From NCBI GenBank assembly GCA_963933835.1, contig CAWVVV010000001.1:384001-448000 (forward strand): a stretch of 64,000 nt of DNA. The letters run 5' to 3'. Below, piece after piece: positions 1-64,000 of this stretch. A program made the translations under genes and the position numbers. Position 1 is the stretch's first letter. Every line of letters begins with the position of its first letter. The notes beneath the pieces were generated by a model, which ran no database searches, had not been told where the DNA came from, and saw only the letters and a program-made list of their open reading frames with translations. The DNA is from an uncultured Puniceicoccaceae bacterium. GTDB lineage: Bacteria; Verrucomicrobiota; Verrucomicrobiia; Opitutales; Oceanipulchritudinaceae.

Positions 1-1
1 T

Positions 2-184
2 AGAAACCATGAAATCTATCGGGAGTTCTTCGATACGATTGAGAAACTTGAGATTCAATTCCGACTGATCAGTGGGCACAAGCCATCCCAGAGTAAGGAT
101 CAGATTGATAAGATCTTTTCCATGGTTGATCGGGCATCGCGAAGTGCCCTGAGAACCCACATGAAAGAAACATCCAACAATTGA
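2..184 (+). CDS. Possible 3' end of a CDS entering the window (hypothetical)
   Basis: Frame open from position 2 to TGA at 182-184 (RNHEIYREFFDTIEKLEIQFRL...KETSNN*); no recognisable motif. Confidence 0.3.
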   Translation, partial: RNHEIYREFFDTIEKLEIQFRLISGHKPSQSKDQIDKIFSMVDRASRSALRTHMKETSNN

Positions 185-472
185 GTCTGGGATCTGCCAA
201 GTCCGAGCCCCGGCAATGCTGCGTCAGGATGACAATCCAAGGCGTTAATAAGTAAGCAGGACTCAAGACTGGACGCCCACTTGGACCCATGACAGGGTCC
301 TCAACCACGACCCCACAATCAGCTCAAAACTGAACTTTTGATAACCTTTAATTTGCAATACCTTCTCATGGAAGTCGCCACAGTCAATGTCGCCTAAGCT
401 TGACCTTGATTGGAGAAAACATTTCTGAGCACTCGGATCTGGAAGGCATTTAAATTAGCACAGCGTACCACA

Positions 473-2410
473 ATGAATCCTGTTTTTGAATCAGCCATGC
501 GGAATCTGTTCTCAGATCCGGAAACTTTTTTCGATGCTCAAGCCCTGTTCGACCCCGAAAAGGCAGATGCGCCATCCCTTACCGCGGCATTTCTGCTGAC
601 ACTGGGGGGTGATCAATCGGCGATTACCTTTTTGCAAAGGATGGCAGCGACAGATGCCACTGCCTCGTTTTTTCTGAACGGCCTTGAGCGCATCAAAGAG
701 GAAATTGAGCAGGCCAGCAAAGCTCCGAAGTTTGTGAAAACGCTGAAAAGCCTAGCGGACAATCCAGCGGACGAGACCTGCGTGCGGAATGTGTTTTTAC
801 CCGAGGGCGCTGGACTGCCGGAGAACCGAGCTGAGCGCGTGTTGGCCTTGCGGGAAAAACGTAAAATCAGCATCACCGAACTCAACCCATCGCCTCTTAC
901 CGACCCGGGGCGCGAGTTGTTGTTTACTTCGAATGTGCTGCTGACTATTCCGTCGGCGAACACGTCGCTGGACGAACTTGAATATCCCGAGGAGTTGAAG
1001 GGCCACATCCGGCAGGCCATGAACGAAGAGCAGCGCTATTGGTTCGATCACCCGATCCAGATTGGCGTGAAACCGAAAGCCAACGAAATCCTCTACGGAC
1101 TGCGCGGCCTCGACGAGACCGTCACGTTCGAGCGCGCCCGCGGCACCATGGGCGATGGTAAAATCGCATGCGTGCTCTCCGCATCCGTTACCCACAAGGG
1201 ACTGCACGCGGTGGCCAAGGATTACATTGAGTCTGAGATTCGCAACGCGGTCGGTTTCAAAAATATCGATGTGTATGTTTTCACGGAAGACGAAACAGAC
1301 CGACTGATTGAAGAGGTGCTGGTGCCTGCTGGTGGAAATGCCGAGGCACTAAGTGTGTTCGGAGTCGACGGGGAATATGGCCGCCACTACAGCTTCCTCA
1401 AAGCCATATCTGCTCTCTGGAACGCGAGCAAAGATCCCGGCGTGAAAGCCACATTCAAGATCGATCTGGACCAGGTATTCCCGCAGCGGGAACTGGTAGA
1501 GCAAACCGGCGCATCGGCTTTCGAGCACTTCAAGACCCCACTCTGGGGCGCCCGAGGCACCGACGCAGGCGGCAACCCAGTTGAACTAGGCATGATTGCC
1601 GGAGCCCTGGTAAACGAGAGGGATATTCACAAAGGTCTCTTCACCCCCGATGTCCCCTTCCCTGAAAACCCATCGAGCTTGGACGAAAAAATGTTCTTCA
1701 GCAAGATGCTGATGGCGCTCTCGACTGAAGGTGAACTACAAACGCGGTATGGCGAAAGCGGCATCGATGGAAAAACTGAGTGTATCCAACGCATCCATGT
1801 GACAGGTGGGACGAACGGCATTCGCGTCGACAGCCTGACCAAATATCGCCCATTTACGCCATCGTTCATCGGGCGTGCCGAGGACCAAGCGTATATTCTT
1901 TCTGTTTTGATGAAAGAGGGCGAGAAGCTGGGATATGTGCATGAGGATGGTTTGGTCATGCGCCACGACAAAGAAGCGTTTGCGGGTGATGCGATCAAGG
2001 CCGCATCTTTTGGCAACATCATCGGCGATTATATCCGCACACTTTATTTCTCCGAATATGCGCGCGTTTTGAACAAGGACGACATTGGGCCGATCAAGGA
2101 GATCGTCGACCCTTTCACCGGTTGCTTCACTACATCGATTCCGGTTACGGTGGTGATGTTACGCTTCTGTATGAAAGCCGCCAGTTTCTTCCTCGCGGGC
2201 GAGCATGAAGCGGGAACGAAATTCGTGCAAGGTAGCCATTCACGCCTCACTCACGCGATGGACTTTGCCCAGCACGGCCTGCGCGAGCAGTATCAGCATG
2301 AGCGCGAGGGCTGGAACCAGTTCTACAACCTACTCGAAGACGTCAAAAAGGACGAAAGTCTGCGTGCAAAAGCGATCGAGATCATCGACCGTTGCCGCGT
2401 CCGCGCCTAA
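473..2410 (+). CDS. Conserved hypothetical protein, possible GT-A-like nucleotide-sugar enzyme
   Basis: Long ORF, likely ATG at 473; enzyme-like blocks YWFDHPIQIG, YGRHYSFLKA, KIDLDQVFPQ (DxD), GGTNGI, GRAEDQAY, MRHDKEAF. Confidence 0.6.
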   Translation: MNPVFESAMRNLFSDPETFFDAQALFDPEKADAPSLTAAFLLTLGGDQSAITFLQRMAATDATASFFLNGLERIKEEIEQASKAPKFVKTLKSLADNPADETCVRNVFLPEGAGLPENRAERVLALREKRKISITELNPSPLTDPGRELLFTSNVLLTIPSANTSLDELEYPEELKGHIRQAMNEEQRYWFDHPIQIGVKPKANEILYGLRGLDETVTFERARGTMGDGKIACVLSASVTHKGLHAVAKDYIESEIRNAVGFKNIDVYVFTEDETDRLIEEVLVPAGGNAEALSVFGVDGEYGRHYSFLKAISALWNASKDPGVKATFKIDLDQVFPQRELVEQTGASAFEHFKTPLWGARGTDAGGNPVELGMIAGALVNERDIHKGLFTPDVPFPENPSSLDEKMFFSKMLMALSTEGELQTRYGESGIDGKTECIQRIHVTGGTNGIRVDSLTKYRPFTPSFIGRAEDQAYILSVLMKEGEKLGYVHEDGLVMRHDKEAFAGDAIKAASFGNIIGDYIRTLYFSEYARVLNKDDIGPIKEIVDPFTGCFTTSIPVTVVMLRFCMKAASFFLAGEHEAGTKFVQGSHSRLTHAMDFAQHGLREQYQHEREGWNQFYNLLEDVKKDESLRAKAIEIIDRCRVRA

Positions 2411-2626
2411 CTCAAATGCCCTCGTTTTTCACTGATCACTAACACACGTCAAAAGAGGTGTCGGCGGACATTTCTTCAAGGACGTCTCTGTGCAAACGAA
2501 TGCCTACGTGATACCTTGGCTTTGCTCTTGAGCAAACTGTGCCTTCGCTACTCAGCAGCGTGGTTGCGAAGCAAAAAGCTTGAGGAGGCATCAGGTATTT
2601 TGGGCTTGGAGGGTTGTCCCCTTTTT

Positions 2627-2851
2627 GCCTCCCCCAATTTCGGCATTCAGGAATTCCAGACGTTTACGGATGCAACGCGGGCGGTCTTCCCCGGATGCCC
2701 TGACCTACGCGACGGCTATCTGTATCCAAACGATAATACCGGACATGGCGTCGACATCGACGAAGAGGAAGCGAAGAAATACCCATGCAAGTCGACAATC
2801 GTCGAATGGTCGCAAGCACGCCGATCCGACGGCTCACTGAACGCGCCGTAA
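2627..2851 (+). pseudogene. C-terminal remnant of an enolase-superfamily sugar-acid dehydratase (RspA/ManD-like)
   Basis: ASPNFGIQEF...VFPGCPDLRDGYLYPNDNTGHGVDIDEEEAKKYP...ARRSDGS resembles the RspA/ManD C-terminus; the N-terminal part is absent. Confidence 0.7.
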
Positions 2852-2969
2852 AGTATTGGGTAGGGCTGGTTAACCATCCTCGCTTCACTTCGATCTACAG
2901 GCTCATAGTCGAAGATCTTTATAGATATCCCGACATCTCACTAGAGATGCAGAAACCCTGCCAATGACT

Positions 2970-3524
2970 TTACGACTGATTCATCAAGACCAGCGGAAGG
3001 GCGATCAAAAGAATCGAGCCAAACATACTGATTAGACATGAGTAGAAGCTCAATCGGATGTAGCGGAATTTGGGTCGAAGGACATCGTTACTCAGATGGT
3101 AAATATCAGAGACCATTAACTCGGTGATCGTATTCCGACTCTCGAGCGATTCACGCATGAGCTCTTTGTAAGTCGTCTCATCATACTGCCAGATGCCTGA
3201 AAAATGTAGCAGGTTTCTTTCACCACTCGCATCAGCCTGGTAACGCTTGGGCATGAGACTGATAATCGCGAAGAGGATGCTCAAGGAAGCGGTTAAAATG
3301 AAAAAGATAATCCCGGCCTGGATATCCGGTTTATTGTAACCGGAAAGGGATAGCGGGATGAGCAATGCATTGATTGTAATGATCACCTGTGCTCTTCGAT
3401 CCGCGAGTGAGATGTATTGGACGTGCTTGGATTGAACACTGCTCAGGACAGAGCCTCTCAGGAGCGCCGGCCAGTTTTTCTCTGGTCCTGCATTTTCGGG
3501 CGAGTTGTTTTCGGATGTGCTCAT
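2970..3524 (-). CDS. Pycsar-type transmembrane effector family protein (DUF5706-like)
   Basis: LADRRAQVIITINALLI, TM helix, LMPKRY...NLLHFSGI, PKFRYIRLSF then a C-terminal TM helix; 184 aa. Confidence 0.7.
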   Translation of the reverse strand: MSTSENNSPENAGPEKNWPALLRGSVLSSVQSKHVQYISLADRRAQVIITINALLIPLSLSGYNKPDIQAGIIFFILTASLSILFAIISLMPKRYQADASGERNLLHFSGIWQYDETTYKELMRESLESRNTITELMVSDIYHLSNDVLRPKFRYIRLSFYSCLISMFGSILLIALPLVLMNQS

Positions 3525-3755
3525 TGAATCCTAAGTTATCTTATAGCAGTTTTGGTCGTTCAGTCAGGAATACTTTAGTGATAGGCTGCGCAATAATGGG
3601 TCGATGACGAGTGAAGATACTCCGTGAAAGTCTTGCGGAACTAAATATGCATAGGGACGAAGGACGGTAATACCTCGAAGTCACTTTTTCCCCGCGTTAG
3701 ATGATTGCCTCAGCAGAATTGTAACTCGCACCTGCGTAGTCGCATCGTTGAGACC

Positions 3756-4661
3756 ATGTCAGAATCACCGCCTGACGCTCCTCAGAGCCCATCCGAAACG
3801 CCAGAAGAAAAGATAAAGTCTTCTTCGGGGCTCGCTGGCTTTGGGGCGGAACTTCGCCGCCGTAAGGTAATACGGGTGGGCGGGACCTACGCGGTCGTGG
3901 CCTGGCTCGTGATTCAAATCGCCGCCAGTACCTTCCCCAGCCTGTTCATCCCCGACTGGGCGCTGAGATTTGTCATCATGTGCGTGCTGATCGGGTTCCC
4001 CATCGCGATCATTCTAGCCTGGGCGTTCGAGATGACGCCGGACGGGATCAAGGCGACCTCGAGTGCCCAGCGCTCGACCTCTCCTAGCGCCACACCCACC
4101 AAGAAAGATAACTGGAACTCCGTCATTCTCGCCGCTGCTGCGCCGACGCTCATTTTTGGAGCCCTCGCGGTCTTCTTCTACCTGCGCGCAGGAGAGGGTG
4201 AAGTCGAAGCGCCCCCTCCCCCCGTTGAGGAGGAAGCGATGTCGATCGCGGTCTTGCCGCTGATCAACATGAGCCCAAATCCGGAGAACGCCTACTTTGC
4301 CGGCGGCGTGCATGAAGATGTCCTGACGAATCTTTCGAGAATCCAAAACCTGATGGTCACCTCCCGCACGACGATGCTGCGTTACGCCGCGTCCGACCTG
4401 ACCCTGCCGGAGATCGGGGCAGCCTTGGGAGTGCAGTAGGTTGTCGAGGGATCCGTCTGCCGCACAGGCAATCACGTGCGGGTGACGATTCAGTTGATCG
4501 ATGCCCGCAACGACCTTCACGTGTGGGCGAACAACTTCGAGCGCGAGCTGGTCAACGAGTTCGCGACCCAATCCGAAATCGTGGCCGAGATCAGCCACTC
4601 GACCCACCTCCAGCTTCAGCCCGAAACGGCTCAGGCCGTTAAATGGATGCCGAGACTCTGA
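3756..4661 (+). pseudogene. Membrane-anchored TolB-N (adenylate-cyclase-associated) domain protein, nonsense-interrupted and truncated
   Basis: ELRRRKVIRVGGTYAVVAW...AWAFEMTPDG; SIAVLPLINMS...YFAGGVHEDVLTNLSRI; in-frame TAG 4437-4439 in LGVQ*VVEGSV; continues RVTIQLIDARNDLHVWA and stops before the usual TPR region. Confidence 0.8.
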
Positions 4662-4871
4662 AAAACCTTCCTTCTACGCCCTAAAGTGTTTCCTCTAAGT
4701 GCCTTGTGAAAGATTCAGTGCATAGGCGGTAAAGATTACCGATATGAACTGAGTAGAGCTGGAAAATGATCCTTGGGGCATAGAAAAGCGACTCTACCCA
4801 ATCACATTGCGCCTACAAAAGCTCAGCATGCCTTCACTCAGTGCCCACATCGAACACATGGAGGACTCTTA

Positions 4872-5681
4872 ATGAGTTCTGGGTTTACCTATGTTGCGAC
4901 TGGAGATGCCTTTAAGCAGGAGGCTATCGTATCTTGTAGGTCGTTAAAGCAGCATATGCCTGACGCCCATGTGACGATTTTCACTCATAGCAAAGAAGGT
5001 TTAGTTACAGATCTATTCGACGACGTCCAGTTGATCAACGAGCCAAAATACTCCTTCTTTGATAAAATACATGCCTTCCTCAATAGCCCCTATGAAAGAA
5101 CAGTGTTCATCGATACAGACACCTTCGTCTGTAATCCGGTAGACGAGCTTTTTGAGGTTCTAGATCGCTTTGATATCGCTGCGGTACGCGATCACTGGAC
5201 GGGGACCAAGGATGAGGGTCCCATCTGTATCGACGATTTCAATACGGGCCTTATCGTCTATAAAAAATGCGCCTGCACTCAGGCCGTATTTGAGGACTGG
5301 AAAAATATCTACACCCAACAATTGGAATCGGACCTTCCAGTTGAACATGATCAGCCTTCATTTAGAAGCGCAGTTTATCGTAACACCGAGGTTAAACTCT
5401 ATGTCCTTCCGAAGTCTTATAACATCAGACTCACCGCCCCTATCTTTCTCGGAGTCAACTATCTCCCGAAGGTCTTACATGGTAGACCACCTAATTTTGA
5501 ACCGATTGCGGCCAAGCTATCATCATCAAATGACTTTCGCTTTTACCTCACCAATGGAACTTTAGTCGATCGAACTCAAATCAAAGTTTTGGATACAAGA
5601 TACGGCCTACCCTTCAACATCCTTACATCGATTGGGCGATACATCACAAAGTGCCTTCGATGGATTAGGAATATCGGATAA
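4872..5681 (+). CDS. Nucleotide-diphospho-sugar transferase (GT-A fold)
   Basis: GGAGGA RBS before ATG 4872; SPYERTVFIDTDT (DxD), FNTGLIVY, HDQPSFR. Confidence 0.75.
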   Translation: MSSGFTYVATGDAFKQEAIVSCRSLKQHMPDAHVTIFTHSKEGLVTDLFDDVQLINEPKYSFFDKIHAFLNSPYERTVFIDTDTFVCNPVDELFEVLDRFDIAAVRDHWTGTKDEGPICIDDFNTGLIVYKKCACTQAVFEDWKNIYTQQLESDLPVEHDQPSFRSAVYRNTEVKLYVLPKSYNIRLTAPIFLGVNYLPKVLHGRPPNFEPIAAKLSSSNDFRFYLTNGTLVDRTQIKVLDTRYGLPFNILTSIGRYITKCLRWIRNIG

Positions 5682-5708
5682 GGACTTTCGCAGACTCATT
5701 TAGGATCA

Positions 5709-6628
5709 ATGACCATACGCAGCAAGATTGACGCGATGATTCATCAGGCTCGCGTGCTCAAGCACAACGGGATAAAGCAGTATGGGCTGAGATGGGCCTA
5801 CTATAAATACATCTATGCTAAGAAGATTCTTAAAACCCCTCGCATTGTAAGTAATGGAGATGAGGCTTTTGAGCTACATGCTCTAGGATGTGAAAAAGAT
5901 TTCATGATGACTCTTTGGGCGCTGAAGTCTTTCTACTACTTTAGCGAATGCAGGCCAAGGTTGATCCTCTTTGATGATGGTTCCCTGAGCGAGAACTCAA
6001 AGACGACTTATTTAGAACATTTTCCCGACATTCGCATCGTCGCCCGAGATAGATTCCATAAAGACATGGACACCTTTTTGGGGGACTATGAGACAAGTCT
6101 AAATTTCTGTCATAGAAGATCTTTTTACTGCGCCCTGAAATTCTTCGGGCCCATGTGCTACGCCAGATCTAAATCGATTCTATATTTCGATTCAGACATT
6201 TTGTTTTTCAAAAAGCCCACCGAACTGCTCTCGCTCATCAAAAAAGAAGCCCATTCTATATGAGCGACTACGTCGAGGCCTACTCTCAGTCAACGAACTC
6301 ACTGAAAGAGATGATGCAGATCGACTTAGAGGAACGCGTAAATGCTGGGCTTTTCTTCACCCCTATAGACGCATTTAAAGACGAACTCGACGTCGTAGAG
6401 CACTACTTTAAAAACATCTCGGTAGTCTCGAACGTAAACAGGCACGAGCAGACGCTCGCGGCTCTCCTTCTCTCAAAGGCAAACGCCACTCGTCTAAGCA
6501 GTAACTATCAGATTTCTAAGACCCCAGTGACGGATAATACGGCGAGTCATCATTACGTGAATGATGGTTCGAGAGGGAATTTCTACGGTGAAGGACTCAG
6601 GCGATTAAGATCAGCGGGCATGATTTAG
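5709..6628 (+). pseudogene. Glycosyltransferase-like gene split by a frameshift at an A6 run
   Basis: ORF 5709-6263 (LFDDGSL, YFDSDILFF) and ORF 6260-6628 (VNAGLF, HEQTLAA, HHYV) join if one A is added at 6240-6245. Confidence 0.7.
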
Positions 6629-6919
6629 CAGCCGTTTCAACAAGGGACTACGGACAATTAATCGAGGCGAAAGCTCGACGAAGGATCAGGCCCTTTACTT
6701 TAAGGCGCTAAGGAAGAAATCGGTTTATCCACCTAACACCGCCCTCAACGGAGGGCGCGCATCACGATGACATCATTGTCGAGGCCTACGACTCCGTTTG
6801 CATCCCCACCATCTCCAAAGATGAGGCGCTTTTTCTCCTCGAGGGCATCCCAATTTACGACCGCCTGCTTTCCCTCGAATGGAACTCAGCGTGAGTCTTG
6901 CAAAAGCTGGATCCCTATT

Positions 6920-6937
6920 AAAGAAATTAATTTCTTT
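6920..6937. promoter_or_regulatory. Perfect 18-bp palindrome upstream of nirK; candidate operator
   Basis: AAAGAAATTAATTTCTTT, about 90 bp before the nirK ATG. Confidence 0.45.
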
Positions 6938-7024
6938 TCATTATTGAATAAGCAGACTGCAGTTACTTGTAGTTTTAGGTGCCAATCAAGTTCGGCTGCA
7001 TCCCTCTAAGCAAAACCTAGCACT

Positions 7025-8470
7025 ATGAAATCGAATCTCCTGATCCTTGCACTCATCGCGATGATACTGCCCCGTGTAGTCTACGCCCAGGGCACCCTTT
7101 CTGATCCGAGACGACCGGCCTCCGAGGCTGATGACCTGTATGTTCAGGGCGAAGAAATCGCCATCTTGACCGATGCCCCAAATGTCCCGCCACCGATCAC
7201 CCGCAAGCACCCGACCAGAGTGATCGTTGAGCTTGAGGTCACGGAGGTTGTCAAACGCATGGCCGATGGCGTCGACTACACTTTCTGGACCTTTGGTGGG
7301 AGCGTTCCCGGCAAATTCATCCGTGTTCGCCAGAACGATGAAGTGGACTTCACGCTCAAGAACCACCCGTCGAGCAAGATGCCACACAACATCGACCTGC
7401 ATGCCGTCACCGGACCCGGCGGAGGTGCCAAGGCGACCTTCACGGCACCTGGACACCAGACCAACTTCAGCTTCAAAGCCCTCAATCCGGGCCTCTACAT
7501 TTACCACTGTGCGACCGCTCCGGTCGGTATGCACATAGCGAACGGCATGTATGGTTTGATCCTGGTTGAACCGATCGAAGGCATGGCTCCCGTGGATAAG
7601 GAATTCTATGTTGTTCAGGGCGACTTCTACACCACCGGCAAGTACGGCGAGGCGGGTCTGCAGGGCTTTAGCATGGAAAAGGCTCTCGAAGAGAATCCCG
7701 ACTACGTTGTCTTCAACGGCTCGGTCGGTTCGATGACCGGAGATAAAGCCATTCAGGCCACTGAGGGCGAGACCGTCCGCCTCTACGTCGGTAACGGTGG
7801 GCCGAATTTAATCTCATCCTTCCACGTCATTGGTGAAATCTTTGACCGCGTCTATCCGGAAGCGGGCAGCTTTTACCAGGAGAACGTCCAGACCACTTTA
7901 GTCCCCGCTGGCGGAGCCACCATCGTCGAGTTCAAACTGGAAACGACGGGCGACTTTATCCTCGTCGATCACTCAATCTTTCGAGCCTTCAATAAGGGTG
8001 CCTTGGGTATTCTCAATGTCGATGGCGACCCCGATGTGATCGTCTTTTCCGGGCAAAGGAAAGATGAGTATCTACCTGAGAGCAGTGTGATTCAGTCCAT
8101 TCCCAGCGACACCAGAGCGGCCCCCGCCGCTTCCACAAAGGCTGAGCGCATTACCGCTGGTAAACTCGTCTATGACCAGAGCTGTGCCGCCTGCCACCTG
8201 CCGACTGGAACGGGAGTTCCCCTCGCCTTCCCACCACTGGCTCAGTCGGACTTCCTGAATGCAGACGTCGACCGTGCTATCAGCACCGTTCTCAACGGTC
8301 TTCAGGGTGAGATCGTCGTCAATGGTGCCAAATACAACAGCATCATGCCGACGCTGGGGCTGAATGATGATAAGGTCGCCAATGTTCTGACCTACATCTA
8401 CTCGATGTGGGGCAACTCAGGGGTCGAAGTCACTCCTGAAGAAGTGAAGAAAGTCCGCGAATCTAAGTAA
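7025..8470 (+). CDS. nirK: Copper-containing nitrite reductase with C-terminal cytochrome c
   Basis: [61 protein letters not shown] haem motif; signal peptide. Confidence 0.95.
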
Positions 8471-8489
8471 CCCACAAAACCCTCCGACT

Positions 8490-9284
8490 TTGAAACGCTC
8501 CCTCCTTCTGTTCCTCCTTATCGCGGTTCTGTCTGTTGCGACTGAGGCGAAACCCGCGCCATCCGAGATGGTGCGGGTCGAGGGTGGAGCGTTCACGCCG
8601 ATGTTTGGTGAACTCAGTAAACCAAGAACAGTCGCCCCGTTCCTACTCGATCGCCACCCGGTGACGAACGCCGAGTTTTTGAAATTCGTCCGCGAGCATC
8701 CGGCTTGGCGGCGCTCGAACGCCAAGCAATTGTTCGCCGATGTCGGTTACCTCTCGCATTGGTCGGGAGATCTCGAGTTGGGCGAGAATGCCCCGCCGAA
8801 TGCCGCCGTCGTCCGCGTTTCTTGGTTCGCCGCTCGCGCCTATCTCAAGCACATCGACAAGCGACTCCCGCGAGAAGACGAGTGGGAGTTCGCCGCCCTC
8901 GCAGATGCCACCCGCGCCGATGCAAGTAAGGATCCCGCATACCTTCAGCGCATTCTCGAATGGTATGGCAAACCCTCCCCTGCACGCCTTCCGGACACCT
9001 CCACCTTGCACGCTGATTTTCGCGGCGTGGTCGGCTTGCACGGCAACGTCTGGGAGTGGGTCGTCGATTTCAACAATCAGATGGTCACAGGAGCCGCGCG
9101 TTTGGATAGCTCACTCGACCGAGCCTTGTTTTGCGCCGGCGGCGCAGTGAATGCCACCGACGCGGCCAATTACGCCGCCTTTATGCGCTACGCCTTTCGC
9201 TCCAGTCTCGATGGCGCCTACACCGTTAACAACCTCGGCTTCCGTGGCGCGCGGGACCTTGAGCCCACCGAATCATATCCATGA
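8490..9284 (+). CDS. Formylglycine-generating-enzyme (SUMF1/NirV-like) family protein
   Basis: PVTNAEF, RLPREDEWEFAA, GNVWEW, NLGFRGA; directly follows nirK. Confidence 0.85.
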   Translation: MKRSLLLFLLIAVLSVATEAKPAPSEMVRVEGGAFTPMFGELSKPRTVAPFLLDRHPVTNAEFLKFVREHPAWRRSNAKQLFADVGYLSHWSGDLELGENAPPNAAVVRVSWFAARAYLKHIDKRLPREDEWEFAALADATRADASKDPAYLQRILEWYGKPSPARLPDTSTLHADFRGVVGLHGNVWEWVVDFNNQMVTGAARLDSSLDRALFCAGGAVNATDAANYAAFMRYAFRSSLDGAYTVNNLGFRGARDLEPTESYP

Positions 9285-9886
9285 AATCGACTCTCCTATT
9301 CCTTCCCCTCTTGCTCATTCCTAATCTGAGGGCCGAAGAACTTCCACCGTGCTGCGCCGTCAATGAGGTCTCCGTCGATGCTGCTGGCTCGGTCTACGAA
9401 CTCGACGCCAGATGGACCGATCAACACGACCAGCAAACCCAACTCGCAGACTTCAAAGGGCAACCCGTCCTGCTCACAATGGGCTACTCGAGCTGCCAAT
9501 ACGCCTGCCCTCGACTCGTCGCCGATTTGATCGCGATCAAGCGTGAGCTCACTGCAACGCAACAACAGGCAGTGCGCTTCGTCTTCGTCTCGATTGATCC
9601 CGAACGCGATTCGCCTGAAAAACTCGCCGCCTTCTTCGATCAGTACGACGTCGATCAGTCACGATGGTCGGGACTTCGCGGTTCGGATGATGCCGTGCTA
9701 GAGCTTTCCGTCGCCCTCGGCACACGCTACCGCCAGCTCGAGAACCTCGATTTTGCCCACTCCAACCGTCTGACGCTGCTCTCACCCGAGGGAGTCATTG
9801 TTCACAATCAGGAAGGCCTTGGCACTGATCCTAGCGAAATGCTCGGCGCCCTGCGAAATATCCTAACCACGGCGGAGAGGGATTAA
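9281..9886 (+). CDS. SCO family copper chaperone
   Basis: YSSCQYACP (CxxxC), VSIDPERD, FAHSN; start overlaps upstream stop (ATGA). Confidence 0.9.
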   Translation: MKSTLLFLPLLLIPNLRAEELPPCCAVNEVSVDAAGSVYELDARWTDQHDQQTQLADFKGQPVLLTMGYSSCQYACPRLVADLIAIKRELTATQQQAVRFVFVSIDPERDSPEKLAAFFDQYDVDQSRWSGLRGSDDAVLELSVALGTRYRQLENLDFAHSNRLTLLSPEGVIVHNQEGLGTDPSEMLGALRNILTTAERD

Positions 9887-9936
9887 TAATACATCCAGTT
9901 GCGAATGGGCGCGATGAACCTGTGCGACTGACTGCA

Positions 9937-10986
9937 ATGAGCCTCTCCGAACGCCTAGACCCATTTGCCGACGAACCGTTCCGGCTGTTCTTCCCGCTCG
10001 GCATCCTTGCCTCAGTCATCGGCGTTCTCCTATGGCCAGCGTTCTTTGGTCATTGGACCACCACTTATCCGCTCGAAACGCATCCCCGCTGGATGGTGAT
10101 CGGCTTTGGCGGCTGCTTCATTACCGGTTTCCTCGGCACCGCCGGTCCGCGACTTCTGGGGACCAAACCGTGGTCCCGTTTCGAGTTCATTCTCCACACC
10201 GTGATGGCTCTATCCGTGATGGCTCTCCTCACTTTCAACAACATCGCCAAAGCGGATTTGTTGACGGGAATCTGGTTGCTCGGTGTTTCGGCGAGCTTGC
10301 TCATACGCGTCTTCTTCGGTCGGAAGGACGTTCCTCCACCCGGACTCCCACTCGCGGTTCTTGGTCTCATTGGGGCCTCATGCGCAGGCTTTGCATTAAG
10401 CATGGAGAACCCTCTCCGCTTCTCGCTGCCGCTTCACACCTTCTGGCGTCTACTCTACTTCCAGGGGTTCCTCTGGCTGCCGATCCTCGGTGTTGCGCCC
10501 TACCTCCTACCACGCTTCTTCGGTTGCAAGTCACCGCACTCTTTTCCCGTCAGCTCCCGAATGCCTGCCGGTTGGTTGATACACTTTATCGATTCACTCA
10601 TCGCCGGCTTTCTGCTCATCGTCAGCTTTGCTTTAGAGGCTTGGCTCCCTGGTCCGGCTGGGATGATTCTGCGAACCATCGTTGTTCTCGTCCACCTCAC
10701 CCGAGCGGTGCCCGGCCTTGTCTCATGGAGTAAAGTCAACGGTCTTGGCCTTGCCCTGCGCTGGGTCCTTCCCTGCGCCGCCATCGGTTGGCTGCTCGCC
10801 GTCTTGTTTCCACCCTTACGGATCGGCATGCTACACTTCATGTTCATTGGAAGCTTCGGGCTGCTCATGCTCGCCGTCGCGACGCGCGTCATCCTTGGCC
10901 ATAATGATCGTCACGACCTTCTCGTCGCACGTAAAAAAGAAGGCCGGAGGAAACGAGTTCCACCGGCCTACAAATATTGTCTCTAG
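9937..10986 (+). CDS. nnrS: NnrS family protein, apparently C-terminally truncated
   Basis: EPFRLFFPLG, HPRWM..GF..GFLGTA, HFMFIGSFG..VATRVILGH; the frame runs into the fusA terminator. Confidence 0.75.
   Translation: MSLSERLDPFADEPFRLFFPLGILASVIGVLLWPAFFGHWTTTYPLETHPRWMVIGFGGCFITGFLGTAGPRLLGTKPWSRFEFILHTVMALSVMALLTFNNIAKADLLTGIWLLGVSASLLIRVFFGRKDVPPPGLPLAVLGLIGASCAGFALSMENPLRFSLPLHTFWRLLYFQGFLWLPILGVAPYLLPRFFGCKSPHSFPVSSRMPAGWLIHFIDSLIAGFLLIVSFALEAWLPGPAGMILRTIVVLVHLTRAVPGLVSWSKVNGLGLALRWVLPCAAIGWLLAVLFPPLRIGMLHFMFIGSFGLLMLAVATRVILGHNDRHDLLVARKKEGRRKRVPPAYKYCL
10933..10969 (-). terminator. Intrinsic terminator of fusA
   Basis: AGGCCGGAGGAA...TTCCACCGGCCT stem, followed by a U-tract on the minus strand. 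Confidence 0.7.
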
Positions 10987-11002
10987 AAAAGAGCTGAAGT
11001 GC

Positions 11003-13099
11003 TTACTTCTTCTTCTTCTTCTCTTCCTTACGCTTGATCGCTTCCTCAATAACCTTGAGCGAAATATTCTTCGGACATTGCGCATAGTGATCGAACTCCA
11101 TCGAGAACTGACCACGGCCTGAAGTCATCGTGCGGAGGTCACCGATGTAACCAAACATCTCAGAGAGTGGAGCCTCGGCCTTGATGCGAACACCAGAGAC
11201 GGCTTGGTCCTGAGATTTGATCATTCCACGGCGACGATTGAGGTCACCGATAACATCACCAATGTTGAGGTCTGGAGAGAAGACATCGAGCTTCATGATC
11301 GGCTCGAGAATCTTTGGATCCGCTTTCGGCAAGGATTCACGGTAAGCGGCTTTCGCGGCCACTTCAAAAGCTACAGCAGAGGAGTCGACACTGTGGTAGG
11401 CACCATCGAGGAGGGTGACCTTGAGGTCGATCATCGGATACTCGGCGAGAGGACCCTTTCCCGTCGAGAGGCGGAAGCCCTTCTCAACAGCAGGCCAGAA
11501 TTCACGCGGCACGTTACCACCAACAACCTTACAGATGAAGGTAAAGCCTTCGCCAGGTTCACCAGGTTCGATGCGGTATTCAATTTTCGCAAACTGACCT
11601 GAACCACCGGACTGCTTCTTGTGCGTGTAGCTGTCTTCGATCGAAGTAGTAATGGATTCCCGATACGCTACTTGTGGCGCGCCAACTTCAACTTCGACGC
11701 CGTGGGTGCGTTTGAGGATATCGACCTTAATGTCGAGGTGCAGTTCACCCATCCCCTTAAGGATCGTTTCGCCCGACTCTTCATCGGTTTCAACGCGGAA
11801 AGAAGGGTCTTCAGCGATCATCTTGGAAATCGCGATACCCATCTTGTCCGAAGCGCCTTTATCCTTCGGCGAAACGGCTACGGAGATAACTGGATCCGGG
11901 AAGACCATCGGCTCTAGCGTAGCTGGATTGTCTTTATCGGCGAGAGTGTGACCCGTCTGAGTATTCTTCAGTCCCACAAAGGCGGCAATGTCTCCGGCTT
12001 GAACCATGTCGATCTCAGTGCGGTCGTCAGCGTGCATTTCGACCATGCGGCCGATCCGCTCGCTCTTACCTGTAAAGGTATTCACGATCGTGCTACCCTT
12101 TGCGAGCTGGCCGGAATAGACACGGACGAAGGTCAGCGCACCGAACTTGTCATCCATGATTTTGAAGGCCAAAGCGCGGAACGGCTTATCGACGTCCACT
12201 TCGGCGAAAGTGCCGGTCGGGTTACCTTCGAGGTCAACCTCAGGCTGCGGGGGTACTTCGGTCGGGCTTGGGAGGTAATCAACAACCGCATCGAGAACAT
12301 TCTGGACCCCTTTATTCTTAAAGGAGGAACCACAAAGGGTTGGGAAGAACTCGAGGGCAATCGTTCCCTTACGGATACAAAGCTTAAGGTCTTCAATCGA
12401 AGGCTCTTCGCCACCGAGGTAGGACTCCATGAGATCGTCGTCCATTTCAACAGCGGTCTCGATGAGCTGCTCACGGTATTCGGCGACCTTTTCCTTCATC
12501 TCTTCAGGGACGTCACCCACAACAAAGTTTTCCGGCAAACCGGTGTCATCCCAGATATAAGACTTCTGGGTCAGGAGATCGACGACCCCAACAAAATCAT
12601 TCTCAATCCCGATCGGGAGCACCATAACGAGAGGGCGCGCACCGAGGATTTTCTTCACTTGATCAACGACGCTGTAGAAATCAGCACCGGTACGGTCGAG
12701 TTTGTTCACGTAGATGATCCGTGCGACCTTGGAATCATTGGCGTAGCGCCAGTTGGTCTCGGATTGAGGCTCAACCCCTCCCGAACCACAGAAAACACCC
12801 ACACCGCCGTCGAGGACCTTCAAGGAACGGTAGACCTCAATCGTGAAGTCAACGTGCCCTGGGGTGTCGATGATGTTGAAACGGTAGTCCTTCCAAAAAC
12901 AGGTCGTCGCAGCCGATTGAATCGTGATGCCACGCTCTTGTTCTTGGTCCATGAAGTCAGTCGTCGCAGCACCGTCGTGCACTTCACCGAGCTTATGGAT
13001 TTTACCCGTAAGCTTCAGAATACGTTCTGTCGTCGTTGTCTTTCCGGCGTCAACGTGTGCGAAGATGCCGATATTGCGATACTTTGTGAGGTCGTTCAT
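11003..13099 (-). CDS. fusA: Elongation factor G (stand-alone copy)
   Basis: [50 protein letters not shown]; start MNDLTKY at 13099. Confidence 0.95.
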
Positions 13100-13333
13100 G
13101 GTCTGCTGGCTGGATCCTTTGAGAAGAATCAGTGGACAAATAAAAACGGGGGAAAATCGGCATTTTGAGCTGAATGTCACTCTTTAAATGCTAGAATCTA
13201 TCCCTTTGAGCTTATATTGGGCTAGAAACAAGGTGCTAAACAGAAGCCTACTCCGCGACTCAGGCCTTCCTTTGGGCCATTTCAAGGCCAAGGGGAATTA
13301 GTTTAAGAAGTTTCGCATCTAGCTAGGCAGACA

Positions 13334-14086
13334 TTGACCGAAGCCCCATCGCCCATCAACTTATTTTCAGTGGATAAATCCTCCCGCAGACGCTTTCTCT
13401 TTCGCGCCGCCCTCGTGGTCTTGGCAGCTGCCCCGCTGACGAGCCTCGCGGCCAACATCAGCTATAAAGTTCGCCGAGGGGATACCCTCTCGGCCATCGC
13501 GCGCAATCACGGGACCACGATCAAGGCTCTGAAGCGTGCGAACGGGCTGAGTAGCGATCGTATTCTCGCCGGTCAGGTTTTGACCATTCCGGTGAGTCGG
13601 ACCGCAGCACTCAGCTCAGCCGACAGCCTGACCCAAGGTATCAATGTGAAGCGCGACCGATGGAAATACATCGTCGCCCACCACAGCGCGATCGAGGCCG
13701 GCAACGCTGAGATTTACGATCGCAACCACCGGCGTCGCGGAATGAAGAACGGTCTCGCCTACCATTTTGTGATTGGAAACGGGCGCGACTCCGGCGACGG
13801 CGAGATCGAGATCGGTCCCCGCTGGCGCCAGCAGCTCCACGGCGGCCATGTGCGCAGCCAACGCTACAACGAAGCCGGCATCGGCATTTGCCTGGTCGGC
13901 AATTTCGAAGAACGCCGCCCGTCAAAAAAGCAAGTCAAGGCCTTCGAAGGCCTTGTCGACTACCTCGGAAACGATCTCCTCAGCGGCAAGTTCAAGTTTA
14001 TGGTGCACAAAGAAGTGGATAAAAACCACACCGTCTGCCCAGGCCGCTACTTCCCGCTCAAAGCGATGCATAAGAAGTTCGGGTAG
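13334..14086 (+). CDS. LysM + N-acetylmuramoyl-L-alanine amidase (Amidase_2) protein
   Basis: Twin-Arg-like leader; YKVRRGDTLSAIAR LysM; YIVAHHSA, AYHFVIGNG, IGICLVGNF, HTVCPG. Confidence 0.85.
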   Translation: MTEAPSPINLFSVDKSSRRRFLFRAALVVLAAAPLTSLAANISYKVRRGDTLSAIARNHGTTIKALKRANGLSSDRILAGQVLTIPVSRTAALSSADSLTQGINVKRDRWKYIVAHHSAIEAGNAEIYDRNHRRRGMKNGLAYHFVIGNGRDSGDGEIEIGPRWRQQLHGGHVRSQRYNEAGIGICLVGNFEERRPSKKQVKAFEGLVDYLGNDLLSGKFKFMVHKEVDKNHTVCPGRYFPLKAMHKKFG

Positions 14087-14120
14087 GCCTACCTGACGCC
14101 CATAGACGAGGCTTGATAAG

Positions 14121-14720
14121 ATGGAAGCGCACCAAACAGCCGCTAACTACGATCGTATCGCTCACCACTGGTCAGGTGAAGATTTCAACTTCAAGAATGG
14201 GATACAGCAGCACGAAAGAGCACTAAGCTTTCATCGTGGCGGCAGCCACGCGATAGACATCGGGTGTGGGAGCAGTGGCCGTATCATTCAGTGTATTCAA
14301 GCACACGGATACGAAGTCGAAGGCCTTGATATTTCAGAGGTGATGCTTTCTCTCGCACGGAATAAGCACCCTGAAGTCACTTTTCATCAGGCAGACATTA
14401 TCACATGGGAGCTTCCCAGAAAATACGATTTCATCTCAGCATGGGACAGTATCTGGCCTGTCCCTCTCACTAAACATCCAATTGTCTTGGAAAAGCTCTG
14501 CGCCGGGCTCGAATCAAATGGCATCTTAATCTTCACCAGCGGCGGAGTCGATGAACCCGGTGAGGTGACAAACCCCTGCCATGGCCAACCACTCTACCAT
14601 GCCGCTCTAGGCATACCAAAACTCTTGGGGCTCATTGACCGCTTCGGCTGTATCTGCCGCCACTTGGAGTATGATCAACTGCCAGAAAAACATATCTACC
14701 TGATTGTTCAGAAAAGATGA
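14121..14720 (+). CDS. Class I SAM-dependent methyltransferase
   Basis: AIDIGCGS, GLDISEVML, YDFISAWDS. Confidence 0.85.
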   Translation: MEAHQTAANYDRIAHHWSGEDFNFKNGIQQHERALSFHRGGSHAIDIGCGSSGRIIQCIQAHGYEVEGLDISEVMLSLARNKHPEVTFHQADIITWELPRKYDFISAWDSIWPVPLTKHPIVLEKLCAGLESNGILIFTSGGVDEPGEVTNPCHGQPLYHAALGIPKLLGLIDRFGCICRHLEYDQLPEKHIYLIVQKR

Positions 14721-14772
14721 GAACGCCTCTGTTCTTGTCAGCACGTTCCGCCCTCGCCTTCTTTAAGGGCGA

Positions 14773-15801
14773 ATGAGATCCCGCGACCGTTTTTTAGCTG
14801 CTTTGCGAGCAGAGCCTGTTTCCCGTCCTCCGATCTGGATCATGCGGCAGGCGGGTCGCTATTTACCGGAGTATCGGAAGCTGAAAGAGCGCTACGATTT
14901 TCTCACCCTTGCCAAGACGCCCGAGCTCGCCTGCGAAGTATCAGTGCAGCCCTTCCGCCGTTTCGCCCTCGATGCTGCGATCGTTTTTTCTGACATTCTC
15001 ATCATCCCCGAAGCGATGGGGCAGCCCTATCACTTCCGTGATCAAGGCGGGATCGGGATGGACTACCGCCTTGAGCGCCCCGAGCAGATCAACGCCCTCA
15101 CTCCCGAGGCCGTTCCGGAAAAACTCAACTACGTCGGCCAAGCGATCTCGCTCCTGAAAAACGAGCTGGGCGACGAAAAGGCTATCCTCGGCTTTGGTGG
15201 CTCCCCATGGACGCTTGCCTGCTACATGCTCGAAGGCGGCGGCAGCCAACACTTCAGTAAAGCGAAAGAACTTTACTACAAGGAGCCAGCACTGTTCGAA
15301 AAACTGATGGAGAAGCTCGTCGCCGCGCTTGCTCGGCTCTTCCAACTGCAAATCGAAGCCGGTGCAGATGCGATACAGATTTTCGATAGCTGGGCGGCAG
15401 CCTGTCCCGGAAACCACTACGAAGCGATGTCGCTGCGCTGGATTCGCAAACTCATCGCGCGCCTGCCGGAAGGCTTTCCCATCATCCTCTTTGCCAAGGG
15501 TATGACCGCGCACATGCCGAGCTTGCTCAAGAGTGGTGCCCAAGGCTTTGGCATCGATGCGCAAATCCGCCTCCATGAGCTCCGTGCACAGGTGCCGGAA
15601 AACTTCGCGCTCCAAGGAAATCTCGACCCCTCCCTCCTCGAGCTGCCACCGGAGATCGTTTCGAGCGAAGCGAAACGCTTTCTCGAGAGTATGAGCGGCG
15701 CCCGCGGCCACATCGTTAACCTCGGCCACGGGATCACCCCGCAGGCCCGACCCGAGAGCGTTGAGGCCCTCGTCAACGCGGTCGTGGAAAGCGGAAACTA
15801 A
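14773..15801 (+). CDS. hemE: Uroporphyrinogen decarboxylase
   Basis: PIWIMRQAGRYLPEY, FSDIL, QIFDSW, QGNLDP, NLGHG. Confidence 0.95.
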   Translation: MRSRDRFLAALRAEPVSRPPIWIMRQAGRYLPEYRKLKERYDFLTLAKTPELACEVSVQPFRRFALDAAIVFSDILIIPEAMGQPYHFRDQGGIGMDYRLERPEQINALTPEAVPEKLNYVGQAISLLKNELGDEKAILGFGGSPWTLACYMLEGGGSQHFSKAKELYYKEPALFEKLMEKLVAALARLFQLQIEAGADAIQIFDSWAAACPGNHYEAMSLRWIRKLIARLPEGFPIILFAKGMTAHMPSLLKSGAQGFGIDAQIRLHELRAQVPENFALQGNLDPSLLELPPEIVSSEAKRFLESMSGARGHIVNLGHGITPQARPESVEALVNAVVESGN

Positions 15802-15817
15802 AAACAACTTTTCAGAC

Positions 15818-17089
15818 ATGCAGAAGGATACACGAAATTCCCTACCCGGTCTCCTTCGAGCCATCGGACCCGGCATCCTGATGGCAGGTGCCGCGATCGG
15901 CGTATCGCATGTCGTCCAATCGACGCGGGCGGGGGCATCCTTCGGGCTTGAAATCATCTGGCTCGTTCTCCTTGTCAATGTTCTCAAATACCCCTTCTTC
16001 GAAGCGGGACATCGCTACACCGTAGCGACCGGTGAGTCGCTCCTCGATGGCTACAAGCGCTTGGGCAATGGCTTTCTCTACGCCTTCCTCGCGCTGAACA
16101 GTTTCACTGCGGTAATCAGTGTTGCCGGTGTCACTTTTGTCACCGCTATCCTCACCCCAAAGATCGGACCGCTCGCAAACGCCAGTCCTCAAGCGATCAG
16201 TGCGGGGCTGCTTGTTCTTATCATTCTAGTTCTTAGTCTCGGACGCTATAAATGGCTCGACCGGATCATCAAGGTGATGGTCTTCGTTCTCTTCGTCGCA
16301 ACCATCGCGGCATTCTTGAGGGCGTCATCAAATCCTAATACCCCGGTCGAAGGTTTTGTCGGCCCCGAGCTTTGGACGATTACTTCCCTCCCCTTTCTCA
16401 TCGCCCTCATGGGATGGATGCCTGCTCCGATCGAGATGTCGGTCTGGCAGTCGCTCTGGATCAAAGCCGCTGAAGACGAACGCAACGAGAAGACAACCCG
16501 CCGCCAAGCCGCCGTTGATTTTCATCTTGGCTACATCATAACAACTTTGCTGGCGCTCATGTTTGTCGCGCTCGGTGCTTGGGTGATGTATGGCTCGGGC
16601 GAGCAGTTCGCGGCCTCAAGCGTCGGGTTCACAAATCAATTTGTGAACCTCTACACCTCGAAACTCGGTGAGTGGACGACGCCGATCATCACCGCCGCCG
16701 CCTTCACCACTCTCCTTTCAACGACAATTACGGTGGTCGATGCCTACCCGCGCTCGCTCGCAGCAGGCATCCAAGTAGCTAAGTCGTCCCTACCTCAAAG
16801 TGCGCGTTTCTGGCACATTGTAATGATCATCGTCTGTTCGCTCGTCGGCTGGCTTATCATCGCCTTCTCGTCGAAGAACCTCACTACCCTGATCGATCTC
16901 ATCACAACGGCAGCCTTTCTGACCGGACCCATCTTTGCATTTTTGAATCTGCGCCTCGTATTGTCGGACCACCTACCCAAGGCTTTCCGCTTAAACCTCT
17001 CGCGCAAAGTGCTTAGTTGGCTCGGCCTTGCTTACCTCGTTGGGTTTTCGCTCCTCTTTATTTGGTGGCGACTTTTCATAAAAAGCTAA
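15818..17089 (+). CDS. NRAMP-like divalent metal transporter
   Basis: GPGILMAGAAIGVSHVVQSTRAGA, ALMGWMPAP; many TM helices. Confidence 0.8.
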   Translation: MQKDTRNSLPGLLRAIGPGILMAGAAIGVSHVVQSTRAGASFGLEIIWLVLLVNVLKYPFFEAGHRYTVATGESLLDGYKRLGNGFLYAFLALNSFTAVISVAGVTFVTAILTPKIGPLANASPQAISAGLLVLIILVLSLGRYKWLDRIIKVMVFVLFVATIAAFLRASSNPNTPVEGFVGPELWTITSLPFLIALMGWMPAPIEMSVWQSLWIKAAEDERNEKTTRRQAAVDFHLGYIITTLLALMFVALGAWVMYGSGEQFAASSVGFTNQFVNLYTSKLGEWTTPIITAAAFTTLLSTTITVVDAYPRSLAAGIQVAKSSLPQSARFWHIVMIIVCSLVGWLIIAFSSKNLTTLIDLITTAAFLTGPIFAFLNLRLVLSDHLPKAFRLNLSRKVLSWLGLAYLVGFSLLFIWWRLFIKS

Positions 17090-17172
17090 TAATTAGCACG
17101 ATGTTTTCAGTTTTTAGGCCAGAAATTCAGTTAGCTGGTAGAGCATGGTCTATCGACCGATTGCTAAGAGCA

Positions 17173-18000
17173 ATGCGATGGCTTCTTCACAACTGCATCC
17201 CCTCGATAACGACTAAATTGTTGGTTTGTTATGTAGGTTTTAGCCTCTGCGGTCTGCTCCAGGGGATGTATCAGAACATGCCAGCGGATGAGGTGCTCGC
17301 AGAAAAAGGCACACCCAAAAACACTCTGGCCCGCGGCACATCCGAGCTCTGGGTCTACGAAGATGGAACGAGCCTCCGATTCGAGGGAGGCCTTCTCATT
17401 TCCTGCGATAGGTGTGTTCTGCTTGAAGCTCCAGAGGCGCTGCCTGAAATTCCTAAATCACCTACCACCCCAGCGGAACCCCTAACAGAGGCAACCCCAG
17501 TTGAGAAAAAAGAACTCGTCGAAAAAGAACTCGCCGAAGAATCACAATGGCTGGAGGACGGTGAATACGCCTATGAAGATGAATACGATCTCGCGGGGAT
17601 GGAGGACGATTACTCTTCTTGGGACGATGAGCCCTCTGAGGCGAACTTCCTCGTCATCTTTTTGATCGGAACGACTGCCTTGAGCAGTGTGCTCTGGCTA
17701 GCGTTTAAGCAGGTAAGCATCGGTTTCGTGGCGCGCCAAGTTCTCGTCATCGCGGTGGGGGTGAACCTCTTCAGGCTCTTACTTGACCTCATCCCGTGGC
17801 AGGACGAAAACAGACAGTTCTTCTATGTCGATGACGTCATTTTGCTGAGCGTTCTCGTCAGCCTGATCTATTTCCTCTCAGAAGTTAAAACAACCCTGAC
17901 TGCACTCAAAATCGCGGTCGCAGCCACGGTTATCGCTAAGATTATCATCTTTGGAATCCTATGGGCGGCGATTATGATCGGTGGCAGCTTTTTAAGCTAA
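17173..18000 (+). CDS. Hypothetical membrane protein
   Basis: N-terminal signal-like segment, acidic linker, four C-terminal TM segments; start uncertain. Confidence 0.55.
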   Translation: MRWLLHNCIPSITTKLLVCYVGFSLCGLLQGMYQNMPADEVLAEKGTPKNTLARGTSELWVYEDGTSLRFEGGLLISCDRCVLLEAPEALPEIPKSPTTPAEPLTEATPVEKKELVEKELAEESQWLEDGEYAYEDEYDLAGMEDDYSSWDDEPSEANFLVIFLIGTTALSSVLWLAFKQVSIGFVARQVLVIAVGVNLFRLLLDLIPWQDENRQFFYVDDVILLSVLVSLIYFLSEVKTTLTALKIAVAATVIAKIIIFGILWAAIMIGGSFLS

Positions 18001-18013
18001 GAGGACTGCAGTG

Positions 18014-18045
18014 AAAAACGAAAAGCCCTACGTTTGAGTAGGGCT
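18014..18045 (-). terminator. Intrinsic terminator downstream of kamA, at a convergent junction
   Basis: AGCCCTAC/GTAGGGCT stem with a U-tract on the minus strand. Confidence 0.65.
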
Positions 18046-18209
18046 CTCGTTACTGCTCACTCTTCTATTCACTATCTACTGTCTATCACTAACACCTGTC
18101 TACTTAGGCTAAACCTTCTCCGAGGTTGAAAGTTTCAGAAACTGAAAATTCGTGTCTGATTTTCCGTTGTAGAGTGGACGTTTCGACCGCCACTTTTCAA
18201 AAGGGGCCT

Positions 18210-19406
18210 CTAAGCTAGAAAGCCGACCGGCGGGAGCTCTTCGGCACCCCGCCCTGCGATCGCCACAGGCTGCTCTGTAACGAGCGGATAACGATATTCG
18301 AGGCCCTCGAAATTCCGCATCACGATTTCCTCTTCGGTGATTTCCTTCACATAAGAAGGGTTGATCGGCACCTTGCCACCACCACCGGGGGCATCGATGA
18401 CAAACTGCGGAATCGCATAGCCCGTCGAGTGTCCGCGCAGGCCTTGAATAATCTCAATGCCCTTGCGCACATCAGCGCGAAGATGGCGCGAGCCCGTAAT
18501 GAGGTCACACTGGTAAAGGTAATAGGGCCGCACACTGATCATAAGCAGGCGATGCACGAGTGAGCGCATGGTCTCAAGATCATCGTTAACGCCCCGCAGG
18601 AGCACACTCTGGTTGCCAAGGGGAACACCGGCATAGCTCAACTTCTCAGCCGCCTCAGCGACCTCCTCGGTGATCTCACGGGGGTGATTAAAGTGCAGGC
18701 TGATCCAGATCGGACCGTGCTTCTTAAGGACGTCTTGCAGGCCCTCTGTGACACGCTGTGGAAGGAAGACAGGCACTCGGGAACCAATGCGGATGAACTC
18801 CACGTGTGGGATCGCTCGCAGGCGTCCGAGAATGTAGTCCAACTTCTTGTCGCTGAGCAGAAGCGGATCGCCACCGCTCAAAAGGACGTCGCGCACCTCA
18901 GGGTGCTCCTCAATGTATTTAAGCGCGTTTTCGAAGTTAGGGTGAAAGTCGTAGCCTTGCGCATTGGAAACCAAGCGGCTGCGGGTGCAGTAGCGACAAT
19001 ACGCTGCGCACACGTTTGTGACGAGAAAGAGCACGCGGTCCGGATAGCGATGAACAAGCCCGGGGACACCCATCGAATCTTCTTCGCCCACCGGATCGAG
19101 CAGTTCTTCCGGCGCTGTAAACATCTCTTCCTCCCGAGGGATGACCTGCCGACGGATCGGGCAGTTTGGATCATCGCCGTCGATGAGGTTAAAGAAATAA
19201 GGCGTGATCGCCATCTTCAGCTTATTCTCGGCAAAACCGCAGCCCACCCTCTCCTCCGGGGTGAGATCAATGAGGCGCTCGATTTCAGTTAGACTCGTGA
19301 TCCGATTCTTCAGTTGCCAGCGCCAGTCGCGCCAGTCTTTAGCAGGCACAGTGCTCCAGAGGCCTTGGCCACGGAACCAGTCAGAACGTTGATCAGTCGG
19401 ATACAT
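18210..19406 (-). CDS. kamA: KamA family radical SAM enzyme (lysine 2,3-aminomutase-like)
   Basis: GLVHRYPDRVL, CAAYCRYCTR, SGGDPL, NQSVLL, PYYLYQCD, DAPGGGGK. Confidence 0.9.
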   Translation of the reverse strand: MYPTDQRSDWFRGQGLWSTVPAKDWRDWRWQLKNRITSLTEIERLIDLTPEERVGCGFAENKLKMAITPYFFNLIDGDDPNCPIRRQVIPREEEMFTAPEELLDPVGEEDSMGVPGLVHRYPDRVLFLVTNVCAAYCRYCTRSRLVSNAQGYDFHPNFENALKYIEEHPEVRDVLLSGGDPLLLSDKKLDYILGRLRAIPHVEFIRIGSRVPVFLPQRVTEGLQDVLKKHGPIWISLHFNHPREITEEVAEAAEKLSYAGVPLGNQSVLLRGVNDDLETMRSLVHRLLMISVRPYYLYQCDLITGSRHLRADVRKGIEIIQGLRGHSTGYAIPQFVIDAPGGGGKVPINPSYVKEITEEEIVMRNFEGLEYRYPLVTEQPVAIAGRGAEELPPVGFLA

Positions 19407-19498
19407 TGAGTTGGAAAAGAGAAATAAACCTCATCAATTGAAAAATTCACATATTTAGATTTGTCAATACATGGGAAAGAATTCTACTGATTATTGAG

Positions 19499-19834
19499 AT
19501 GGAACGAGACTCGGAACAACTGGCGCGCGAGCTGTGGACGATTGGAGACGATAACCGCCTCCGCTTGCTCGCAATGCTACCGACCGAGCCTGGCTGCGAA
19601 AACCACCGCAATGTCTCTGAACTCGCGGCGGAGCTTGGTCTCAGTCAGCCAACGGTGAGCAACCACCTCGCCCGCCTCCGCACCCTCGGCATCGTCAAAT
19701 GCCGCAAAATGTGCCGCGACGTCCATTACTGGATCGATCAAGAAATGGCCGCCGAGATCATCACTGCCTTAGCAATCAGCCTGAAGACCAGCGATGTGCT
19801 CCAGAAGAGCGAAGCCGTCGAGACAGGGAAGTGA
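19499..19834 (+). CDS. ArsR/SmtB family transcriptional regulator
   Basis: DDNRLRLL...VSELAAELGLSQPTVSNHLARLR. Confidence 0.85.
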   Translation: MERDSEQLARELWTIGDDNRLRLLAMLPTEPGCENHRNVSELAAELGLSQPTVSNHLARLRTLGIVKCRKMCRDVHYWIDQEMAAEIITALAISLKTSDVLQKSEAVETGK

Positions 19835-19841
19835 CGACTGC

Positions 19842-20219
19842 GGACCGCGGGGACGCGGTCCCTCCAAAACAACGATGCCTGCCAGCCCTTCCCTGGAGGA
19901 ACCGGCTCTCATCAGTCCGTATTGCCGACCCATTACCCTTTTCCTGGAGGGACCAGCTCCTGCTGGTCCGCAACCGCGCACGCTCCGGATCTACAGCGGA
20001 CGGGCGGAGCCCATCCCTCCAAAACGTCAAATGACCGTCGCTAACCTCTCTGGAGGGACCAGCTCCGCTGGTCCGCAACGCGTATACCTTGGATCTCCTG
20101 TGGACGGGCAGGAGCCCATCCCTCCAAAAATACCTGCTGACTCCCCTCTCTGGAGGGACCAGCTCCTGCTGGTCCGCAACCGCGGACGCCGCCACAGACC
20201 GGCAGGAGCAGGTCCCTCC
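19842..20219. repeat. Cluster of 8 GGAG-type REP-like palindromes (BIME/REPIN-like)
   Basis: Units like GGAGGGACCAGCTCCTGCTGGTCC at 19895, 19946, 20052, 20152; reverse-oriented units ending CCCTCC at 19842, 19998, 20102, 20196. Confidence 0.85.
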
Positions 20220-20253
20220 AAGGTAGGTTGTATTCTAGAAACGTGTAGCCCGC

Positions 20254-21036
20254 CTACTCCACGCTGCGGAAATTGATTTCCCAGGTATGGGATTTGCCAT
20301 CGGGTGGCTGGTTGTAGCGGCGGAGGCGTTGGAAGACATTCAGGACTGAGCGATCGAAGGCTTCGTTTCCTGAGGTGCGTTTGATCCTAAATGGAGAAAT
20401 TGTGCCATCTGCTTGGACGGTAAACTCAACGAGGGCTTCGAGCCCATTTGTTCCGAGCGGATTGAAGGCTGCCTGCAGGCGTGCCGCGAGGCTATCGACA
20501 TAGCTGTTGAGTGCGTTTACCTGTGTCGCACTCATGCTTACGCTGCTAGAGGTCAGGCTAGGCACGCTGAGGGTGTTCAGCTGGTCGCGGGCGTTTGTCT
20601 CGATGCGAACATCTGGCGCGCGCCGCTGCGGAGCGGCTTGGGTGACCTCGGGTTGTCCAAATTGATTTACATGGTCCGCGTAGGAGAGGCGCTGCTGTGG
20701 GGGCTCTGGGGCTGGCGTTGGTGCGACAACAGGGGTCGGTTCAACGATCCGCTCAGGAGGTAAATCTGGCACAGGGCGCAAGTCATCGAAGGTAGGCACT
20801 TCAAGGGACTCAACCGGCGGCAACGGCTCAGGCTCGGGTAACAGCTCAGCCTGTGGCTGCTGAATCGAAACGCTTTCAACCGCTCCCGAGGCACCGCTCA
20901 AATCAACAAGCTCAAATACGACCAGTGACTCCTCTTCAAAAAACGTCGCGAGGAGTCCAAGAACAAGCACTACGCCGATCGCTGCGAGGTGCAGGCCGAT
21001 CGAGACTTGAAAGCCTTCTCTGGTCGCGCGCTTCAA
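20254..21036 (-). CDS. TonB/TolA-like energy transducer
   Basis: TM helix with SxxxH (SIGLH), Pro/Glu-rich linker, C-terminal SGNEAFDRSV domain. Confidence 0.8.
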   Translation of the reverse strand: MKRATREGFQVSIGLHLAAIGVVLVLGLLATFFEEESLVVFELVDLSGASGAVESVSIQQPQAELLPEPEPLPPVESLEVPTFDDLRPVPDLPPERIVEPTPVVAPTPAPEPPQQRLSYADHVNQFGQPEVTQAAPQRRAPDVRIETNARDQLNTLSVPSLTSSSVSMSATQVNALNSYVDSLAARLQAAFNPLGTNGLEALVEFTVQADGTISPFRIKRTSGNEAFDRSVLNVFQRLRRYNQPPDGKSHTWEINFRSVE

Positions 21037-21042
21037 AAGTCG

Positions 21043-21456
21043 TCAGATGCTTTGAGTTTCGAGGGACAGCTTTGAGAGCTTATGCTTCTTAATCAAATCG
21101 AGCAGTGTAATGACACTTTGATACGGCAAGGAAGCATCCGCCCGAATTTTCAGCACGGCTGGATCGCCGGAGGCGGCCTCGAGCTCCAGATAGCTATCAA
21201 GCTCTTCAAAGCTCACCAACTGCGGCCCCCAGTAGTAGCGACCGTTCGCATCGAGACTGATCTGTTGAACGACAAGCGCACTCTCAGACTGCGACCCCGG
21301 CGTTTCAACCGGAAGGTTTAGATCGATCGATTGCTCAAGGAGCGGAGCCGTGATCATGAAAATAATGAGGAGGGCAAAGGCAAGGTCGATGAGCGGAGTG
21401 ACGTTGATCTCCGACATCGCTTCGAGCTGGTTCCTCCGATGGAAGCTACGCGCCAT
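21043..21456 (-). CDS. ExbD/TolR family protein
   Basis: SEINVTPLIDLAFALLIIFMIT, IRAD. Confidence 0.9.
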   Translation of the reverse strand: MARSFHRRNQLEAMSEINVTPLIDLAFALLIIFMITAPLLEQSIDLNLPVETPGSQSESALVVQQISLDANGRYYWGPQLVSFEELDSYLELEAASGDPAVLKIRADASLPYQSVITLLDLIKKHKLSKLSLETQSI

Positions 21457-21459
21457 TGC

Positions 21460-22128
21460 CTAGAGTTCCTTCGTTTCGATTTCGATGCGGTCGGCGAGAT
21501 CACTGGCAAAGTTCTCTGCCTCGATCACCATCAACTTCGTCTGGGTAAGGAGAAAGTTATATCCGAAGACCGAAGGGATCGCGACGACCAGACCCGCCAC
21601 GGTCGTAAGGAGCGCGCCCGAAACACCTGGGGCCAAAGTCCCAACACTTGCACCGCTGGCGGTTGAGATCGAACCAAAGGCATCCATCACACCCCAGACC
21701 GTGCCGAGCAGCCCGAGGAAGGGAGCACCCGTCACGATCGAGCTCAGCATCACCATACGCGACTCATAGCGGAGGGTCACCCGCGAGACGGCCCGCTGAA
21801 GGGAATTTTCCACGTGAGAAATACTGTGCGCACTGTTTTCACTGCGATGATAGGTCGCCAGCGCCTCACGCGAGAGCGCCGCAAAGGGGCCCCTTGTCGA
21901 CGAGAACTCTGGATCGACCCGAATAACACTCGGCGTCGCCCGCATGCGCTCATCAAAGAGCTTGTTCGCCATTCGCATCCGCCGCAGCTCGAGGTACTTA
22001 CCAATCATCACTGTCCAAGCCGTGAAACTAAAGACAACAAGGAGTAGAACAATCACCTTACCCGCGCCATTGGACTGGCCGAAGTAGGTTAACACATTTG
22101 CAAGTGGAAGAAGGATCAGCATCGTCAC
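21460..22128 (-). CDS. MotA/TolQ/ExbB proton channel protein
   Basis: APFLGLLGTVWGVM, APGVSGALLTTVAGLVVAIP. Confidence 0.9.
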   Translation of the reverse strand: MTMLILLPLANVLTYFGQSNGAGKVIVLLLVVFSFTAWTVMIGKYLELRRMRMANKLFDERMRATPSVIRVDPEFSSTRGPFAALSREALATYHRSENSAHSISHVENSLQRAVSRVTLRYESRMVMLSSIVTGAPFLGLLGTVWGVMDAFGSISTASGASVGTLAPGVSGALLTTVAGLVVAIPSVFGYNFLLTQTKLMVIEAENFASDLADRIEIETKEL

Positions 22129-22283
22129 CGAAAAGGTGAGACGCCTCTACGCGCTCGCCAATTCAAAAACAGTCGAAACTCGAAAACGGGTGGGAAGCGT
22201 GAGAGATCAATGCCGACGCCAGACCCGAAGAATGAAGTTGCGCTGAGATCGCCGCGTGTTTGCCTGAGAGCACCTGCTTAGCG

Positions 22284-23408
22284 ATGGATAACCTCACTCG
22301 AACACTCAAAGAACTCGCCCCTAAAGCCTCCACCGTCGGAGATAAAACCGCTCTCGTCGGGCTCGACGGCTTCATTGACCGCATCATGGAGGTTGTCGGC
22401 AAGCGCCACGGTCCAGGGGAGCAATTCGATCCGCTTCCTACCATCGATCAATGGGGAGCCCGCGTTTCAGCCGCCGCTGGAGAATCGGCCAATTTCGAGC
22501 TCTGGCTCAAATACGAAAAACTCGGTGGCAATGGCCCCAATATGGCGAATGCGCTGCTCGCTGCGAGCGTTCAGACCCGCTACCTAGGCATGCTCGGGAA
22601 ACCGGTTCACCCCCTCTTTGCCGACTTTGCGAAGCGCTGCGATGCGATCTCACTCGGCGACCCCGGTGTCACCCACGCGATCGAATTTGGCGACGGCAAA
22701 ATCATGCTCGGTGAAATGGCTGACTACGGCAGTCTCACCTATGAACGCATCATCGATTCCGTCGGCGAAGGCGCTTTCCATGACATCCTCGCGCGCTCTG
22801 ACCTCATCAGCCTGATCAATTGGACGATGACGCCGCACCTCACGAGTATCTTTAACGATCTCCTGAGCAAGGTCCTCCCCAATCTGCCTCCGAAAGACGG
22901 TGGACGGATCTTTTTCTTCGACCTCTGCGATCCAGCGAAGCGATCGGACTCAGATCTCCGCTCCGCCCTCGAAGCGATTAAGCGCTTTCAAGCGCATGGG
23001 CGCGCTGTGCTCGGGGTCAATCTCGCCGAAGCCCTCCAAGTCGGCGCCGTCCTCGGCAAAGAGCTCGATGGCTCCTCGACTGCTGGAATTAAAGCCGCCG
23101 CAGGCTGGATCCGTGACCAGCTCGAAATCGCCAACGTCGTCATCCACCGACGCGACGCGGCCGCTTGTGCGACAAAAGAAGACACTTACTTCGTTAACGG
23201 GCCCTTCATTGAGAAACCGCTCATTTCGACCGGCGCCGGAGACCACTTCAACGCAGGCTTCTGCCTCGGACTCCTACTCGACCTCAGCCCCGAAGCGTGC
23301 CTCACCGTCGCGGTCGCAACGAGTGGCCAGTATGTCCGCACCGCCGAAAGCCCATCAATTTCAAAGACTGAGAGCTTCCTTGAGCGTTGGCAAAAGGGAG
23401 ACATTTAG
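22284..23408 (+). CDS. PfkB family carbohydrate kinase
   Basis: KLGGNGPNMANAL, STGAGDHFNAGF. Confidence 0.8.
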   Translation: MDNLTRTLKELAPKASTVGDKTALVGLDGFIDRIMEVVGKRHGPGEQFDPLPTIDQWGARVSAAAGESANFELWLKYEKLGGNGPNMANALLAASVQTRYLGMLGKPVHPLFADFAKRCDAISLGDPGVTHAIEFGDGKIMLGEMADYGSLTYERIIDSVGEGAFHDILARSDLISLINWTMTPHLTSIFNDLLSKVLPNLPPKDGGRIFFFDLCDPAKRSDSDLRSALEAIKRFQAHGRAVLGVNLAEALQVGAVLGKELDGSSTAGIKAAAGWIRDQLEIANVVIHRRDAAACATKEDTYFVNGPFIEKPLISTGAGDHFNAGFCLGLLLDLSPEACLTVAVATSGQYVRTAESPSISKTESFLERWQKGDI

Positions 23409-23463
23409 TTCCAATTCTTTTCGGGGCCAAAAACACTTCGGCGCAACACACTTCCCAAAACAT

Positions 23464-24114
23464 ATGACTGAAACAGACGACGATACACGCGGTTACCTCA
23501 TCACTTTCGAAGGGTCAGAAGGGAGCGGAAAATCGACTCAAATCGGCCGCATCGCCGATCGCTTCACTGACGCTGGCTACGACGTCATCGTCACCCGCGA
23601 GCCCGGTGGCACCGCCCTCGGCGAAGAAATCCGACACATCCTCAAGCACGCCGACAATGGGGCCGGGATGTTTCCCGAAGCCGAGCTCCTCCTCTTCGCT
23701 GCGAGCCGCGCTCAACTTGTGCGCGAAGTCATTGAGCCCGGCATCAAGGCAGGGAAGATTGTCCTCTGTGATCGCTTCATGGACTCGACCACAGTGTATC
23801 AAGGTTTGGGACGTAAAATGCAAAGCGGCCCGGTCCACGTCATCAACACTTTCGCCGTCGGCGACATCAATCCAGACGTCACCGTCGTCATCGACATTCC
23901 TGCAGAAGTCGGATTCGAACGCATTCAAAACCGCGTAACTGACCTTCACGACCGGATGGAAGAAGAGAATATTGAGTTCTACCGCAATGTCCGCGAAGGC
24001 TACCTCATGCTCGCGAAGGCACTCCCAGAGCGCTTCATCGTGGTGAATGGAATGGAAGAGATTTCTGCAGTCGAAGAGAGCATTTGGAAGTTACTTCGCA
24101 AACGTGTCATCTAG
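23464..24114 (+). CDS. tmk: Thymidylate kinase
   Basis: ITFEGSEGSGKSTQ, TREPGGT, LCDRF; start at ATG 23464. Confidence 0.93.
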   Translation: MTETDDDTRGYLITFEGSEGSGKSTQIGRIADRFTDAGYDVIVTREPGGTALGEEIRHILKHADNGAGMFPEAELLLFAASRAQLVREVIEPGIKAGKIVLCDRFMDSTTVYQGLGRKMQSGPVHVINTFAVGDINPDVTVVIDIPAEVGFERIQNRVTDLHDRMEEENIEFYRNVREGYLMLAKALPERFIVVNGMEEISAVEESIWKLLRKRVI

Positions 24115-24115
24115 C

Positions 24116-25084
24116 GTGGCCTCGATTGCCTCCAGCCTCTCCCCTGCCCTCGCCGAGACTCGGCCAGTCAAGGTGCTCGATGCGTCGCTCGATCAAGGGC
24201 GCCTCGCACACGGTATCCTCCTCCAAGGAGAAGACCTTGATAGCCTCGAGCAAATCGCCCTCGCACTCGCGGGGCGTCTCCTCAACACCGACGCTAGCTC
24301 AGCGGCAAGCCATCCCGACTTTTTTACCCTGAGGCCCGCAAAGAAGGCCCGTCAGATCCGCATTGGTGAGCGCGGTAGTGACGAACCTAATACAATGCGT
24401 CGTCTCCTCCGAGACCTCTCGCAGACCTCCAATCAAGGTGGACGAAAAGTCGCAGCGGTCTACGAAGCCGACCGGATGAATAATTCGACGGCGAATGCGT
24501 TTCTCAAGACGCTCGAAGAACCACCGGATGGCACAACTCTCATCCTCATCACGACGCGCCCCTACGCACTACTTGATACGCTGCGCAGCCGGTGCTTCAA
24601 CTTTCGTCTCCCCCTTCGCAATCAACGGCTCGACCAAGACGAATGGGTCATTTGGCGTAAAGCCTACCTCGGATGGCTCGATATGATCACGGGGATGAAG
24701 GCAACGGCCGAAGGCCGCGCCCACGCTGTTATGGGAGCCTACGGTCTCATCGTTCAATTCACCGAAACCCTCAACACGCTGAGCAACGAGGCTTGGGAGA
24801 AAGCGGGTGATACTCTGCCCGAACACCTCAGTGACGATGAACGCTCGGCGCATGAAGCGGGCCTACGCAAAGGCATCCGCAGCGACCTCTTCCGCGACAT
24901 CGAAGAAACGACCCGCCTCTTCGCTGTGCAACAAAGCGCCCCTGGAGAATTCCCCTCCCTTACCCTAGCCCGCCTCACCGCTGAACTAGAACGCCTCGCC
25001 GGCCTGCTCGAAGTAAACCTAAAAGAAGACGTCGCCCTAGAACGCTTCCTCCACGAGTCGCTGAGACTGTGGAATTTGAAGTGA
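24116..25084 (+). CDS. holB: DNA polymerase III delta-prime subunit
   Basis: [27 protein letters not shown]; follows tmk. Confidence 0.85.
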   Translation: MASIASSLSPALAETRPVKVLDASLDQGRLAHGILLQGEDLDSLEQIALALAGRLLNTDASSAASHPDFFTLRPAKKARQIRIGERGSDEPNTMRRLLRDLSQTSNQGGRKVAAVYEADRMNNSTANAFLKTLEEPPDGTTLILITTRPYALLDTLRSRCFNFRLPLRNQRLDQDEWVIWRKAYLGWLDMITGMKATAEGRAHAVMGAYGLIVQFTETLNTLSNEAWEKAGDTLPEHLSDDERSAHEAGLRKGIRSDLFRDIEETTRLFAVQQSAPGEFPSLTLARLTAELERLAGLLEVNLKEDVALERFLHESLRLWNLK

Positions 25085-25106
25085 GTGATTTAGAATCTTG
25101 AAAAGC

Positions 25107-25424
25107 TTATCTGGACTCACGTGGGTTCGAATCAGAGCTCTTCGGCTGGTAACGAATCTTTTTCACAAAGACCCACATACCGTAGTAAATAATAGCAGTC
25201 CCCGTTGAAAGCCCGGCACTCGCGAGGTGAGACAAAACATAAGAGCCCGATACCGTCAGTGCGAAATAAAACACGAAACTTACAATACCAAAAATTATAC
25301 CAAATTTGATGACAGAATATTCATGGCCCTTTGAGCGCTGCATCGTGGCAATGACCATTAGGACCAGAAATACCAATCCGACTAAGTCAGCAATAAGAGC
25401 TAGTATTGAGATCCCTGAATACAT
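25107..25424 (-). CDS. Small hypothetical membrane protein
   Basis: 105 aa, three hydrophobic segments, AT-rich. Confidence 0.55.
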   Translation of the reverse strand: MYSGISILALIADLVGLVFLVLMVIATMQRSKGHEYSVIKFGIIFGIVSFVFYFALTVSGSYVLSHLASAGLSTGTAIIYYGMWVFVKKIRYQPKSSDSNPRESR

Positions 25425-25450
25425 CGGTGCTTATGCGTGATTAAAAAAAG

Positions 25451-26320
25451 CTACACCCCAATCGGGTGCCAGGTGGTCTTGTATTCGATAAAGTCTTTGA
25501 TCGCGTAGAGTGAAGGCGGCGCTTCGGCCAACCATTGAGCGCGCGTTTTAGACGTGCGCACCTTCAAGCGCTTCATGCTCTCGGCGGCATAGATTTGAGC
25601 CTGCTTCGCTGCTTCACTCTCAACCGTAAGATCAAGCCCGCGCACATGCTCGTGGGTCGTCATTGTTTCGAGAAGCTCGTCGGCTGAACCACTGAGAAGG
25701 TTTACGACACCACCCGGCAGATCAGAGGTCGCGAGCATTTCTCCAAGGAGGATGGCAGGATAAGGATTCTTCTCCGAAGCCAACGCGATAATGGCGTTGC
25801 CCGATGTAATGACTGGAGCGACCTGCAAGATGAGCCCGAGCAGTGACGCCTCTGCTGGAGCAATGGCGCAAACCACGCCCATCGGCTCAGTGACGGTAAA
25901 GTTAAAAAACAGCCCAGAGACAGGGTTGGTGTTACCTAGCACTTGCGCATACTTATCCGTCCATCCCGCGCAGTGCACGAGGCTATCGATCGCTGCACTC
26001 ACTTCGACCTCAGCCTGCTTGGCAGTCACTCCGCCAGTGAGGCGCACCGCCCCAACAAGCTCTTCGGCACGTGCTTCCATCATCTCTGCCAGACGATATA
26101 AAATCTGCCCGCGATTGTAGGCCGTCCGAGCGGCCCACGCGCCGCCAGCCTTCGCCGCGACTTCGACCGCGTTGCGCACATCCTTGCGCGAACAAACGGG
26201 CACATTGCAGATAAACTCCCCAGAAGCATCTTCGAGCGCACGAACACGTCCACTCTCGGAGCGTATGAACTTTCCGCCTACATAGGCTTTAGGGGTCTTG
26301 GTGATAGGTAAACGAGTCAT
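25451..26320 (-). CDS. Short aldehyde-dehydrogenase-family protein (NAD-binding part only)
   Basis: YVGGKFIRSESGR, YNRGQILYRLAEM, EPMGVV, DLPGGVVNLLSG, KTTWHPIG; lacks ELGGK and the catalytic Cys. Confidence 0.85.
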   Translation of the reverse strand: MTRLPITKTPKAYVGGKFIRSESGRVRALEDASGEFICNVPVCSRKDVRNAVEVAAKAGGAWAARTAYNRGQILYRLAEMMEARAEELVGAVRLTGGVTAKQAEVEVSAAIDSLVHCAGWTDKYAQVLGNTNPVSGLFFNFTVTEPMGVVCAIAPAEASLLGLILQVAPVITSGNAIIALASEKNPYPAILLGEMLATSDLPGGVVNLLSGSADELLETMTTHEHVRGLDLTVESEAAKQAQIYAAESMKRLKVRTSKTRAQWLAEAPPSLYAIKDFIEYKTTWHPIGV

Positions 26321-26338
26321 GATATATACATTAAAGGG

Positions 26339-26758
26339 TTAACCACGGATGGACACAGATTCTAGAACTCCTAGGACGACGCGTTTCCACTGCCGTTTAG
26401 GATGCTTAAAATTGAGGATGAGACCAATCTTGAGCTTTGTAATGCGAAGGTAGTTCATCATTTGACCAACTTCATTATCACCGATTGGGTCGATGACTTT
26501 AGTATCTACGACGACTGTATTCTCAATAATCAGATCAGGAATAAAAAGCCCAACAGAACTTCCCTTATAGCTGATTTCGTATTGATTTTGCTGGGCAACA
26601 TCTAAAGCGCGCAGACCTAACTCAATAACCAAAGCGTTCTCGTAAGGCTTCTCGTGAAGCCCATGACCCAATCCATTCAAAACATCGAACGCAGACCCAA
26701 TAACATCTTTAGTCAGCGTTTCATGCTGTAGTAAAGATCCGTGTGTATCCGTGTTCAT
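26339..26758 (-). CDS. GxxExxY protein (PD-(D/E)XK-like)
   Basis: LGHGLHEKPYENAL, PDLIIENTVVVDTK, QMMNYL, GLILNF. Confidence 0.9.
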   Translation of the reverse strand: MNTDTHGSLLQHETLTKDVIGSAFDVLNGLGHGLHEKPYENALVIELGLRALDVAQQNQYEISYKGSSVGLFIPDLIIENTVVVDTKVIDPIGDNEVGQMMNYLRITKLKIGLILNFKHPKRQWKRVVLGVLESVSIRG

Positions 26759-26768
26759 CCGTGGTTAA
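26339..26768. mobile_element. Inverted-repeat-bounded GxxExxY cassette (putative)
   Basis: TTAACCACGGATGGACACAGAT (26339-26360) matches the reverse complement of 26747-26768 at 20/22; inserted between two aldehyde dehydrogenase genes. Confidence 0.6.
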
Positions 26769-26780
26769 AGGTTTTTAAGC

Positions 26781-28277
26781 TTATAAAATCTTCAGGTAGT
26801 CAGCGACGCCCTGCTTGCCGCCTTCGCGCCCGAAGCCACTGGATTTGTATCCACCGAACGGTGACGTCGGATCGAATTTGTTGTAGGTATTGGCCCATAC
26901 GACACCCGCTTTAAGCGCGGTGCTCATCTTGAGGATTTTTGAGCCCTTATCTGTCCAGACACCAGCAGAGAGACCGTAAGCCGTATTGTTCGCCTTTTCG
27001 ATCGCTTCACTGACGGTGCGGAAAGTGAGAACACTGAGAACAGGCCCAAAGATTTCTTCGCGGGCGACACGGTGACTTTGAGTGACACCGGTGAACAGTG
27101 TCGGGCGGAAAAACCAGCCCGTCTTTGGCAAGGCGCATGAGCTTTGATACATCTCGGCACCTTCCTTAACGCCCGATTTTACGAGTTCGGTGATTTTCTT
27201 AAACTGCTCTTCAGAATTAATCGCTCCGATGTCGGTGTTCTTATCGAGCGGATTCCCCACACGCAGCGTAGCGATGCGTTGCTTTAGCTTTTTGATGACT
27301 ACATCAGCAACCGACTCCTGCACTAGCAATCGACTACCCGCGCAGCAAACATGCCCTTGGTTGAAAAAGATCCCATTTATAATGCCTTCAACTGCTTGAT
27401 CCAGTGGGGCATCATCAAAGACGATATTGGCAGCCTTGCCGCCGAGTTCGAGGGTCAGCCCCTTACCTGTGCCAGCGACCGACCTCATAATCGCCTGACC
27501 AACCGCCGTAGATCCAGTGAAAGCGATCTTCTTCGCGGTCGGGTGGTTGGCGATCATCTCGCCTGTTGCACCGGCACCAGTGACGATATTGACGACGCCC
27601 GGAGGCAGGCCGGCATCGCGAAAGATTTCGGCCATCTTCAGCGCCGTGATCGAAGTCGTCTCCGCAGGCTTAAGAACCACGCAATTCCCAGTCGCCAACG
27701 CCGGGGCGATTTTCCACGCGAGCATGAGGAGCGGAAAGTTCCACGGGATGATCTGCCCAACCACACCATAGGGCTCGGTCTTCGCACCGGGCACAGCATA
27801 CTCGAGCTTGTCCGCCCAACCGGCGTAATAGAAAAAGTGGGCCGCAGCCATCGGCAGATCGAAATCGCGGGACTCCTTGATCGGCTTACCTCCATCCATC
27901 GTCTCCGCGACAGCGAGCTCGCGCGAACGATCCTGAATGAGTCGCGCGATACGGTAGAGGTATTTGCCGCGTTCTTTGCCCGACATGTCTCGCCAGACAG
28001 AGTGGTAGGCTTTGTCCGCGGCTTTGAAAGCAGCATCTATATCACTTTTCCCTGCGGCTGAAATCTTTGCCAGAACCTTACCTGTCGCAGGGTTGATCGA
28101 ATCAAAATACTTCCGGCTCTTCGGTGCAACGAATTGGCCGCCGATAAAGAGATCGTATTTATCTTTGATCGCTGGCTTAGCTGATTCCGGGGCTGGATCA
28201 AACTCCCAAAGGTCTCCGAAAAGAAGTTCAGGGGTAGCACGGCGGCGAGAAGATGAAGTTGTTTTTGTCTTAGCCAT
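26781..28277 (-). CDS. Aldehyde dehydrogenase
   Basis: IIPWNFP, FTGST, LELGGK, FFNQGHVCCAGSR, EEIFGPV, PFGGYK. Confidence 0.93.
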   Translation of the reverse strand: MAKTKTTSSSRRRATPELLFGDLWEFDPAPESAKPAIKDKYDLFIGGQFVAPKSRKYFDSINPATGKVLAKISAAGKSDIDAAFKAADKAYHSVWRDMSGKERGKYLYRIARLIQDRSRELAVAETMDGGKPIKESRDFDLPMAAAHFFYYAGWADKLEYAVPGAKTEPYGVVGQIIPWNFPLLMLAWKIAPALATGNCVVLKPAETTSITALKMAEIFRDAGLPPGVVNIVTGAGATGEMIANHPTAKKIAFTGSTAVGQAIMRSVAGTGKGLTLELGGKAANIVFDDAPLDQAVEGIINGIFFNQGHVCCAGSRLLVQESVADVVIKKLKQRIATLRVGNPLDKNTDIGAINSEEQFKKITELVKSGVKEGAEMYQSSCALPKTGWFFRPTLFTGVTQSHRVAREEIFGPVLSVLTFRTVSEAIEKANNTAYGLSAGVWTDKGSKILKMSTALKAGVVWANTYNKFDPTSPFGGYKSSGFGREGGKQGVADYLKIL

Positions 28278-29221
28278 TAGTATCCAGAAGTTGCGTCACT
28301 AAAGTTCCACGGAGCTTGATAGACTCCAGTTTCCTGCTTGCGAAGCTGCATGAGTAAGTCGTTCAAAAGTGAACTCGCGCCAAATCGGTAGCGTGTATTG
28401 CTGAGCCACGCATCCCCCAGCGTCTCTTTCACTGCGACCAGAAACTGGAGCGCTTGTTTCGAATTTCGAATCCCACCGGCAGGCTTCATGCTAATCGAGG
28501 TGCCTGTATCCAAATAATGATCACGGATCGCTTCGAGCATGACCTGATTGTTAGCCAAGGTGGCATTGCCTGAAGTTTTTCCTGTGCTCGTCTTGATGAA
28601 GTCGCCCTCTCGAAGCACTTCCATCGCGAGGAAAGAAGCGAGGCGGATCTTGTCGTAGGTTTCGAGTTCACTCACTTCGAGAATCACCTTCAAAGTCGTT
28701 TCGCCACCCGCATCGCGGACAGCCTCTATCTCATCCTGAACCTTCTGATACTTGCCTTCATGGAAGAGCCCGCGACTGATCACCATGTCAATTTCGTCGG
28801 CACCGTCTTTCACGGCTTGCTTTACCTCAGCCAACCGCGTCCGCAGAGGTGTTTGACCAGAGGGGAAAGCTGTTGCCACCGAGGCGATATGAACCGCATG
28901 CCCCTCGCCGAGAAAGGCGCGAGCGGCTTTGACCATCGCGGGATAGACGCAAACCGCCGCCGTCGTGGGTGTATCAAAGGTCGAATCCGGACAAATCGCC
29001 TTGCGGCAGAGTGACTCGACTTTACCCGCCGTATCCATGCCCTCGAGCGTCGTCAGGTCGACCATTGAGACGGCCAGTTTGAGGCCCTGCACTTTGCTGG
29101 CTTTCTTAATACTGCGCGTGGTGTATTTCGCCACACGTTCCTCAATCGCCACTTTATCTACTGGACCATACGTATCGAGGAGCCTCCGCATGGATTTGGG
29201 CTTGGGTGCTGTAGGGGGCAT
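28277..29221 (-). CDS. deoC: Deoxyribose-phosphate aldolase
   Basis: DLTTL, AAVCVYP, GADEIDMV, LKVILE, FIKTSTGK, KPAGGI, RFGASSLL. Confidence 0.93.
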   Translation of the reverse strand: MPPTAPKPKSMRRLLDTYGPVDKVAIEERVAKYTTRSIKKASKVQGLKLAVSMVDLTTLEGMDTAGKVESLCRKAICPDSTFDTPTTAAVCVYPAMVKAARAFLGEGHAVHIASVATAFPSGQTPLRTRLAEVKQAVKDGADEIDMVISRGLFHEGKYQKVQDEIEAVRDAGGETTLKVILEVSELETYDKIRLASFLAMEVLREGDFIKTSTGKTSGNATLANNQVMLEAIRDHYLDTGTSISMKPAGGIRNSKQALQFLVAVKETLGDAWLSNTRYRFGASSLLNDLLMQLRKQETGVYQAPWNFSDATSGY

Positions 29222-29267
29222 GCGGAAAAAATCACACTATCCGGCGCCCATTACAATGCGTATGTTG

Positions 29268-29882
29268 CTAAACTAAACCCGCCTTAGCGGCGAAGGGATC
29301 CCAGGTAGGGTCGCGGTGTCAGTCATACTCGGCGGCCAGAGCGACCGCTTCGGCCTGCTCAGAACCAAACTTTTTCTCGATCAAGGTGAGCGTCATATCC
29401 ATTCCGGCAGAGACACCTGCCGAGGTTATGAATTTCCCATCCGCTACCCAGCGCGCTTGCGGAATCCACTCGGTCTTTGGCCCCTGACTACACGCTCACT
29501 CAAATGCCATCTTATTGGAGGTTGCCTGCTTGCCGTCGAGGGCCCCCGTTGCGGCAAGAATGCCTGCACCGGTACAGATAGAGGCCACCGTTGGCGTCCG
29601 CTCAATCACATCGGTGAGCAATGCCATTAAGGCATCCTCCTCTACAACCGATCGCGTGCCGATGCCTCCCGGTATCATCAAAACATCCACTGGGGGTAGC
29701 TCCGAAAGCGCAACCGTTGCCTCGACCCGTGTGCCAGCAATGCTTCGAACAAGCCCCCCCTCCGATGCCATCACCAAAACATCAATACGATCCCGTATGA
29801 TCGAGAACATCTCCAGCGGGCCAAAGACATCGAGCAGCTCGAAGCCATCAAATAGAAACATCGCGACGCTAATCTTTTTCAT
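29268..29882 (-). pseudogene. DJ-1/PfpI family protein with two in-frame TGA codons
   Basis: FELLDVFGPLEMF, PGGIGTR, SICTG, TSNKMAFE*..., ARWVADGKFITSAGVSAGMD, AEYD*HRDPTWDPFA; single frame of 205 codons. Confidence 0.85.
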
Positions 29883-29904
29883 CGCTCGTGAGCTTTAGTC
29901 GCGA

Positions 29905-30948
29905 TCAGTCCAGCGTCCAGTTCGGATCGAAACCGAGCTGGTAATCTTCGCAGGTCTTCACCCCCGCAGGGTCCATCCAAGCGGCAAAAGCAATCATCGC
30001 AGCATTGTCCCCGGTGTGGTGCCGCTCGGCTAAATAGACAGGCATTTCGTGGGTTTCACCGAGCGCACTGATACCTTCGCGTAAGCGAGCGTTGTTGGCT
30101 ACCCCTCCGGAGAGGCCGAGGCTACGCCAGCGTCCAGGATTCCGCCGGATGATCTGCCGAGTCTTTCCAATCAGAGCACCCACGACCGCTTCTTCATAGC
30201 TAGCGCAGAGGTCAGGCATGGTTGCTTCCAGATCGGCGGGAGCAATTTTCTCGATCGTGTAGCGCAGCGCTGTTTTCAGACCTGAGAAGGAAAATTTGCG
30301 CTCGCCCGAATTCATAAATGCACGGGGAAAATCAAACCGATCGCGCGCGCCACCCGCGCCGAGCTTTTCGATCAGCGGGCCACCAGGATATGGCATGCCA
30401 AGAAGCTTTGCACCTTTATCGAGGGCCTCGCCGGCAGCGTCATCAACCGTTTCAGCGATGACCCTGAGCGAGCGGTCAGCATCGATTTCAAAGAGGATCG
30501 TATTCCCCCCCGAGACAATCAAGCCGAGGTGTGGGAGGGATCCTTCGAAATTTTGTTCAAACGCCTCCGGTGCCTCGCCATGCATCGAAATAAACGGCGA
30601 CCAGACATGCCCCCGAAGATGATTTACGCCAACGAGCGGGCGATCCCACGCAACGGCCAGCGCCTTTGCCAGAGCCATCCCGAGCGCTAGGCAGCCCGCC
30701 AACCCCGGCCCGGCAGTGACGGCTAAGCGATCAGGAACGTCATCACCGACTTGATCCAATACCGTGCTCAGCAAGCCTGGGAAGTGCGCCAGATGCTCGC
30801 GACTTGCGACATCCGGCACGATGCCTCCGAAGGGCTGGTGTTTGTCGATCTGCGAGTGGACCCATTCACCCCTCAGCCCCACTTTCGGGTCGAAGAGTGC
30901 TAAAGCAGATTCATCGCAGGAACTTTCGATCGCCAGCCACACGCTCAC
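29905..30948 (-). CDS. tsaD: tRNA N6-adenosine threonylcarbamoyltransferase
   Basis: [56 protein letters not shown]. Confidence 0.95.
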
Positions 30949-31026
30949 AAGAGAGAGGGGAATTCAGCCTATGGAAATAAAAAAGACGCTTTCCCCACTC
31001 CGATCTATCGCCCTACTCTGTGTGTC

Positions 31027-31605
31027 ATGGCGAAGCTCTACTTCTACTACAGTGCAATGAACGCAGGGAAAACGACCGCACTTTTGCAGAGTGACTATAA
31101 TTACCGCGAGCGGGGCATGCACACTGTCCTCCTCACCCCCTCAATCGATGACCGCGAAACGATCGGTAAAATTCGCTCCCGGATCGGCTTAGAAGCGGAC
31201 GCCACACCCTACGACGCGCAGACCGACATGAAGGCCTTCGTCAAAACGACCCATGACTCCAAGCCCGTCGATTGCGTCCTCGTCGACGAGGCCCAGTTTC
31301 TGACCAAGCAGCAGGTCCTTGAGCTCACTGATCTCGCTGACTTTCACGATATCCCTGTCCTCTGCTACGGCCTGCGGACCGACTTTCGCGGCGAACTCTT
31401 CGAAGGGAGCAACTACCTGCTCGCATGGGCCGACGACATCAAAGAAATCAAGACGATGTGCCCTTCCGGTCGCAAAGCTACGATGGTTCTGCGCGTCGAC
31501 CAGGAGGGCAATGTCCTGCGCGAAGGCTCCCAAATCGAGATCGGCGGCAACGAACGTTATATCTCTGTCTCTCGCCGTTTCTTCAAAGAAGGACGCATAG
31601 AGTAA
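31027..31605 (+). CDS. tdk: Thymidine kinase
   Basis: [37 protein letters not shown]. Confidence 0.95.
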
Positions 31606-31614
31606 CTGTTTTGG

Positions 31615-31770
31615 AACCACAAAAGGCCCACAAAGCCTTCATGATTCCTAAGCCAACTTCTGCTCAGATCTGCATCGCGCGAGTATCCGTGATTTTCCGT
31701 GTGCATCCGTGGTTAATTTAATCCCGAGCACGCGCACCATACATTATTCATCATTCACAATTCATCCTTT
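31615..31770. repeat. Cargo-less copies of the GxxExxY-type (10-mer) and four-helix-type (7-mer) repeat arms
   Basis: ATCCGTGATT-TTCCGTGTGC-ATCCGTGGTT-AA at 31685-31716; ATTCATC-ATTCACA-ATTCATC at 31746-31766. Confidence 0.65.
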
Positions 31771-31802
31771 CCCTTACTCACTCCCCCACCTAGCTTCCCA
31801 CC

Positions 31803-33227
31803 ATGCTCGAAAACCTGACTGATCGGCTCGGAAAAGCCCTCCGCAATCTCCGTGGAGTTGGCAAGCTGACTGAAGAAAACATGGCCGAAAGCCTGCAGGA
31901 AGTGCGTAAAGCGCTCCTCGCCGCCGACGTCCATTTTCGGGTCGCACGTGACTTCATCGAACGGGTCAAAACCGCCGCCGAAGGCCAAGACGTGCTCAAG
32001 TCCGTCTCGCCCGGCCAGATGATCGTCAAGATCATCAACGACGAGCTCACGGACCTCCTCGGCGAAGGCACGACCGAGCTCGTTGATAAGAAGCACCTGC
32101 GCATCATGCTCCTCGGACTGCAGGGCGCGGGTAAGACCACTCTCGCCGGCAAGCTCGCCCTCCACCTCCGCAAAAAAGGCTTCACCAAGCCCGCCCTTAT
32201 TGCCTGCGACGTCTACCGCCCAGCCGCCATCGATCAGCTCGAAACGATCGCGAAGGCAAACGACTTTCTCTTTTACGGCGACCGCACGACCAAGGACGTC
32301 AACAAGATCGGCAAACAAGGCTGGGAATGGGCCAAGAGCCAAGACGCCGACGTCATCATTTTCGACACCGCTGGCCGCCTCCAGATCGACGAAGACATGG
32401 TCAAGGAGGTCGCCCGACTTAAGGACACCGTCCTCCCCGACGAAATCCTCCTCGTCGGCGACGCTGCCCTCGGACAAGAAGCGGTTAACGTCGCGAAAAG
32501 CTTTAATGAACAAGTCGGTATAACTGGCATCGCTCTGACTAAGCTCGACGGTGACACCCGAGGGGGTGCTGCCCTCAGCATGAAGGCGATCACGGGCGTC
32601 CCGATTAAGTTCCTCGGCACTGGCGAGAAAACCGAAGACCTCGAAGTCTTTCACCCCGACCGCCTAGCCCAGCGCATCCTTGGCATGGGCGACGTTGTCT
32701 CCCTCGTCGAAAAAGCGCAGGAAGTGGTGAACGAAGAAGACGCCGTGAAGATGGCGGAGAAGATGCAGCGCGCCGACTTCAACTTCGAAGACTTCCTCGG
32801 CCAAATGCAGGCGATTAAGAAAATGGGCTCCCTCGGCGGCATTATGAAAATGATGCCCGGCATGAGCGGCGTCGAAGTCGGTGACAAAGAAGAGAAGAAG
32901 CTCAAGCACACCGAAGCCCTCATCCTTTCAATGACGCCAAAAGAGCGTCACAACCCACAGATCCTCAACGGCTCGCGCCGCGCCCGCATCGCTCGCGGTG
33001 CTGGTCTCGGGATCAAAGACCTCAACGCCCTGATCAAGCAGTTTCAGCAAATGAAAAAAATGATGAAGATGATGAAAGGCGGCAAAGGCCGAAAGATGAT
33101 GAAAGCGATGGGCAAAAAAGGTGGCGGTGGCTTCCCAGGAGCCGGCGGTGGTGGTGAATTCCCCGACCTCGGTGCTCTCGGCGGAGGCGGCATGGGCGGC
33201 GGTGGACTGAATCTTCCTGAATTCTAA
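31803..33227 (+). CDS. ffh: Signal recognition particle protein
   Basis: [45 protein letters not shown], Met-rich M domain. Confidence 0.97.
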
Positions 33228-33305
33228 ATAGGCCTGCTGAATCCACCAAGGGACACGCTTCATCTAGGCCTTGAAAAGCAACTCGGCTCCAAATTTACTG
33301 ATCTT

Positions 33306-33623
33306 ATGCATAACCGTTTCTTACTTTCCTTTCTAGCTATCGCTTGCTTCGCCTTCGTCGGTTGCGAGACGAACGACACTGCATCCACTTCCAGCGAATG
33401 GCATTCTTTCGAGGGTGAAGTTGTATGGGTGAAAACCAGTCGCGGATTCTGGGCGATCCAGACGAAGAAATCGGGGAAGATTAACCCGCTCAAGCTGCCT
33501 GAGGCCTTCAAGGTCAATGGCCTGAAAATTTGCGGCGAGGTCAGACTTTTCCCGAAGGCCGAAAGCGCGCGCAACTGGGGTACGGTGGGCGAAGTCAGAG
33601 CAGTAGAACGCTTGAGCGAATAG
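33306..33623 (+). CDS. Small hypothetical lipoprotein
   Basis: Signal peptide ending FVGC; GFWAI...PLKLPEAFKVNGL. Confidence 0.65.
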   Translation: MHNRFLLSFLAIACFAFVGCETNDTASTSSEWHSFEGEVVWVKTSRGFWAIQTKKSGKINPLKLPEAFKVNGLKICGEVRLFPKAESARNWGTVGEVRAVERLSE

Positions 33624-33663
33624 ATGCCCGTGGCCGTCGGTGACCGAGTTCAAATCGCCACGG

Positions 33664-34950
33664 TCAGACCAACATTCCTGCGACCGCCGCCGTCATGAAA
33701 CAGGCGATCGATCCACCTAAAACAGCCCGTAAAGCGAGCTGAGTCAGATTCGCACGTTGCCCTGGCGCGATAACGCTGATCCCTCCGATCTGAATTCCGA
33801 TCGAAGCAAAATTGGCGAAACCACAGAGTGCATACGAAACCAGAATGACGGCCCGCTGATCAGACAAGACTCCACTGTCCTGCATCTGGCCAAGGGTCCC
33901 GAAGGCAACAAACTCGTTGAGGACCAACTTCTGCCCAAGCAGCTGTCCCACTGACATGAGGCTACCATAGTCGACGCCAATCAGCCATGCCACGGGGGCA
34001 AAGAGGATTCCAAAAATGAAGTTTAGATCGAAGTTCACGTATGCACCGTCGGTCCATTGTTCAACCAAACCATTCAAGCGCAGCCAGCTTCCGATGTATT
34101 CACCCAGAACGTAGTTCGCGAAATAAATCATCGCGGTAAAGGTGATGAGTGCCGCAACGACATTGAAGGCCAAGTTCATCCCCTGGGTCGTTCCAACCAT
34201 GGCGGCATCGAAGGCGTTGACTCCCAGGCGATCTCGTTCGATTTCGAGGGACGTATCCACTTTTTCACTCTGCGGAATCAACATCTTAGCGGCTAGGATC
34301 GCGGCTGGCGCAGACAAGATCGAGGCGGTCAGCAGGTGCTTACCAAAGAGCACCCGCAGTTCCTCATCGTCGCCCCCTAAGAAGCCGACGTAACCAGCAA
34401 AGACACCCCCTGCGATCGTCGCCATGCCCCCCGTCATGAGGCAGAGCAATTCACTCCGCGTCATGCGCTCGACGTAAGGCTTCACGACCAGTGGCGCCTC
34501 AGTCTGTCCAACAAATACATTGGCCGCGGCTGCGAGACTTTCCGCGCCACTGAGCCGCATCGTCTTTTGCATGATCCATGCGAAGGTGAAGACGATTTTC
34601 TGTAGAATTCCAAAGTAATAGAGAACCGAGGTCAGGCCGGAGAAAAAGATAATCGTAGGCACCACTCGCACCGCGAAAATGAAGCCGAACTTCGAGCCGT
34701 CATAAAGATCTCCGAAGACAAATTTGCCCCCATCATCGGCAAAACTGAGCACATCAATGAAGAAGCGCGTAACGCCATCAAAGAAATCAGCAACAAAGCC
34801 CAACCTCAAAACCGCGAGGCCGATCAGCACCTGCATCGTGACCCCAGTGAGGACCAATCGCCAGTCGATCTTCTTCCGATCGGAGCTGAAAAGATAAAGG
34901 ATACCAATAAAAGCAAGCAGACCGATCAGGCCACGAAAGATATCAACCAT
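33664..34950 (-). CDS. NupC/CNT family nucleoside transporter
   Basis: ANVFVGQTEAP, GGMATIAG, KLVLNEFVAF, YALCGFANF; start MVDIFRG. Confidence 0.93.
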   Translation of the reverse strand: MVDIFRGLIGLLAFIGILYLFSSDRKKIDWRLVLTGVTMQVLIGLAVLRLGFVADFFDGVTRFFIDVLSFADDGGKFVFGDLYDGSKFGFIFAVRVVPTIIFFSGLTSVLYYFGILQKIVFTFAWIMQKTMRLSGAESLAAAANVFVGQTEAPLVVKPYVERMTRSELLCLMTGGMATIAGGVFAGYVGFLGGDDEELRVLFGKHLLTASILSAPAAILAAKMLIPQSEKVDTSLEIERDRLGVNAFDAAMVGTTQGMNLAFNVVAALITFTAMIYFANYVLGEYIGSWLRLNGLVEQWTDGAYVNFDLNFIFGILFAPVAWLIGVDYGSLMSVGQLLGQKLVLNEFVAFGTLGQMQDSGVLSDQRAVILVSYALCGFANFASIGIQIGGISVIAPGQRANLTQLALRAVLGGSIACFMTAAVAGMLV

Positions 34951-35008
34951 ACTCCGATCTAGGGCGACGAAGCAGCTACAGGCAAGCGCCAAGCCAACCT
35001 CAGAGAAG

Positions 35009-36058
35009 TCAATCGGCGAGGAGTTCGTCGACCCACACATCGATGACACCAACGGCAGGCGGCACGCCTGCCTCCACAATCGTCTCACGGAGCAAACCAC
35101 GATGCGTAGCCGGAAAGACAACGGGGGGCGGGAAGCCCTCAATGGCCAAGGACTCAAGCGTCACGACGCCATCGCCGAGATGCTCCTTGGTATGGTCCCA
35201 CCACGCTTCCAAGGCCTGATCCGAAGTGTCGCTGGGTGAGCGTTCAAGGAGCCATTCAATGCTCGAATCAAAGCGGTCATCTTTCATCACCACCCCACCA
35301 ATCTGTGCTACATCAACTCCACTCGGCCATGGGCGAGCGTTCAGGGTATCGAGAAATACACTGCCCGGGCGGAGATCGACCTTGGCCGTTCCAAGACCAT
35401 CGTGCAGCGCTGAGAAAAGGGAAAAATCGCGCGAGGCGTTGCTCTCGAACTGATCCATCAACTCCAACCAGATCCTCAGCCGCGCCCACTCTGAGCCATG
35501 GTTTGGCGTTCCCACTAGAAAGACGGCGACGACTGGAGCGCCCGAAACCACTGCCGATCCCTCAACCGGATGCCGATGGCGAGAAACAAAGTCCCGCGCT
35601 ACAAGACCACCCATACTGTGGCCAATGAGGATCACAGGCCCACTCTCCCCGAGTGCAGTCCACTGAGAAGCAAGGAGATCTGCACTGAGATCAATCGCTT
35701 GATCATTTGGGTAGCGTAGCTCCCAGAGGTCGACCGGCTTGCTAGCGAGCACGGGGATCAGCTCATCCCAGATCCCACCTGGCTCATCCAGTCCGTGAAT
35801 CAGGACGACCGAGAGCGCAGAGGCTCCTCTGCCTTCGTCGTCATGCGAGAAGAGTCCGTAGACCCCTTCAGGCGGCTGCATAGCCTCAGGAAACCAGTCC
35901 GTGAGTAAGCTACGCATTCCAAGTCTGAACACGCGTTCTTGCTCCGGCTCAGACTCCACCCACCAGATCCAAGCAACCGTTGCGACGACGACAGAAAAAA
36001 GAGCGACCAGAATAAACCGCTTGCGGCGAAAGTTTGTGATGCGAAAGCGCTGGCTCAT
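35009..36058 (-). CDS. Alpha/beta hydrolase (lipase/PGAP1-like)
   Basis: LIHGL, GHSMGG, GTPNHGS, GDGVV, N-terminal TM helix. Confidence 0.85.
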   Translation of the reverse strand: MSQRFRITNFRRKRFILVALFSVVVATVAWIWWVESEPEQERVFRLGMRSLLTDWFPEAMQPPEGVYGLFSHDDEGRGASALSVVLIHGLDEPGGIWDELIPVLASKPVDLWELRYPNDQAIDLSADLLASQWTALGESGPVILIGHSMGGLVARDFVSRHRHPVEGSAVVSGAPVVAVFLVGTPNHGSEWARLRIWLELMDQFESNASRDFSLFSALHDGLGTAKVDLRPGSVFLDTLNARPWPSGVDVAQIGGVVMKDDRFDSSIEWLLERSPSDTSDQALEAWWDHTKEHLGDGVVTLESLAIEGFPPPVVFPATHRGLLRETIVEAGVPPAVGVIDVWVDELLAD

Positions 36059-36099
36059 CGTTTCGATTCAGGCGTGAGCTGAGCGCTCCCGCCAGAAAT

Positions 36100-36131
36100 A
36101 AAAAAAAACGCTCAGACCGAAGTCTGAGCGT
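36100..36131 (-). terminator. Intrinsic terminator of the rpsP-trmD-rplS operon
   Basis: ACGCTCAGAC-UUCG loop-GTCTGAGCGT followed by a long U-tract. Confidence 0.85.
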
Positions 36132-36168
36132 CTATCAAAAATAAACGGATGACAAAAAAGCGTCCGGA

Positions 36169-36540
36169 CTAGTTGCGCTTGGCAGCATCGTAGAGGCGTT
36201 TTTCCTTAACCTTATTCGCTGCCTTACCGATTCTGTCGCGGAGGTAGTAGATACGTGCACGCATCGTGATCGATTCGCGATCGACTTCAACCTTCTCAAT
36301 ATTCGGGCTGTGAACTGGGAAGACACGCTCTACACCTTCGCCGAAGCTGATACGGCGAACGGAGAATGATTCGTGAATGCCTCCGCCTTTACGAGCGATG
36401 ACGATGCCAGCGAAAACCTGGATCCGTTCCTTACTGCCTTCACGCACACGGGTGTGGACCCGAACTCCGTCGCCTACCTTAAAGTGGGCGCGGTCTGATT
36501 TGATTTGTTCCTGCGTGAGTTCTTGAATGAGTGCGTTCAT
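36169..36540 (-). CDS. rplS: 50S ribosomal protein L19
   Basis: FKVGDGVRV, KERIQVFAG, VRRISFGEGVERVFP. Confidence 0.95.
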   Translation of the reverse strand: MNALIQELTQEQIKSDRAHFKVGDGVRVHTRVREGSKERIQVFAGIVIARKGGGIHESFSVRRISFGEGVERVFPVHSPNIEKVEVDRESITMRARIYYLRDRIGKAANKVKEKRLYDAAKRN

Positions 36541-37232
36541 GACAATGGGTCTTTTGAAAGTAAGTCTGGGCGCCGTTGGCGTGTTTTCTCCTCTTGGCGT
36601 TCGCGTCTCCATGCGGCGATGGCGGCGTGATTACCTGAAAGAAGCACCTCAGGCACATGCATCCCATTATATTCAACGGGACGCGTGTATTGAGGAAAGC
36701 CGAGCAAGCTGCTACTGAAGGAATCTTGGGTCAAGGACTTTTCCTCACCTAATACTCCAGGAATTTGTCGGGCGACGGTATCGATGAGAACAGCCGCTGG
36801 TAGAGTGCCATTTGTGAGGACGTAATCACCGATGCTAATTTCGCGATCGATCTTCGCCTCACGCACTCGTTCGTCGATGCCTTCGTAGTGTCCACTAACG
36901 AGAACGAGGTGCTTTTCTTGGGCCAACTCACGTGCCAAGGCAGTCGTCAGTCGTTCACCATCAGCGGAAAGGTAGATGACCTTCGCTTCTTCGCTTTTCA
37001 CCGCATCGATGGCAGAAAAAAGCGGTTCAGGCTTCAAAAGCATACCGGCTCCACCACCAAAGGGGCGGTCGTCGGTAATTTGCCACTTACCCTCTGCCCA
37101 GTCGCGGAGATTGTGTGCTTTCGCATCGATTAAGCCACGCTCAATCGCGCGACCAATCATGCTTTCGGTCAAAAACCCGCCAATCATGGCGGGAAAGAGG
37201 GTTAGAATATCGAAGCGAATCTGAGCCGTCAT
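36537..37232 (-). CDS. trmD: tRNA (guanine-N1)-methyltransferase
   Basis: DDRPFGGGAGM, GHYEGIDERV, SIGDYVLTNG, PQYTRP, VLLSGNH. Confidence 0.95.
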   Translation of the reverse strand: MTAQIRFDILTLFPAMIGGFLTESMIGRAIERGLIDAKAHNLRDWAEGKWQITDDRPFGGGAGMLLKPEPLFSAIDAVKSEEAKVIYLSADGERLTTALARELAQEKHLVLVSGHYEGIDERVREAKIDREISIGDYVLTNGTLPAAVLIDTVARQIPGVLGEEKSLTQDSFSSSLLGFPQYTRPVEYNGMHVPEVLLSGNHAAIAAWRRERQEEKTRQRRPDLLSKDPLS

Positions 37233-37291
37233 CGATATCTGCGATTCTTCGCTGAGCCAGATCGCCCGATGGGCGGGGGCTTCACGCGAAT

Positions 37292-37666
37292 TTAGGCCTC
37301 AGTCTCGGTAGCAGCCTCAGCGGGTGCCGCAGCAGCCTCAGCGGGCGCCACAGCAGCTTCAGCGGGTGCCGCAGCAGCCTCAGCGGGCGCCACAGCAGCT
37401 TCAGCGGGTGCCGCAGCTGCTGCTTTGCGAGCGCGCTTGATGATCGATCGGACTGTTTCCGACGGCTGCGCGCCAACACTTTGCCAGTAGTCAATGCGCT
37501 CAAGGTTGATCAGCTCACGCTTTTCAGCCACTTTGTTACGTGGATCGTAGATGCCTACTTTCTCAACAAAGCGACCATCGCGACGGAAGCTGGATTCAGC
37601 AATGACGACGCGATAATTTGGGGAGTGAGTTGCGCCTCCACGCTGCAAACGAATTTTAAGTGACAT
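37292..37666 (-). CDS. rpsP: 30S ribosomal protein S16 with Ala/Pro/Glu repeat tail
   Basis: MSLKIRLQRGG, RRDGRFVE, GAQPSETV. Confidence 0.95.
   Translation of the reverse strand: MSLKIRLQRGGATHSPNYRVVIAESSFRRDGRFVEKVGIYDPRNKVAEKRELINLERIDYWQSVGAQPSETVRSIIKRARKAAAAAPAEAAVAPAEAAAAPAEAAVAPAEAAAAPAEAATETEA
37311..37415. repeat. Five 21-bp tandem units in the rpsP tail
   Basis: GCAGCYTCAGCGGGYGCCRCA x5; 37332-37373 is identical to 37374-37415. Confidence 0.9.
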
Positions 37667-37767
37667 GTGTACTAGAAAATTTAGGGAAAAGCGGCGAAGA
37701 AAAGGTCGGTTTCTAACCCGAGTCAAGGGCATTTCGACACAAGCAGGACCTCAGACTCATAAAGCGT

Positions 37768-39012
37768 CTACTCTGCAGCAGGGTTTTCTTCCGTCTCCTC
37801 AAGGAATCCCTCTAGCCACTCGACATCGTCAGCAGGCTCACGGGCAGCCGCATCCACATACGTTTGGTGCAGACGCTTTGTCGCGTCTTCAAGCTGCTTT
37901 TGCGCTTCTTGAAGGGCTTCTGCATCCGCCGCACGCTGCAAGTTTTGGAACTGCTCATTGAAGTCCAGCCATGCTTCGCGCTGCTCAGGCAGCGTTTCGT
38001 CGCTCAGAAAGAAAAGTTTATCAGGTGAATCCAACATTGCCGAGCTTGCTTCCAAGGCCTCACTAAAGCGCTGAAGACCCTTCACCTCTGAAACCACGCT
38101 ACGCAGGTTGGCAACCTCTTCGGTCAATCCATTAAGCGCAGCTGATTGGCGGGCTTTAGCCGAGATTAACATCGTGCGTTGGCTCACCAACTTCTCGCTC
38201 ACTCCCTGTTCGGAAAGGAGCTTACCTGCGCGCTTAGGCACGGGAATGCGTAGCATATCGTTGCCTACCAAACGAATTGGGGCACGCCGCTGGCCCAGCG
38301 TCTGGCGCTGAAAATTCATCTCATTAAAAAAGGGGATGAGCGTCGCGAGGTCGATGTCGGGCAAGTTCATCTCTCCTTCGAGCTTGCGTGCGATGTCTGT
38401 AAGCGTCTCTGAAACGCCTACCTTGTATTCGACGAAGTCATAGTTTCGCTCATCGAGCGCCTCCCCAGAAATTTCTCCAACTGCTGCCAGGCCTTTCCAA
38501 GCATCCTCAAGCAGGCTAAGCGCTTCGCTGATTTCAACCTCAGCGGCGTCGAGCGCATTCAATTGCATATCAATCGAGGCCACTGTAACAGCCGTTATCG
38601 AAGCAATCGCCTCAGTCTCGATGATCAAATCGGCAACGACACTATCAATCACGACACGCCCTTGGCGCATCAACTCACCGCGCTCTTCGTAGGCAACCTG
38701 CATTGAGGCTACATCATATGCGAGACGTGCTGCGAGGGATTCCGCCAATATCTCACGAGTGCGAAAAAGCTCATCCTCCAACGCGGACTGGATCGCCTTG
38801 GCGCTCTCATCCACAACGGGGACTTCAATCACGTCCACCCGCACGCGCTCGTCCGATTCGACGACGGGAACTAAGCTTACATTCTGCTCTACGTCTGGTC
38901 CATCACCACCGAAAATGATCGGATCCGAACTCTCGCGAACAACAAAGTAACCCACCAGGGCCAAAAAAACGACTAGATAGGCTATTCGCCGGATCCATCC
39001 AAATGCACTCAT
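37768..39012 (-). CDS. Hypothetical membrane-anchored coiled-coil protein with a LysM-like segment
   Basis: N-terminal TM helix; YKVGVSETLTDIARK; helical acidic composition. Confidence 0.6.
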   Translation of the reverse strand: MSAFGWIRRIAYLVVFLALVGYFVVRESSDPIIFGGDGPDVEQNVSLVPVVESDERVRVDVIEVPVVDESAKAIQSALEDELFRTREILAESLAARLAYDVASMQVAYEERGELMRQGRVVIDSVVADLIIETEAIASITAVTVASIDMQLNALDAAEVEISEALSLLEDAWKGLAAVGEISGEALDERNYDFVEYKVGVSETLTDIARKLEGEMNLPDIDLATLIPFFNEMNFQRQTLGQRRAPIRLVGNDMLRIPVPKRAGKLLSEQGVSEKLVSQRTMLISAKARQSAALNGLTEEVANLRSVVSEVKGLQRFSEALEASSAMLDSPDKLFFLSDETLPEQREAWLDFNEQFQNLQRAADAEALQEAQKQLEDATKRLHQTYVDAAAREPADDVEWLEGFLEETEENPAAE

Positions 39013-39329
39013 GACATTATCTTATGTTAGAGAATTCAAGTATCTGTTCAATCTAGGAACATCGGCTCGAGAAGAGCGCGGAAGATTTAGAAGACTGTAA
39101 ACTTTCGTTTAGTTGAGGAACGACTTTGCGTCAAATGAGTATTCAAAGCGTGCTTTGCATCAGGCTTATCCATAACGCACTATCTATAACAAACGGGGCC
39201 ATCCCAACAACAAAATGCTAGATCATTATTTAGCTGTGCGGAGGGGAAAGTTGCCCAAAGGACACGAATCGATCTGAAAGCAGTCTCTCCGTCTTGCCTC
39301 TACAAGATCACATCCTTTCAGTGTAGAAC

Positions 39330-40697
39330 ATGTCATCGCTCAATCTCCGCAGTCCAAACGCCACTCTCGGCGGGGTCGCACACCTTGCTCGGCTCATCGA
39401 TAAAATCCGCGCCTTCAATCGTGGCGAGCTCCCTGCCGACTACCAACCGAAGCTCGGAGTCGCCTTCGACGGCTTTGTCTGTGATTTCCTCGGGCTCGAC
39501 TACTCAGCCTTCCGTGCCGCGATGACGGCATTAAACTTCGACGACGAAGAGGCGCTCGTATGGATCAAGTCGAATATCGCCTGGCCTAGCGATGAACGTA
39601 TCTTGTTTTTTAATACATTTCTGCGCGCAAGAGGATGGCGCGACAGTTTCCGAGAAACCCTTCCAAAACGACTCGAGGGCATGGGGCTCGACGACGACGG
39701 CTCGATCAAGACCTGCTGCGAGATGATCGATACAGATGAAGGGCGCCCAGTTCCGCAGCTTCCCATCGATGGTGAACCCGCTGATGGCTCTGGACCCGAA
39801 CGACCCTCCTCTGTCGTGCGACGTGCCGCGATCTTTCAAGAGCACGCCAGTCCTCTCGAGGCCCAGCCGACAGACGAAGTTCCGGTGCTGCCAAAGCTCA
39901 GCCCGATCAAATCGGTCGTTTTCGATATCTATGGCACGCTCATCATCTCCGGAACAGGAGACATCAGTCTTGCTGAAAATGAGGACCGGAGCGCACAACT
40001 CAAAGCCGCCCTCACCAGAGCAGGCATTACCGGTGTGGCGGAGGAAGTTCCCCTCGCTGATCGATTCCATGCTGCAATCAAAGCGGCTCAGGATGAACGC
40101 CGCGCGGACGGCATCGAATACCCCGAAGTTGAAATTCGCGAAGTTTGGACAACCTTCCTGACTGAACTCAGCGCCGAGGGACCCTCCTTTGAAGTGCCCT
40201 CCGGCGAAGCGCTAGAGCAGCTCGCGATCGACTACGAATGTAGGGTCAACCCAGTTTGGCCGATGCCAAATCTCGCTCCCTGCCTTGCTAGCCTCGCCTC
40301 GAGCGGACTCACCTTGGGGATCGTTTCGAATGCGCAATTTTACACCCGCCTGATGTTCCCCGCCTTTATGGGTGTTCCACTGGCTGACCTTGGCTTTGCA
40401 CTCGATTGCTGCGTTTACTCCTACAGCGAACGGGAAGGAAAGCCGTCGACTGCTCTGTACGAAAAACTCGCTACACGGCTGAAAGTCCGCGGCATAGAAC
40501 CGAGTGAAACGCTCTATGTCGGTAACGACCTTCGAAATGATGTTTGGCCCGCACAGCTTGCAGGATTCAAGACGGCGCTCTTTGCCGGCGACAAGCGCTC
40601 ACTTCGCTGGCGGAAAGAGGACTCGCACCTCGATGCGATCCGTCCGGACGCAATTATCACCGATCTTTGGCAACTTCCTAAACTTGTCTCAGAGTAG
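39330..40697 (+). CDS. DUF5069-like domain fused to a HAD-family hydrolase
   Basis: LRSP..LGGVAHLARLIDKIR...DTDEGR, then FDIYGTL, VSNAQFYT, GKPS, YVGNDLRND. Confidence 0.75.
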   Translation: MSSLNLRSPNATLGGVAHLARLIDKIRAFNRGELPADYQPKLGVAFDGFVCDFLGLDYSAFRAAMTALNFDDEEALVWIKSNIAWPSDERILFFNTFLRARGWRDSFRETLPKRLEGMGLDDDGSIKTCCEMIDTDEGRPVPQLPIDGEPADGSGPERPSSVVRRAAIFQEHASPLEAQPTDEVPVLPKLSPIKSVVFDIYGTLIISGTGDISLAENEDRSAQLKAALTRAGITGVAEEVPLADRFHAAIKAAQDERRADGIEYPEVEIREVWTTFLTELSAEGPSFEVPSGEALEQLAIDYECRVNPVWPMPNLAPCLASLASSGLTLGIVSNAQFYTRLMFPAFMGVPLADLGFALDCCVYSYSEREGKPSTALYEKLATRLKVRGIEPSETLYVGNDLRNDVWPAQLAGFKTALFAGDKRSLRWRKEDSHLDAIRPDAIITDLWQLPKLVSE

Positions 40698-40719
40698 ATA
40701 GCCTATTCTAAAGTTTACA

Positions 40720-41136
40720 ATGCCTGACCCCACGACAGATTTTGTCCCACCTTCGAGACTCGAAGTGCTTAAACGCGGAGCCTCTGGATGCTGCCCTCGC
40801 TGCGGATGTAACCATATTTTCATTACAGGATTTCGCCTCCATGAGCGCTGCCCAGAGTGTGAGCTCCCTCTAGAAATGGAGGATGGCTGGAGCTACGGAA
40901 GCGTCCCACTGGCCTATATCCTGACTGCTGTCGGCTGGGGCACGCCGGTCGTCGTCCTCACTTTGTTTGGAATCCTGAGCACACAGATGGCGCTTATTCT
41001 AGGTATCGGCGGCGCGATGGTCCTACCGATCGTCACCTTCAAGTTCACGAAGAGGCTCTGGATCGGAATCTACTACGCGCTCATCCCTCAAGAGCTACGC
41101 CCACGCGATCCGAACGAGCGCGGCGATGTGCACTAG
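40720..41136 (+). CDS. DUF983-like zinc-ribbon membrane protein
   Basis: CPRCG...CPEC...EDG followed by two TM helices. Confidence 0.7.
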   Translation: MPDPTTDFVPPSRLEVLKRGASGCCPRCGCNHIFITGFRLHERCPECELPLEMEDGWSYGSVPLAYILTAVGWGTPVVVLTLFGILSTQMALILGIGGAMVLPIVTFKFTKRLWIGIYYALIPQELRPRDPNERGDVH

Positions 41137-41143
41137 AGGACAC

Positions 41144-42681
41144 CTAGTCTTGACCCGATTCATCGTCATCAACGGCGTCCGGGACAGGCACCGCATCGAC
41201 CTCTGTCACCACAACGGGTTTCCGCTCGTATCGAACGACTTCGCGAAAGTTGCCTTTCAGCCGATCGCGTAGCTTTTCCTTGAGTGCATCTGGAATACGG
41301 GCGACGGCGTCTTCAAGCGTCAGGGTAGCGACCAGCGCTGGATTCACACGCTTGGCAGGAGATTTCTCAGCTGGCGGCTCTGGATCGACCGTGTCCGGGA
41401 GGTCTTTTTGGTCAGCAAGCGATGCCTCCCATTGCGCTTCAGGTTCACTGAAAGTGGGTCGAGATCCGGCAGCAACGAGTGCGCTACCTTCAAGTTCTGG
41501 AATGATCGGCTGTCCCCCACTGCGCTTAAGCGGCGGGATCAGTCGTTTTTTTTTCCAACTTCAGGCAATTGCCCGGCGAGGTCAGAAATCTCTTTGATCA
41601 GGCTGTCGATGGCCCGAGCTCGGCCGGCTTCCACTCCACGTAAGAGGGCGACTTCAAAATTCACTTTTTGCGAGAGCCCACGCTGCACGGCTTCTTCCGA
41701 GGCATGGAGGGTGTCGAGCATCCGCATGAGTGACTCGACAGACAGGCCGTCGCCAAAGCGGGCGCTCTTCCCACCGTTGCGAATCGCATCGAGAAGGATT
41801 TCCCGGAGGAGTGCCTGTAGGTCTAGAAGGATACGGTAAAGATCGAGGCCTCCCTCAGCCAGCCGCTCAACCATCGCCACGATTTCAGCGTAGTCTGCGT
41901 CGACAAGAGCCTTGGCGAGCGCCTCGACATCATCCGCTGAGGCCAAGCCATAGACGTTCAGAACATCATCAACGCCGATGCTTTCGCCACAGAAGGAAAT
42001 CATCTGGTCCAAAATACTCTGTGCATCGCGCATCCCGCCATTAGCGAGGCGGGCGATGGAAAGGAGCGCGGGCGGTGCCACTGTGATCTTCTCGGCATCG
42101 GAGATCTGGGAGAGGCGATCCACAATCACTTCGTCCGATATGGGGCGAAACTCGAAGCGCTGACAGCGCGAGGTGATCGTCGGTAAGACTTTGTGCGATT
42201 CAGTCGTCGCGAAAATAAACTTCACGTGGGCCGGTGGCTCTTCGAGCGTCTTGAGCAGCGCATTGAAGGCCTGCGCTGAGAGCATATGCACCTCATCAAT
42301 GATGTAGATCTTGTAGGTGCACTGAGCCGGAGCGTATTGGCAGTCTTCGCGCAGATCTCGCACCTGATCGACCGAGTTGTTCGATGCGCCATCGATCTCG
42401 ATCACATCCATGCAGTGGCCCGACATGATCGATTGACTGATTTCGCTCTCAGGATCCGGCGCGACCGATGCCCCACCTTCAGCATTCAGGGCCTTGGCGA
42501 GGATGCGGGCGGTCGAGGTTTTGCCCGTGCCGCGGGGGCCGACAAAGAGGTAAGCATGCGCAATGCGACCCGTCGTGATCGCATTCTTCAGGGTACGGAC
42601 GATATGGTCTTGACCGACCAATTCGTCAAACGTCTGCGGACGCCAGCGCCGCGCAATAACTTGATACCCCCCTTGAGACAT
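41144..42681 (-). CDS. dnaX: DNA polymerase III gamma/tau; 380-aa frame-0 product, about 512-aa product via a shift at the A9 run
   Basis: [54 protein letters not shown]; the -1 frame is open from 41545 to the stop at 41144. Confidence 0.9.
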
Positions 42682-42702
42682 ACGTGAGAAAATTAAAAAA
42701 AT

Positions 42703-42798
42703 GGCCAGGCACCCTACGGCACACGAGATTCCAAATTACCGTTGCTGCCTTCCGGCCCTGGCGGGATTCACAGGCCTCTCGTTGCATAGGACCCGACC
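42703..42798 (-). ncRNA. ffs: Signal recognition particle RNA (small bacterial type)
   Basis: Minus strand GGTCGGGTCCTATG...CCAGGGCCGGAAGGCAGCA...GTAGGGTGCCTGGCC with paired ends and helix-8 motif; upstream of dnaX. Confidence 0.92.
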
Positions 42799-43038
42799 AC
42801 CTTCAACGTCGGCCATCCATTCTAGGATTTCAACCCCCTTTTTCATTCTTCCAAGGAGAATGCATTCACAGCTCACTATTATCTACCAAGGCAGGGCGAA
42901 GGCCCTCCGCCATCCAATTCATGGCACCCATATAAAATGAAGCTGGCGGCGAATACCGAAATTCGCTAATTTAGTTTGAACAGACCCCGCTCTAACACCG
43001 ACATTTAGCATATCGATTGCTCTTTTTCTTAGAAATCC

Positions 43039-44082
43039 ATGCGAGCCTACTTCCTCCGGCGTTTGCTGCTCATTCCACCGACCCTCCTCGGGATTACGCT
43101 CATCGTCTTCGCGATCACGCGTTTTGTCCCCGGTGGTCCTGTCGAGCAACGGTTGCTTGAGATGCAGGGTGGCGCCACATCGATGGAGGGCAGCAGCGCT
43201 TCAAACCATCTCGGGCAACAAGCCGTTTCAGAAGCAGAAATCGAAAGGCTGAGGGCCTACTACGGCCTCGATAAGCCCTGGTATATCGCTTACGTCAATT
43301 GGCTGGGTAAAGTCGGCCGCGGTGACCTTGGTGAATCCTATCGATGGAATGAGCCCGTCACTCGTATCCTTTATAATGCCTTACCCATATCGACTTTCTA
43401 CGGGATAATCAGTTTCATTCTGATCTACTCGATCTCAATCCCTCTAGGGATGGTCAAGGCTCTGAGGCACAGGACATTTCTTGATAGCAGCACATCCATC
43501 CTTGTTTTTGCCGGGTATGCGATTCCTGGATACGTTTTGGGTGCCATTCTTATTTTCTTTTTCTCGATTCAGAAGGACTGGTTCCCATCCGGGGGCTTTG
43601 TTGGCTACGAATATCAGTATCTCATGCCCTTCGGCGTCTTCACCGACGGCGGCGCAATTTTGAGCCTGCTCCATCATGCGGTGCTTCCTCTCATCTGCTA
43701 TCTCATCGGTGGCTTTGCCTTAACCACCCTTTTGATGAAAAACCACCTAATGGATAACCTTGCGGCCGACTACATGCGCACCGCGGTCTCTAAAGGCTCA
43801 ACCTTTAAACGCGCAGTCTTCAAGCATGCGCTGAGAAACTCACTCATTCCGATCGCTACTACATTCGGACAAAATCTCGCTCTCTTCGTCTCTGGCTCAT
43901 TTCTCATCGAGTTTCTTTTCGATATCAATGGGTTTGGCCTCTTAGGCTTGGAATCAATTCTGCAGAGAGACTACCCCATCGTGATGGGAATCGTCCTCTT
44001 TTCCAGTCTCTTAATGCTAGTGGGAAATATCATTTCAGACATACTTGTCGCCATCGTCGACCCAAGGGTGCGCTTTAATTAA
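43039..44082 (+). CDS. Peptide ABC transporter permease (YejB/OppB-like)
   Basis: YFLRRLLLIPPTLLGI, PGGPVE, DYMRTAVSKG, HALRNS, DPRVRF. Confidence 0.9.
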   Translation: MRAYFLRRLLLIPPTLLGITLIVFAITRFVPGGPVEQRLLEMQGGATSMEGSSASNHLGQQAVSEAEIERLRAYYGLDKPWYIAYVNWLGKVGRGDLGESYRWNEPVTRILYNALPISTFYGIISFILIYSISIPLGMVKALRHRTFLDSSTSILVFAGYAIPGYVLGAILIFFFSIQKDWFPSGGFVGYEYQYLMPFGVFTDGGAILSLLHHAVLPLICYLIGGFALTTLLMKNHLMDNLAADYMRTAVSKGSTFKRAVFKHALRNSLIPIATTFGQNLALFVSGSFLIEFLFDINGFGLLGLESILQRDYPIVMGIVLFSSLLMLVGNIISDILVAIVDPRVRFN

Positions 44083-44090
44083 TTTGCTCT

Positions 44091-45344
44091 ATGGGTGCTA
44101 CAAATTCAGTCGATACCCAGGATGAGAACGCCTTCTCTCCTTTAGGAAAAGGCGTTGTCCTCTTCGTCCTACTTCTGACTGGGATTCTTCTAAATAGATA
44201 TACGAATCCTTACTTCGCACTCAGTGGCATTATCACGCTTAGCTGGTCGGCACGCGGGCGCATGGGCTGGAAAGCGAATCCTCTTACGGTCCGTAAATTA
44301 AAGCGCTTTAAAGCGATCAAGCGTGGTTCAGCTTCATTTAATATCCTTCTCCTACTCTGGATCTTTTCACTCTTCGCCGAATTCTTCATCAGCAACCGAG
44401 CCCTCGTTGTTCGATACGACGGTCATTGGTATTTCCCTACATTTTCGAGTGTCCAGCTTGCAGGTGAGTTTGGTATCGCCGGGAGTGAACGTTTCGAGCC
44501 AGTCAACTATCGGGAACTGCAGGCTAGTTTCGCACAGGAGAATGGCTCAGGGAACTTCGCTATCATGCCGCTGATTCCCTACAGTCCGAATGAGAGCAAT
44601 TCCTACAATGGCATCCTCAGACCCGAGCCACCCAGCTGGAGCAATCAGCATCTTCTCGGCACGGACGAAACAGGCCGCGACATTTTTGCCCGCCTCATCT
44701 ATGGTTTCCGCATCGCCATCTTCTTCGCCCTCGCATTCACCGTCTTCACTTATCTCATCGGAGTCGTCATCGGATGCCTGATGGGATACTTTGGAGGCCT
44801 AACGGATCTGCTGGGGCAGCGGTTGATCGAAATCTGGTCGAACATTCCTTTCCTCTATACCGTCATCATCATCTTCTCGATTGTCCCGACCGATTTTGAA
44901 GTCAGCATCAGAATCACTATCTTGCTTGTTGTCATGGTCCTCTTCTCATGGACGGGCATGACCTACTACATGCGCTCGGGCACTTTAAAAGAGCGAGCTC
45001 GTGACTACACCTCTGCTGCGATAGTGCTGGGTGCTTCACCCTCGAGAGTCATCTTCTCACACATCCTCCCGAACACCCTCTCCACCCTCGTAACCTTTAT
45101 GCCCTTTACGATCAGCGGAGCGATTGCGGCGATCACAGCTCTCGATTTCCTCGGCTTCGGGCTCCCTGCGCCCACCCCAAGCATAGGGGAACTTTTGAAG
45201 CAGGGGCAAAGCAACATCACAAATGCCCCTTGGATCATTACCTCGGCCTTCGTCTCTTTGACTGTTTTACTCACCCTTATCACTTTCGTCGGTGAAGCCG
45301 TGCGCGAAGCCTTCGACCCGAAAAAATTCACCCAATATCTCTAA
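44091..45344 (+). CDS. Peptide ABC transporter permease (YejE/OppC-like)
   Basis: HLLGTDETGRDIFARLIYGFR, HILPN, LDFLGFGLP, GEAVREAFDP. Confidence 0.9.
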   Translation: MGATNSVDTQDENAFSPLGKGVVLFVLLLTGILLNRYTNPYFALSGIITLSWSARGRMGWKANPLTVRKLKRFKAIKRGSASFNILLLLWIFSLFAEFFISNRALVVRYDGHWYFPTFSSVQLAGEFGIAGSERFEPVNYRELQASFAQENGSGNFAIMPLIPYSPNESNSYNGILRPEPPSWSNQHLLGTDETGRDIFARLIYGFRIAIFFALAFTVFTYLIGVVIGCLMGYFGGLTDLLGQRLIEIWSNIPFLYTVIIIFSIVPTDFEVSIRITILLVVMVLFSWTGMTYYMRSGTLKERARDYTSAAIVLGASPSRVIFSHILPNTLSTLVTFMPFTISGAIAAITALDFLGFGLPAPTPSIGELLKQGQSNITNAPWIITSAFVSLTVLLTLITFVGEAVREAFDPKKFTQYL

Positions 45345-47449
45345 TGAAGACTATGAAATTCACCTTTCGGGCAATGGGCCTTTGCGCAGTTGTTATTCTT
45401 ATCACCGGTTGTGGCGGAGGAAAAGATTCAGATAATCCTACTACATCTCAAGAGATTCAATCTGGCACCGCCCAACGCATGCCTATCCCGGCCGAAATAC
45501 AGCAGTTTTATGACGCCAAAGTCAGCCTGCCACCTGCTCTCTACGAAGACCTTGAAGCCGGCCGCGTCACGCAGGAAGAGATCGATCAGCGCACGGCCTC
45601 AGGTGAGTTTCCAAAGCGTTTCGAATTTAAGACGCTCGATGATTTGCCCAGCGATCTCGTCTGGGAAGACGGCATGGAGCTCGAAGAATTCGGTTCCTCT
45701 GAGGCCAAGAAAGGCGGCACTTTTTATTACTTTTTCCCTGACTTTCCTCGCACCCTCCGTGTCATCGGCCCTGACGCCTCGAGCGCCTTTAGAAACTATC
45801 TCCTAGATAATGTAACACTAGGACTTGCTGCGAGACATCCAAACAATCCAAGCATAGGGGAAAACGGCTTCACCTACTACGCGGAGCTCGCAAAAGAATG
45901 GTCATTAGATAAAGCCAACAATACAGCATACATTCGACTTAGACCCGAAGCAACGTGGTCTGATGGCGTTCCCATCACGGTCGACGATTTCTTTTACTCA
46001 ATCTATTTCCATACCTCCGAGCACCATCAGCAGCCGTTCTATATAAACTATTATAATCGGAATATCGTGCGCCTAGTGAAATATGACGACTACACTTTTT
46101 CTATAACAGTCGCAGAACAAAAACCCGATTTTACTGGCAGCGTTTTAGCGCTCCCGCCCATGCCGATGCACCACTACGGCGTCATGGATGAGGACTACAT
46201 CGACAAATTCCAATGGGTATTCCAGCCGACAACAGGCCCCTATGTAATTCGGAAGAAAGACATCAATAAGGGTAATTTCATACGCCTCAACCGGAACGAT
46301 AACTGGTGGGCAAAAGACCTGAAGTTCCAGCGCTATCGATACAATTTCGACGTCATTCACATCAGCACGATCCGCGACTACGAGAAAGCGATCGAAGTCT
46401 TTAAGAAAGGTGAAATTGATATCTTCCCGATCAACATCACCCACTGGTGGCATGAAAAAGTAGCGAACGACGATCCGCTCGTGACCAGTGGCTACATCCA
46501 TAAATACATCTTCTACAATGATCGCCAACGCTCAACCCGTGGCATATGGATTAACAAAGCGGTCGCTCCGATGGATGATATCAATATTCGTCGCGGCTTC
46601 CAATACTCGATGAACTGGGGCCGTGTAATCAATGAGTATAATCGAGGCGACTATAAGCGCCTTAATACCGTCAACGATGGCTATGGTCCCTTCTCACACC
46701 CGAGCCTGAAAGCTCGCGCCTTCGATGTAGAGAAGGCACTCGAATACTTTGCCAAAGCGGGCTACAACAGCCGCAACGATGAGGGCATTCTTATCGATGA
46801 GAATGGAGAGACTCTGCGCATCACCCTGACAACCCCATGGCCCTCCGCTGAAAACGAACTCACGATCCTTCAGGAAGAAGCCTTGAAAGTCGGCCTAGAT
46901 CTCAATCTAGACCTCCTTGATTTCACCACCGGCCTCAAGAAAGTGAATGAGAAAAAGCACCAAGTGGCCTATATGGGCGTAGGGGGCGGCGCTGAAATGA
47001 CCCCACGTTACTGGGAATATTTTCATTCGAAAAACGCTTTCCAGAATGCCTTTCTCGAAGATGAATCCGCGAATCCCGAGCGAAAACTTCAGCCCAATAC
47101 AAACAACACAATGAGTGTCGCTGACCCTAAAATGGACAAGCTCATTGAGATCTATCGCTCCTCATCAAGTGCAGAAGAGATGCAAGGTCTCTCTCACCAA
47201 ATCCTAGAGATCATTCATGAAGAAGCGGTCTTTAATCCTGGTTACTATCGGCCCCACATTCGCACCGCGTCATGGCGCTGGGTCCATTGGCCAGAAGATC
47301 ACAATGTGAGGATCGCGAGCAACTTTGAAGAATTCTACCTCGCTTGGATCGATGAAGATGAAAAACGCGAAACCCTCGATGCGATGAAGAAGGACAAAGA
47401 ATTTCCCGCCGTGATCGAAACACATGATCAGTACCTAAAAGCAGAGTAA
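45344..47449 (+). CDS. ABC transporter substrate-binding lipoprotein, family 5 (YejA-like)
   Basis: Lipobox ITGC; AKKGG, WSDGVPITVDD, TGPY, YNFD. Confidence 0.88.
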   Translation: MKTMKFTFRAMGLCAVVILITGCGGGKDSDNPTTSQEIQSGTAQRMPIPAEIQQFYDAKVSLPPALYEDLEAGRVTQEEIDQRTASGEFPKRFEFKTLDDLPSDLVWEDGMELEEFGSSEAKKGGTFYYFFPDFPRTLRVIGPDASSAFRNYLLDNVTLGLAARHPNNPSIGENGFTYYAELAKEWSLDKANNTAYIRLRPEATWSDGVPITVDDFFYSIYFHTSEHHQQPFYINYYNRNIVRLVKYDDYTFSITVAEQKPDFTGSVLALPPMPMHHYGVMDEDYIDKFQWVFQPTTGPYVIRKKDINKGNFIRLNRNDNWWAKDLKFQRYRYNFDVIHISTIRDYEKAIEVFKKGEIDIFPINITHWWHEKVANDDPLVTSGYIHKYIFYNDRQRSTRGIWINKAVAPMDDINIRRGFQYSMNWGRVINEYNRGDYKRLNTVNDGYGPFSHPSLKARAFDVEKALEYFAKAGYNSRNDEGILIDENGETLRITLTTPWPSAENELTILQEEALKVGLDLNLDLLDFTTGLKKVNEKKHQVAYMGVGGGAEMTPRYWEYFHSKNAFQNAFLEDESANPERKLQPNTNNTMSVADPKMDKLIEIYRSSSSAEEMQGLSHQILEIIHEEAVFNPGYYRPHIRTASWRWVHWPEDHNVRIASNFEEFYLAWIDEDEKRETLDAMKKDKEFPAVIETHDQYLKAE

Positions 47450-47456
47450 CCGCAAT

Positions 47457-48470
47457 TTGGATACATCACGAAAACTTCTTCAGGTCCGCGACCTCGTCTC
47501 TGCCTTCGACACTGACGACGGCCAAGTCACCGCTGTTGACCGCGTAAGCTTCGAGGTCGAAGCGGGAAAAACTCTCGGTATTGTCGGTGAGTCTGGCTGC
47601 GGGAAAAGTGTGACAGCATTCTCATTGATGCGTCTTCTTCCCCAGCCGATGGGTAAAATCCTCGAAGGGGAGATCCTTCTCAATGGGGAGGATATTTTGA
47701 AGCTTCCCCCCAAGGAAATGCGCAAGATCCGGGGCGAAACAATTGGGATGATCTTTCAAGAGCCGATGTCTGCGCTCAATCCGGTGCAACGCATCGGCAA
47801 GCAGATGAGTGAGGTCTACGAGCTCCACCGATCGAAGATGTCGAAGAAAGAGACCTGGGAGGCTTCGATCGAAATGCTCCGAAAGGTGGGAATCCCCTCT
47901 CCCGAACTACGCATCGGAGACTTCCCGCATAAGCTTTCAGGTGGGATGCGCCAGCGCGTCGTCATCGCCATGGCCCTCGCCCTCAAGCCCAAGCTCGTCA
48001 TCGCAGATGAGCCGACGACTGCACTCGACGTCACGATACAGGCTCAAATTCTTGATCTCATGAAGTCACTTCAAGCGGAGATGGGGATGGGGCTCATCAT
48101 GATAACACACGACCTCGGCGTTATCGCTGAAACCTGTGATGATGTTGTCGTCATGTATGCAGGTCGGGTTGCAGAAAAAGGAAGCGTCGAGCAGATTTTC
48201 CACCATCCTCAGCACCTCTATACGAAAGGTCTTCTCAATTCGATCCCCCGACTTGATCACCCCGCCAAGACACCTCTTTCGACCATTCCTGGCCTCGTCC
48301 CCAGCCTCAGCCAAATGCCGGTCGGCGCCCGCTTCGCCCCACGCTCCTCGCACCCAGAAGTAAAAGAATACTTAGCCTCCGAAGCCTTTAGATCCAAGCG
48401 CCCTGAACTCGTTGAAGTGGAGCCAGGTCACTGGGTCGAAGATGAGAAGGTAGTGAGGAATTTTGAATGA
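47457..48470 (+). CDS. Peptide ABC transporter ATP-binding protein (OppD-like)
   Basis: GESGCGKS, LSGGMRQR, ADEPTTALD; TTG start. Confidence 0.93.
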   Translation: MDTSRKLLQVRDLVSAFDTDDGQVTAVDRVSFEVEAGKTLGIVGESGCGKSVTAFSLMRLLPQPMGKILEGEILLNGEDILKLPPKEMRKIRGETIGMIFQEPMSALNPVQRIGKQMSEVYELHRSKMSKKETWEASIEMLRKVGIPSPELRIGDFPHKLSGGMRQRVVIAMALALKPKLVIADEPTTALDVTIQAQILDLMKSLQAEMGMGLIMITHDLGVIAETCDDVVVMYAGRVAEKGSVEQIFHHPQHLYTKGLLNSIPRLDHPAKTPLSTIPGLVPSLSQMPVGARFAPRSSHPEVKEYLASEAFRSKRPELVEVEPGHWVEDEKVVRNFE

Positions 48471-48962
48471 TGAATAATGAGTGATGAATGGACAGTAGAT
48501 GACGAAGCATTCGATTTTCCTGCTAGCGTCGAAGAGGAGTGCTCCAAATACGGAGGAAGGAATATCCCAACACGGACCAAGCAATTTGCGCTTAGGATCG
48601 TGAAGGTAGCACAATCCCTCCCCCACTCGAACGCCAGCCGACACTTTGCCGACCAGCTCATGCGTTCAGGAACATCCGTCGGCGCCCATCTGCATGAAGC
48701 CAGACGCTCTCGGTCAGATGCAGAAATGATTAGTAAAATTGGAATCGCCCTCCAAGAGCTCGACGAAACTGACTACTGGCTGTCTCTCACCATTGGTGCT
48801 CAACTCCTGCCTCTCGAACGACTCTCAGCTCTCAAGGCAGAAATCCAAGAGCTCATCGCCATTCTCACCACATCAAGCAAAACCCGTAAATCCCGCCGAA
48901 AACAAAAGTAGACTACGCGTTACAGCAGCTAATTCATCACTCAGCATTCATCATTCAAAATT
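48459..48962. mobile_element. Inverted-repeat-bounded four-helix-bundle cassette (putative)
   Basis: 31-bp arms 48459-48489 and 48932-48962 are reverse complements at 29/31. Confidence 0.65.
48477..48911 (+). CDS. Four helix bundle protein (23S rRNA IVP / Avd-like family)
   Basis: RTKQFALRIVK, DQLMRSGTSVGA..HEA, SKIGIALQELDETDYWL. Confidence 0.9.
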   Translation: MSDEWTVDDEAFDFPASVEEECSKYGGRNIPTRTKQFALRIVKVAQSLPHSNASRHFADQLMRSGTSVGAHLHEARRSRSDAEMISKIGIALQELDETDYWLSLTIGAQLLPLERLSALKAEIQELIAILTTSSKTRKSRRKQK

Positions 48963-48965
48963 TCC

Positions 48966-49961
48966 ATGCCCCCGCCTTTACTTCAAACCTCTGACCTAAA
49001 GATGCACTTCCCTGTTAAGGGCGGTGTGATTCAGCGCACGAAGCAATGGGTGAAGGCAGTTGATGGCGTCGATCTTGCGATCAATGAGGGCGAAACACTG
49101 GGCCTTGTTGGCGAGTCGGGTTGCGGGAAGTCTACTCTAGGAAAATGTATTGTAAAACTGAATACACCGACAGAGGGTAAAATCAACTTTCGAGGCCATG
49201 ATCTATCCGGATTGTCAAACAGGGCGATGAAGCCACTGCGGCGTGACATTCAGATGATCTTTCAGGATCCGGTGGAATCGCTTAATGCCCGCCACACAAT
49301 TGGGCAAATCCTCGAAGAGCCCTTTATTATTCACGGACTCGGGAATGCAACGGAGCGCAAGCGGAAGGTCGCTGAGCTCGTCGAACGCGTCGGTCTTCAG
49401 CAAGATGTCATTGCGCGCTACCCTTTTGAGTTCTCTGGCGGGCAACGCCAGCGCATCGGCATCGCACGAGCGATCGCTTTACGACCGAAGTTCATCGTCT
49501 GCGACGAGCCTGTCTCGGCGCTCGATGTCTCGGTGCAAAGCCAGATTTTAAATCTCCTTCTTGATCTTCAGAAAGACTTCGGGCTGACCTACCTTTTCAT
49601 CGCGCATGATCTCGCCGTCGTGAAGCTCATCAGTGATCGTATCGCGATCATGTATCTCGGGAAGATTGTTGAACTCGGGCCGGCAGCAGAAGTCTTTAAG
49701 AATCCACTACACGCTTATACAAAAGCGCTCATCTCAGCCATCCCACATCCCGACCCGCGCAAAAAATCCGAGCGGATCATTCTTCAAGGCGACGTCCCCT
49801 CTCCGATCGACCCGCCCAAAGGCAGTGCCTTCGCCTCCCGAAGCTGGATGCCTTGTCCAGATGAATGGAAAGAACGCCCCGGCAAGTTCATTGAAGTGGA
49901 CCCAGGACACTGGGTCGAAGTCCACCCAGCGACGTTTGAAGATTGGCAGGAATACCTCTAA
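48966..49961 (+). CDS. Peptide ABC transporter ATP-binding protein (OppF-like)
   Basis: GESGCGKST, FSGGQRQR, CDEPVSALD, GDVPSP. Confidence 0.93.
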   Translation: MPPPLLQTSDLKMHFPVKGGVIQRTKQWVKAVDGVDLAINEGETLGLVGESGCGKSTLGKCIVKLNTPTEGKINFRGHDLSGLSNRAMKPLRRDIQMIFQDPVESLNARHTIGQILEEPFIIHGLGNATERKRKVAELVERVGLQQDVIARYPFEFSGGQRQRIGIARAIALRPKFIVCDEPVSALDVSVQSQILNLLLDLQKDFGLTYLFIAHDLAVVKLISDRIAIMYLGKIVELGPAAEVFKNPLHAYTKALISAIPHPDPRKKSERIILQGDVPSPIDPPKGSAFASRSWMPCPDEWKERPGKFIEVDPGHWVEVHPATFEDWQEYL

Positions 49962-49984
49962 AAGAGTCTTGGAATTGACCTTTT

Positions 49985-50538
49985 TTAGACTTCGCCTTCA
50001 ACCATTCTGTCCTGGAGACCAATGATGCTTTCAATCTCTTCTTCGAGGGTGAGGCACTCTTCTTTCGAAGCCTGTCCGCCAAAGAGCTTAAACTCATTCT
50101 CTCGCTTCATGATCACTCTTAACTGGTAACTCACGCTGGTCCCATTCTTCGATCGAGTGACTTTTCTAGCGGTGTAGAGTTGATCAACCTCCGCCACAGC
50201 AACGGACCTATCGCCAAGCCATTTCAATGGATAGGAACGAACCGTAAACGTTGTCGGAGAAATTGTCACATCCGTCTTGTTCACAAAAGATGCGACCATC
50301 GCATAGGTGACTAAAAGGCCCACCAAAACATGAATGACCGGAAAGAGAACCGCCTTCATGTCAGGTTCATTCTGATTCATTAGAGCCGTATACAAAACAA
50401 CCAACATGCCGTCCAAAAGAGGACGAAAAACAGGAGGAAGAAAGACTTCGTCCCAAACCACTTCCGTCGGATCGTGATGTCATCCATTCCGGGGATGAGC
50501 TCGATGTTCTTCGGCAAAGGGCGATTACTCAAAGTCAT
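49985..50538 (-). pseudogene. Frameshifted membrane protein gene with a duplicated start region
   Basis: MTLSNRPLPKN...FFVLFW (from 50538) joins DGMLVVLY...FPVIHVLVG if one G is added at 50413-50414; 22-bp tandem duplication at 50517-50560. Confidence 0.6.
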
Positions 50539-50633
50539 AAGGGCGATTACTCAAAGTCATAAGGGTTGTAGAGATTGTTCCTAAATCGTTTTAGCGATCA
50601 AAATGATCTGCATTGGACACTTCGTGAAGACAC

Positions 50634-50669
50634 AAAAAAGCCCAACGCCAAAAGAGGAAGTTGGGCTTT
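50634..50669 (-). terminator. Intrinsic terminator downstream of the YqaE/Pmp3 gene
   Basis: AAAGCCCAAC...GTTGGGCTTT stem with A/T tracts. Confidence 0.6.
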
Positions 50670-50705
50670 GAAATATTAAGCTAGAGCAAGCTGATGCGCT
50701 AGACG

Positions 50706-50867
50706 CTACTTCTTCAAAAGGATGTAGAAGGCGTGAATAATTGCGCCAATTCCGCGAGTAAAGATCAGGAGCCCAATGTTAATGACTAAGTCCATTCCAG
50801 CACCCTTTTTCAAGAAAACAAGGACGGGTGGAAGGAAGATGGCGAGGAGGATATCAACAATAGACAT
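50706..50867 (-). CDS. YqaE/Pmp3 family small membrane protein (53 aa, absent from the ORF track)
   Basis: MSIVDILLAIFLPPVLVFLKKGAGMDLVINIGLLIFTRGIGAIIHAFYILLKK*. Confidence 0.88.
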   Translation of the reverse strand: MSIVDILLAIFLPPVLVFLKKGAGMDLVINIGLLIFTRGIGAIIHAFYILLKK

Positions 50868-50935
50868 GTCATCAGTGTGCCACATTCTTTTTTACAGGGC
50901 AAGCTGTAAAAAATGCCCTCACTGATGGCACTCAA

Positions 50936-51922
50936 TCAGGCAAAAAGGCGGTTTCTAAAACGAAGTATGGCCGCTCCGAGAAAGAGCTGAATCGGATGAT
51001 AGAAGAGCAAGGGCAGTATCACAGCGCTCTGATCAGTCTCTGTAACTCCTGGAATAAAGATAGCGGCCGCGTAGGGCACACCGACAGCTAGACTCTTTTG
51101 ACTCCCGCAAAAGAACGCAGTCACACGCTCCTCTGGCTTTTGCAGTATCCATCGACTGCTCAGCCATACTAGAAACGATACCCCGATGAGCAGAATCGAG
51201 GCAGCAAGGAAGGCCTGAAAGGCGAATGTGATCCCGACTGTTTCCCACGCCTTGTCACGGAAGCTCATCGCAAAGGCTGCATAGACGATAAAGCAAATGA
51301 TCCCCTGCGTTGTGGGCTTCGCGATTGTTTTGACGGGAGCGATCCACTTTGCAAAGGGGATGCGCGCAACGTGCCCGACAAGAAGCGGGAGAAGGAGCAT
51401 GAGGCAGAGCTTCTGAAAGATCGGCCAGACCGCCGGCATCTCACCACTATGCGTTGTCGCGGTGTACCAAACAACTGCAGCCGGTACGATCAGAACACCC
51501 ATCATGTTCGAAAGGACGGTGTTAAAGACACCTCCAGCAACATCCCCATCGGCCTGACTGATAAGTGCCACAGCTGAAGAGACCGTCGTGGGTAAAACTG
51601 CCAGAAAGAACAATGCAGTGCGCAGATCTGCTGGCAGCAAATTTCCAACAATAGACAAGGCTCCTAAAACACAGAGGGGCACCCCCAGAGAAATCCAACC
51701 CTGAGTAAAAATGTGGAGGCGAGCGTTCGAGAACCCCTTGACTAGACTTTGGCTGGAAAGACCGAAACCCTGAGCGAGGAAGATAATCACTACACCAAGC
51801 TTCGTAAGAACTTCGGTGTGTAAAATGCCGCCTTTAGCACCCCATTCCGATGTCAGCCAGCCGAAGATAACCGCGGCAATGAGGCTCAATACAAAACTAT
51901 TCGCACGCACAAAATTCACCAT
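50936..51922 (-). CDS. Bile acid:sodium symporter family protein (YfeH-like)
   Basis: LPTTVSSAV, FCGSQKSLAVGVP, PLLFYHPIQL. Confidence 0.88.
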   Translation of the reverse strand: MVNFVRANSFVLSLIAAVIFGWLTSEWGAKGGILHTEVLTKLGVVIIFLAQGFGLSSQSLVKGFSNARLHIFTQGWISLGVPLCVLGALSIVGNLLPADLRTALFFLAVLPTTVSSAVALISQADGDVAGGVFNTVLSNMMGVLIVPAAVVWYTATTHSGEMPAVWPIFQKLCLMLLLPLLVGHVARIPFAKWIAPVKTIAKPTTQGIICFIVYAAFAMSFRDKAWETVGITFAFQAFLAASILLIGVSFLVWLSSRWILQKPEERVTAFFCGSQKSLAVGVPYAAAIFIPGVTETDQSAVILPLLFYHPIQLFLGAAILRFRNRLFA

Positions 51923-52004
51923 AGCCCGGCGAGAGAAGAGCATCCAAAATGGTCGCTGGCGAGCACAGGTTTACCCTACGAACCAAAGCCACTATCTAGA
52001 CGCT

Positions 52005-54602
52005 CTAAAATTGATACTTAAAGCTCACGACAGCTTCTGTCTCGGGCGCTTTCGTGATCAGTGTATTCGCACCAAAGTCTGGATCAGCGCCGAGATAGTA
52101 GTCCTCATTAAAGAGGTTCTCTATGCTCAAGTTGATCTCCACTCGCTCAGATCGCCAGCCGAGACGCGCATTGAAGACAAGCGATGAATCGATTTTTAAG
52201 GTGCGGTCATAGTTATGCCAAAAACTACTCCGATAAATGCCGCCACCGGCGATCTGAAATCCCTTCGGAAGATCATACACCGCGTAGAGCTTGAAAGAGC
52301 TTTCAGGTGCCCCCGGCACAATGAGGTCTGGATTATTCGCAAGCAACTGCGCGTCTCCCGAAACAACATCGGAATTATACAAAGCACCGCCTTCCAGTGC
52401 GACGCCGATCTCTTCGTTGTTTGCTCCCGTTGGATCCGCTAATCCCCACGGCATGGCCCGAAAGAATGGAGCTACAAGGCGCTTTGTTTCACGGTCAGAA
52501 TAGGACGCAAGCACTGTCAGTGACTCGCTCACGGCCCAGCTTAGCTCTACTTCAATACCCTCCGAGGTGTAAGGATCTTCTACCCCGCTTTGATTTGAGA
52601 AGGCAGTCTGCTCCCAGCGGTAGGCTGAAAGCGTCGCAAAGCCCCGACCATCGAGGAAGCTATACTTGAACCCTACTTCGCGCAGGCTCCCATCACCAAA
52701 GTTCGCTGCGTTTAAGACCACACCACCATCGCCGGGAACAAAAGTTGTCGTCTCCTGAATCGCTCCATAGAGTGAAAGCTCGGGAGTGAGTTTGATGACC
52801 GGATTCACGCTCCAGTTGGTGTAATCGACTTCATCGGATGCCGTTTCAAAAGGAATATCGGTTGGTCCGCCCGGCGTCTTCACTTCGAAATCCGCTCGCT
52901 CGTGACGCGTCGAAAAGATGATCGAGAACAGATCCTTGTAATCAACCTTCACTACGCCAAAGGCTGCAATCTGAAGTAAATCGGATTCTGCCGCATTTGT
53001 GCCGAGCCCTGCTCCCCCGAAGCCGCCACCCCAATAGTTGTTCTCGAAAAATGAAGGGTCGGCCTGAGCGCCGGTGAGGATAATTGAATTGGGTGAAATC
53101 CCGCTCCGGGTGATGTCACGACGGGCAAAGGGTTCGGTCCAATAGTCTTCCAACTGGATCACATGTGAGAAGCGCGTCTGCACACCGCCGATGATTTCGT
53201 AAGCGATCGCGCCGTCCGTTTCAGACGACAGGACAAAGGAAAGACGATTATCATACACTTCCTGCTCACTCCGAAAGCTGTAGCCGTAAGAAGAACGCTT
53301 ATCTGTGTTTAAGGCCTCAGCAAAAAACTTGTTCTCAATCGTCAGTGTATCTGAAACATCATACGTCAGATCGAAGAAGAAGATCGCATCTTCAGAATCC
53401 GCAAAATCGCTCGGATCGGCCAGCGCAGTGCTGCCATCTATGGGCGCAGTAAAGACGACCCCACCTAGATTGAAGTATTCTGGGGTGTAGAGATAGCCGG
53501 AAGACGTCTGAACAATATTCGGTCCTAGCCCCGCATAGGTGGCCGTCCTCACCTGAGGGTTGCTCATATCCTTCATCGCCGCCACTTGTGCGGCTGAGAG
53601 AGCTCCGGTCGTGATGGCTTCGTTGATGACCGCATCGGGCACGACCAAAGCGCGGAAGTCGGCGTTGTTTTGATTTGTGAGCCAGGAGAAATCATAAACG
53701 ACGCTATCGATCACTCCCCGATCGGCGACCCCGCCGTTGAGCGGGTTGACCAGACTTAAGGGTTCGCCGATAACATAGTCGCCCTTGTCGATGAGGTTCT
53801 GAGTGGGCCGATTCCAACCGGCATTCTCATTCGACTTAAAATCGTAATACTCCCCCCCAGCGAAGAGTCGCAAGCGGTTCGACAGTTTCACCTTCACCGC
53901 CGCATATACTGAGTAGTAATCATTGGATACGTCGTCATAAAAGCTATCCCCATCCTGCGCCGTGACAGAAACACGGAAGGCCGCGGGAACATCCCCAAGA
54001 AGTAAGGGACCGCCCACATCTACTTGGCCCTGATAAGAACCAAAAGAGCCTAGTTCGACTTCGATCGAACCACGGGACTGATCATAGTAGGGCGACTTTG
54101 GAATCATATTGGCAAAGCCTGCGACATGGGTCGCAACATACTGAGCAGGGGCCGGCCCTTTGATGATGTCCATGGCCTCGAGTGAGCCAAAGGAGGTGGG
54201 CATCGCATTCCACTGGTAGGCCCGCAGCATACCGTTGAAGTAGACCCCACCCTGCCAACCACGGATCGTCGGTGCTCCTGCAATACCGAAGAAGTTATAG
54301 CGCTCTGTGCTCGCCCCAATTTTATCGAGATCACTGAAGTCATCTATTCTGAGTTGCTTCAAGAGTGCTGGATTCAAACTTAGAACTGACCTTGGCGTGT
54401 CGAGAACGGCCATATCTTTAAAGAAGGCACCATCAACAGTACGATCCGTGGGAATCAGCGAGTCAGCGTCTTCCGCTGCAATCTCCTCGGAAATAAACGC
54501 TTCTAGTTCCGTTGGCTCCTGAGATTGAGCAGTTAAAAGTGCAGGCAGAAACCAGTACAGGGGGGCGCATTTGAGTTTTAGACTCCTAAGAGGTTTTCTC
54601 AT
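52005..54602 (-). CDS. TonB-dependent receptor
   Basis: Signal peptide, DTPRSV plug region, IIKGPA, ENLFNEDY, C-terminal YQF. Confidence 0.88.
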   Translation of the reverse strand: MRKPLRSLKLKCAPLYWFLPALLTAQSQEPTELEAFISEEIAAEDADSLIPTDRTVDGAFFKDMAVLDTPRSVLSLNPALLKQLRIDDFSDLDKIGASTERYNFFGIAGAPTIRGWQGGVYFNGMLRAYQWNAMPTSFGSLEAMDIIKGPAPAQYVATHVAGFANMIPKSPYYDQSRGSIEVELGSFGSYQGQVDVGGPLLLGDVPAAFRVSVTAQDGDSFYDDVSNDYYSVYAAVKVKLSNRLRLFAGGEYYDFKSNENAGWNRPTQNLIDKGDYVIGEPLSLVNPLNGGVADRGVIDSVVYDFSWLTNQNNADFRALVVPDAVINEAITTGALSAAQVAAMKDMSNPQVRTATYAGLGPNIVQTSSGYLYTPEYFNLGGVVFTAPIDGSTALADPSDFADSEDAIFFFDLTYDVSDTLTIENKFFAEALNTDKRSSYGYSFRSEQEVYDNRLSFVLSSETDGAIAYEIIGGVQTRFSHVIQLEDYWTEPFARRDITRSGISPNSIILTGAQADPSFFENNYWGGGFGGAGLGTNAAESDLLQIAAFGVVKVDYKDLFSIIFSTRHERADFEVKTPGGPTDIPFETASDEVDYTNWSVNPVIKLTPELSLYGAIQETTTFVPGDGGVVLNAANFGDGSLREVGFKYSFLDGRGFATLSAYRWEQTAFSNQSGVEDPYTSEGIEVELSWAVSESLTVLASYSDRETKRLVAPFFRAMPWGLADPTGANNEEIGVALEGGALYNSDVVSGDAQLLANNPDLIVPGAPESSFKLYAVYDLPKGFQIAGGGIYRSSFWHNYDRTLKIDSSLVFNARLGWRSERVEINLSIENLFNEDYYLGADPDFGANTLITKAPETEAVVSFKYQF

Positions 54603-54696
54603 AATCACCGCAATACGTAGCGAACGAAGCGGGTGCAATGAAAATGCCTTTCCTAGCAATTCATCCGTTCGCCAGAAAAGCTAATAACTTAGCGCT

Positions 54697-55062
54697 ATGC
54701 ATCACTCACTCGACAACTCCACTCCCGTAAATCGCTGGGACAACAGCGACCCACCATGCTTGACGATCGACCCCGGCGACCGGCTTACCCTTGAAATGCA
54801 CGACGCGAGCGGAGGCTAAGTGAATCCTGGGATGGACGGCGCACTTTTCACAAGCTTGCTTAGAAATGGGCAGATCAGCATAAGCAAACCCGTGTATCCT
54901 CTTAGCCCCATTGTATATCGACTTACCGGAAGCGTCTTCGTCTCTCTGCTCGTAGCTTCCAGTCTCTTAGCAGATGCGCCGCGCGACATCGGTCCAGACT
55001 ACCCTACATCTGGGCACATCGAACGCCTCGATCCGTGCCTCGATGCACTGTTCTCTACATGA
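54697..55062 (+). pseudogene. Fused remnants: acetamidase/formamidase N-terminus and SMP-30/gluconolactonase-like N-terminus
   Basis: NRWDNSDPPCLTIDPGDRLTLEMHDASGG* (TAA 54817-54819), then in frame a signal peptide and GHIERLDPCLDAL*. Confidence 0.6.
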
Positions 55063-55205
55063 CCGCCAACCATAGCCTCCGCCGCATTGAGCTGCTACCA
55101 TACGAGGCTGAAGCCACAGGTCATTGATCACCGAGCAGAAAGCTCTCCAACTGACATCACCTTCGACTTGCTTTACAGCCCATTTTTATTTCCCCTCCTC
55201 TTGAG

Positions 55206-55466
55206 ATGAAAAGCGCCTCCAACTCATCGCAGCCCGAAGCAAAGGCCGCCCGATCCAAGGCGCTCGAATGGGTCTGCGAGAACGTGATCCCCAATTGCGA
55301 CAAGGCAATCGCTCTGGTTGAAAAAGGCATCGAGGAGCCCCTTACGAGCGGAAACAAGCTATCGCTCAAGTACCACAAGCGCCTCTGCCCTTTCTGCGGC
55401 TGTAACGAGGGGAAGTTCACCTCACTGCTTGAGCGCTACAAAGCGGTCGATGCAGAGCGGGGGTAA
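55206..55466 (+). CDS. Small protein with an anti-sigma-like zinc-finger (HxxxCxxC) motif
   Basis: NCDKAIALVEK...LKYHKRLCPFC. Confidence 0.55.
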   Translation: MKSASNSSQPEAKAARSKALEWVCENVIPNCDKAIALVEKGIEEPLTSGNKLSLKYHKRLCPFCGCNEGKFTSLLERYKAVDAERG

Positions 55467-55491
55467 CCCAATTCTTCCTAGGGCCCTAGGT

Positions 55492-55529
55492 AAAAAAAAG
55501 CCCCACCGCTCAAAGAGCAGTAGGGCTTT
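55492..55529 (-). terminator. Intrinsic terminator after the P-II gene, at a convergent junction
   Basis: AAAGCCC..GCTC/GAGC..GGGCTTT with an A8 tract. Confidence 0.65.
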
Positions 55530-55564
55530 GCAGGAAAAATCCTGTTATCGAAGCTGAGAGCGAA

Positions 55565-55921
<357 letters not shown>

Positions 55922-55956
55922 TTAGGATTCCAATTAATGGATACGCAAGTTTCGAG

Positions 55957-57345
55957 TTACCCGTTTGTAGAGGTTTGGAAGTCTGGGTAGGCTTCCTGCC
56001 CATGTTCGCCAATATCGAGGCCGCCGAACTCTTCTTCTTCAGAGACTCGGATGCCAAGAACCATCTTAATGATAAAGAAGATGATGAATGACGAAACGAA
56101 GGCAAAGGCGGAGATCGAAACCGTTCCGATTGCCTGCGAGAGGAGTGAACCGCCACCGAAGATACCAACGGCCAACGTTCCCCAGATACCACAAACACCG
56201 TGAACGGAGATCGCGCCGACCGGATCATCAATCTTGATTTTGTCAAAGAAGATGATCGCAGCTACGACAAGGACGCCAGCGATCGCACCGACAAGAACAG
56301 CGCTCCATGGGCCCATGCTGTCAGCACCCGCCGTAATGCCTACCAGACCAGCGAGGATGCCATTGAGAGACATCGAGAGGTCAGGCTTCTTCAGAACGAT
56401 CCAAGAAGTGCACATCGTGGCGAGTCCACCGGCAGCTGCTGCCATCCCAGTAGTGACAAAGACGAGAGAGACCAGTGCTGGGTCAGCACTAAGAACCGAA
56501 CCGCCGTTAAACCCAAACCAGCCGAGGAAGAGAAGGAAAACACCGATCGTTGCCAAAGGCATACTGTGACCGAGGATCGGCTTCACTCTACCACCTGGGA
56601 GATACTTCCCTTTTCTTGGCCCAAGCAGGATGACCGCAGCGAGGGCAGCAAAACCACCGAAGGCGTGGACAAGAGAGGATCCAGCAAAGTCGACGAAAGG
56701 TGTTTCTAGTTTATTCAACCAACCAGAGTCACCGCCCCATTCCCAAGAACCCGTGATTGGGTAGGCAAACATCACGAGGAGGGTCGCTCCAATCATGAAC
56801 GAACCGAGCTTGATCCGCTCAGCAACCGCACCGGAAACGATCGTCGCGGCTGTAGCCGCGAACATCGCTTGGAAGATAAAATCGGACCAAGCAGTGTAGT
56901 CAGCGTAGGCCGATGTCATGTTGCCGGTAAAATCACCGAAATCTGTCGCGTTCGGAATCATGCTGCCGGCAGCAAAGAAGCCATTGAATTCACCGGGATA
57001 CATCGCATTAAAGCCCCACAGTGCATAGGTCAGGGGGCCCATGCAGATCACGAAAACATTCTTAAAGAGAACATTGACCGTATTCTTTGAGCGAGTGAGA
57101 CCGGACTCAACCGTGGCGAAACCAAGGTGCATAATGAACACCAGCGCTGCCGCGATCAAGATCCAGAGGTTATCGACGATGAACTTAGCATCGGCCCCAG
57201 AAATAACTGGAGCGGCTTCTTCAACCGCTTCGGTTACAGCTTCGACGATTTCTACCGCGTCCTGTCCTTGGACAATACTCGGAATACTCAGGAGGAGCCC
57301 GAGACTAAGCCACTTCCACAATTTATGCCGTATCAGTTTCTTCAT
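55957..57345 (-). CDS. amtB: Ammonium transporter
   Basis: FQAMFAATAATIVSGAVAER, DFAGS..VH, GWFGFNGGS, DDPVGAISVHG. Confidence 0.95.
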   Translation of the reverse strand: MKKLIRHKLWKWLSLGLLLSIPSIVQGQDAVEIVEAVTEAVEEAAPVISGADAKFIVDNLWILIAAALVFIMHLGFATVESGLTRSKNTVNVLFKNVFVICMGPLTYALWGFNAMYPGEFNGFFAAGSMIPNATDFGDFTGNMTSAYADYTAWSDFIFQAMFAATAATIVSGAVAERIKLGSFMIGATLLVMFAYPITGSWEWGGDSGWLNKLETPFVDFAGSSLVHAFGGFAALAAVILLGPRKGKYLPGGRVKPILGHSMPLATIGVFLLFLGWFGFNGGSVLSADPALVSLVFVTTGMAAAAGGLATMCTSWIVLKKPDLSMSLNGILAGLVGITAGADSMGPWSAVLVGAIAGVLVVAAIIFFDKIKIDDPVGAISVHGVCGIWGTLAVGIFGGGSLLSQAIGTVSISAFAFVSSFIIFFIIKMVLGIRVSEEEEFGGLDIGEHGQEAYPDFQTSTNG

Positions 57346-57405
57346 AATAGCGTTTTCTAATTTTTATTGGTGAGGTTGAAATTCAGACACCTAGACGGAC
57401 CATTC

Positions 57406-57422
57406 AGCATTCAATATGCCAA
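57406..57422 (-). promoter_or_regulatory. Sigma-54 (-24/-12) promoter of amtB-glnB
   Basis: Minus strand TTGGCATATTGAATGCT, which is GG-N10-GC, about 60 bp upstream of the amtB ATG. Confidence 0.75.
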
Positions 57423-57579
57423 CCCGTAGAATAGTCCTCTGAAGTTAGAAACTCTTCCGTTTTATCGCAGAGTTTTAGAAGCCGTGCAGGATGCCTTTCC
57501 TGATGCCCGTCGCCCGTGGCCCCCTGTTTCAGAGGGATCAGTCGATGCTGACTCGTCCGCGACGAACAATTTTTGCGAC

Positions 57580-57610
57580 AAAAAAGCCCGCCTCCTAATC
57601 GGAGGCGGGC
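57580..57610 (-). terminator. Intrinsic terminator of aspS
   Basis: GCCCGCCTCC/GGAGGCGGGC stem plus U-tract. Confidence 0.85.
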
Positions 57611-57636
57611 CATGAAAAAACTTATACAGCAGGTGC

Positions 57637-59433
57637 TTAGGAAGCGTCTTCGGGGTCGATCGGCTGAATATGGAGATCGCTAAGCTGCTTCTCGGTCGCT
57701 GGGCCGGGCGCCTCAGACATAAGATCCTGTCCTTTTTGCGTCTTCGGAAAAGCGATCAAATCGCGGATATGCGGGCGCTTGGCCAAAATCGAAACCATCC
57801 GGTCGAAGCCAACTGCGATTCCACCATGCGGAGGGGCTCCATAGGAAAATGCTTTGAGCATGTAGCCAAAGCGCTCTTCTACGACATCCTTGGGAATCTT
57901 GAGGAAATCCTCGAAGACCTTACGCTGGAGCTCCGGCTGGTGAATACGAATCGAGCCGCCGGCGATTTCCCAGCCGTTGAGCACGCAGTCGTAGTGTTGG
58001 CCACGAACGGCTTTCGGATCGGTGTCGAGCAGTGCGGCATCTTCCGGCACCGGCGAGGTGAACGGGTGGTGCGCCGCCACATAGCGACCTTCATCCTCAT
58101 CCATGAGCATGAGCGGGAACTCGATGACCCAGAGAAAGTTATACTGGTCGGACGAAATTTCGAGGCGACCGCGCTGCACGAGGAGCTTGGAAGCATCGAG
58201 ACGAATGCGGCCGAGAATAGCACAAGCGCGCTCCCACTCTGCCGCCGCGAAGAGGACGAGGTCGCCGTTCTCCATCTGCAGTTTTTCCTTCAACGCCGCT
58301 TTTTCTTCTTCGCTGAAGAATTTCAGAATCGGCGATTTCCACTCCCCTTCCGGGGTCACTCGGATGAAGGCAAGTCCCTTAGCACCAAGGCTTTTGGCGG
58401 TGTTTTCGAGATCACGAATCTCGCCTTGGGTCGCATCGCTGAGGCCCTTGGCATTGAATGCCTTGATCACGCCGCCGCTGGCAATGACGCCTGCGAAGAC
58501 CTTGAACGAGCTTGCCTTGAAAACGTCTTCGAGATCAACCAGCTCCATCTCGAAGCGGGTTTCCGGCTTATCCACTCCATAGCGGTTCATCGCGTCATGG
58601 TAGGAAAGGCGCGGGAACGGCGTCGGGAGGTCGACATCGAGGACGTTCTTCCAGATCCGTTTCATCAGACCCTCGATGAGCGCATACATGTCCTCGCGAT
58701 CGATGAAGGAGAGTTCGAGGTCGATCTGGGTAAATTCAGGCTGGCGGTCGGAGCGAAGGTCTTCGTCGCGGAAACAGCGGGCCAACTGGTAGTAGCGCTC
58801 GACCCCAGCGACCATGAGCATCTGCTTGTACTGCTGCGGGCTCTGCGCGAGGGCGTAGAAATCACCCGCATTCATACGACTAGGAACGAGAAATTCGCGG
58901 GCTCCTTCCGGCGTGCTCTTAAAAAGGTAGGGGGTCTCGATTTCGAGGAAGCCTTCTTCATCGAGGAAATCGCGGGTCGCTTTCGCTGCCTTACTCCGGA
59001 GGAGCAAGTTGTTATACATGCTCGGGCGACGGAGGTCGAGGTAGCGGTATTGAAGGCGGAGGTCTTCGTTAACCTTCTGGGCCTTCTCATCTTCGAGCGG
59101 AAAGGGAGGGGTGTCGGAAATGTTGAGAACTTCGAGTTCCGTCACTTGTAGTTCCACCTCACCGGTCGGAAGCTTCTGGTTCGCCTCTTCGTCGCCACGG
59201 GCTGTCACAACGCCCGTCACCGCGATGACAGACTCGGGCTTTAGTTTCCCAAGGGCCTCGGCGTAGGACGTATTCTGAGGATCAAAAACTATCTGGGTAA
59301 GTCCTTCACGATCACGCAGATCGGCAAAGGAGATACCACCGTGATCGCGGATCGAATCAATCCAGCCCATTAAAGTGGCTGTTGTTTCGACGTCGGATTT
59401 GCGCAATGCGCTGCAATGATGGGAGCGTTTCAT
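57637..59433 (-). CDS. aspS: Aspartate--tRNA ligase (probably non-discriminating)
   Basis: RDHGG, RYLDLRR, STPEGAR, QSPQ, CFRDEDLR.DRQPEFTQ, GGSIRIH, GAPPHGG. Confidence 0.96.
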   Translation of the reverse strand: MKRSHHCSALRKSDVETTATLMGWIDSIRDHGGISFADLRDREGLTQIVFDPQNTSYAEALGKLKPESVIAVTGVVTARGDEEANQKLPTGEVELQVTELEVLNISDTPPFPLEDEKAQKVNEDLRLQYRYLDLRRPSMYNNLLLRSKAAKATRDFLDEEGFLEIETPYLFKSTPEGAREFLVPSRMNAGDFYALAQSPQQYKQMLMVAGVERYYQLARCFRDEDLRSDRQPEFTQIDLELSFIDREDMYALIEGLMKRIWKNVLDVDLPTPFPRLSYHDAMNRYGVDKPETRFEMELVDLEDVFKASSFKVFAGVIASGGVIKAFNAKGLSDATQGEIRDLENTAKSLGAKGLAFIRVTPEGEWKSPILKFFSEEEKAALKEKLQMENGDLVLFAAAEWERACAILGRIRLDASKLLVQRGRLEISSDQYNFLWVIEFPLMLMDEDEGRYVAAHHPFTSPVPEDAALLDTDPKAVRGQHYDCVLNGWEIAGGSIRIHQPELQRKVFEDFLKIPKDVVEERFGYMLKAFSYGAPPHGGIAVGFDRMVSILAKRPHIRDLIAFPKTQKGQDLMSEAPGPATEKQLSDLHIQPIDPEDAS

Positions 59434-59537
59434 GGGCCTCAGTGAGGTTTTGAGAAAAACGACGAAGTTGGCACTCCCCCCAAGCGGGGCAAGGGAAAAG
59501 CGGGAAGCAGCCACGCCGAGTAGCGCTATCTTCGGTC

Positions 59538-59572
59538 AAAAAAAGCCCCCGCTCCGAATTCGGAGCGAGGGC
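59538..59572 (-). terminator. Intrinsic terminator
   Basis: GCCCCCGCTCCG-AATT-CGGAGCGAGGGC plus A7 tract. Confidence 0.75.
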
Positions 59573-59607
59573 GCAAAACTTGTGTGCCTATCTTCTGGGC
59601 AACGACT

Positions 59608-60726
59608 CTAGTTTGAAATCCAAGCGGAGTTCTCCAGATCGTAGAACCAACGCAGGCCTTCGCTCTCACTGAGAGGCTGTGGAAAGCGGTAGAACCATGA
59701 ACCGGTCGACGAGCTAAAGACGAATGGATTCGAGGTCGATGAGGTCCAGAGCCAGCCCATTGTCTGATCGAAGTACCAAAGATGATTCTCTCTCTGATCC
59801 TCCATCTCATACCAGAGCCAGCCGATGTCGGAGTGGAAGTTCCAGCCTGAGCTTGGATCGTCATAGAATACACCGAACCAACTGCTTTCCTTCCAGTCGT
59901 CGACGAAGTGGACGAGCTGAATGTCAGCCACCTCAAAGCGAGCGGCGTAGGCAGCGTTGTCGAGGATCTGGTAGCCGCGATCTGCTGGCAAGAGGCTCGA
60001 GAGCCCGACGACGTCGAGGATCAGATCCTCTGGGTCATTCGCGGCCTCATGCAGTGCGTATTCACTCGCACTGCTGCGGAGCAAGCCCAGGAGAATCGCA
60101 CTATCTGACCACTCGAGGAAGTTGTCATTCGGTGGTGACTTGAAGCCCAATGTCGGCGTGATCACCGCACCACTCGGAGTGGAGATGTTACCAACATCCA
60201 AGATGAAGTAGGCAATGAAGGTCTCGCGGGCCAGGGCACGGAAGCGTGAGCGAGCCGTGGTCTGATTTTGAGCATCGATCGCCTCGCCATACTTCCTCAA
60301 CCAGAGATCAGCAATAAAGGCGTCGATCTCAGTTGTCGGAGCAGCGGCATTTGGCAGCGATGCACCATAAGTGGACTCGAAGGTCGGCAAGAGCAGTTCA
60401 ACAATCACTGTCACAGCGCTCGCACGCTCAGCATTGTCGAGCGGCGCAAAGTCCGCCGAGGCTGCCTGTGATACGAGGCGCACGCCTGCTTCTAGTTCCG
60501 AACGCGTCGGCCAAGCCTTCGTTGTCGTCGATCCGTTGCCATCATCCACCTCAACTTGACCGAGGAGGTTGTAAGCAAGGAGCATCGAACCCTCCGCGAG
60601 AAATGCCTTCTCCCGGGGAATCGAACGCGCATTGCGACTTTGAACTGACTCATCTGACGAGACCCGTCCAAGACTCTGTACTTCAATTGACATACCGAAC
60701 TTACCTGAAATAAAACGGCCCGCCAT
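59608..60726 (-). CDS. Hypothetical protein with C-terminal Trp/Gly-rich repeats
   Basis: WKESSWFG, WNFHSDIGWLW, WYFDQTMGWLWT. Confidence 0.6.
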   Translation of the reverse strand: MAGRFISGKFGMSIEVQSLGRVSSDESVQSRNARSIPREKAFLAEGSMLLAYNLLGQVEVDDGNGSTTTKAWPTRSELEAGVRLVSQAASADFAPLDNAERASAVTVIVELLLPTFESTYGASLPNAAAPTTEIDAFIADLWLRKYGEAIDAQNQTTARSRFRALARETFIAYFILDVGNISTPSGAVITPTLGFKSPPNDNFLEWSDSAILLGLLRSSASEYALHEAANDPEDLILDVVGLSSLLPADRGYQILDNAAYAARFEVADIQLVHFVDDWKESSWFGVFYDDPSSGWNFHSDIGWLWYEMEDQRENHLWYFDQTMGWLWTSSTSNPFVFSSSTGSWFYRFPQPLSESEGLRWFYDLENSAWISN

Positions 60727-60859
60727 CGACAGACTTTAGGTTCACTTGAGTGGATTTTTGTTAAAAAAAATCCACATAGATCAGCGTCCTGTCCCTTTTA
60801 CCAAGAAATTACCCGAAGAACCGCTTGCCCCTGTCGTTTGAGCGCCGGATAGTCGAGAG

Positions 60860-63800
60860 ATGTCCGCTGCTGAAGAGCTCCCTTTTGTCCACCTTCACTG
60901 CCACACCGATTACTCCCTTCTCGATGGCTGTGCCAAGATCGATCGCTACATGCAGCGCTGCAAAGAGTTGAACATGCCCGCCCTTGCGATGACCGATCAC
61001 GGCAACCTCTTTGGCGCGATTAATTTCTACCGGGCGTGCGAGAAGGCCGGCATTAAGCCCCTCGTCGGGTGCGAAATCTACCTTGTCTACGATCACGAAC
61101 AGTCCGAGCGCCCAAAACGTGACCGCAAGCGCTCAGATGACATCGACGACGTTCCAGAAGACGAACTCGGTCCGGAGAACTACCCAAAGCACCAGATCCA
61201 CCACAAAACGATCATCGCTAAGGATTTCCGCGGCTACCAGAACCTCGTAAAACTGATCTCCGACGCCCACATCAACGGCATGTACTACCGCCCGCGCACC
61301 GACATGGCGCGCCTCGCTGAACATGCCGAAGGACTCATCGGGCTCAGCGGCTGCATCAACGGCGTCGCCTCTCAAAAACTGATCTACAACGACTTCGAGG
61401 GCGCGCGAAAAGCCACCGCGACATTCATCGATATCTTCGGCAAAGAGAATTACTTCATCGAATTGCAAAACCACGGCATGGCCGTGCAGCAACGCATCCT
61501 GCCCGGCCTTAAAAAGCTCTCTAAGGAATTTGGCCTCTCAATGGTAGCGGCGAACGACGTGCACTACGTCTATCGAGACGACTGGCAGCCACACGACTCC
61601 CTTCTGTGTATCCAGACCGGCAAACTCGTGAAGGATGAACAGCGCATGCGCTACCCGAACCGCGAGTTCTACCTTAAAAGCCATGATGAGATGTCGCGTA
61701 TTTTCTCCGAGTTCGACGGTGCGATCCAAAACACCGTTAAGCTCGCTGAGATGGTCGACCTCAAAATCAACTTCGGCGACGACCACTATCCGATCTATGA
61801 GAAGCCGATCGAAGTCGCTGTGCCGGATGATTCGAGCGGGTTTGATACGATCCTAGAAGTCTATGTGCGAGAGAAAAACAAAGTTCTAGCACGCGAAGAC
61901 AAGGAGCTCATCAGCATCAGCCCCGAACAAAGGGCAGAACACAAGAAGAACGGGCTCTACCTTTTTGACCTCTGTAAACGCGGGCTGAAAGAACGCTACG
62001 GCATCGACTATGATACCATTCGTAGTGAGTTTCCAACACACCTGCGTCCCGAGACCCCCGGCGCTGGCGAATTCGATCCCGAGAGCGAAGTCTACGCCCG
62101 AGAGATTTGCGACAAGCTCGACTACGAGCTCGCGATCATCGTCGGCGCAGGCTTTGTCGACTACTTCCTTATCACATGGGACTTTATCGACTGGGCCCGA
62201 AAGCAAGGCATCCCCGTCGGGCCTGGGCGGGGTTCTGGAGCAGGATCGATCATCTCCTATGCGATGAAGATCACTGATATCGATCCGCTCCAATTCGGAC
62301 TTCTTTTCGAACGTATGCTCAGCCTTGAGCGCGTCAGCCCACCGGACTTCGACGTCGATTTCTGCATGCGCCGACGTGACGACGTGGTAAACTACGTGCG
62401 CGATAAATATGGTGAAGACCGTGTCGCCAACATCATCACCTACGGTAAGTTTGGAGCGAAGATGATCGTGCGCGACCTCGCTCGCGTCCTCGACATACCT
62501 TACGCTGAGGCCAACCGGGTGGCAAAGATGGTGCCAGACGATCTCAACATCTCGCTCGAAGCAGCGGTTGAGAAATCAGGAGAACTCGCGGCCGAAATCA
62601 ACACCAGTCCAACCGTAGCAGAAATCTTCCGACAAGGAAAAGTCATCGAAGGCATGGTGCGCAACACCGGCAAACACGCCTGTGGCATCATCATCGGGGA
62701 TCAGCCGCTGACGAATCTCGTCCCCCTCACGCTTCAAGAAGGCGACCTGACGACCCAGTATGCCAAAGGTCCTGTAGAGGATCTTGGGATGCTCAAGTGT
62801 GACTTCCTCGGACTCAAAACCCTCACTGTCCTCAATGATGCGAAGAACCACATTCGCCGCACCACAGAGCTGACAGACTTCAACTCGGAGACAGTCCCTC
62901 TCGGCGACGAAAAGACCTTTGCGCTGCTCAACAGTGGTCACACGACAGGCGTCTTCCAGCTGGAATCAGGCGGCATGCAGGCACTCTGTCGCCAGCTTGG
63001 GATCAGCAGCTTTGAAGAGATCATCGCCCTCGTCGCCCTTTACCGCCCGGGGCCGATGCAGTTCATTTCGCAGTATATTGAAGGGAAGCGAGACCGCTCA
63101 AAAATCCAAGTCCCCCACCCCCTTCTAAAGGAGCTCGTCGAAGAGACCCATGGTATCCTCGTGTATCAAGAGCAGGTCATGAAAGTGGCCCAGATCATTG
63201 CGGGCTACACCCTTGGTGAAGCGGATATTCTCCGCCGTGCGATGGGCAAGAAGATCAAGTCGATGATGGACGAGCAGAAGGACATCTTCGTCAAAGGGGC
63301 TGAACGGACAAACAATATCCCACGCAGACAAGCTGAAACAATTTTCGGCATGCTGGAAAAGTTTGCCCAATACGGCTTTAATAAATCTCACTCTGCCGCC
63401 TACGCGATGCTCAGCTATCGCACCGCGTATTTGAAAGCCAACCACCCGGTGCAGTTCATGGCTGCTGTCCTCGGTTGCGAACTTGGCAACAGCGACAAAC
63501 TCTCCCACACCCTCGAAGAGTGTCAGTCGATGGGCGTGCCCGTCCTCGGCCCCGACGTGAATGAGTCACGGGAGAACTTTGCTCCGATCGTCGAAGCGGA
63601 CGGCTCAGGCTCGATTCGTTTCGGACTGGCCGCAATCAAGGGAGTGGGCGAAGGCCCAGCACACGCTATTCTTGTCGAGCGCGAGGCGAACGGCCCATTC
63701 GAAAGCTTCCAAGACTTTGCTTCCCGAGTGGAGGGCAAGACTGCAAATAGACGCGTAATGGAAACCCTCGTACGCACGGGTGCCTTCGACAACTTAGGCG

Positions 63801-64000
63801 AGGAGCGAGGCGATCTTATGCAGCACCTTGACGCCATCCTTCGCGAAGTCGCTGACCTCCAGAAAGACAAAGAAAGCGGTCAGGCCAACATGTTCGACAT
63901 CTTCAGTCTCGGACCAGATGAAGGCCTCGGCAAAGAGAATGACCGCACCCAGTTCAATGCCCCTAAGACCCCCGCGATGCCCATGAGCGAGAAGCTACAG
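60860..64000 (+). CDS. dnaE: DNA polymerase III alpha subunit (runs off the window end)
   Basis: [56 protein letters not shown]; missing from the ORF track because it is unterminated. Confidence 0.95.

Follow-up and report, generated by a model that had tools for sequence, protein, structure and literature searches.

The 197-nt spacer between the thymidine kinase gene tdk and the signal recognition particle gene ffh is likely to carry three decayed units without a gene, belonging to two dispersed families of hairpin repeats, and it probably has no function of its own. It lies in a 64,000-nt stretch of DNA (the window), which corresponds to C1:384001-448000 of genome G000 (1.94 Mb, 97% complete, 10 contigs). 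Two of the units, the CACAAA unit and the TCCGTG arm, would be what is left of a short CACRRA/TYYGTG-family hairpin that enclosed no gene; alternatively, the pair could be a chimera that arose after a deletion inside a stack of units. The third, an ATTCA array, would belong to the TGAAT/ATTCA heptamer family, as a 3' arm without its partner. When intact, both families consist of inverted arrays of short tandem words that lie exactly between genes and form long stems, and a minority of copies enclose a small gene (GxxExxY in CACRRA-type arms, four-helix-bundle in heptamer arms). The coordinates of the features are collected in Table 1.

Table 1. Features of the tdk-ffh spacer, its host genes and the related elements in the window
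Feature	Position	Strand	Description
Full cassette 1, GxxExxY gene at 26339-26758	26339-26768	-	TIGR04256 at 118 bits, PF13366; inverted arms 26339-26360 and 26737-26768
tdk (thymidine kinase)	31027-31605	+	NF003300 at 287 bits, PF00265; upstream host gene
Putative degenerate 5'-type unit, CACRRA family	31615-31635	+	AAC-CACAAA-N5-CACAAA; reads AACCACAAAAGGCCCACAAAG; begins 9 nt past the tdk stop codon
Inter-arm stretch, putative former loop	31636-31684	+	49 nt; TCTGC-N5-TCTGC at 31659-31673
3'-type arm, CACRRA/TYYGTG family	31685-31716	+	Reads ATCCGTGATTTTCCGTGTGCATCCGTGGTTAA; three TCCGTG at period 10, GGTTAA end
Solo 3'-type arm, heptamer family	31746-31766	+	ATTCATC ATTCACA ATTCATC; reads ATTCATCATTCACAATTCATC; ends 36 nt before the ffh start codon
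Proximal ffh leader	31767-31802	+	CACCTAGCTT block, common to congener G001 (alignment)
ffh (signal recognition particle protein)	31803-33227	+	TIGR00959 at 558 bits; downstream host gene
Full cassette 2, four-helix-bundle gene at 48477-48911	48459-48962	+	TIGR02436 at 85 bits, PF05635; 31-nt inverted heptamer arms 48459-48489 and 48932-48962
Solo two-unit heptamer array, further copy in the window	57402-57413	+	ATTCAGCATTCA

An earlier note on this DNA had placed three motifs in the spacer, and the sequence read-out confirmed each of them with its exact string and position. From the tdk stop codon, the spacer runs through 9 nt, the CACAAA unit, 49 nt, the TCCGTG arm, 29 nt, the heptamer array and 36 nt to the ATG of ffh. 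The arms of both families are built of tandem short words, CAC or TGAAT-type on the 5' side and GTG or ATTCA-type on the 3' side, and the spacer units share this feature. The two 3'-type units do copy the arms of the two cassettes in the window, as the note had proposed: 28 of the 32 bases of the TCCGTG arm are the same as in the GxxExxY cassette's right arm, and the heptamer array agrees with the arms of the four-helix-bundle cassette at 18-19 of 21 (2-3 mismatches). With up to three mismatches allowed, the 21-mer of the heptamer array had 4 matches against 0.00 expected (100 shuffles). TCCGTG-N4-TCCGTG, with up to one mismatch, had 5 against 0.41 expected from shuffles. Chance resemblance of these two arms is excluded.

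The CACAAA unit, a two-word array with a period of 11, had been described as a degenerate opposite arm. Other arrays of the genome hold units like it (CCACAAAAGGCACAAAA), and by its words it is plausibly a 5'-type unit of the CACRRA family. From the intergenic density of such arrays, the chance of a CACAAA array lying within 100 nt on the correct side would be ~1-2%. The unit does not pair with the 3' arm: the two have only the AACCAC/GTGGTT end in common and, because the 5' arm now reads CACAAA and the 3' arm TCCGTG, they no longer pair. The 49-nt gap between them is a typical loop length of gene-less hairpins with this arm in other genomes (18-124 nt), which points to a former short hairpin whose arms drifted between word sub-families. 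The TCTGC doublet in this gap is possibly a further decayed 3'-type unit. For the heptamer array, a TGAAT partner is absent both from the spacer and upstream of tdk. We also rejected two other arrangements: tdk as 'cargo', given that partner arms are lacking upstream of tdk, and the TCCGTG arm plus ATTCA array as one composite repeat, given that the linkers of four stacked loci fail to align convincingly.

No ORF with a family match occurs between the three motifs, consistent with the earlier observation that no gene lies between the arms. An Rfam search of 31000-32200 at E up to 1 returned a single noise match, to a mammalian lncRNA model.

To place the spacer units, we surveyed the gene-bearing cassettes of the genome. 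Profile searches identified 7 GxxExxY genes and 2 four-helix genes in G000, and all nine (9/9) are bracketed by their own complementary arms of 2-4 tandem words. The words vary by copy (CACGGA, CACGAA, CGCGAA, CGCAGA and CACAGAG, with ATTCATC or AATCCTAATC at the four-helix genes). In the window, the arms of the GxxExxY cassette consist of TTAACCACGGATGGACACAGAT and an inverted partner with a CATCCGTGGTTAA end. Its neighbours are two co-directional minus-strand ORFs, 25451-26320 (289 aa) and 26781-28277 (498 aa), which may be separate genes or the parts of one that was interrupted. The four-helix cassette, with arms of TGAAT/ATTCA heptamers, sits exactly between two ABC ATPase-like ORFs.

Both motifs occur well above background in a census based on an ORF-based gene map (1762 genes, 87.6% of the genome coding). 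Arrays of at least two TYYGTG words at period 8-10 number 83, of which 66 are intergenic, against 10-17 for three control words. Heptamer arrays of the TGAAT/ATTCA type (ATTCAnnATTCA) number 36, of which 30 are intergenic, against 0-2 for controls. The arrays of both families group into 62 clusters, in several of which CACRRA-type units are stacked or nested within long spacers on contigs C3 and C4; several CACRRA hairpins are gene-less. The 13-mer CATCCGTGGTTAA occurs 11 times at 10 loci in 1.94 Mb, where ~0.06 occurrences would be expected by chance (an estimate assuming uniform bases), and only one of the 10 loci flanks a gene. Gene-less heptamer hairpins account for at least 7 clusters, with loops of about 12-75 nt. 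Heptamer 5' arms start between -17 and +7 nt from the upstream stop codon in 6 out of 6 paired cases, and heptamer 3' arms mostly end 8-60 nt ahead of the next start. TGAATGA-type 5' arms contain TGA in all three frames as well as ATG, and they start at or near the upstream stop, as in aaaTGATGAAT (C1:15865, 338042 and 380012; C2:182371, 344630 and 346417; window 48459-48489). Because such an arm starts at the upstream stop codon or within a few bases of it, the hairpin fills the intercistronic gap almost exactly.

We examined orientation in co-directional spacers. The earlier note had pointed out that the spacer arms have the same orientation relative to transcription as in the full cassettes. 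This is true at the site, but it is uninformative for paired arms because the CAC...GTG layout is identical on both strands. Likewise, the 5' type precedes the 3' type in 14 out of 14 co-directional spacers that hold both arm types; this layout reads identically on both strands, so the order reflects hairpin topology, not polarity relative to transcription. An orientation bias of solo arms was not borne out, with 5 versus 4 in the CACRRA family and 7 versus 2 in the heptamer family (p=0.18).

Several further observations were made on these repeats. The ends of the TCCGTG sub-family are unequal, with CACGGA-CACAGA-CACTGATCTGATCAAC on the left and exact TCCGTG repeats on the right. Its members have the same polarity on the contig plus strand at 10 out of 10 loci, all in regions of negative GC skew (including C1:88521, C1:249393, C1:382506, C3:15340, C3:18642, C3:289741, C4:170014, and window 26339-26768 and 31685-31716). 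Genes on either side run in both directions, and no copy lies in a positive-skew region. This polarity may be a rule of orientation linked to replication, or nothing more than common descent. At C1:88521-88713, an outer CACGGA/TCCGTG pair surrounds an inner CGCAGAG/CTCTGCG pair, and the same nested hairpins occur in the Verrucomicrobiota records L056 and L071. Some 1.5 kb ahead of the window, at C1:382300-382530, a TCCGTG arm follows a run of ~11 C, and the upstream ORF of the gene map runs through the arm and ends at the TAA of GGTTAA. This may be due to a frameshift or an error of assembly, or the arm itself may provide the stop codon. One 1.4-kb spacer, at C1:116145-116735, has several copies of another palindromic repeat (GCGGACCGGCAGGAGCCGGTCCCTCCA-like) with arms of 27-36 nt, which has no relation to the word-periodic arms.

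The spacer folds no better than shuffled controls, with z of -1.35 (plus strand) and +0.07 (minus strand), or -1.3 to -2.1 with a second script. Out of 11 intact gene-less hairpins folded on the sense strand, 9 reach z of -4 to -11; those at C1:380005 (z -3.4) and C2:105090 (z -2.5) fold less well. The long stem from terminal inverted repeats that is present in both full cassettes of the window is absent from the spacer. The ~145-nt block with the three units would be transcribed in the ffh leader, or in a tdk-ffh co-transcript, with the family stem unformed, and this copy is most likely inert. We also compared A.C with G.T mismatches as an indicator of the folding strand and found no signal in 31 inverted pairs (18 vs 13) and counts of 17 vs 11 in the 26 pairs of negative-skew regions.

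We compared the locus across 30 relatives. The ffh gene is present in all of them (30/30), and tdk lies upstream of it in congener G001 only. The G001 tdk-ffh spacer is ~66 nt long and has no arms: the ~145-nt block with all three units is missing, and the ffh-proximal leader (CACCTAGCTT) is conserved. With this single syntenic relative, the comparison fits a gain of the block in the present lineage as well as its loss from the congener. Arrays like those of the spacer are absent from all 29 other ffh loci, 3 of which have other short word repeats upstream. No GxxExxY or four-helix gene was found within 1.5 kb of ffh at these loci (0/29), which gives no support to cargo at this site in relatives. 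Elsewhere in these genomes the genes are common. Of the 30 relatives, 18 have GxxExxY genes and 19 have four-helix genes. GxxExxY copy number ranges over 0-8, with 8 in one congener and none in the other, and the cassettes have the same arm design. Both genes are present in 15 relatives, GxxExxY only in 3, four-helix only in 4 and neither in 8 (Fisher p=0.009), a co-occurrence to be read with the caveat that the relatives are not independent and that genome size is a confounder. A 3.3-kb region of one relative, G012 (L051, C4:115256-118573), contains two four-helix cassettes and one for GxxExxY, together with a further small gene and several arms that have no gene, and one of the four-helix genes has about a dozen tandem GGAGGGC/GGAGGAC heptamers per side.

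We then searched other genomes for the same arms and found at least 126 stretches with the exact TCCGTG-N4-TCCGTGGTTAA arm. Among the 80 matches listed, 43 are Verrucomicrobiota by record title, and the rest comprise Betaproteobacteria, Bacteroidota, Treponema, Leptospiraceae, Acidobacteriota, Chloroflexota, Nitrospirota, Planctomycetota and others. Among these listed matches, a CACRRA array lies within 300 nt upstream in 29 out of 73 testable loci, with loops of 18-124 nt, and downstream in 0 out of 73. A profile search detected neither GxxExxY nor four-helix genes at the 80 listed loci (0/80); the same profiles recover 7/7 GxxExxY and 2/2 four-helix genes in G000. The heptamer arm occurs in at least 125 stretches of other genomes from many phyla and, among the matches listed, has a TGAAT partner upstream in 17 out of 63 loci and downstream in 0 out of 63. 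Out of its 80 listed loci, 4 have a four-helix gene (three independent places) and none has GxxExxY (0/80). One of the three places is a cultured Verrucomicrobium record, in which the gene is boxed by long arrays of related heptamers. The record of Thalassobacterium maritimum (L191), a cultured carrier, has a four-helix cassette with these heptamer arms. With 17 specified bases and 596 Gb, ~70 chance hits are estimated, so some of the partner-less hits may be due to chance.

These results bear on the claim that the two cassette types are linked into one system. The two types do have common ground in their design, their niche, their pile-ups in some spacers (e.g., G012) and their presence in the same genomes. 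Elsewhere, however, each arm type comes with its own cargo or mostly with none: with 80 loci listed for each, TCCGTG arms were never found with four-helix genes or ATTCA arms with GxxExxY genes. That each arm type keeps its own cargo argues against one shared system.

The earlier note had read the spacer units as scars or non-autonomous derivatives at a shared insertion hotspot. Gene-less derivatives or relatives of cassette arms is an adequate description, whereas scars of lost cargo are unsupported. Under the scar hypothesis, full GxxExxY and four-helix cassettes once sat at a common hotspot, and their genes were deleted while the arms were left behind. The near match of the spacer arms to the arms of both genes in the same window would fit this history, as would the mixed pile-up within 3.3 kb in G012 and the presence of both arm types, in the same order, in three or four spacers of the genome. 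We consider it very unlikely nonetheless. The 5' and 3' units come from different word sub-families, the heptamer arm has no partner, and inverted arms would offer no direct homology for a clean interior deletion. Genome-wide family searches placed no TIGR04256 or TIGR02436 match in the spacer and no coding remnant is evident, although the 49-nt and 29-nt stretches between the units are too short for such a test. A hotspot was not supported by the distribution of the families either: both occur in 2 out of 1238 spacers, against a length-weighted expectation of 1.43 (P=0.43; unweighted P=0.08). These 2 spacers are from the strict gene map, and two loci identified by eye (C1:382506 and a degenerate one at C1:383460) would not make the excess clearly significant. 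Cargo is absent near ffh in the relatives, as described above, and rare at the listed loci of other genomes (0/80 and 4/80), just as CATCCGTGGTTAA flanks a gene at one of its loci in G000. Since the gene-less form is the rule for both arm types, in this genome and across phyla, deriving the arms as scars is the less economical direction.

Two other explanations give the arrays a role at ffh. They could be retained because they act on the ffh mRNA, for instance by tuning the start of translation as an AU-rich heptamer tract without structure, or by offering a site for processing or binding. The heptamer array lies 36 nt ahead of the ffh ATG in sense orientation; in co-directional spacers, 6 out of 8 heptamer arms without a partner end 10-60 nt upstream of the following start codon, and solo heptamer arms are mostly forward (7 forward and 2 reverse). 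The spacer is also unchanged in a contig of run X4, which covers 31207-31782 without a difference; X4 was not itself flagged as a possible source of this DNA but shares its study with two runs that were. Against such a role, the forward bias is non-significant, the congener expresses ffh from its 66-nt array-free spacer, and the arrays are missing from all 29 other ffh loci, 3 of which have other short word repeats. Scans of the spacer detected no promoter-like site and one weak terminator-like stem versus 0.5 expected. We therefore regard a leader function as quite unlikely, and keep it under consideration because forward TAACTGA repeats before start codons provide a precedent for which a translation role has been suggested, in the part of that work considered here (MacGregor 2015, PMC4679880). 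The three identical TCCGTG hexamers could alternatively form an operator, at one site per helical turn, for a regulator of ffh, e.g., of the OmpR/PhoB type. Their exact 10-bp phasing favours this idea. Phased direct repeats are typical of OmpR/PhoB-type response regulators. However, the same words make up the inverted arms that flank a gene 5 kb away and recur in the spacers of unrelated genes, the identical arm is spread over many phyla, where it usually forms half of a hairpin, and it is absent from the congener's spacer. An operator is extremely improbable.

On a broader hypothesis, it would be the arms that spread and persist, with the small genes as occasional, arm-specific passengers and the solo 3' arms in leaders kept for an effect on the downstream mRNA. 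The arms would then constitute a cross-phylum family of self- or host-propagated hairpin repeats. Near-identical arms (TCCGTG words in a 10-nt phase with GGTTAA, and ATTCATC heptamers) are indeed found in Verrucomicrobiota, Proteobacteria, Bacteroidota, Acidobacteriota, Spirochaetota, Chloroflexota and others. Taken jointly, these propositions are unlikely, and we put them forward tentatively. Returning to decayed units of two families, the reading that we prefer, we infer that the units spread as mobile or recombining DNA. No joints across the spacer or the GxxExxY cassette were present in contigs of four marine-metagenome runs; contigs are blind to rare alleles, so this result is uninformative on mobility.

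We compared the units with known repeat systems. REP and REPIN sequences, which are associated with RAYT transposases, are short, dispersed intergenic inverted doublets that form hairpins, cluster and are mostly non-coding. The arms described here are likewise short, dispersed, intergenic, hairpin-forming inverted doublets and mostly non-coding. Unlike REPs, they consist of tandem words and not of single imperfect palindromes, and some copies carry a nuclease-fold or four-helix gene instead of lying beside a RAYT. The Y1/RAYT transposase family (PF01797) had no match in G000 (97% complete), with a control search positive in 6 out of 14 genomes. MITEs are short gene-less units with terminal inverted repeats that outnumber gene-bearing forms, and gene-less inverted-repeat units also outnumber gene-bearing ones here. 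A MITE would call for a matching transposase, which the searches did not turn up, and for a target-site duplication, of which there is no clear sign; the cargo genes are not known transposases. In G000, PF00665 (rve) and PF07282 (TnpB) had no matches, and PF01609 (DDE) matched one fragment at the edge of contig C8; genomes assembled from metagenomes often lack IS elements. The arms showed no consistent target-site duplication, and TTAA ends are confined to one sub-family.

The intervening sequence (IVS) in helix 45 of the Coxiella burnetii 23S rRNA has terminal inverted repeats that form a 28-bp stem cut by RNase III, and tandem GACAGAT heptamers in variable number beside the start of a decaying S23p/four-helix-bundle ORF, according to the portion of the report compared here (Warrier et al. 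2016, PMC4990558). Such ORF-bearing IVSs are the published system closest to the present elements. As far as that portion describes it, the IVS resembles the four-helix cassette of the window, with its inverted-repeat stem, tandem heptamers and four-helix ORF in the loop. The spacer units differ in that they lie between the protein-coding genes tdk and ffh, outside 23S rRNA, and lack an ORF or a stem. GxxExxY cargo and words with a 10-nt period are features of the present elements that have no counterpart in the parts of the IVS accounts compared. By analogy with the IVS, for which this account demonstrates RNase III cutting, intact members may form RNA stems in operon transcripts that are cut by the same enzyme.

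The second precedent, and the nearest description of solo heptamer arrays, concerns TAACTGA heptamers, which, in the sections of the study considered, form sets of 2-6 in Beggiatoaceae, Cyanobacteria and Bacteroidetes, almost all intergenic, and mostly forward and near start codons (PMC4679880). The same sections suggest a role in translation, report shorter, repeat-free spacers in close relatives, and describe a patchy taxonomic spread with no evident transfer mechanism. The three tandem heptamers of the tdk-ffh spacer are similar to the sets so described in being forward and 36 nt before the ffh ATG; the heptamer itself differs. TAACTGA sets are direct repeats, with 1 inverted case in 170 sets in that part of the study (PMC4679880), whereas the arrays described here normally form inverted pairs, and hence hairpins, sometimes around a gene. 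A literature search, in which subscription journals were mostly uncovered, returned no paper in which these arms flank GxxExxY genes or form gene-less hairpins outside rRNA.

The tdk-ffh spacer itself is a minor relic, but it informs a larger and apparently undescribed family of hairpin cassettes, and it shows that leaders of essential genes can retain solo arms in a decayed state. GxxExxY proteins and the '23S rRNA IVS protein' are very large protein families without known function. If the arms are indeed the propagating unit, both families would gain a concrete genomic context for tests, and the rRNA intervening sequences, long without an explanation, would be a special case of a general intergenic element.
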